NCBI GenBank assembly: GCA_031416195.1
Contig: JANOTE010000139.1
Coordinates: forward strand, 1 to 31,137
DNA length: 31,137 nt
DNA from: Rhodoferax sp.
GTDB lineage: Bacteria > Pseudomonadota > Gammaproteobacteria > Burkholderiales > Burkholderiaceae_C
Direction: 5' to 3'
The notes below the pieces were generated by a model. That model was not told the origin of the DNA. It saw only the letters and a list, made by a program, of their open reading frames with translations, and did not search any database. The translations under genes were made by a program, and so were the position numbers. Positions 1-31,137 of the stretch are shown piece after piece. Each line of letters begins with the position of its first letter. Within the stretch, counting starts at the first letter, position 1.

Positions 1-1998
1 TGCCTGTCGTCAGGACGGGGCGGTGCAGACGAGCTTTCCCGCTGCGCGACCACCATGATGGAGCGCGCAGTTGCGCAAGGGCATCTCACACAGGCTCAGG
101 TCGATGCATGCCGGGCCCAGGAGCAGGTGCGCCAGCAGGGCCGGGCAACAGAGTTTGCGGCATGGGCGCGGTGCGGCTTGCGCGATGCTGTGCAGGCGAG
201 TATCGATAGTCCGAAGCCACAGACCAACGCCCAAGGCAGGCCTGCTGGTGTACCTCCCAACTCGGCCCTGCCTGCTGCGCCATTGCCCCAGCCCGCGCAG
301 CAGACAACCGCCAGGGCCGAAACGCCTGCCACTGCAAGCGTTGCCACGTCCGGCGAGCCAAGTCGCCTCAAAACCGAAGGTACCTACCTGGACTGGTATC
401 AATCCGCCGCCGTCAATTGCAAAACAGACAGCCCAAATGGCCGGTCGGCTTGCGCCCAAATTTTGATTGATCGCGCTTTGTCCGAGCGCCGCCTACGGCA
501 AACCGACTTGAGTACCTGCGGGCTGGCAGTGGCCCCGCCTGTGACGCTCAGCGGGCGCTCAGCGCAGATTGAAGAGATCAAGCGTCAGGCTGCCGCCGGT
601 AAGGCGGCGGCGATCGGTGATGCCGCCGCTCGTGACTGGGAAGGCGTGGGCTCCTCCTGCAACTTGGCGGCCCTGGTGAAGAGCACTTTTGCTGCGGTGG
701 CACCACCGGCCACAGTGCGCCTTGGCGGTCCATTGCGCGATCATGAGAACCTTGCGCCAGAGAAGTTTGAAGCCCATTGGTTTACCCAGATCATGCGCGT
801 CTGCACTGGGGAAGGCCAGCGCGACCGGCCCCGTGACTTCTGCGCACGCAGGACGCTTGAACTTGGCGTCAGCCACAACCGGCTGTCAAGCGCAGCGCTG
901 GATGCGTGCCGCACGGCCGCAAGCCCAGGCGGCGAGCCCGACTACCTCACGGTCTATGCCTGTATCGAGCGCGCCGGCTTGATTGAGACCGCCAAAGGCT
1001 CAACCATCGTGAAAGCAACACCGCCGCGCGGGCGTGCAACGGAAACGCCGCCGGGGCTCAAGCGGCCGGACATCATTGCCGCGCTACAGGCCGGCGACTG
1101 GGCTCACCTGCCCCTGCGCGAGGCGAGCGACGGTAACTATTATCTCAACGCCTTCGTCGAACTGGGCAGTGCCTGCCCCAGCGCGGAACACGAAATCGCA
1201 GCCATGCGCGTGGCCGCAGCTCAAGTCGCCAACACCCGGCTGGCACTTGACCGGGTCGCAAGCGGCAGCGGTGACAAGCACGATCTGGGCAAGCTGCTTG
1301 TGTTCGCTGGCAAGATACTGGCACCACCACCGGACAACTGTGACAAGCACTTGCGCAGCCCCTCCTTGCATCAAATGTGCATGAACGAGCGTGATGCCTT
1401 CTTTTCGCCACCGCCCTCACCAGAGGCTGTGCATGATATGGCGTTGATCGTTCGTCGGCAGGGTTGCACGACGCCGGCCCTACGCGGCCTCGCGACCAAA
1501 CTGGCCAACGCATTGACTCTGCCTTCGCACAGTTTCGGCTCTATGAACTGGGCCAAAGGCACGGCACGGGCTGCCGAATACGAGGGCATCTTCGACAACT
1601 GCCGGCGTCAGGCCGGGGATGGCGCTGCCGACGGCTGGTGTGCCTGCTACACCCGCAACTACAGCGCTGTTTCGACGGGCGGCACCCGAACACCTGCCGA
1701 GGCCGTCCAGCACGTCAGAAGCAGTGCCTTTTTCGGCAATAACTACTTCAATCCGGGCGATTTGGAACGGTGCGAGCCTGCTCGCAAAGACATAGCCACT
1801 TGGCGCCAGGGGCAAGCCAAAGCTGCGCAGACCAGCGCCTGCCTGCTGTCGCAAGTGCCTCTTGCCGATGCGTTGCAACCGGGTGTCAAGGCCTGCCGCT
1901 ATCGCACGGCGTGGGGTGAAATCGAGCTTCTCCAGACCAACTGCCCGCAAACCTTGCAGACGAATCGGTGGGGCAGCGAACTGGTGACGTGCCAGTAA
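1..1998 (+). CDS. Cys-rich hypothetical protein with three internal helical Cys-repeat modules; 5'-truncated by the window edge
   Basis: Frame +1 is open from base 1 (CLSSGRGGADELSRCATTMM...) to TAA at 1996-1998, so the ORF-track start at 55 is probably internal. About 24 Cys and a repeated C-A-x20-C motif. No recognised family. Confidence 0.75.
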   Translation, partial: CLSSGRGGADELSRCATTMMERAVAQGHLTQAQVDACRAQEQVRQQGRATEFAAWARCGLRDAVQASIDSPKPQTNAQGRPAGVPPNSALPAAPLPQPAQQTTARAETPATASVATSGEPSRLKTEGTYLDWYQSAAVNCKTDSPNGRSACAQILIDRALSERRLRQTDLSTCGLAVAPPVTLSGRSAQIEEIKRQAAAGKAAAIGDAAARDWEGVGSSCNLAALVKSTFAAVAPPATVRLGGPLRDHENLAPEKFEAHWFTQIMRVCTGEGQRDRPRDFCARRTLELGVSHNRLSSAALDACRTAASPGGEPDYLTVYACIERAGLIETAKGSTIVKATPPRGRATETPPGLKRPDIIAALQAGDWAHLPLREASDGNYYLNAFVELGSACPSAEHEIAAMRVAAAQVANTRLALDRVASGSGDKHDLGKLLVFAGKILAPPPDNCDKHLRSPSLHQMCMNERDAFFSPPPSPEAVHDMALIVRRQGCTTPALRGLATKLANALTLPSHSFGSMNWAKGTARAAEYEGIFDNCRRQAGDGAADGWCACYTRNYSAVSTGGTRTPAEAVQHVRSSAFFGNNYFNPGDLERCEPARKDIATWRQGQAKAAQTSACLLSQVPLADALQPGVKACRYRTAWGEIELLQTNCPQTLQTNRWGSELVTCQ

Positions 1999-2063
1999 CG
2001 GCGAGCCAGGTACGCAGGTGAAATGCAATCGGGCGTATCGAATGAAATGGTCACTGAAATGGC

Positions 2064-2954
2064 TTACCGGCTGATGTCCACCAACTCACGCAGCAAATCG
2101 GCCGCACGTGCTGCGTTCGCTCCATCGGTGAAGTAGAACGCAAGGGCCCCAGAGGTTGAGACTTCGGCATCATCGCTGCTTCCGACCTTACATTGGCTGG
2201 TTGCCTTGTCGCAGCGAGCCAGCACCCACGAGCATTGCCGCGATTCCCGGCGCTGTAATTCGATGTCTCCAATCCTGCTCAGTGGCGCGAATTCCTCGGT
2301 TTCTCGCCACTGTTTGATTGATGCGTCGCCCACCTGGCTCCTCAATCTGGCGACACCATTGACATCCACCTCCAAAGCGGGACCATCTGCTGCGGTATTG
2401 CGTAAAGACAAGGTGAGCCCAATGATTACCCTCTCACATGAATATTTGCCGATCAACGCATTCAGCGCACCTGCGAGCTTGATAACCCGCGCGTCCTCTG
2501 ACGGCACGCCGCTCCACGATTGCTCGTAATGCACCAAAGTCTGTGCGCTGGCGTCGCGGACGAACTGGTCACCCTTGCGCGGCAACTCCGAGGCGTTAAC
2601 TTCGCCGGATGCGCCGCTCTTTAAAGCGACTCGCACTCCATCTGGACGGGTCACAACGACTTGGCCGTTGGGCAGGCGCCACCCAAGAATATCAGGATGG
2701 GCACCCTCAAGCCGAGCGATTCCGGCTCTCGTGTTGCGCAGATCTTTGAGCCCCTGGTCTCGTTTGCTTTGCCACTCTATCCGCTGCTGCGTTGATCCGC
2801 CCGTGGCCAACATTTCATCGAGCAAAGGAATAAGTTCGAGTAATTTTTTCTCGATGGAGCGATCAGCTGCCAGTAGCCCACGTTCTTTCCAATAGGCTTT
2901 TCGGGCAGCCAACAGCGTCACATGGCGGCGTTGGATCAGAACGGCACGCTCCAT
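2064..2954 (-). CDS. Hypothetical protein; possibly the C-terminal part of the Sel1 lipoprotein gene, separated by a frameshift
   Basis: 296-codon ORF with protein-like composition. It overlaps the upstream same-strand ORF by 92 nt and has no clear Shine-Dalgarno before ATG 2954. Confidence 0.55.
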   Translation of the reverse strand: MERAVLIQRRHVTLLAARKAYWKERGLLAADRSIEKKLLELIPLLDEMLATGGSTQQRIEWQSKRDQGLKDLRNTRAGIARLEGAHPDILGWRLPNGQVVVTRPDGVRVALKSGASGEVNASELPRKGDQFVRDASAQTLVHYEQSWSGVPSEDARVIKLAGALNALIGKYSCERVIIGLTLSLRNTAADGPALEVDVNGVARLRSQVGDASIKQWRETEEFAPLSRIGDIELQRRESRQCSWVLARCDKATSQCKVGSSDDAEVSTSGALAFYFTDGANAARAADLLRELVDISR

Positions 2955-4500
2955 ACTCAGTTGTGCCCCGCGCGTTTTGATCTGTCAATGCTGCCGTCTC
3001 GCGCTCCAAAAGCCGCTTCTGTTGTTCAACGAGGTTTTCCAGACCCGTTGGTTGTGAATCTGGCTGCTTGGCGGTGACGGACGGTGCTGCGAGCTTTTCC
3101 AGCGCGTCACGCGCTTCAGTAACACCGGCTGCGACGGCTTGCTTCAGCCATTGCATACCCTGCTCGCGACTAGCGGCAACGCCAACGCCTTCAACCAGCC
3201 TCGCCCCTGTCTGCCATTGTCCAAACCCGCTGCCAAGCTGCGCTGCCTTGAGAAACAATTCAGTCGCTTTTACCTGATCGACATGCCCGCCACGGCCAAG
3301 GGCGTACATCCAGGCGCGCAGTGCAGTGCCGTGGGGATGCGACGCGCCAACGGCACGATCAAGCAGTACTGCGGCGCGTTTGTCGTCTTTCGCGACCCCC
3401 ATGCCATCGAGCATCATGTCGGCTAGCTGAACGATTGCCGCTGTGCTGTTTTCACCTGCACCGCGTTCGAACCACTGAGCGGCGCGTCCGGCGTCCTTGG
3501 GTACGCCTTCCCCTCGCAGATAGGCGAACCCCAGATTGGTGAAGGCTGCGCCGTCGCCGGCCTTGGCCGCCAGTTCATAAAGGATGAGTGCGCGGGTATG
3601 GTTCACAGGTTCGTCGATGCCTTGCAAAGCCATCACTCCGAGCAAAGTGTTGGCTCTTGCCACACCCAGCGCCACGGCCTGGTTTGCCAATTCGCGCGCC
3701 ATTCGAGTGTCGAGCGGCATGCCCCAGCCTTGGTACGCAGCGCGGGCGTAGGCATAAGTACCCAGGCCAATCCCTTCTGAATGCAACACACGGAAGTAGT
3801 TGAGCATGCGTTGGGCTCGCACTGGATCGGCGGCGTCCCTCGCATCGAGCGCAGCGAACTGCGGCGCCTTTTCCTGCATGGCGCGATTGCGGATGTCAGC
3901 CGGAACGGAATCGGTAGCCGTGAGCCGAATGGTGCTCAGACCGGGCAAATTGGCAACCGCGCGCAGAAAACCTGGCAATTGCTGCGTTGTGATACCACTG
4001 AGGGTGAGCCGTGACCCTCCCAATAATTTCAGGACTTCCGTACCGGCAGCGGGCCCCCGCCGCGCGATCTGGGCCTGAAATTTAGAGACGTCAGCGACTT
4101 CCATGTGATTGGCCCCGAAGCGCACCAATTTAACGCCCTGAAGCTGCAAACGGGTATCGCGCCAAAGCAGCATGTGCCACGCGCCATCCAGCGGCACAAA
4201 AGTAGCGTGTTGCGCCTGGAAATCCGCGTCGTTTCCGTCTTGCACAAATTGCTCCATGGCGTATTGGTTCGCATCGACGCGCACGAAGCGGATATAGAGC
4301 AGCGGGTCCTTTTGCGTATTGCTGCCCATTTGGTAAGTGCGCAAGCTTGGCACTGGCTCCGTCGCGCCGGCATCGCTTGCTCGAAACTCGGGCAGAAGGT
4401 TGAACCCATCCAACATGCAGCCCGCAAGCAACAGCGAGATGGAACAGGCCGCCGCTGCCCGCACTAAACCATAGAAGCCCAACCGCGAGAATTGCGTCAT
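2863..4500 (-). CDS. Sel1-like repeat (SLR/TPR) lipoprotein
   Basis: N-terminal lipobox SLLLAG-C. About six 36-aa Sel1 repeats, e.g. AFTNLGFAYLRGEGVPKDAGRAAQWFERGA and AIVQLADMMLDGMGVAKDDKRAAVLLDRAV. SD-like AGGAG upstream of ATG 4500. Confidence 0.85.
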   Translation of the reverse strand: MTQFSRLGFYGLVRAAAACSISLLLAGCMLDGFNLLPEFRASDAGATEPVPSLRTYQMGSNTQKDPLLYIRFVRVDANQYAMEQFVQDGNDADFQAQHATFVPLDGAWHMLLWRDTRLQLQGVKLVRFGANHMEVADVSKFQAQIARRGPAAGTEVLKLLGGSRLTLSGITTQQLPGFLRAVANLPGLSTIRLTATDSVPADIRNRAMQEKAPQFAALDARDAADPVRAQRMLNYFRVLHSEGIGLGTYAYARAAYQGWGMPLDTRMARELANQAVALGVARANTLLGVMALQGIDEPVNHTRALILYELAAKAGDGAAFTNLGFAYLRGEGVPKDAGRAAQWFERGAGENSTAAIVQLADMMLDGMGVAKDDKRAAVLLDRAVGASHPHGTALRAWMYALGRGGHVDQVKATELFLKAAQLGSGFGQWQTGARLVEGVGVAASREQGMQWLKQAVAAGVTEARDALEKLAAPSVTAKQPDSQPTGLENLVEQQKRLLERETAALTDQNARGTTEYGACRSDPTPPCDAVGCPKSLLERTWATGS

Positions 4501-4578
4501 ACCTGCTCCTTAACGTTACGTGCCACCATTGCCTTAGTGGCCTATACATGGCGACCCAAGCCCGACCACAACCTGTTG

Positions 4579-4767
4579 CTACAGGTCATGATACGCGTGG
4601 GCTTTGTTTTCATAAACCGTGCTCACCACGATGTCGTTGAACCGCTTGTCTGTGCCGTCTTACAGGCCTCACTGCAGCGGACTGCGCTGACCGCCCCACG
4701 CAACACCTGCCCCGAGCGCGATGGCAATCAGGATGGCGCTGCCAGACGAGAGATTTCTGTTTTTCAC
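4579..4767 (-). pseudogene. Possible remnant of a membrane-protein gene (DUF1295/steroid-reductase-like, tentative)
   Basis: One frame from GTG 4767 reads MKNRNLSSGSAILIAIALGAGVAWGGQRSPLQ*GL*DGTDKRFNDIVVSTVYENKAHAYHDL*. The hydrophobic N-terminus and the D-x-R-F-x-D-I motif recall DUF1295 proteins, from memory only. Confidence 0.25.
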
Positions 4768-4815
4768 GCTGCGCCACTATGACGTTAGCATTGCCCGTAA
4801 TTTGCTTCATCCATC

Positions 4816-5664
4816 ATGCTTACCCCTGATCAAAACAGCTTCTACCGCGAAAACGGCTATCTGCTGTTGCCGCAATTCAAGGCGGCTGAAGAGATCGCAG
4901 CGCTGCGCCAATGGGCAACCGGCATCGTCGAGGCGTTTGACGCGAGCGGCATCAAATCCATCTTCACGACGAAAGAGCAAACGCGCCAGGTTGACGATTA
5001 CTTCATGGCTTCAGCATCCAACGTGAGCTGTTTTTTTGAGGAAGAAGCGTTTGATACAGCAGGCCTGCTCAAACAGCCCAAAGCCCAATCGATCAACAAA
5101 ATCGGCCACGCGATGCATGACCTGGATCCGCTGGTCAGCAACTTTTCGCGCGGCCCGCAACTGGCTGCGCTGGCGCAAGACCTGGGGCTGACGCAGCCGC
5201 AGATTTGGCAGTCGATGGTGATCTTCAAGCAGCCTCACATCGGCGGCGAAGTCGGCTGGCACCAGGATGCGACTTTTTTTGAGACCGACCCCATCACCGT
5301 CACCACCTTCTGGTTCGCGCTGGAACATGCCACGCTGCAAAACGGCTGCCTGTGGGTGCAACCCGGCGGGCACCGGGGGCCGCTGCGCGAGCGGTTCGTG
5401 AAAACTTCAGGCAACCGCGCCGCGATGGAATGCATCAACACCACCGCGTGGCCAACGCAATCCAGCGCCATCCCCCTGGAGGTTAAGGCAGGCGACCTGA
5501 TCCTGCTGCACGGCCTGCTGCCGCACTACAGCGCCCCCAACCGCTCTGCCACCTCGCGCATGGCGTTTACGCTGCATGTGACGGATGCCAGCTCGACCTA
5601 TTCGCCCCGAAATTGGTTGCAGCGCGGGATTGATCTGCCGGTGAGGGGATTTATAACGCTATAA
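4816..5664 (+). CDS. Phytanoyl-CoA dioxygenase (PhyH) family Fe(II)/2-oxoglutarate dioxygenase, PHYHD1-like
   Basis: HQD iron motif (VGWHQDATFF), distal His (LLPHYSAPN) and 2OG-binding Arg (SRMAFTLH); INKIGHAMHD segment typical of the family. Confidence 0.9.
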   Translation: MLTPDQNSFYRENGYLLLPQFKAAEEIAALRQWATGIVEAFDASGIKSIFTTKEQTRQVDDYFMASASNVSCFFEEEAFDTAGLLKQPKAQSINKIGHAMHDLDPLVSNFSRGPQLAALAQDLGLTQPQIWQSMVIFKQPHIGGEVGWHQDATFFETDPITVTTFWFALEHATLQNGCLWVQPGGHRGPLRERFVKTSGNRAAMECINTTAWPTQSSAIPLEVKAGDLILLHGLLPHYSAPNRSATSRMAFTLHVTDASSTYSPRNWLQRGIDLPVRGFITL

Positions 5665-5779
5665 TATGTATATCTGCTTGTGCATATTACGCGGGAGCTA
5701 AGTCCATATTTAGTTCATCATATGGGAAAAAAATCGGTTTGAGGCATGATTTAGACCGATTATTACTACAATTGTAGCA
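5658..5779. repeat. Dispersed AT-rich intergenic element, copy A
   Basis: GCTAT-N7-ATATCT-N5-TGCA-N11-AGCTA (5658-5700), then AAAATCGGTTTGAGGCATGATTT, then the near-palindrome TACTACAATTGTAGCA (5764-5779). Same layout as copy B at 18104-18235. Confidence 0.6.
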
Positions 5780-5792
5780 AATCAAGGCATCA

Positions 5793-6215
5793 TCAAACCA
5801 GTACGCCACCCGTGTGCAAATAGGCGTTTTGCAGATCAGCATCCAAAGTCGCCAGCGGCAGGCCTTCGCGCAAAGCCAGCTCAAGGTAGGCCGCATCGTA
5901 AGACGAGAGTCCAAAGCGCCGCGCCAGTTGCAGTGTGTCGCCCAGCGCCTGGGCGGCGGTTTTGGTGTCGATGGCAATGGCCATGTCGTTTAACAGGCCG
6001 ATGAAGGCCGCTGCGCGCGCCTCGGTAAGCAAACCCTTGGCTTGTGCTTTGGCGATCACGTTGGCAACTTCCAATGGCCAGATATTCGGCACTACGGCGT
6101 GGTTGGCATCGTCGGCGAGCAAATTCAAAACCCTCTGGGCATAAAGAAGGCGCTCCGCGCTGCCATCTTGCAGCAACCAGCGCATCACCACTGAATTGTC
6201 CAGAACAAACCGCAT
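5793..6215 (-). CDS. vapC: PIN-domain (VapC-family) type II toxin
   Basis: MRFVLDNSVV (first acidic residue), WPLEVANV and LSSYDAAYLELALREGLPLATLDADL are hallmark PIN motifs. Start placed at ATG 6215, downstream of the antitoxin stop. Confidence 0.9.
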   Translation of the reverse strand: MRFVLDNSVVMRWLLQDGSAERLLYAQRVLNLLADDANHAVVPNIWPLEVANVIAKAQAKGLLTEARAAAFIGLLNDMAIAIDTKTAAQALGDTLQLARRFGLSSYDAAYLELALREGLPLATLDADLQNAYLHTGGVLV

Positions 6216-6228
6216 GGCGCGCGCCGAA

Positions 6229-6477
6229 TCAATCGCGGCCAGACTCAATCAGTGCCTTCACATTGATGGATGGATTGACACTGGCCTCGCGCATGAAGGC
6301 GTGCATGCGCTTTGCCGCATGCGCGCCCATGCGCCGCTCGCTGGTTCCGGCAGGCACGAGGTCGGCGACGGGCTCGCCGCGCTGGGTGATGGTGAAACCC
6401 TGTCCCATGCGCACCCGGCGCAGCAGGTCGGCCAGATGCGTTTTGGTTTCGTACGAGCCGATGGACTGAAGTTGCAT
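6229..6477 (-). CDS. Phd/YefM-family antitoxin
   Basis: MQLQSIGSYETKTHLADLLRRVRMGQGFTITQRGEPVADLVP matches the Phd/YefM N-terminal pattern. It lies directly upstream of the PIN gene; GGAG precedes ATG 6477. Confidence 0.9.
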   Translation of the reverse strand: MQLQSIGSYETKTHLADLLRRVRMGQGFTITQRGEPVADLVPAGTSERRMGAHAAKRMHAFMREASVNPSINVKALIESGRD

Positions 6478-6501
6478 GCAAGTTGCTCCGATCTGCGGGA
6501 A

Positions 6502-6538
6502 TAGACCAGATTGTAGACCAGTGATCAAACCCTGTCAG
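6502..6538 (-). promoter_or_regulatory. sigma70 promoter of the TA operon with 8-bp direct repeats (candidate operator)
   Basis: Minus strand CTGACA (6538-6533)-N17-TACAAT (6515-6510). CTGGTCTA occurs twice (6514-6521 and 6502-6509), flanking and overlapping the -10 box. Confidence 0.6.
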
Positions 6539-6639
6539 TTCAGCACTGGCCATGGAGGGTTTTACGCAGTGTCCTGCGACGAACCCCAGCCTACAATCGC
6601 GCTCCACCATCATGGCTGGATGATCAGCCGGAGACAAAA

Positions 6640-8973
6640 ATGCCTCAAACCGCCGCGAAAAACGAGAACAAGCAAACCGACCTGCGTCGCGCTGCGCTCG
6701 AATACCACGAGTTTCCCACGCCCGGCAAAATCGCCATTGCGGCGACCAAGCAGTTGGTCAATCAGCATGACCTGGCGCTGGCTTATTCGCCCGGCGTTGC
6801 CGCCCCGTGCGAAGAAATCGTCAAAGACCCGAACAACGCCTTCAAAGACACCGCACGCGGCAACCTGGTGGCGGTCATCACCAATGGCACGGCGGTGCTG
6901 GGCCTGGGCAACATTGGACCGCTGGCTGCCAAGCCGGTGATGGAGGGCAAGGCGGTTCTGTTCAAGAAATTCGCGGGCATTGATGTGTTTGACCTGGAGA
7001 TCAATGAGCGCGATGATCTGGACAAGCTGGTGGACATCATCGCTTCGCTGGAGCCGACGTTTGGCGGCATTAACCTCGAAGACATCAAGGCGCCAGACTG
7101 CTTTTATGTGGAGCGCCAACTGCGCGCGCGCATGAAGATCCCGGTTTTTCATGACGACCAGCATGGCACCGCCATCGTGGTGGGTGCGGCCATCTTGAAC
7201 GGCATGAAGGTGGTGGGCAAGGACTTGAAAAGCGTCAAATTGGTGACGTCGGGCGCAGGTGCTGCGGCCCTGGCCTGCCTGGGGCTGCTGGTCAAAATCG
7301 GCATTCCGCGTGAAAACATTTTCGTAACCGATTTGGCGGGCGTGGTCTACGAAGGCCGTACCGAGCTGATGGATGAAGACAAGATCGTCTTCGCGCAAAA
7401 AACGTCGGCCCGCACATTGAGCGAGGTAATTGAAGGCGCCGACATCTTCCTGGGCCTGTCAGCCGGCGGCGTGCTGAAGAAAGACATGGTCGCGAAGATG
7501 GCGCCGCGTCCGTTGATCCTCGCGCTAGCCAACCCTAACCCTGAGATCACGCCCGAAGATGTGAAAGCGGTGCGCAGCGATGCAATCATGGCCACCGGTC
7601 GCACCGACTACCCGAACCAGGTCAACAACGTTTTGTGCTTTCCGTACATCTTTCGCGGCGCGCTGGATGCCGGGGCATCGACCATCACGGTCGAGATGGA
7701 AATTGCCGCTGTGTACGCGATTGCCGAATTGGCGCAGGCCGAGCAAAGCGAAGTGGTGGCCGCTGCCTACGTCGGCGAGGCGCTGCAATTTGGACCGGAG
7801 TATTTGATCCCCAAGCCGTTTGATCCGCGCTTGATGATGAAGATTGCACCTGCCGTGGCCAAAGCCGCAGCCGACAGCGGTGTCGCACTGCGTCCCATTG
7901 CAGACATGGATGCGTACGTCGAGCGGTTGCAAAGTTTCGTCTACGCCTCGGGCACGACGATGAAGCCGATCTTCAATGCCGCCAAGAAAGCGTTGAAGAA
8001 GCGCGTGGCCTATGCGGAAGGGGAAGACGAGCGCATCTTGCGTGCAGCGCAAATTGTGGTGGACGAAGGCCTGGCCCGGCCCACGCTGATCGGCCGGCCC
8101 GCCATCATTGCGCAGCGCATCGAGAAGTTTGGCCTGCGCCTAAAAGAAGCGCTGGACTATGACGTCGTCAACGTTGAGCAAGACCACCGCTACCGCGACT
8201 TCTGGCAAACCTACCACCGCATGACCGAGCGCAAAGGCGTAACCGTACAGGTCGCCAAGATTGAAATGCGCCGTCGCTTGACCCTGATTGGTGCCATGCT
8301 GCTGCACAAAGGCGATGTGGATGGACTGATTTGCGGCACCTGGGGCACGACCGCGATACATCTGCACTACATCGACCAAGTCATTGGCAAGCGCGCCGGT
8401 GGCAGCCCCAGCACCGAGCAGGACGTTCGCGTCTATGCCTGCATGAACGGCTTGATGCTGCCAGATCGCCAGATTTTCCTGGTTGACACCCACGTCAACT
8501 ACGACCCGACGGCACAAGAGCTGGCTGAAATCACGGTCATGGCGGCCGAAGAAATGAAGCGTTTTGGTCTACATCCGAAGGCGGCGCTGCTCAGTCATTC
8601 CAACTTTGGCTCAAGCAACCTGCCCAGTGCAGTGAAGATGCGCCGCACGCTGGAGATTCTGCGCGTCGAGGCGCCATGGCTGGAGGTCGACGGTGAGATG
8701 CATGGTGACGTGGCGCTGGACAGTGCTGCCCGTAAGATTCTCATGCCCAATAGCAGCCTGGAAGGTAATGCCAACCTGTTGGTGCTGCCCAACATCGATG
8801 CCGCCAATATCGCCTACAACCTGCTGAAAACCGCAGCCGGCGGCAATATTGCGATCGGCCCGGTGTTGCTCGGAGCCGCAAAACCGGTGCACATCTTGAC
8901 TGCCAGCACCACCGTGCGGCGCGTTGTGAATATGACAGCACTCACCGTAGCTGACGCAAACGCCAGCCGCTAG
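6640..8973 (+). CDS. maeB: NADP-dependent malic enzyme with C-terminal phosphotransacetylase-like domain
   Basis: Motifs [59 protein letters not shown], followed by a PTA-like domain ([22 protein letters not shown]); 777 aa. Confidence 0.97.
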
Positions 8974-9034
8974 CTCCTTTTTGTGTAACCAAAATAAGAA
9001 GCTGGTGCTAACTTACTGACGCAATCCCACCCAG

Positions 9035-9057
9035 GCCTGCTTATTTTTTGAGCAGGC
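9035..9057 (+). terminator. Possible weak terminator hairpin after maeB
   Basis: GCCTGCT-N9-AGCAGGC 7-bp stem. The T-run is about 7 nt downstream rather than adjacent, so this call is uncertain. Confidence 0.3.
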
Positions 9058-9059
9058 AC

Positions 9060-9119
9060 TTGCGTTTTTTACCCAAATGCGCGACACTAGACGGGTTAAG
9101 AGTTTCGGGTTAACCCGAA
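9060..9119 (+). promoter_or_regulatory. Candidate sigma70 promoter plus perfect 16-bp palindrome upstream of the ribonuclease gene
   Basis: TTGCGT (9060-9065)-N17-GACACT (9083-9088). Perfect palindrome TTCGGGTTAACCCGAA at 9104-9119 and an extra half-site CGGGTTAA at 9092-9099. Confidence 0.45.
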
Positions 9120-9139
9120 CCCTTCTTTCAGGTTAATAA

Positions 9140-9577
9140 GTGGGGTTATCTGTGGCGAAAAGTTGGCTGTCGAAATGTTCGGTAAGGTATTTCGTCGAAC
9201 ACTCGACTAAGTTAGCGCTTACTGCAATATTGGTTGTTGCGAGTGTTGCACCCTCAGGCGTGTACGCCAAGCCTGCGGTTCCCGACAGTTTGGCGACGAT
9301 CAAGGTTACAGAATTGCCGCAGCAGGGCCAGCAAACTTATGAGCGGATTCACCAGGGTGGCCCGTTTGCTTACGACAAGGACGGCACCGTGTTTGGCAAC
9401 CGTGAACGGTTGTTACCTACAGCAAAACGCGGGTTTTACCGGGAATACACCGTTAAAACGCCAGGTTCAAGAGACCGGGGAGCCAAGCGCATCGTGTGCG
9501 GTGGGCAACCCAAAACGCCAGATTCATGTTTTTACACGGCAGATCATTATTCGAGTTTTCGCCGGATCCAGCCCTGA
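9140..9577 (+). CDS. Secreted guanyl-specific ribonuclease (barnase/RNase Sa, N1/T1 superfamily)
   Basis: Signal-peptide-like KLALTAILVVASVAPSGVYA, then DGTVFGNRERLLP, YREYTV (catalytic Glu), RGAKRIV and YTADHYSSF (catalytic His). Start codon uncertain (GTG 9140 or 9152). Confidence 0.9.
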   Translation: MGLSVAKSWLSKCSVRYFVEHSTKLALTAILVVASVAPSGVYAKPAVPDSLATIKVTELPQQGQQTYERIHQGGPFAYDKDGTVFGNRERLLPTAKRGFYREYTVKTPGSRDRGAKRIVCGGQPKTPDSCFYTADHYSSFRRIQP

Positions 9578-9634
9578 CAGTCGTTGTAATTCATGAGTTT
9601 TTTAAAAGAGTTTTGTAATTTTAGAGAAAGTGAA

Positions 9635-10138
9635 GTGGACGCGATTATGCAAGTTCGTAACGACAACCCAGCGCCAGGCACCAGCCACGCGCCCAAGCCT
9701 GCGGGCGATGGCAGTGAAACGCCATCCCGCGCCTCAAATGACACGCCCTTGAAGGGCGTGCGCACCAACATTGTGCAGTCCATTCGCGCGTTTCGCGTGC
9801 AGGATTTGCAGGATGCCGCGATTCATATGGGCCAGCATTTTCTGTACGCCAACCTGGCCAACGCGTTGACGAAACAGGACGTGCTGGACATGATTGGTCA
9901 GCAGTTCATGTTGCCCATGCACGTTGGCAAAAACTTTGACGCGTTGTACGACAGCATGACCGACCCGGTTCACAAATCCGGCCCACAGCCCGGCTTCATC
10001 GCCGTGCTGGAGCATATTCCTGCCAACCTCAAGTTTGACAAGGAGGCGCGCGAGCAACTGCTGGACATCTTCCGCGATGCCGCCGACTACTGGGGAGATC
10101 GGAAAATCCCGTTCCGATGCTTCTATTCTTTTCTGTAG
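9635..10138 (+). CDS. Barstar-family ribonuclease inhibitor
   Basis: Barstar signature HVGKNFDALYDSMTD, plus FIAVLEHIP and LLDIFRDAADYW; directly downstream of the RNase. Start uncertain (GTG 9635 after AGAAAG, or ATG 9647). Confidence 0.9.
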   Translation: MDAIMQVRNDNPAPGTSHAPKPAGDGSETPSRASNDTPLKGVRTNIVQSIRAFRVQDLQDAAIHMGQHFLYANLANALTKQDVLDMIGQQFMLPMHVGKNFDALYDSMTDPVHKSGPQPGFIAVLEHIPANLKFDKEAREQLLDIFRDAADYWGDRKIPFRCFYSFL

Positions 10139-10338
10139 CCCGTTCTGCACACACCAGCCAAGCAGAACGGGCGAACGAGGCCAAAAGCGACAACCGTGCC
10201 GCTGAAAACCTCTCAGGCATTGAATTAGTCAACGAAACGGGCGAGAAAATGCCCACGGACAAGTTGTTGGATGTGTCGGCGTTTGCGTTGCGGATGAGCA
10301 GTCCGTTCAACGCCAGCTACTGGCTAGCCGCCGCATGA
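10117..10338 (+). CDS. Small ORF in the -1 frame of barstar ending in ssrA-like SYWLAAA; either a frameshift extension or a small protein (possible ATG 10249)
   Basis: Open from 10117 to TGA 10336-10338, overlapping the barstar stop, and upstream of the operon terminator at 10482-10505. Confidence 0.5.
   Translation: MLLFFSVARSAHTSQAERANEAKSDNRAAENLSGIELVNETGEKMPTDKLLDVSAFALRMSSPFNASYWLAAA
10138..10172 (+). other. Perfect 11-bp RNA hairpin starting in the barstar stop codon (candidate frameshift stimulator)
   Basis: GCCCGTTCTGC-ACACACCAGCCAA-GCAGAACGGGC. No U-tract follows on either strand, so it is not an intrinsic terminator. Confidence 0.8.
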
Positions 10339-10481
10339 TTTCGCTCCAATATCAACGCGATACGGCGTTGCAGCTCCTTGCCGTGCTGAAAGCACTGTCT
10401 GCGTCGCTGCGCCTTGTCTCGCGCTGATCTTGGAACGAAATCCGTTGGCGTAATGACGGTTTCAAAACTGCCAAGTCCGTC

Positions 10482-10505
10482 AAGCCCGCTTATGCGGGCT
10501 TTTTT
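10482..10505 (+). terminator. Intrinsic terminator of the RNase-barstar transcript (may also serve the convergent rsmA operon)
   Basis: AAGCCCGC-TTAT-GCGGGCTT followed by TTTT. Confidence 0.85.
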
Positions 10506-11268
10506 AATTCAACTCCTGCGCGAGCGCAACGTATTGCGCTACAGGCACTTCTTCGGCTCGGCGCTGAACATCAAATGTGCCACTGAAAGACTTTAATTCC
10601 AGCCACTTGCCCAACGAATGACGCAGCAGCTTTCTACGCTGGCTGAAGGCGACCCTCACCACTTCGCTCAGGCGATTCACATCGACCGAGGCAAAGTCCC
10701 CGCGGGGAACCATGCGCACGACGGCGCTGTTGACGCGCGGCGGCGGATTAAAACTCTCGGGTGGGACGAACAGCACGCTTTCCATCGCGTAGCGCCATTG
10801 CAGCATCACGCTCAGGCGACCATAGTCTGAGGTGGCGGGTTTGGCGACCATGCGGTCGATCACTTCTTTTTGCAGCATGAAGTGCTGGTCTTGGATGACA
10901 TCGACGAAATCGAGCAGGTGAAACAAGATCGGCGTGGAGATGTTGTAGGGCAGATTTCCTACGACGCGCAATTTTTGCGGTGCCGACAGTCGGGCCGCGA
11001 GCAGTGCGAAGTCCACATTCAGCACATCAGACTCAATCACCGTCAACGCCGGGTGAGCGCGCAGTTTATGGGCCAAATCGCGATCCAGCTCGATCACCGT
11101 CAACTGCCCCAAGCGTTCGACCAACGGCTGCGTCAAAGCCGCCAGGCCGGGGCCGATTTCAACCATCGCATCGCTGGGCTGCGGAGCTATCTCTTTGACG
11201 ATGGTTTCGATGATTCCCGCATCGGCCAAAAAGTGCTGACCGAAGCGTTTGCGGGGAATATGCTTCAC
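10504..11268 (-). CDS. rsmA: 16S rRNA m6,2A1518/1519 dimethyltransferase
   Basis: [33 protein letters not shown] and [13 protein letters not shown] motifs. Confidence 0.97.
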
Positions 11269-12620
11269 TGTATCGGTGGTTCACGCATCTCGACGTAGGC
11301 ACGGCCGCGAACGTCCTGTGCCCAAGCGGCATAGGCTGTATCGAGTTTTTTATCGCGCAACTGGTTGCGAACGACCTCTCGCTGCTCCTTCAAACCCAGC
11401 GGCACTGTGCGGCGTTCGACCAGCTCGATTACATGCATGCCAAAGCGCGACACAAAGGGCTCGCTGATCTGGTTGGGCTGCAGGGAATCGATCACGGCCT
11501 CAAACTCTGGCACAAACTGGCCAGGGCTGGCCCAGCCCAGATCGCCGCCTTGGGGCGCGCTACCGTCCTGCGAGTTTTCACGCGCCAGTGTCGCAAAATC
11601 GGCTTGGCCCGCCTGCACGCGGCGCCGGATGTCGGTCAACTTCTCACGGGCCTGGGTTTCATTCATCTGGGCGGTGGAGCGCAACAAAATATGGCGCGCG
11701 CGGTTTTGCGTGACCATTGCGATGCCGGGTGTACGCTTCTCAATCACCTTCAAAATATGGAAGCCCGCGCCAGAGCGCAGCACGTCGGTGATCGCGCCTT
11801 CATTCAGGTTTTTGGTGGCATCGCTGAAGAGCGGGGGCAATCGGTCGGGCGGGCGCAGTCCCATTTGCCCGCCGCTGGCGCGGTCTGGCGCGTCCGACAC
11901 GTCGCGGGCGAGTTTGCCAAAGTCTTCGTTCGCGCGTACACGGGTCAACACGCTTTGCGCTTTGGCTTGCAACGCCGCGATCTGCGCAGGGGTGGCGGAT
12001 TCAGGTACTGCCACCAATATTTGCGCCACGTTGATTTCTTCCGGTGCGGCGCTGCTGGCGAGCTGCTCGTCGCGCATGAATTGATCAACCTCGGCATCGG
12101 TCACCCGCACGCGGGCATCCACCTCACGCTCACGAATGCGCGACAGCAGCAACTGGTCGCGCAACTGGGTGCGAAATTGGGCCAGGCTCAAGCCATCGGC
12201 CGCCAGGCGACGGCGCAGCTCTCGAACATCAATGCGGTTTTGCTGCGCCACACCCAGCTCGGCCTGATCCACCATCGCCTCGTCCACTCGCAGGCCCATT
12301 TCGCGGGCCAGTTGCACCTGCGCCTTGTCGCTGATCATGCGCTCCAGCACCACGCGGGTGAGTTCGCTGGCGCTGGGCTGCGGGCGGCGCGCCTGCGCCA
12401 GTTGCTGGGCCAGCCGCGCCGCCTCGACTCGAACTTCACCATTCGTGATGGGCTCGGAGTTGACGATGGCGACGATGAAGTCCGCCTGCTGGGGACGGTC
12501 AGAGCCAACCCGCGGCGAGGTCTGCGTCGGTGTTTGTAGCGGCTTGAGGCCCTGCGCTTTAGCACCGAGCGGGGCCAAGGTGGCGAGGAGGGCGGCGATT
12601 GCCAAAACGCGAAAAATCAT
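11265..12620 (-). CDS. surA: Periplasmic chaperone/parvulin PPIase SurA
   Basis: Signal peptide, [14 protein letters not shown]-domain, two parvulin domains (GFHILK; RARHIL...GGDLGW...SRFGMHVI) and a C-terminal RGRAYVE; located downstream of lptD. Confidence 0.93.
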
Positions 12621-12626
12621 GGTGTG

Positions 12627-15014
12627 TCAATCGTAATTGCTGAAGCGGCTGGGCGTGCTGGTCTGCTCGCGCAAATATTGGTAGCGCGGGATATTATCCT
12701 TGAGTGACTTCAACGGGTTGGCACCAACCCGCGCAAAGCCTACAAACTCCAGTTGAAACATGATGCGCTGGTTGGCCGATGCCAGTCCAGTTTGCAATTG
12801 CTCCACCACGAAGCGGGCCAGCCAGCAACCTGCGTCGTACTCCAGGCCAATCACCGCATCGACCAGCTTGCGGTCTGCCAGGCTGAAGTTCAACCGCCCT
12901 ACGCTGTACCACTGCCCTTCGCCTAAACCGCGTCCTGCCCCCAAGTCTTGCCCTTTGTCGCCCCACAGGTCGTTCAACGGCCATTGCCAGCCGATGTCGA
13001 GTTGTTCGCTCGAATCACGCTGGAAGCGGTACGCGGCGGTGACGACGCGGTAGTTGCCGGGGCTGTAGCGGGCACCGAGGGTGGCGCGGGTGGATTTTTC
13101 GGTTTTGGGGTTGAACTGAACGGTGGAATCCATCGACCAACGCGGGTTCCAGCTCAGGCCTGCACCCAGCAAAATATCACTGAAACGCTCCACCACCGGC
13201 GCGCCGCCGGGCAAGGTGACGAGCTGGTCTTCCAGCCGCAAACGCTGCGCGACGCTCAAGCGCGCCACTTCGGCACCGTCTTTCGGGTCCAGCAAGCGGG
13301 TGGAGACGCCCAGCGTCAACAGATTGTTGTCCGAGATGCGGTCATTGCCGACAAAGGCATTCTCGGTATAGATGGTGGCGAAGTTGAAGTCGGTCGCGCC
13401 CGAGTCGTAATTGGGCAGCAGGTTTTGATCGCGAAACGGCGTGGCCACATAAAACAGGCGCGGCTCCAGCGTTTGCAGCAGGTCGCGGCCAAAGTAGTTG
13501 GCCTCGCGTTCGAACACCAGGCCACTGTCAAGACTGAACGTCGGCACGACTCGGCTGGCGGTTGTTGCGCCATGGGTGAGCGGCGCATCAAACTCGTATT
13601 GCGCGCCATGCAATTGAAGCTTCGGGCGAACGAACCAACCCGGGCTGTCCCAGGTGCGGCTGACCTGCGCCAAGGCGAAAGTGCGCCGCGCGTTGGGTTG
13701 CCCCGTGAGGTTGCGGTCGGCATCGAATTGGGTGTGGTCGGCATCGACCGACACGTCGAACCCAGCCACACCCCGCGCATAGCGCCCCACCAGTTGCGGC
13801 AAGCGATCGTACGGCGGGACGATGGGCGAGTCCACATCTTGCAGTGTTTGCCACTTCAACGCCCGCACGCTGGCTGCAAAATCGCCCCGCGCCCAAGACA
13901 CTTTGGCCTCATTGGCCAACAGGCGCTGCGTCAGGCTGCTGGTGCCAAAACTGCTGCTGTTGCTCTCGCGGGTGAAGTCTTTCCAGTAGTTGTCGTCGCT
14001 GACACGGTTGAGGTTGACGCTCACGCCGAGTTTGCCCAGCGCCGCGATGGGGCTGTCGATCACACCGTTATAAACCGACGTCACGCTCCAGCGGTCGCTT
14101 GCGCGCAGCGCGTCACCGGGCATCCACGTAGCACCGACCGTTCCCGCGTAGTTGGCCTCCAAGTAGCGAAATTCACCGCCCAAATTCACACCGCGTTTGG
14201 TCATCAGCGTGGACGAAAACTTGGCATCGCGGTTCGGAGCGATGTTCCAGTAATAGGGCACGGCAAGCTCAGCACCGTTGACGTTGTCCAGCCCAATCGT
14301 GGGCGGCAAAAAACCAGATTTGCGCTGGTCGCTCAATGGAAAGCTCAAGTACGGCACGGGCAAAATCGGCAGGCCTTTGAAGCTCAGCACCGCGCCCTTG
14401 GCCACGCCAATGTCTTCCTCGTAGTCCAGCGTCAGCGACGCGGCTTTCAATATCCAGTCGGGCATCCAACTCGGGCCGGGCAACCGCCGGCACGTGGTGT
14501 AGGTGGCGTTGGTAATGATGGAGCGCTTCTCATCCAGAAAATCCACCCGGTCTGCCTGACCATGGCCGCCTTGCAGAAATTGGTAGCTCGGCTTGAGGAA
14601 GAAGCCTTCAAACGCATCGACTTTGAGCTCCAGCAACGGCCCCTCGTAGACGTTGCCTGCGCGGTTGATGTAGACGTTGCCCGTCGCTTTGGCCAAGTCA
14701 TCCACCTGGTTGTGCTCCAGCCGGTCAGCACGCACGACCAAATCGCCACGGCGCAGCACGGCGTTGCCTTCCAGCACGGTTTCCAGATCGGTGCGGCCAC
14801 TGGCACGCTCGGCATACAGGTATGTGGGCAGCGCGCCGCGTTGCGATGCCGGCAGTCGCTCTTGCAGTTGAAGGGTTGGCTTGAGCATCAGTGGGGGTTG
14901 CGAGGTGCCAGGTGGCGGCAGCGCAATTGATGTCTGTGCCTGAGCCGGGCTGTGGTTCGCAAACACACACAGAATCATCGCGAACTGAGCATGTCGCGTC
15001 AGTTTCTGCTTCAT
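12627..15014 (-). CDS. lptD: LPS-assembly outer-membrane protein LptD
   Basis: OstA-like N-domain (ATYTTC...W), RKSGFLPP, YYWNIAPNRDA, RVSDDNYWKD, YDAGCW and the C-terminal IPRYQYLR. Start placed at ATG 15014 because the ORF-track start (15176) overlaps the divergent gene. Confidence 0.95.
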   Translation of the reverse strand: MKQKLTRHAQFAMILCVFANHSPAQAQTSIALPPPGTSQPPLMLKPTLQLQERLPASQRGALPTYLYAERASGRTDLETVLEGNAVLRRGDLVVRADRLEHNQVDDLAKATGNVYINRAGNVYEGPLLELKVDAFEGFFLKPSYQFLQGGHGQADRVDFLDEKRSIITNATYTTCRRLPGPSWMPDWILKAASLTLDYEEDIGVAKGAVLSFKGLPILPVPYLSFPLSDQRKSGFLPPTIGLDNVNGAELAVPYYWNIAPNRDAKFSSTLMTKRGVNLGGEFRYLEANYAGTVGATWMPGDALRASDRWSVTSVYNGVIDSPIAALGKLGVSVNLNRVSDDNYWKDFTRESNSSSFGTSSLTQRLLANEAKVSWARGDFAASVRALKWQTLQDVDSPIVPPYDRLPQLVGRYARGVAGFDVSVDADHTQFDADRNLTGQPNARRTFALAQVSRTWDSPGWFVRPKLQLHGAQYEFDAPLTHGATTASRVVPTFSLDSGLVFEREANYFGRDLLQTLEPRLFYVATPFRDQNLLPNYDSGATDFNFATIYTENAFVGNDRISDNNLLTLGVSTRLLDPKDGAEVARLSVAQRLRLEDQLVTLPGGAPVVERFSDILLGAGLSWNPRWSMDSTVQFNPKTEKSTRATLGARYSPGNYRVVTAAYRFQRDSSEQLDIGWQWPLNDLWGDKGQDLGAGRGLGEGQWYSVGRLNFSLADRKLVDAVIGLEYDAGCWLARFVVEQLQTGLASANQRIMFQLEFVGFARVGANPLKSLKDNIPRYQYLREQTSTPSRFSNYD

Positions 15015-15093
15015 GGATGAGGAAGGTGTTCGGGGTTGAACGGGCAGTTTGTCAAAGATAAGGTCACGCATCACTTTGTAGAATGGATTATCC

Positions 15094-16164
15094 ATGAGCC
15101 TAAGCCCACCCTCCCCCATGCCCCACACCGCGCCAGTGATCTGGACAGACCCTGCGCGTGAAGCCGCCTTCAACACTTGGCTGCAGGGCTTGAGCGCCCA
15201 TTCATTGCAATCCGTAACACTTCGTCTTGCCTCTGCCGATGCCAGCTTTCGGCGCTATTTGCGGGTTGACTCTGCCAATGGCACGCGCATCATCATGGAC
15301 GCGCCACCCGAGAAGGAAGACAGCAAGCCGTTCGTTGATGTCGACCGCCTGATGGCCGATGCGGGGCTGACCGTGCCGCAGGTGCTGGACTGGGATGTCG
15401 CCCACGGCTTCTTGCTGCTCAGTGACATGGGCGACAAGACCATGATGCAAGCCATGGTGCGAGACAACCCGCAGGCCAATGAGACCAGCTACTTGCAGGC
15501 GGTCGATGCGCTGATTTCCTGGCAACTCGCGTCCAAGCCGGGCATTCTGCCGCCCTACGATGAGGCGCTGCTGCGTCGCGAACTTGAGCTGTTTCCCGAC
15601 TGGTATTTGGCGCGCCACCGGGGCATTGCCGTTGAAGGCGATGTTCGCAGCACGCTGGATGCCGCGTTCAAGCACATCGTTGCGCATAATTTAATGGGGC
15701 CGTCGGTTTATGTGCATCGCGACTTCATGCCGCGGAATTTGATGGCTGGAAACCCTCCAGGTGTTCTTGACTTTCAGGATGCCGTCTACGGCCCCATCAC
15801 CTACGACATTGCCAGCCTGATGCGCGATGCCTTTTTGACCTGGGAAGAAGACTTTGTGCTGGACATCACCATCCGCTATTGGGAAAAAGCACGCAAGGCG
15901 GGCCTGCCAGTCGGTGACGATTTTGGCGAGTTTTACCTGGGCGTGGAATGGATGGGCCTGCAGCGCCATCTGAAAATTGCCGGCATCTTTGCACGGCTGA
16001 CATTGCGTGACGGCAAGCCGCAGTACCTGGCAGACACACCACGCTTTATCGACTACATCCGCGCCACGTGCAGCCGCTACCGCGAATTGAAACCGCTGTT
16101 GCGCCTGATTGACCGCGTGGAGGGCATAGAAGCCGCGACCGGGTTTGCGTACGGTCGGGTTTAG
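15094..16164 (+). CDS. amgK: Aminoglycoside-phosphotransferase-fold kinase, likely MurNAc/GlcNAc anomeric kinase AmgK
   Basis: ASADASFRRYLR, IMDAPPEKED, VHRDFMPRNLM, LDFQDAVYGP, GLQRHLKIAGIFARL and DGKPQYL motifs. The position divergent from lptD is the usual amgK location. Confidence 0.85.
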   Translation: MSLSPPSPMPHTAPVIWTDPAREAAFNTWLQGLSAHSLQSVTLRLASADASFRRYLRVDSANGTRIIMDAPPEKEDSKPFVDVDRLMADAGLTVPQVLDWDVAHGFLLLSDMGDKTMMQAMVRDNPQANETSYLQAVDALISWQLASKPGILPPYDEALLRRELELFPDWYLARHRGIAVEGDVRSTLDAAFKHIVAHNLMGPSVYVHRDFMPRNLMAGNPPGVLDFQDAVYGPITYDIASLMRDAFLTWEEDFVLDITIRYWEKARKAGLPVGDDFGEFYLGVEWMGLQRHLKIAGIFARLTLRDGKPQYLADTPRFIDYIRATCSRYRELKPLLRLIDRVEGIEAATGFAYGRV

Positions 16165-16176
16165 CAGCGCCTGCTG

Positions 16177-16899
16177 ATGCCGCGTTTTTACTGCCCCGTG
16201 CCGATGGCGACTGGCGACAGCCTGAGCTTGCCTGCGGGGGCAGCGCGCCACGTGCAGGTGCTGCGGCTACAGCCGGGTGACAGCATCACGCTGTTCAACG
16301 GTGATGCTCCATGGGGCGGCGAGTTTGAAGCGACCGTCACCCGCATGGGCCGCAGCGACGTAGAAGTCAAAATCGGCCCGCACAACGCCATCGAACGCGA
16401 AGCTGCCCGCCCGGTTCATCTGGCCGTGGGCATGCCCGCCAACGACCGCATGGACTGGCTGGTTGAAAAGGCCACCGAGCTGGGCGTGGCCAGCATCCAG
16501 CCATTGATCACCGAGCGCAGCGTGCTGCGGCTGTCTGGCGAGCGGGCTGACAAAAAGCAAGTGCATTGGCAAAGCATCGCTGTGGCCGCGTGCGAGCAGT
16601 GCCGGCGCAACCGCGTGCCGGTGATTCACGCGGTCGTAAGTCTTGCTTCGTGGCTCAAAACGCATCGATCGGGCCATGCGTATCTGCTGTCGTTGCGCGA
16701 CGGGAGCGTCCCCTTGCAGGAAGCCGTGCGCAAGGCGATGTCTGATGACGCAATGACATTTCTCTCTGGCCCTGAAGGCGGTTTGAGCGACAGCGAGGAG
16801 CTGGCGGCAATAACCAGCGGATTTGCCCGCGTATCCCTCGGCCCGCGCGTGCTGCGCGCCGAGACGGCTGCGCTGGCGGCGCTTACACTTCTCGCATGA
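16177..16899 (+). CDS. rsmE: 16S rRNA m3U1498 methyltransferase
   Basis: HVQVLRL, EKATELGV, ACEQC and the SPOUT motif GPEGGLS...SLGPRVLRAETA. Confidence 0.95.
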   Translation: MPRFYCPVPMATGDSLSLPAGAARHVQVLRLQPGDSITLFNGDAPWGGEFEATVTRMGRSDVEVKIGPHNAIEREAARPVHLAVGMPANDRMDWLVEKATELGVASIQPLITERSVLRLSGERADKKQVHWQSIAVAACEQCRRNRVPVIHAVVSLASWLKTHRSGHAYLLSLRDGSVPLQEAVRKAMSDDAMTFLSGPEGGLSDSEELAAITSGFARVSLGPRVLRAETAALAALTLLA

Positions 16900-18074
16900 A
16901 AAAGAACCTCTGGCTGCTGGCAATCTGCCAGGGGCTTTTCCTCACCAACAACGTGGTCTTCATCGCCATCAATGGCCTGGTGGGCTTCAGCCTGGCACCG
17001 TTTGGCTGGATGGCCACGTTGCCGGTGATGGGCTATGTGGTGGGTGGCGCGCTGTCCACTGGCGTGGTGGCCAAAACGCAGACGCGATTTGGCCGCAGAA
17101 CCTCTTTTCAAATCGGCTTGGCGGTGGCATTTTTCTCGGCACTGCTGTGTACCTATGCGGCGTTCAATAAAGATTTCTGGCTGCTGTGTACGGCGACCGT
17201 TATCGCCGGGTACTACAACGCCAATGCGGGCCTCTATCGTTTTGCTGCGGCTGAGCTCGTCACGGCTGATTGGCGCGAGAAAGCGGTTTCCATGGTGCTC
17301 GCGGGTGGCTTGATTGGGGCCGTGCTCGGCCCCAACCTGGCCGCACAAACGCGCACCCTGTTCAGCGTACCGTTTGCCGGTGCTTATCTCGCGCTGGCCG
17401 GGGTTGCGCTGGTCGCCATCGTACTGATGAGCTTTATTCAATTCCCGCCACCTCTGCCGAAAACCGCGTCCTCAGGCGGCCGCCCGCTGTCGGTCATCAT
17501 GAGCCAACCGGTATTCATCGTCGCCGCCGCTGCTGGCGCCTTGAGTTATGGCGTGATGAACCTGCTGATGGCCGCCACGCCTCTTGCCATGCAGCAATGC
17601 CAGTTGCCGTTTTCGGACGTGGCCTTGGTGCTGGAATGGCACGTGATTGGCATGTTTGCCCCCGGTTTTTTCACCGGGCATTTGATCAAGCGATTTGGCG
17701 TACTGCCGATCATGGGCGTGGGCGTGGTGTTGAACGCGCTGTGCATTGCAATTGCGCTGTCGGGCGTGGATCTGCATCAGTTCCTTGCCGCCTTGTTTTT
17801 GCTCGGCGTAGGCTGGAATTTTCTCTTCACCGGGAGCACCACGCTGTCGCTGCAAACCTACGCGCCCGAGGAAAAAGACCGCGCCCAAGGCGCTTTGAAC
17901 TTCTTCGTGTTTGCAACACTGGCGGTGAGTTCACTGGCCTCCGGCGTGCTGGTCACCACGCAAGGCTGGACGTTGCTGAACTTGGGCTCGATCATCCCCG
18001 TCGTGCTGGTCGCGCTGGCGCTGGGTTGGCTGGCGATGCATTTGCGCCGTACCGCAGTGAGCGGGGTGGCTTAA
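16896..18074 (+). CDS. Major facilitator superfamily transporter
   Basis: 392 aa with about 12 hydrophobic segments and MFS loop motifs TRFGRR and LIKRFG; ATGA overlap with rsmE. Confidence 0.9.
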   Translation: MKKNLWLLAICQGLFLTNNVVFIAINGLVGFSLAPFGWMATLPVMGYVVGGALSTGVVAKTQTRFGRRTSFQIGLAVAFFSALLCTYAAFNKDFWLLCTATVIAGYYNANAGLYRFAAAELVTADWREKAVSMVLAGGLIGAVLGPNLAAQTRTLFSVPFAGAYLALAGVALVAIVLMSFIQFPPPLPKTASSGGRPLSVIMSQPVFIVAAAAGALSYGVMNLLMAATPLAMQQCQLPFSDVALVLEWHVIGMFAPGFFTGHLIKRFGVLPIMGVGVVLNALCIAIALSGVDLHQFLAALFLLGVGWNFLFTGSTTLSLQTYAPEEKDRAQGALNFFVFATLAVSSLASGVLVTTQGWTLLNLGSIIPVVLVALALGWLAMHLRRTAVSGVA

Positions 18075-18103
18075 GGATTGAGTCTTCAGATTCAATCTAG
18101 TTT

Positions 18104-18235
18104 GCTATACTTAACATAGCTGACTGTGCATATATTTCGTGGGCTAGATGCTTGTCTTATGCATAATTTGAGCTGCAAAACGGTTTTGGGCAGATTTTGG
18201 GGTAATTTTGGCTATTTTTTACTACATTTGTAGTA
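18104..18235. repeat. Dispersed AT-rich intergenic element, copy B
   Basis: GCTAT-N7-ATAGCT-N5-TGCA-N11-GGCTA (18104-18146), then AAAACGGTTTTGGGCAGATTT, then the near-palindrome TACTACATTTGTAGTA (18220-18235). Confidence 0.6.
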
Positions 18236-18269
18236 TATATTGAAGCTCAAGACCCCAAAATGACCAATG

Positions 18270-19112
18270 TCAAAACCGCACATCCAGCCAAACCTTCAGC
18301 TCAGCGAATACCGGCTCGGCTTCCAGCTCATTGAATATCTCGTGGTACAGCGCATCGAAACAGCGTGATGTGACAACCGTCGCGGGTGCAAGCTCACTGA
18401 AACGTCGGCTGCCTTGCGGGTTGACCAAGGCATCCGCGCCTGCGTACATAAGCAGCGTGGGCAGCTTCCAGCGCGGCGCGGCGGCGAGCGTGGCGGCCCC
18501 CGCAGTGGCAATGAAGAGGGCCAGTCGGGCGCTGACACGGTCATGAATGAGGCGGTCTTTTTTGTAGTCGTCAACCACGGCCGGGTCGTGCGAGATTTTC
18601 ATCACGTCCAGGCCGTTGCCTATGCGCAGGTTGGGGGCGATTTTCGGCAGGGTGGCCAGCAGCAACTTTTGAAACGCGTTCAAGCCCGGATCCAGCGCGG
18701 GGGACGAAAGAATGAGCGCATCCACCTCCCGCACCGCCCGCGCCACAAACAGGCCGGTCACCACGCCACCCATGCTGTGGCCCAGCAGGATCAGCGGGCT
18801 GCCTTTTTTCATCCGCAGGCGGGTGCTGTCAACGATGTCGGCCAGGTCATCGAGCAGGCGGTCATCCGATGTCAACCCGCCATGCGGCCCGCCCGATTCG
18901 CCGTGGCCGTACTGGTCATAGCTGCGCACGGCAAAGCCCCAGTGGTTCAAGCGGCGCGCCACGTGGTCGTAGCGGCCCGCATGCTCGCCCAGACCATGCA
19001 CGATGATGACCACACCGCGCAGCGGCTGGCCGGGCTCCAGCGGCCAGTCTTGCACGGCCAGGTTGTCGCCGTCGCTGGCAACGAAGGTGGACAGGGTGGT
19101 CTCGGCAGTCAT
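18270..19112 (-). CDS. Alpha/beta hydrolase, lysophospholipase/monoacylglycerol lipase-like
   Basis: VHGLGEH, DQYGHGESGG, nucleophile elbow GHSMGG, ADALVNP (Asp) and YHEIFNE (His). Confidence 0.9.
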   Translation of the reverse strand: MTAETTLSTFVASDGDNLAVQDWPLEPGQPLRGVVIIVHGLGEHAGRYDHVARRLNHWGFAVRSYDQYGHGESGGPHGGLTSDDRLLDDLADIVDSTRLRMKKGSPLILLGHSMGGVVTGLFVARAVREVDALILSSPALDPGLNAFQKLLLATLPKIAPNLRIGNGLDVMKISHDPAVVDDYKKDRLIHDRVSARLALFIATAGAATLAAAPRWKLPTLLMYAGADALVNPQGSRRFSELAPATVVTSRCFDALYHEIFNELEAEPVFAELKVWLDVRF

Positions 19113-19133
19113 CGCGACATCAATCGCGCGGTT

Positions 19134-20642
19134 TTACGGCAATTGCGCAATCACATGCGCCACGGCTGCGGTGAGCTTCTTGGCATACGGCACATGCAGA
19201 AACTCGTTGGGGCCGTGGGCATTGCTGCGCGGCCCCAGCACACCGCAGACCATCATCTGCGCCTGCGGGAAGCCCTGCGACAGCATGTTCATCAGCGGAA
19301 TTGTGCCGCCCTGGCCGATGTAGCCGCAGGGTGCGCCAAAGTGCGCGGTTGAGGCCTCGTTCAAAGCCTGCTCAAACCACGGCGAGGTACACGGCGCGTT
19401 CCAGCCGGTGGCACCGCCCGCGCCATTGAAGGTGACCTTGGCCTGGTACGGCGCGTTGTCTTCCAGCAGGGTTTTAAGTTCTTGCACAGCCGTTGCCGCA
19501 TCCACCAAAGGCGGCAGGCGCAGGCTGAGTTTGAACGCGGTGTACGGGCGCAGCACGTTGCCTGCGTCTTGCATGGCAGGAAAGCCTTCTGCACCCGTCA
19601 CGCTCAAAGTGGGCGACCAAGTTCGGTTAAGCAAGCCTTGCACCGGGTCGGTGGTGGTGGGCAGTGCGAACGCAGTGGAGCCACCACAGTCGTAATGCGC
19701 CCAGGGGAAGCGCTTGTGGACTTCATCGCCCAAGATCGCCGCTGTGGCCTTCGCTTGCGCCAGCCGATCGGCAGGTATTTCGCAATGGAAGCTGGCGGGC
19801 AGCAGGCGGCCGGTGGCGCTGTCTTCCAATCGATCCAGCACCTGGCGCATGATGCGAAAGCTTGATGGCACCAGGCCACTGGCATCACCGGAATGCACGC
19901 CCTCGGTCAATATTTCAACCTTCAACACGCCCGTGGCCATGCCGCGCAGGCTGCTGGTGAGCCACAGTTGGTCGTAGTTGCCGGCACCCGAGTCCAGGCA
20001 AATCACCAGCGCCACATCACCCAAGCGGTTGCGACCCGGTTCGCGCAGCGCATCCACATACGGCAGCAAGTCGCGCGAGCCACTTTCTTCGCAAGTTTCA
20101 ATCAAACCCACGATGCGCGGGTGCGCCACGCCTTGGGTTTTGAGCGCCTGAATCGCCGCGATGCTGGCATACACCGCGTAGCCATCGTCAGCACCGCCGC
20201 GGCCATAGAGCTTGCCGTCTTCGTACTTGGGTGTCCACGGCCCCAAGTCCGAGCGCCAGCCCGTGAATTCGGGTTGTTTGTCCAGGTGGCCATACATCAA
20301 CACGGTTTGGCCAGATGTGGTTTTGACCGCTGCGCTTGCCGTCTTGCCGTTATTGCCAGTTGACGCGGGCACTTCAAAAAACAGCACCGGCGTGCGCCCC
20401 GGCAGGCTGATAACGTCAAGCGTCAGGCCCTCCACTTTTTGAGCGCGCACCCAATCGGCTGCGTTGCGCATCACCGTGTCGATGTAACCATGGGCGGCCC
20501 AGTCGGGGTCGAAAATCGGCGACTTGGCCGGGATGGCGATGTAGTTGGTGATTTGGCGCACGATGTCGCTGTCCCACTGCTGGCTGACCTGGCTTAGCGC
20601 TTGGGTGGCGTTCAGCGCGAATTCGGAAACTCTGGCGTTCAT
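19134..20642 (-). CDS. M20-family metallopeptidase (dipeptidase-like)
   Basis: YGHLDKQP, LYGRGGADDG, ETCEESGS, HSG and SNAHGPNEFL motifs; AGGAG RBS. Confidence 0.92.
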   Translation of the reverse strand: MNARVSEFALNATQALSQVSQQWDSDIVRQITNYIAIPAKSPIFDPDWAAHGYIDTVMRNAADWVRAQKVEGLTLDVISLPGRTPVLFFEVPASTGNNGKTASAAVKTTSGQTVLMYGHLDKQPEFTGWRSDLGPWTPKYEDGKLYGRGGADDGYAVYASIAAIQALKTQGVAHPRIVGLIETCEESGSRDLLPYVDALREPGRNRLGDVALVICLDSGAGNYDQLWLTSSLRGMATGVLKVEILTEGVHSGDASGLVPSSFRIMRQVLDRLEDSATGRLLPASFHCEIPADRLAQAKATAAILGDEVHKRFPWAHYDCGGSTAFALPTTTDPVQGLLNRTWSPTLSVTGAEGFPAMQDAGNVLRPYTAFKLSLRLPPLVDAATAVQELKTLLEDNAPYQAKVTFNGAGGATGWNAPCTSPWFEQALNEASTAHFGAPCGYIGQGGTIPLMNMLSQGFPQAQMMVCGVLGPRSNAHGPNEFLHVPYAKKLTAAVAHVIAQLP

Positions 20643-20673
20643 GAAACACTCCTAGGCGGACAACACACATCCG

Positions 20674-20799
20674 ATGCAGATTATGCTTTTTCTTCACAAC
20701 AACCGCACTCACTTTGCCGTGCTGACCATGCTGGCATTGAGTGCCTGCGCGGGCAACCCTGATGCCATTCCTGTCGGCCCAAACCGTCATGCCGATTAG
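20674..20799 (+). CDS. Putative 41-aa small lipoprotein or truncated lipoprotein remnant (below the ORF-track cutoff)
   Basis: MQIMLFLHNNRTHFAVLTMLALSA-CAGNPDAIPVGPNRHAD*: Arg, hydrophobic core, then lipobox LSAC. It fills the gap between two minus-strand genes. Confidence 0.35.
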   Translation: MQIMLFLHNNRTHFAVLTMLALSACAGNPDAIPVGPNRHAD

Positions 20800-20829
20800 A
20801 CGACCGCGTTGACGCGAAACACTGGCGGC

Positions 20830-21531
20830 TCAACAGCCCAACTGGTCGGCCAGCGTCACCAAGTTCGTGGCGTGCCAGGTGTTGGCCGCGTTGGGTGAGA
20901 CATCGCTCGGCTGGTTCGCGCCAAACTCGTGCAGCCGTTCGATAAAGGCGCTTTGCAAACCGCAGTCGCGCGCAGCGGCCAGATCATCTTGATGCGCTGC
21001 GACCAGCATCACCTCGCCTGGGGCCAGATCAAACACTTTGGCCGCGCCTAAATAAGTTGATGGATGCGGCTTGTAAGCACGAAACACCTCTGCTGACAAG
21101 ATGCAGTCCCAAGGCAACCCCGCGCGCTTGGCCATGTTGGTGAGCAGGCCCAAATTGCCGTTGGACAGGGTACAGATCGTGAATTTGGTTTTAAGCCGGG
21201 TCAAGCCTGCCACCGAGTCCGGCCAGGCATCCAGCCGGTGCCAGGCCTTGTTCAGGTGGCGCTTGTCGGCCTCACTCAAGTGCGTGATTTTGAATTTGGT
21301 GAGGATCTCGTCCAGGATCATGCGGTGCAGGTCGTCGATCAGCGTCCAGCCCAGCTCGCCCGACATCACGCGCTTCATCGCCGGCTGATAACCCGCACGC
21401 CAAGCCAGCGCGAATTCGCCACCGTCGACGTGCAGGCCCATGGCATTCACCTCTTTGGCGATGCTGCCGTGCCAGTCGACCACGGTGCCGAAGATGTCAA
21501 ATACAAGAACTTTGGGGAGTGACGTACGCAT
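20830..21531 (-). CDS. Haloacid dehalogenase type II (HAD superfamily)
   Basis: FDIFGTVVDW (motif I), LSNGN (II), YKPHP (III) and VAAHQDDL (IV). Confidence 0.92.
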   Translation of the reverse strand: MRTSLPKVLVFDIFGTVVDWHGSIAKEVNAMGLHVDGGEFALAWRAGYQPAMKRVMSGELGWTLIDDLHRMILDEILTKFKITHLSEADKRHLNKAWHRLDAWPDSVAGLTRLKTKFTICTLSNGNLGLLTNMAKRAGLPWDCILSAEVFRAYKPHPSTYLGAAKVFDLAPGEVMLVAAHQDDLAAARDCGLQSAFIERLHEFGANQPSDVSPNAANTWHATNLVTLADQLGC

Positions 21532-21555
21532 GATTTCCTTTGATTTTCCTTTGAT

Positions 21556-22137
21556 TCAGGCTGAAAACTTGAAAACCGCCGTGCCCGCGCGCAGGTTTGG
21601 CGCAAAGTACACGCTGCGACTGTCTTGCAGACCGAACTTGTTAGATATTTTCAACTGGTTTCGCTCGGCCAGCGTTTCAAAATCTGCAAACGTGCCGACG
21701 CGGATGTTCGGCGTGTCATACCACTGGTAGGGAAGGCGCTTGGTGACGGGCATGCGCCCGCGCAATACGCTCAGGCGATTCGGCCAATGCGCGAAGTTGG
21801 GGAAGGCCACGATCCCTGTGCGACCTACGCGCGCGGTCTCCCGCAGCATCACCTCGGCATTGCGCAGATGTTGCAGCGTGTCGATTTGCAGCACGACGTC
21901 GAACGAGGCATCGTCAAACATCGTCAAGCCTTCGTCCAGGTTGAGCTGGATCACGTTCACACCGCGCTTGACGCAGGCCAGCACGTTGGCATCGTCAATT
22001 TCCACGCCGTAGCCGCTACAGCCGCGTGTTTTTTGCAAGTGCGCGAGCAGCGCGCCGTCGCCGCAGCCTAAATCGAGCACGCGCGCGCCTTGCGGCACCA
22101 GGCTGGCGATCACGTCCATGGTGGATAAGTCACTCAA
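21556..22137 (-). CDS. metW: Methionine biosynthesis protein MetW
   Basis: [12 protein letters not shown]-binding motif, FPNFAHW and WYDTPNIR; overlaps the metX stop. Confidence 0.95.
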
Positions 22138-23285
22138 AATTTACTCCCGAGCGTCGCGTAAACGCCATCAAAATAGGAGCGTACTACGCTCATGTAGCGG
22201 GCATCATCGAGCAAAAATGCATCATGACCGTGGGGTGCGTCGATTTCGGCGTAGCTGATGTCGCGGCGGTTGTCTAACAGGGCTTTGACCAGCTCGCGGC
22301 TGCGCTTGGGTGAAAAGCGCCAATCCGTGGTGAAGCTGACCAGCAGGAACTTGGCCGTCGCGCGGGCCAGCGCCAGGCTCAGATTTCCACCATATTGGCG
22401 CGCGGGGTCAAAATAATCCAGCGCGCGGGTGATCAGCAAATAGGTGTTGGCATCAAAGTACTCGGCGAACTTGTCGCCTTGGTATCGCAAGTAACTTTCG
22501 ATTTGAAACTCAACATCCTGGGTAGAAAACTTGATCGCACTACCGCCTGCAAGCTCACGGCCGAACCTCTCGTTCATCACATCGTCACTTAAATAAGTAA
22601 TGTGGCCAATCATGCGGGCAATGCGCAGGCCCACCTTGGGTTTGGTCTCTGGCTTGTGCGCGTCAGCGTAAAAGTGGCCGCCGTTGAAATCCGGGTCGGT
22701 GGTAATAGCTCGGCGGGCCACTTCGTTGAACGCGATGTTCTCAGCGGTCAGGTTCGGCGCGCTGGCGATCACCACCGCATGGCGCACGCGATCGGGATAT
22801 TGAAGTGCCCAGCTTAGCGCCTGCATACCACCCAGCGAGCCGCCCATCACCGCAGCCAGGGTTTGGATGCCTAGAGCGTCCATCAACCGCGCCTGCGAGT
22901 TAACCCAGTCTTCAACCGTCATCACCGGAAAATCGGCCCCATAGACGCGGCCCGTGTCCGGGTTGACATGCATCGGCCCGGTAGAGCCAAAGCAGGAGCC
23001 CAGGTTGTTCACACCAATCACGAAAAAGCGATTCGTATCGACCGGTTTGCCGGGGCCAATCATGGTGTCCCACCAGCCTTCGGATTTATTTTGCCCCTCG
23101 TACACACCCGCAACGTGGTGCGAGGCATTCAGCGCGTGGCAGATCAGCACCGCGTTGCTTTTTCCCGCGTTCAATCTGCCGTAGGTCTCAAAACTCACGT
23201 CGTAGGAACGCAGGCTCGCGCCACTGTGCAAAGGCAGCACATCGGCGAAGTGCATCGACTGGGGCGTGGCAAACATCTGTTGCAA
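22134..23285 (-). CDS. metX: Homoserine O-acyltransferase (MetX family; acetyl versus succinyl specificity not determined)
   Basis: [32 protein letters not shown] (Ser), TTDWRF (Asp) and HGHDAFL (His). Start at 23285 or 23276. Confidence 0.96.
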
Positions 23286-23296
23286 TCAATCACTGG

Positions 23297-23362
23297 AAAA
23301 AACAAAACCCGGTATCTCGATCCTTGGATTTAGCTTAGTTAGCTTAAGGGAGCGAGGCCGGG
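23297..23362 (-). terminator. Terminator/attenuator hairpin in the metX leader (riboswitch expression platform)
   Basis: Minus strand CCCGG-CCTCG...CGAG-ATA-CCGGG followed by TTTTGTTTTTT, lying between the aptamer and the metX start. Confidence 0.65.
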
Positions 23363-23373
23363 TGGGCATGCGT

Positions 23374-23421
23374 CTTTAGCTGAACTTATTACGCGCCCGC
23401 AAGCTGTGGCAAATCGGCGCA
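23374..23421 (-). ncRNA. SAM-II riboswitch aptamer upstream of metX
   Basis: Minus strand GCGCC-GATTT-GCCACAGC-TTGC-GGGCGC-GTAATAAGTTC-AGCTAAAG follows the SAM-II layout (P1 GCGCC/GGCGC, GAUUU, UUGC, AGCUAAA). metX is a typical SAM-II target. Confidence 0.85.
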
Positions 23422-23426
23422 AATCC

Positions 23427-23435
23427 AGTATAGCA
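23427..23435 (-). promoter_or_regulatory. Extended -10 promoter for the metX leader
   Basis: Minus strand TG-C-TATACT, about 6 nt upstream of the first aptamer base. Confidence 0.6.
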
Positions 23436-23543
23436 ACTGGGAAATATTTGGACAGCCCTCGCTGGGTAAGTAAGATTAACGGCTCAGACTATTGCACTGC
23501 GCAAATCGGCACACGGCGTGTAATGCGCTCGTCGCCAAACAAC

Positions 23544-23559
23544 TGGCGCGTTTTTTGCT
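23544..23559 (+). promoter_or_regulatory. sigma54 (-24/-12) promoter for the ammonium transporter
   Basis: TGGCGCG-TTTT-TTGCT matches TGGCACG-N4-TTGCW with exact GG-N10-GC spacing, upstream of a nitrogen-uptake gene. Confidence 0.7.
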
Positions 23560-23632
23560 TCAATCTGGTGCGTTTCGGAAAAAATCCGAAGATTCGCACC
23601 ATAAACAATCATTTCACATCAAAGAGGATCGT

Positions 23633-24835
23633 ATGGAAGCACTAAAACAGGGCTCGGATGCCTTGTTCATCTTATTGGGCGGCATCATGGTGCTGGCCAT
23701 GCATGCTGGTTTCGCGTTCCTGGAGTTGGGAACTGTACGCAAAAAGAATCAGGTCAACGCGCTGGTGAAGATTCTGGTGGATTTTTCGGTCTCGACCGTA
23801 GTTTACTTTTTGGTCGGCTACGGTGTAGCGTATGGCACCAGCTTTTTCGTTGGCGCCGAGCAACTCGCTGCGAAAAACGGTTATGACCTGGTGAAGTTTT
23901 TCTTCCTGTTGACGTTTGCCGCAGCGATTCCCGCAATCATTTCAGGCGGTATTGCCGAACGCGCCAAGTTTTGGCCGCAACTGATCGCAACGGCGGTCAT
24001 CGTGGGCTTTATTTACCCGTTCTTTGAAGGTATTGTGTGGAATCAGCAGTTCGGGATTCAAGCCTGGATCAAGGCGATAACCGGGGAAGAGTTCCACGAC
24101 TTCGCGGGTTCGGTGGTGGTGCATGCCGTAGGCGGCTGGCTGGCGCTGCCGGCCATTATTTTGCTGGGTGCGCGCGCGAACCGATATCGCAAAGATGGCT
24201 CTATCAGCGCGCATCCACCGTCTAACATTCCCTTTTTGGCACTCGGTGCTTGGATTCTGACAGTGGGCTGGTTCGGCTTCAATGTGATGAGCGCACAAAC
24301 GATCGACAAAATATCGGGCCTCGTGGCGGTGAATTCTTTGATGGCGATGGTAGGCGGTACCTTGGTCGCGCTGGCAGTGGGCAAGAACGACCCGGGCTTC
24401 ATCCATAACGGCCCGCTGGCGGGTCTGGTTGCGGTTTGTGCAGGCTCAGACCTGATGCACCCGCTGGGCGCGCTGGTGGTGGGCGGTATCGCTGGCGCGA
24501 TTTTTGTCGTGATGTTCACGCTCACACAAAACAGATGGAAGATTGACGACGTCTTGGGCGTGTGGCCGCTGCACGGCCTGTGCGGTGCCTGGGGCGGCCT
24601 GGCTGCTGGAATTTTTGGAAGCAAAGCCCTCGGTGGTCTGGGCGGAGTGAGCTTTTCCGCGCAACTGATGGGTACCGCGATGGGCGTGTCTTGGGCGCTG
24701 ATTGCTGGCTGGCTGCTTTACCGAATCCTCAAAGCAACCATGGGGCTGCGCATGTCGCAGGAGGAAGAATTTGAAGGCGCAGATTTATCGATTCACCGCA
24801 TTGGCTCCACGCCAGACCGGGAGGTGAATTGGTAG
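23633..24835 (+). CDS. amt: Ammonium transporter (Amt family)
   Basis: AGFAFLELG, ISGGIAER, HDFAGSVVVH, GWFGFN, GPLAGLVAV and DDVLGVWPLHG, so the twin His pair is intact. Start at ATG 23633 after AGAGGA. Confidence 0.95.
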   Translation: MEALKQGSDALFILLGGIMVLAMHAGFAFLELGTVRKKNQVNALVKILVDFSVSTVVYFLVGYGVAYGTSFFVGAEQLAAKNGYDLVKFFFLLTFAAAIPAIISGGIAERAKFWPQLIATAVIVGFIYPFFEGIVWNQQFGIQAWIKAITGEEFHDFAGSVVVHAVGGWLALPAIILLGARANRYRKDGSISAHPPSNIPFLALGAWILTVGWFGFNVMSAQTIDKISGLVAVNSLMAMVGGTLVALAVGKNDPGFIHNGPLAGLVAVCAGSDLMHPLGALVVGGIAGAIFVVMFTLTQNRWKIDDVLGVWPLHGLCGAWGGLAAGIFGSKALGGLGGVSFSAQLMGTAMGVSWALIAGWLLYRILKATMGLRMSQEEEFEGADLSIHRIGSTPDREVNW

Positions 24836-24946
24836 TCCGACGAAAGCGTCTGCCCTGAGACGCGTTACGAACGTTGATGTCAGGTCGCCGTCTAGCAGAC
24901 TTTGGCTCTTTATTTTCACAAAACACGATCAACTCAGAAAAATAGT

Positions 24947-24974
24947 TTGTATTTTTGTCCACTTGGCGCATAAT
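24947..24974 (+). promoter_or_regulatory. Candidate sigma70 promoter for the RRM protein gene
   Basis: TTGTAT-N16-CATAAT, implying a leader of about 140 nt. Confidence 0.45.
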
Positions 24975-25123
24975 AGAGGGGTATTGCCGAGGAATCGGCA
25001 TACGCGTTTGCGGTATGTAGTCAGTTTCCCGTCTGCTTGAAGTCTTGACAAGTTTGTTGTTGATAGTGGGTTGAGTGGTGATCGGACTAAATCGCGTTTT
25101 GAGTTATTTTCAGGAGTCCTTTC

Positions 25124-25570
25124 ATGGGCAACAAACTTTACGTAGGCAATCTGCCTTATTCTTTCCGTGATGAAGACCTTCAACAGGCTTTCGCTGCTCA
25201 CGGTGCTGTCTCCAGTGCCAAAGTCATGATGGAACGCGACACTGGCCGCTCCAAGGGCTTCGGCTTTGTGGAAATGGGCAGTGATGCTGAGGCACAAGCC
25301 GCTATCAGTGGCATGAACGGCCAACAATACGGTGGTCGCGGTCTCGTCGTGAACGAAGCACGCCCGATGGAGCCACGTGCTCCTCGTAGCGGCGGCTTCG
25401 GCGGCGGTGCGGGTGGCGGCGGCGGCGGTTATGGCGGCGGCGCCGGTGGTGGCGGTCGCAGTGGCGGCGGCGGCGGCGGTGGTTACGGCGGCGGTGCTGG
25501 CGGTGGCCGCAGCGGTGGCGGTGGTGGCGGTGGGTATGGCGGCGGCGGCGGTGGCCGTAGCAGCTACTGA
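25124..25570 (+). CDS. RNA-binding protein: RRM domain plus Gly-rich tail
   Basis: RNP2 LYVGNL and RNP1 KGFGFVEM; CAGGAG RBS; RS-G(n)-Y-G(n) tail. Confidence 0.96.
   Translation: MGNKLYVGNLPYSFRDEDLQQAFAAHGAVSSAKVMMERDTGRSKGFGFVEMGSDAEAQAAISGMNGQQYGGRGLVVNEARPMEPRAPRSGGFGGGAGGGGGGYGGGAGGGGRSGGGGGGGYGGGAGGGRSGGGGGGGYGGGGGGRSSY
25385..25567 (+). repeat. Imperfect tandem Gly-rich coding repeat
   Basis: About three units of RSGGGGGGGYGGG(A)GGG encoded by GGC/GGT runs. Confidence 0.85.
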
Positions 25571-25615
25571 TCGATCTACGCTGACAAACTTCCTTGAGGG
25601 GTTTGCGAACCGATC

Positions 25616-25642
25616 AAAAAAGGGCCTTCGAGGCCCTTTTTT
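25616..25642. terminator. Bidirectional intrinsic terminator between the RRM gene and the SDR gene
   Basis: AAAAAAGGGCCT-TCG-AGGCCCTTTTTT, with perfect 12-nt arms. Confidence 0.92.
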
Positions 25643-25664
25643 ACGTTTGCAAGTATGTGGGCGC

Positions 25665-26453
25665 TCATACGGGAGCTTGTGCCGCCCCCTTGCGCGCCTT
25701 TCTGGCCCGACCTGCAAACGCACGGTCAAACGCCCAGTTGGGCAGAATTCGCAACAGCTTCGCTACGATCCCCATTTGCCAGGGGATGACCCGGTAGCTC
25801 GCCCCAGCTTCAATTGTCTTGAAGGCTTGATCTGCAAATGCTTCGGGCTGCATCAGAAACGGCATGGACATTTGGTTTTGTTGCGTGAGCGGTGTGGCGA
25901 TGTAGCCAGGGCAAATCGTCACGACGCGGACACCACTGCTTTTAAGTTCAAGGCGAAGAGACTCGCAGTAAACGATCATTGCCGCCTTGCTCGGACAATT
26001 TGCCCCGTGGCCGGCAAAACCGCGAATACCATTGACACTGCCGATGCCCACCAAGGTGCCCGATTTACGGGCTTTCATCGCCGCAAGAAACGGATGAAAG
26101 GTGGCGGCGGTGCCAATGTTGTTGGTGGCAAATGTTTGGGCCATGACATCCAGGTCAGCACGCTCTGAGGTGTCGACACCGACACTCATGCCCGCGCAGG
26201 CGATCACCACATCCGGCAGGCCCTGGGTGGCCAAACAGGCTTGGCCAGCGGCGACTATGCTGTCCGTCTGGGTGACATCCGCGCTGTAAATTCGGTAGCG
26301 CTCTTTTGACCAACCCTGCTTCTGAGCCCACGTCTCAACCGCCTCGGTGCGCCGCGCCACCAGGGCCAGCACAAAGCCTGCATGGTAGTAGCGCACTGCC
26401 AGCGCCTGGCCTAACCCACTGGAGGCACCCGTCACGAAAACCAATTGAACCAT
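25665..26453 (-). CDS. Short-chain dehydrogenase/reductase (catalytic Tyr position is Asn)
   Basis: VTGASSGLG Rossmann motif and ACAG. The YxxxK position reads NCPSK; VTICPGYIATPLT follows. Confidence 0.92.
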   Translation of the reverse strand: MVQLVFVTGASSGLGQALAVRYYHAGFVLALVARRTEAVETWAQKQGWSKERYRIYSADVTQTDSIVAAGQACLATQGLPDVVIACAGMSVGVDTSERADLDVMAQTFATNNIGTAATFHPFLAAMKARKSGTLVGIGSVNGIRGFAGHGANCPSKAAMIVYCESLRLELKSSGVRVVTICPGYIATPLTQQNQMSMPFLMQPEAFADQAFKTIEAGASYRVIPWQMGIVAKLLRILPNWAFDRAFAGRARKARKGAAQAPV

Positions 26454-26477
26454 GCACTTCCTTAAGTTGGCGAGCGA

Positions 26478-27113
26478 TCAGTCTGCTCGTTGAGGTGCGC
26501 CTGGCGCCGCCGCACTGGATGTCAAAGTGCCCCTCACACGCCCGCGAAGTTCGATCACCTGCTTGCGGTTGTCGTACTCCATCGCATCAGCGACAAAACG
26601 GTCAGTACCCCGCGTCAACGTGACGCTCTGATTCGACCTGAGCTGCTCGGTCTTCATGAAAGCGTGCAAAAACTCCCCCTTGAATTCCATGCGCGGTACC
26701 GGTTTTGGGCCCCCCACTGCCTCACGTACCACCCGCGCATTGCCCATCAACTGCACCTCGCTGGCATCAGCATTGGTCACTGCCCGATTGGCTGTGACCG
26801 TGGTCAACTGCCCTTGTGCGTCGAATGAGCGAATCCGCGCGCCTTCAATCTCAAGGATGTCGGTATCAGGAAAGTGCTTGGCCTGTGCCCCTGAGACTTC
26901 GCTCTTGAGTTTCCCAGCGGCATCAAATGTTTTCACGGTGAACTTCTTCATGAAATAGTCAGGCTCATGCGCGGGCGGTCGTGGCGCTTGGGGTGGCGCG
27001 AATACCGGCGTGCTTCTGACCAGCCAGTAGGTGCCCAGGGCGAGCACACCCATCAAGATGATCGGCAGGTAGATGGAGGCGCGATCCCACGCCGCGCGCA
27101 GCATGCTGATCAT
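26478..27113 (-). CDS. lptC: LPS export ABC transporter periplasmic protein LptC
   Basis: Single N-terminal TM (IYLPIILMGVLALGTYWLV), then PDYFM and the beta-jellyroll pattern; ATGA overlap with the kdsC stop. Confidence 0.9.
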   Translation of the reverse strand: MISMLRAAWDRASIYLPIILMGVLALGTYWLVRSTPVFAPPQAPRPPAHEPDYFMKKFTVKTFDAAGKLKSEVSGAQAKHFPDTDILEIEGARIRSFDAQGQLTTVTANRAVTNADASEVQLMGNARVVREAVGGPKPVPRMEFKGEFLHAFMKTEQLRSNQSVTLTRGTDRFVADAMEYDNRKQVIELRGRVRGTLTSSAAAPGAPQRAD

Positions 27114-27655
27114 GCGTTGCTTTGCGCCAGCAGGCTCGCGTACCTGCCGCTTGCCAGCAGCAGCAAGTCGCAAAACTCACGTGCAGCGCCCGCACCGCCC
27201 GCCAAAGCGGTGACGTAGTCGGCTGCCGCCTTGACCTCGGCGTGCGCATTGACCGGCGCGCAGGCAAATGCGCAGCGCGTCATCACGGCAAGGTCGGGCC
27301 AGTCATCACCGATAGCCGCTGCTTGATGCCAATCCAGCCCGAGCTGCGCAAGGCTTTGCTCGGCAGCGGGGCGCTTGTCCTCGGTGCCAAAGTGAGCGTA
27401 CTTAACACCCAGGGCCGCCAGCCGAACCCGCAGCGGCTGGCTGTCGCGCCCGGTGATGATGACCGGCGTGATGTCTGCCCGCTGCAACAGCTTGAGCCCG
27501 TGGCCATCGAGCGTATGGAAGCGTTTCAACGTTTCCCCAGCTTCAGAAAAATACAGCCCGCCGTCGGTCAACACACCATCTACATCAAAGAATGCGACGC
27601 GAACGCCTTGCGCCTTGAGCAACAGCTCGGGTGCAAAGGAAAGCGCAGGGGTCAT
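27110..27655 (-). CDS. kdsC: KDO 8-phosphate phosphatase
   Basis: FFDVDGVLTDG, LDGHGLK, IITGR, IGDDWPD and GGAGAAREFCD motifs. Confidence 0.96.
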   Translation of the reverse strand: MTPALSFAPELLLKAQGVRVAFFDVDGVLTDGGLYFSEAGETLKRFHTLDGHGLKLLQRADITPVIITGRDSQPLRVRLAALGVKYAHFGTEDKRPAAEQSLAQLGLDWHQAAAIGDDWPDLAVMTRCAFACAPVNAHAEVKAAADYVTALAGGAGAAREFCDLLLLASGRYASLLAQSNA

Positions 27656-28653
27656 ATCACTTTAGCCCGCATCAGGTCATTGCTGTTGAGAGCGCCGCAC
27701 AGCAGCGCGTTTTCATCCACCACCAACACGCTGGTGATGCGGTTTTGCTCCATCAACTCGACCGCCTCCACCGCCAATGCATCGTGCGCAATCGTCTTGG
27801 GGCCGGGATGCATCACCTGCGCTGCAGTCGTGGCGCGAAGGTCAATGCCTTTCTCGACCAAGCGGCGTAGATCGCCATCTGTGAAGATGCCCAGCACTTT
27901 CATGTCAGCGTCAACGACCGCTGTTGCACCCAGGCCCTTGGCGCTCATCTCGCGCATCAACTCGCTGAATGTCGCCGAGGCACCGACCTTCGGCACCGCA
28001 TCGCCTGAGCGCATGACATCACTCACGTGCGTGAGCAGCTTGCGACCCAGCGCGCCACCGGGGTGCGAGCGGGCGAAGTCCTCCGCTTTGAAGCCGCGCG
28101 CATCCAGCAACGCCACCGCCAGCGCGTCGCCCATGGCGAGTTGCGCCGTGGTGCTGGCAGTAGGCGCGAGGTTGAGCGGACAGGCCTCTTTGTCGACACC
28201 GCAGTCCAGCGCCACTTCGGCGTAGCGGGCGAGCGTCGATTTGGCGTTGCCGGTCATTGCAATCAGCGGCACGCCCAGGCGCTTGAGCACGGGCAGAATC
28301 ACCATCAACTCCTCGGATTCGCCGCTGTTTGAAATGGCCAACACGAGATCCGTCGGTTTGATCATGCCCAAGTCCCCGTGGCTGGCTTCTGCCGGGTGTA
28401 CGAACATCGCCGCAGTGCCAGTGGAGGCCAGCGTGGCGGCTGTTTTGCGACCAATATGGCCGCTTTTGCCCATGCCCATCACGACGACGCGGCCCTTGAC
28501 GTTGAGCATCATGTCCACTGCTTGCGCGAATTCGGCACCCACCCTGTGCTTCAGCCCCAGAATCGCCGTCGCCTCAATCTCAAACGCATCCTTCGCCAGT
28601 TGAATTGATCGTTGTGCCGAAGCTCGGGCCGCCGGGTTGTGTGAAGCACTCAT
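27652..28653 (-). CDS. kdsD: Arabinose-5-phosphate isomerase (KpsF/GutQ family; SIS domain plus two CBS domains)
   Basis: GMGKSGHIG, HPAEASHGDLG, SNSGES, LAPTASTT and FARSHPGGALG, followed by a CBS pair. Confidence 0.96.
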   Translation of the reverse strand: MSASHNPAARASAQRSIQLAKDAFEIEATAILGLKHRVGAEFAQAVDMMLNVKGRVVVMGMGKSGHIGRKTAATLASTGTAAMFVHPAEASHGDLGMIKPTDLVLAISNSGESEELMVILPVLKRLGVPLIAMTGNAKSTLARYAEVALDCGVDKEACPLNLAPTASTTAQLAMGDALAVALLDARGFKAEDFARSHPGGALGRKLLTHVSDVMRSGDAVPKVGASATFSELMREMSAKGLGATAVVDADMKVLGIFTDGDLRRLVEKGIDLRATTAAQVMHPGPKTIAHDALAVEAVELMEQNRITSVLVVDENALLCGALNSNDLMRAKVI

Positions 28654-28762
28654 CCCGGCATTTTATAGACGCAAGGTCAGCGACAGGGTCACCGGACGTA
28701 TCTGCGGCGACAGCGGCGTGCCCAAATGGCCGCCAGCGCCAGTCAGGTCATTCGACCGCCGC

Positions 28763-29644
28763 TTACGGCTGCGCCAGCAATCTCTTAGCGTTGAGGAAGG
28801 TGGGTACTTCGACCCACAGGCCATCGACCAGGGCGCGGTCTTCGCCGCGCGCGCGGGCTGCCTCAAACGCTTCCACCATCCGCTGCGCCTGATCCTTCTG
28901 GACGTCGCTTGGGATCAGGGCCGCAAGAATCGCCGCAGCGTGATCCACACGGACGACGCTTTTGGCGCGGTAGCCCAGCCTGCGCGCGTACCGCGCTTCC
29001 TGCGCTGCGCCCTCAGCATCGTTGAACGTATAGGGCGAATCAATCGGCTCAATGCCCGCAGCCCGGCACTCCAGCACGAAGCGGCGCCGTGCATAGTCCA
29101 GTTCCACCGCCTCACGACTGCGCTCAGCCATCAGGTCTGCAGCCAAATCCTCTGCACCCAGCAGCGCATAGCCGATGCGCGGTGACGCGGCAGCGATCTC
29201 GCGCAGGTTGACCACGCCCAGGGCGGTTTCGCACACCGGCAGGATGCCGATGCTGCCCGGCGCCAATCCGACCTGCCCTTCGAGCGCTGTGATGGCGCGA
29301 TCCAGTTCGCGCATGTCGCTGGCGGTCTGAGCCTTCGGGTAGGCGATGAAGTCGGGCTTGGCCGGGACTACAGATGCAAGGTCCCGCGGCCCGTCCTCGT
29401 GCAATGAATTGATGCGCACGCAGACTCGGGAACCAGCCTTGCGCCAGTGGCCAAACAGTCCCGCTGCCAAGGCACGCGCTTTGCCACGCAGCGGGGGCGG
29501 CGTGGAGTCTTCCAGATCCTGGATCAGCACGTTGGCACCACATGCCGACATGGCCTCATGCACGGCAGTGTCAGCCCCTGGGCCGAAGAGCCAGGTGCGC
29601 AGGAGAGGATTACCATTATTACTACTATTTTTATAGCTATTCAT
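28763..29644 (-). CDS. HpcH/HpaI aldolase / citrate lyase beta-subunit (CitE-like CoA-ester lyase)
   Basis: LRTWLFGPG, DLEDST, VRINS, ETALG and GAEDLAADL motifs. Start placed at ATG 29644, with GGAG 6 nt upstream. Confidence 0.88.
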   Translation of the reverse strand: MNSYKNSSNNGNPLLRTWLFGPGADTAVHEAMSACGANVLIQDLEDSTPPPLRGKARALAAGLFGHWRKAGSRVCVRINSLHEDGPRDLASVVPAKPDFIAYPKAQTASDMRELDRAITALEGQVGLAPGSIGILPVCETALGVVNLREIAAASPRIGYALLGAEDLAADLMAERSREAVELDYARRRFVLECRAAGIEPIDSPYTFNDAEGAAQEARYARRLGYRAKSVVRVDHAAAILAALIPSDVQKDQAQRMVEAFEAARARGEDRALVDGLWVEVPTFLNAKRLLAQP

Positions 29645-29663
29645 GCAATCTCCACAGGGGCTA
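29624..29663. repeat. Dispersed AT-rich element, partial copy C (spans the amidohydrolase stop and the lyase start)
   Basis: ACTAT-N4-ATAGCT-N5-TGCA-N11-GGCTA, with the same 5/11 spacing as copies A and B. Confidence 0.5.
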
Positions 29664-31137
29664 CGATTTATTTCTATCATCAACTTCGGCAGAAAACCGC
29701 GTCAGCAATTCCCCCGCCAGAGGCGTCGCTGCCACGAGTCCATCGGCATCCGCCACCATCTGCCCATTGACCCACACGCCGCGCACGCCCACCGCGTCGG
29801 TTGTCAGGCGCGCTGCACCGCCCGGCAGGTCAAACACACGGCGCTTGAGCCCGCGGGCCACGGTCTGCGGGTCAAACAGCAGCAGGTCCGCCGCGTAGCC
29901 TTCGCGCAGGGTGCCGCGCTGCTGCATGCCGAACACTTGCGCCGGCTGGCTAGTCAGGCGGCGCACGGCTTCGCTCATCGACATCGACCCGAGATCGCGC
30001 GCCCAATGGCCCATCAGGTGCAGGCCAAAGCCAGCGTCGTTGAAAAAGGTCAAATGCGCACCGGCATCGCTCAGGCTGACAATGCTGTGCGGATGGTTGA
30101 GCATGCGGCCCACGGCTTCTTCGTCTGAATTGAGCAGTTGCGCGGTCAAGACGGTTTGCAGGTTTTCGGCAACCGCCAGATCGAGCATCACATCGAGCGG
30201 GTCGCGAGCTTCGTTGCGGGCGATGTCGGCAATGGTTTGCTGTTCGTAATGGGCGTGGACTGGGTTCGCGGTTTCGACCACCTGCACCTTGTCCCACTCG
30301 CCGTTGAAGAGTCGGAAGTGGGTTGTCGTTGCCAGCTCCGCGCGCACCCCGTCACGGAAACTTTGGCTGGCGAGCATGGCCACCAGCGCATCGCCCTGCA
30401 GGCCGAGCGCGGGCTTCCAGCTATTCAGGCCCTCGACCGGATAGGCAGACTGCAGCGTGAAGTCCATTGTCAGTGGGCAGCACGACACCTGGCCAATGAG
30501 CGCGTGGCCGCGCGTGTTGGCGGCGGTGATTGCATCGAGATCTTTGAACACGGCCTCGCGGTTGGTGCTGTTGTGCAGCAGCGCAGCGACCATCACCGGG
30601 CGGCCGCTGTCTGCGGCCAGTGATTCGAGAAATGGCAGCGCTGTGTCACCGCCTTTGGTCAGCATGAAAACGCCGTGGCCGCCTTCGCCCATGGCCGTCA
30701 CCAGCGCGCGCATTTCGGTGTCATCAGCGAGGCGCGAAGGCATCGGGCGTCCGCCCTCGCCGTTGTGCGCAGGCGACGTGCTGCTGGCAAAGCCAACCGC
30801 GCCGGCCTGCATCGCTTCGCGCACGATGGCCTGCATCTGCGCCACCTCGGCCGCAGTGGCGATTCGCGTCGACGCGTCGTCGCCCATCACATAGGTGCGC
30901 ACGCTGCTGTGGCCAATGTAGGCCGCGATGTTGACCGCACTGCCCTGGCGCCGAAGTTGCGCCAGGTACTCCGGAAAAGTCTCGAACTCCCACGCAATGC
31001 CCCGGCGCAGCACGTCCAGCGACATGCCCTCGACCTGGGTCAGGTTGCGCATCGTGATGTCGCGGTGCTGCGGCTTGCACGGCGCGATGGTGAAGCCGCA
31101 ATTGCCGATCACCGCCGTGGTCACGCCCAGCGCAGGC
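29661..31137 (-). CDS. N-acyl-D-amino-acid deacylase (D-aminoacylase)-like amidohydrolase; 5' end beyond the window
   Basis: Frame open to the window edge: PALGVTTAVIGNCGF, plus SLSDAGAH, EAVRRLTSQPA, LREGYAADLLLFDP and GVWVNG motifs. Confidence 0.92.
   Translation of the reverse strand, partial: PALGVTTAVIGNCGFTIAPCKPQHRDITMRNLTQVEGMSLDVLRRGIAWEFETFPEYLAQLRRQGSAVNIAAYIGHSSVRTYVMGDDASTRIATAAEVAQMQAIVREAMQAGAVGFASSTSPAHNGEGGRPMPSRLADDTEMRALVTAMGEGGHGVFMLTKGGDTALPFLESLAADSGRPVMVAALLHNSTNREAVFKDLDAITAANTRGHALIGQVSCCPLTMDFTLQSAYPVEGLNSWKPALGLQGDALVAMLASQSFRDGVRAELATTTHFRLFNGEWDKVQVVETANPVHAHYEQQTIADIARNEARDPLDVMLDLAVAENLQTVLTAQLLNSDEEAVGRMLNHPHSIVSLSDAGAHLTFFNDAGFGLHLMGHWARDLGSMSMSEAVRRLTSQPAQVFGMQQRGTLREGYAADLLLFDPQTVARGLKRRVFDLPGGAARLTTDAVGVRGVWVNGQMVADADGLVAATPLAGELLTRFSAEVDDRNKS

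Follow-up and report, generated by a model that had tools for sequence, protein, structure and literature searches.

The 3' end of the barstar gene in the stretch of Rhodoferax sp. DNA analysed here (the window, 31,137 nt) is likely to carry a programmed −1 ribosomal frameshift site. We infer that the shift is ribosomal from the anatomy of the site, its conservation, the covariation of its hairpin, the selection acting on the −1 frame and the identical junction in relatives that encode the same protein in a single frame, each of which is observed. In the mechanism that we propose, most ribosomes would read TCT TTT CTG TAG in frame and release a short barstar, which would be of the same length as the barstars of outgroup families. 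Some ribosomes would be held by an 11-bp hairpin while their P site is on UCU and their A site on UUU, and the held ribosomes would slip by −1, with tRNA-Phe re-pairing from UUU to UUU and tRNA-Ser(GGA) from UCU to UUC. The slipped ribosomes would make a long barstar, ...CFYSF-SVARSAH...YWLAAA, bearing a 68-residue tail that is predicted to be disordered. The first-pass annotation of this DNA had suggested both such a frameshift and an ssrA-like degron that sets the inhibitor:RNase ratio; our analysis strongly supports the former, but the latter only weakly. We found no literature linking barstar with frameshifting, and no barstar appears in Antonov 2013, Atkins 2016 or Sharma 2014. Within the literature searched, the earlier statement that no description exists therefore holds, and the barstar frameshift is apparently undescribed.

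The barstar gene and its −1 frame tail

The gene is assigned to the barstar family by its PF01337 score (83.9 bits against a cut-off of 23.4), and a PF00545 RNase gene lies directly upstream; this secreted RNase is the partner of the barstar. The barstar start is likely to be ATG 9647, the ORF being open already from ATG 9593, and the PF01337 match covers the protein up to 3 residues before the stop. The 3' end reads TTC TAT TCT TTT CTG TAG. We confirmed the barstar end, the T_TTT, the 11-bp hairpin without a U-tail, the 68-codon −1 frame and the terminator at 10482, all of which the first-pass annotation had described (Table 1). The inhibitor gene is part of the core genome and sits between maeB and rsmA. 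A palindromic repeat with a strong fold, which has dozens of copies on other contigs of the same genome and in all genomes of the genus, separates the tail stop from the terminator; it is missing from most orthologous loci and is outside the frameshift cassette.

Table 1. Features of the barstar region, in window coordinates
Feature	Position	Strand	Basis
Secreted RNase of the barnase/RNase Sa family, with signal peptide	9140..9577	+	Pfam PF00545, E 1.8e-23
Barstar 0-frame ORF (short isoform), ending ...FRCFYSFL and stop	9647..10138	+	Pfam PF01337, E 7.9e-24
Rare-codon, purine-ending cluster GGR..MGR..ATA..MGR, codons −12 to −5 before the slip codon	10094..10117	+	Codon usage
Putative slippery heptamer T_TCT_TTT	10126..10132	+	TAT TCT TTT invariant in 101/101 distinct shift cassettes
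−1 frame tail, 68 codons and TGA (10336-10338)	10132..10338	+	Open frame, pN/pS, in-frame homologs
5-nt spacer with the start of the 0-frame stop TAG (10136-10138)	10133..10137	+	Base 10134 four-fold degenerate
Putative stimulatory hairpin, 11-bp stem (10138-10148 with 10162-10172), 13-nt loop	10138..10172	+	Fold, covariation
C-terminal linear motif GEKMPTDKLLDVSxxALRMSSPFNAxYWLAAA, free end ...AA	10240..10335	+	Invariant columns, 67-sequence alignment
Multi-copy palindromic repeat (REP/MITE-like) between tail stop and terminator	10339..10440	.	Copies, fold
Intrinsic terminator, common to the convergent rsmA/ksgA (10504-11268, minus strand)	~10482..10506	.	Sequence and fold

Twenty loci of the same genus align over 9900-10345 at 79-86% identity. 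In this alignment the block TGCTTCTATTCTTTTCTGTAG and the hairpin are almost invariant, third codon positions vary in barstar and in the distal tail, the indels in the middle of the tail are all multiples of three, and the −1 stop (TGA, TAA or TAG) falls at one common column in every locus. Across the family, the barstar gene was found by protein search in 290 of 301 genomes. Among 170 gathered loci, the tail lies in the −1 frame in 79 and in frame with barstar in 91, and no other frame offset was seen. All 79 of the −1 frame loci, which were found by protein similarity alone, carry TAT TCT TTT C.G TAG together with the hairpin, and in the orthologs no stop interrupts the stretch from the slip site to the tail end, in line with the first-pass proposal. 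The pattern TATTCTTTTCNGTAGCCCGYTC, with at most 1 mismatch, was found a single time per genome in 297 of 401 genomes of the family, representing 153 of 201 genera, and a reversed control pattern had 0 occurrences in the same 401 genomes; judged by these searches, the cassette is spread far beyond chance. Its carriers include Rhodoferax ferrireducens, Polaromonas, Variovorax, Ottowia, Ramlibacter and Aquincola.

The tail reads SVARSAHTSQAERANE...SSPFNASYWLAAA and ends in YWLAAA before its stop; counted from 10132, it is also given as SVARSAHTSQAERANE...MSSPFNASYWLAAA. Its layout is a conserved SVARSAH..AERA segment, a variable linker and a conserved C-terminal motif. For the 77 loci with the subtype-1 hairpin described below, the last 34 tail codons have a pS of 0.62, a pN of 0.083 and a pN/pS of 0.13 in the −1 frame, whereas the same nucleotides read in the two other frames give pS values of 0.14 and 0.08, pN values of 0.25 and 0.25, and pN/pS values of 1.8 and 3.2. 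The 40 barstar codons upstream, in the same 77 loci, have a pS of 0.58, a pN of 0.049 and a pN/pS of 0.083. By these ratios the tail is under purifying selection, as the first-pass annotation had expected of it, and in the −1 frame only. An AlphaFold2 model built on 67 sequences is confident for the barstar domain and has pLDDT <50 at residues 165-230; the tail is thus predicted to be disordered, as a linker and a conserved 30-residue end. No Pfam family was found for the tail, and a phmmer search with the 36-residue tail end against 1.84 billion representatives returned the motif only in tail ORFs and in barstar-long proteins.

These data also bear on whether the break between the frames is a homopolymer assembly error, or a recent inactivating 1-bp deletion that has left a dying tail behind. 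The source assembly is indeed a fragmented MAG (680 contigs, 80% complete), and at other loci a long-read MAG (L081) has an extra indel and L032 has an N in the run. However, the 4-T state is present in ~300 independent assemblies, closed genomes included, and in contigs from raw runs, and the strong purifying selection on the tail is measured at synonymous saturation, in the last 34 codons referred to above. Such an artefact or decay appears to be effectively refuted by the distribution and the selection together, and we would give it next to no chance of being correct.

The proposed slip site, the hairpin and the upstream codons

The codons at the proposed slip site do not vary among the frameshift loci. 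TAT at codon −2, TCT at codon −1 and TTT at codon 0 are each found in 100% of these loci, versus 44%, 26% and 22%, respectively, of the in-frame loci (101 distinct cassettes vs 82 loci), so that the invariance concerns three synonymous sites that are free to vary in the in-frame relatives. The tetramer T_TTT (10129-10132) lies inside the heptamer T_TCT_TTT, and the extra constrained bases, T10126 and T10129, are precisely those that the heptamer requires. The first-pass annotation was therefore right that T_TTT is present, but the conserved motif is the heptamer and not the tetramer alone. In the A site, tRNA-Phe(GAA) can re-pair perfectly from UUU to UUU, and the P-site tRNA-Ser(GGA), in moving from UCU to UUC, retains A:U, G·U and G:C. 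Both tRNAs are encoded in the genome. The heptamer is non-canonical with respect to the X_XXY_YYZ form, because its P-site re-pairing needs the middle G·U.

The base that follows shortly after the heptamer, 10134, is the third base of the first −1 codon, TCN, and all four letters occur there. Read in the −1 frame, every variant encodes Ser; in frame 0 the residue is L, P, R or Q. Since the Ser is kept while frame 0 is varied, selection changes frame precisely at the slip site. In E. coli, U_UUU is one of the three most shift-prone tetramers, with A_AAG far ahead of U_UUC and U_UUC ahead of U_UUU; IS elements use U_UUU, and in the presence of a pseudoknot the shift-prone tetramers give 0.26-5.6% frameshifting (PMC4066793). 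Given how far U_UUU falls short of A_AAG in E. coli, the long form might make up only a very small share of the barstar, and by analogy the efficiency of the barstar frameshift is probably low, a few per cent.

Starting 5 nt past the T run, the hairpin has a perfect stem without a U tail and a folding energy of -20.2 kcal/mol (z -6.0); equally good folds were obtained in 0 of 200 shuffles. Two deep subtypes exist, with arms GCCCGTTCTGC/GCAGAACGGGC in subtype 1 and GCCCGCTCCCA/TGGGAGCGGGC in subtype 2; the latter, found for example in Aquincola, has the slip site, the 5-nt spacer, the 11-bp stem and the 13-nt loop all as in subtype 1. Over 80 distinct cassettes, 99.5% of cells are paired, and double compensatory changes are present at 4 of the 11 stem pairs (70 cells), between the two subtypes, which bears out the compensatory stem changes that the first-pass annotation had looked to. 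This level of covariation was matched by 0 of 500 shuffles, and slid controls pair in only 29-44% of cells, while the loop sequence varies freely. The median fold is -21.6 kcal/mol in subtype 1 and -25.9 in subtype 2, versus -13.6 in the in-frame loci, where no conserved hairpin was seen. The 15 codons over the hairpin have a pS of 0.099, a pN of 0.055 and a pN/pS of 0.56 (77 subtype-1 loci); synonymous divergence is thus suppressed ~6-fold, 0.10 against ~0.6 in the flanks, and this low pS indicates a constraint at the RNA level. Neither a pseudoknot nor any further conserved structure was seen around the hairpin, RNAalifold on the 101 cassettes giving the hairpin alone. A search of 8900-10700 against Rfam returned no family, with sub-threshold terminator-like matches only.

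The same result can be reached without a ribosomal slip if the polymerase adds a U within the T4 run, which would put part of the mRNA in frame. One extra T does restore the frame, as in a natural T5 variant (locus L031), but T4 is far under the run length that such slippage needs. Polymerase slippage is known from runs of about 7-9 or more (reviewed in PMC5009743). In addition, a hairpin downstream of the run suits a ribosomal and not a polymerase mechanism, the constraint on T10126, outside the run, would be unexplained, and contigs from DNA and metatranscriptome runs cross the T run with no insertion or other indel, although rare variants are invisible in contigs. We therefore regard transcriptional slippage as highly improbable.

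Upstream of the slip site, the frameshift-type genes carry a cluster of rare, purine-ending codons, as compared between shift loci (n=101) and in-frame loci (n=82) with rarity taken from genome codon usage. Arg-5 is CGY in 7% of frameshift loci versus 95% of in-frame loci and Arg-10 in 15% versus 91%; Ile-8 is ATA in 58% versus 4%, and Gly-12 is GGR in 52 of 62 versus 0 of 21. By comparison, Arg-19, outside the cluster, is CGY in 76% and 89%, which is normal in both. The cluster is specific to the frameshift-type genes, and the in-frame loci use common codons. It may space ribosomes and thereby let the hairpin refold. At the IS3 pseudoknot, −1 frameshifting is lowered by a high ribosome load (PMC6815119), an effect that offers a possible reason for the cluster. 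As a candidate SD-like upstream stimulator we considered AGGUG, 10 nt before U_UUU; it is present in only ~1/3 of the loci, the others having CGAUG, AGAUG or CGGUG at this position, and was rejected as not conserved.

The last codon of the cluster, Arg-5, makes an ATG or GTG at 10117 in the −1 frame. In the window, ATG 10117 thus opens the −1 ORF as well, in addition to ATG 10249, the only start that the first-pass annotation had given. In 74 of 80 loci (94 of 101 distinct cassettes) an ATG or GTG is found here, 12 nt ahead of the slip site, and the tail might thus be translated independently or by reinitiation; the Arg codon responsible for this RTG is hardly ever CGY. There would then be two overlapping genes: a separate protein of ~73 residues (MLLFFSVARS...) would be made from 10117, either by direct initiation or by reinitiation after the barstar TAG, 19 nt downstream, and the in-frame relatives would be gene fusions. 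Gene callers do annotate the tail ORF as a hypothetical protein of 72-82 aa, 2551 times in all (for example in Rhodoferax ferrireducens, Variovorax, Ottowia and Aquincola), and the tail is missing in the outgroups, so that an origin as a separate ORF is possible.

We nevertheless consider two separate genes improbable. In 7 of 101 distinct cassettes the Arg codon is CGC, giving CTG where the others have ATG or GTG; the six of these that were checked, among 80 shift loci, lack any ATG, GTG or TTG in the tail frame but retain perfect tails. Only 8 of 89 contexts have so much as a weak SD-like core spaced suitably from the RTG. Moreover, the purine-ending rare-codon bias is regional: it extends to Arg-10, Ile-8 and Gly-12, which create no start, and the RTG therefore looks like a by-product. 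Two genes would also leave unexplained the invariant T10126 and T10129, where changes would only replace F with L in a dispensable N-terminus, as well as the covarying hairpin at frameshift spacing and the loss of both heptamer and hairpin once the tail is in frame. Translation of the tail from ATG 10249 alone, the alternative that the first-pass annotation had named, was rejected: this codon is not conserved, being CTG, TTG or CTA in relatives, and in-phase indels are found upstream of it.

In-frame relatives and the origin of the cassette

The proposed frameshift product has direct counterparts encoded in one frame. When the databases were queried with barstar joined to the tail, with an X at the break, barstars of 195-225 aa were found that read ...DRKIPFRCFYSF-SVARSAH...GEKMPTDKLLDVSPLALRMSSPFNAGYWLAAA in a single frame. 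The one-ORF CFYSF-SVAR form accounts for 117 of the 120 matches listed (at least 117 database proteins) and is seen at 82 distinct loci, and its junction, ...CFYSF-SVAR..., is identical to the product expected from a −1 slip on TTT. Lineages with in-frame forms include Limnohabitans, Hydrogenophaga, Ramlibacter and some Rhodoferax and Polaromonas MAGs, and their loci are without the T run, the conserved hairpin and the rare codons. In the T5 variant L031, which is also in frame, the hairpin is still present; from its sequence, this locus looks like a recent in-frame fusion event caught early. The nearest relatives of the window's barstar, among the matches listed, end in CFYSFL likewise.

Tail-less barstars, ending in FYSF[A/E/Q/L] and a stop, are found in other Burkholderiales families and in two members of the same family. 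As the outgroup barstars stop at the 0-frame endpoint, the 0-frame product corresponds to the ancestral protein. In an outgroup-rooted tree of the barstar domain, which rests on 126 columns and has modest support, the topology is (outgroups, (subtype 2, (tail-less, (subtype-1 grade with at least 5 nested in-frame clades)))). On this order, the frameshift would be the ancestral state of the family, with several later in-frame fusions. We also considered the in-frame state as the ancestral one and rejected it, given that the outgroups are tail-less and that, in this modestly supported tree, the in-frame clades are nested within the frameshift grade.

Possible roles of the tail and relation to known systems

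The conserved C-terminus, ...W-L-x-A-A, suggests that the free end is recognised, for example by ClpXP as an ssrA mimic. In more than 180 tails, from shift and in-frame loci together, ~90% end in AA, as YWL[A/S/T/N]AA, and the subtype 2 tails end in WLNAA; of the LAA end that the first-pass annotation had expected, the AA is conserved, but the −3 residue may be A, S, T or N. The tmRNA was not found in the genome of the window (a MAG 80% complete), and the tag of the genus, ANDERFALAA, was read with ARAGORN from two genus relatives. When FNAGYWLAAA is set against this tag, N(-9), the aromatic residue (-5) and the terminal AA line up. The tail differs from the ssrA/tmRNA tag in that L and A are swapped at -4/-3, and in that it is cis-encoded and would be added by frameshifting, not by trans-translation. 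Furthermore, 30 residues are conserved in the tail and not 10, which is more than a degron. A degron role is plausible by this resemblance. The complex prediction of SspB from the same genome (residues 1-118) with the last 25 tail residues gave a score of 0.01, which counts neither way. As to the earlier idea that the tail sets the inhibitor:RNase ratio, some entire lineages encode the tail in frame, so that every barstar molecule bears it, and others are tail-less; the isoform ratio would therefore not be universally critical.

A wider reading would combine three elements in an ancient, tunable isoform switch. First, the minor isoform would, through its cis-encoded ssrA-mimic tail, deliver barstar and the bound RNase to ClpXP. 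Second, the rare-codon cluster would make the efficiency of frameshifting depend on the load of ribosomes or the supply of tRNA. Third, the tail would have been born de novo in the −1 frame of a former 3' UTR, at first reachable via frameshifting only, and later hard-wired in frame several times independently. That all three hold jointly seems to us rather unlikely, and we put it forward tentatively.

The proposed barstar frameshift recalls several known systems. Like barstar, dnaX of E. coli (tau/gamma) is a chromosomal, non-mobile gene in which a slippery heptamer is followed within a few nt by a stem-loop, with a stop near the slip site, giving two isoforms with a common N-terminal part. 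It differs in using A_AAA_AAG and an upstream SD-like stimulator and in that the shift truncates the protein, whereas barstar has U_UCU_UUU, no conserved SD-like element and a rare-codon cluster upstream, and would gain a 68-residue extension. In the transposases of the IS3 and IS1 families (orfA-orfB), as proposed for barstar, the 0-frame product stops just past the slip site, and the −1 shift yields a fusion; their shifts take place on Z_ZZN tetramers, U_UUU and U_UUC among them, in combination with a hairpin or pseudoknot downstream (PMC4066793). These families are mobile elements, whereas barstar is a core-genome gene, vertically conserved in at least 153 genera. A further parallel is offered by copA(Z) and csoS2, which, as proposed for barstar, are rare cases of conserved −1 frameshifting in ordinary bacterial genes, although their shifted product is shorter and their motif, gene family and taxon are unrelated to those of the barstar case. 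In both E. coli copA(Z) and Halothiobacillus csoS2, cellular −1 programmed frameshifting yields two functional isoforms per gene (review PMC5009743).

The barstar cassette is present in at least 153 genera of a large family, including Rhodoferax, Variovorax, Polaromonas, Ottowia and Aquincola. To our knowledge, conserved −1 programmed frameshifts in ordinary bacterial genes that belong to neither mobile elements nor phages are very few, dnaX, copA and csoS2 being examples. If the barstar site is one of them, ~2500 "hypothetical protein" entries for the tail, along with barstar annotations that end early, would need correcting. The signals of the cassette are of the textbook kind. The family comes with built-in natural controls, in the form of in-frame lineages, tail-less lineages and the T5 revertant, and the cassette allows the tuning of frameshifting by rare-codon clusters to be put to the test. 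It also poses the question of what role a second barstar isoform plays in a pair made of a secreted RNase and its inhibitor, and it would offer a natural system for the birth and resolution of frameshift sites.

Barstar copies with and without the tail in the family

The tail is absent from two barstars of the same family, L209 (genome G362) and L210 (genome G227), which end in FYSFL* (CTG TAA) and are followed directly by a terminator, as in the outgroup families. In the tree, these tail-less barstars are placed between subtype 2 and subtype 1, the two deep hairpin subtypes of the frameshift cassette. Genome G201 carries two barstar copies, at loci L031 (G201:C7) and L150 (G201:C9): L150 is of the ordinary frameshift type, and L031 is a paralog with a T5 run, in frame. 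The hairpin of this T5 paralog contains one G·U, and its tail is degenerating (..NMPTDKLSDVSPLAMRMSNPFNAGNWTAQA).

Irregular reading frames in single assemblies

In the one-contig genome G264, the T run of locus L032 (G264:C1) includes an N (TCTNTTTCAG), and because of this N the barstar reads in frame; the hairpin is intact. Rather than a biological feature, this N is possibly a patch introduced in assembly or curation. The cassette of locus L081, on a 1.1-Mb contig of a long-read MAG, is of the frameshift type, and within its variable linker the frame changes a second time, which brings the distal tail back into frame 0; this second change is probably a long-read indel error.

Features flanking the probable frameshift cassette

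Features of the window barstar locus and their positions
Feature	Position	Remark
Barstar N-terminal extension	9593-9830	~40-80 residues, P/A/S/T-rich
First rare Arg codon of the rare-codon cluster	10100-10102
Slip codon	10130-10132
Palindromic repeat, REP/MITE-like	10339-10440	~100 nt; between tail stop and terminator

Dozens of copies of the palindromic repeat, at 76-92% identity, lie on contigs elsewhere in the same genome and in all genus genomes searched; at the barstar tail/terminator locus, the repeat is found in only a few species. The N-terminal extension, which classical barstar lacks, differs in length among species; modeling predicts that it is disordered, with residues 1-40 at pLDDT 36-58. 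The first rare Arg codon lies exactly 10 codons 5' of the slip codon. Since this gap is about one ribosome footprint, a trailing ribosome that has collided would have the rare Arg codon in its A site.
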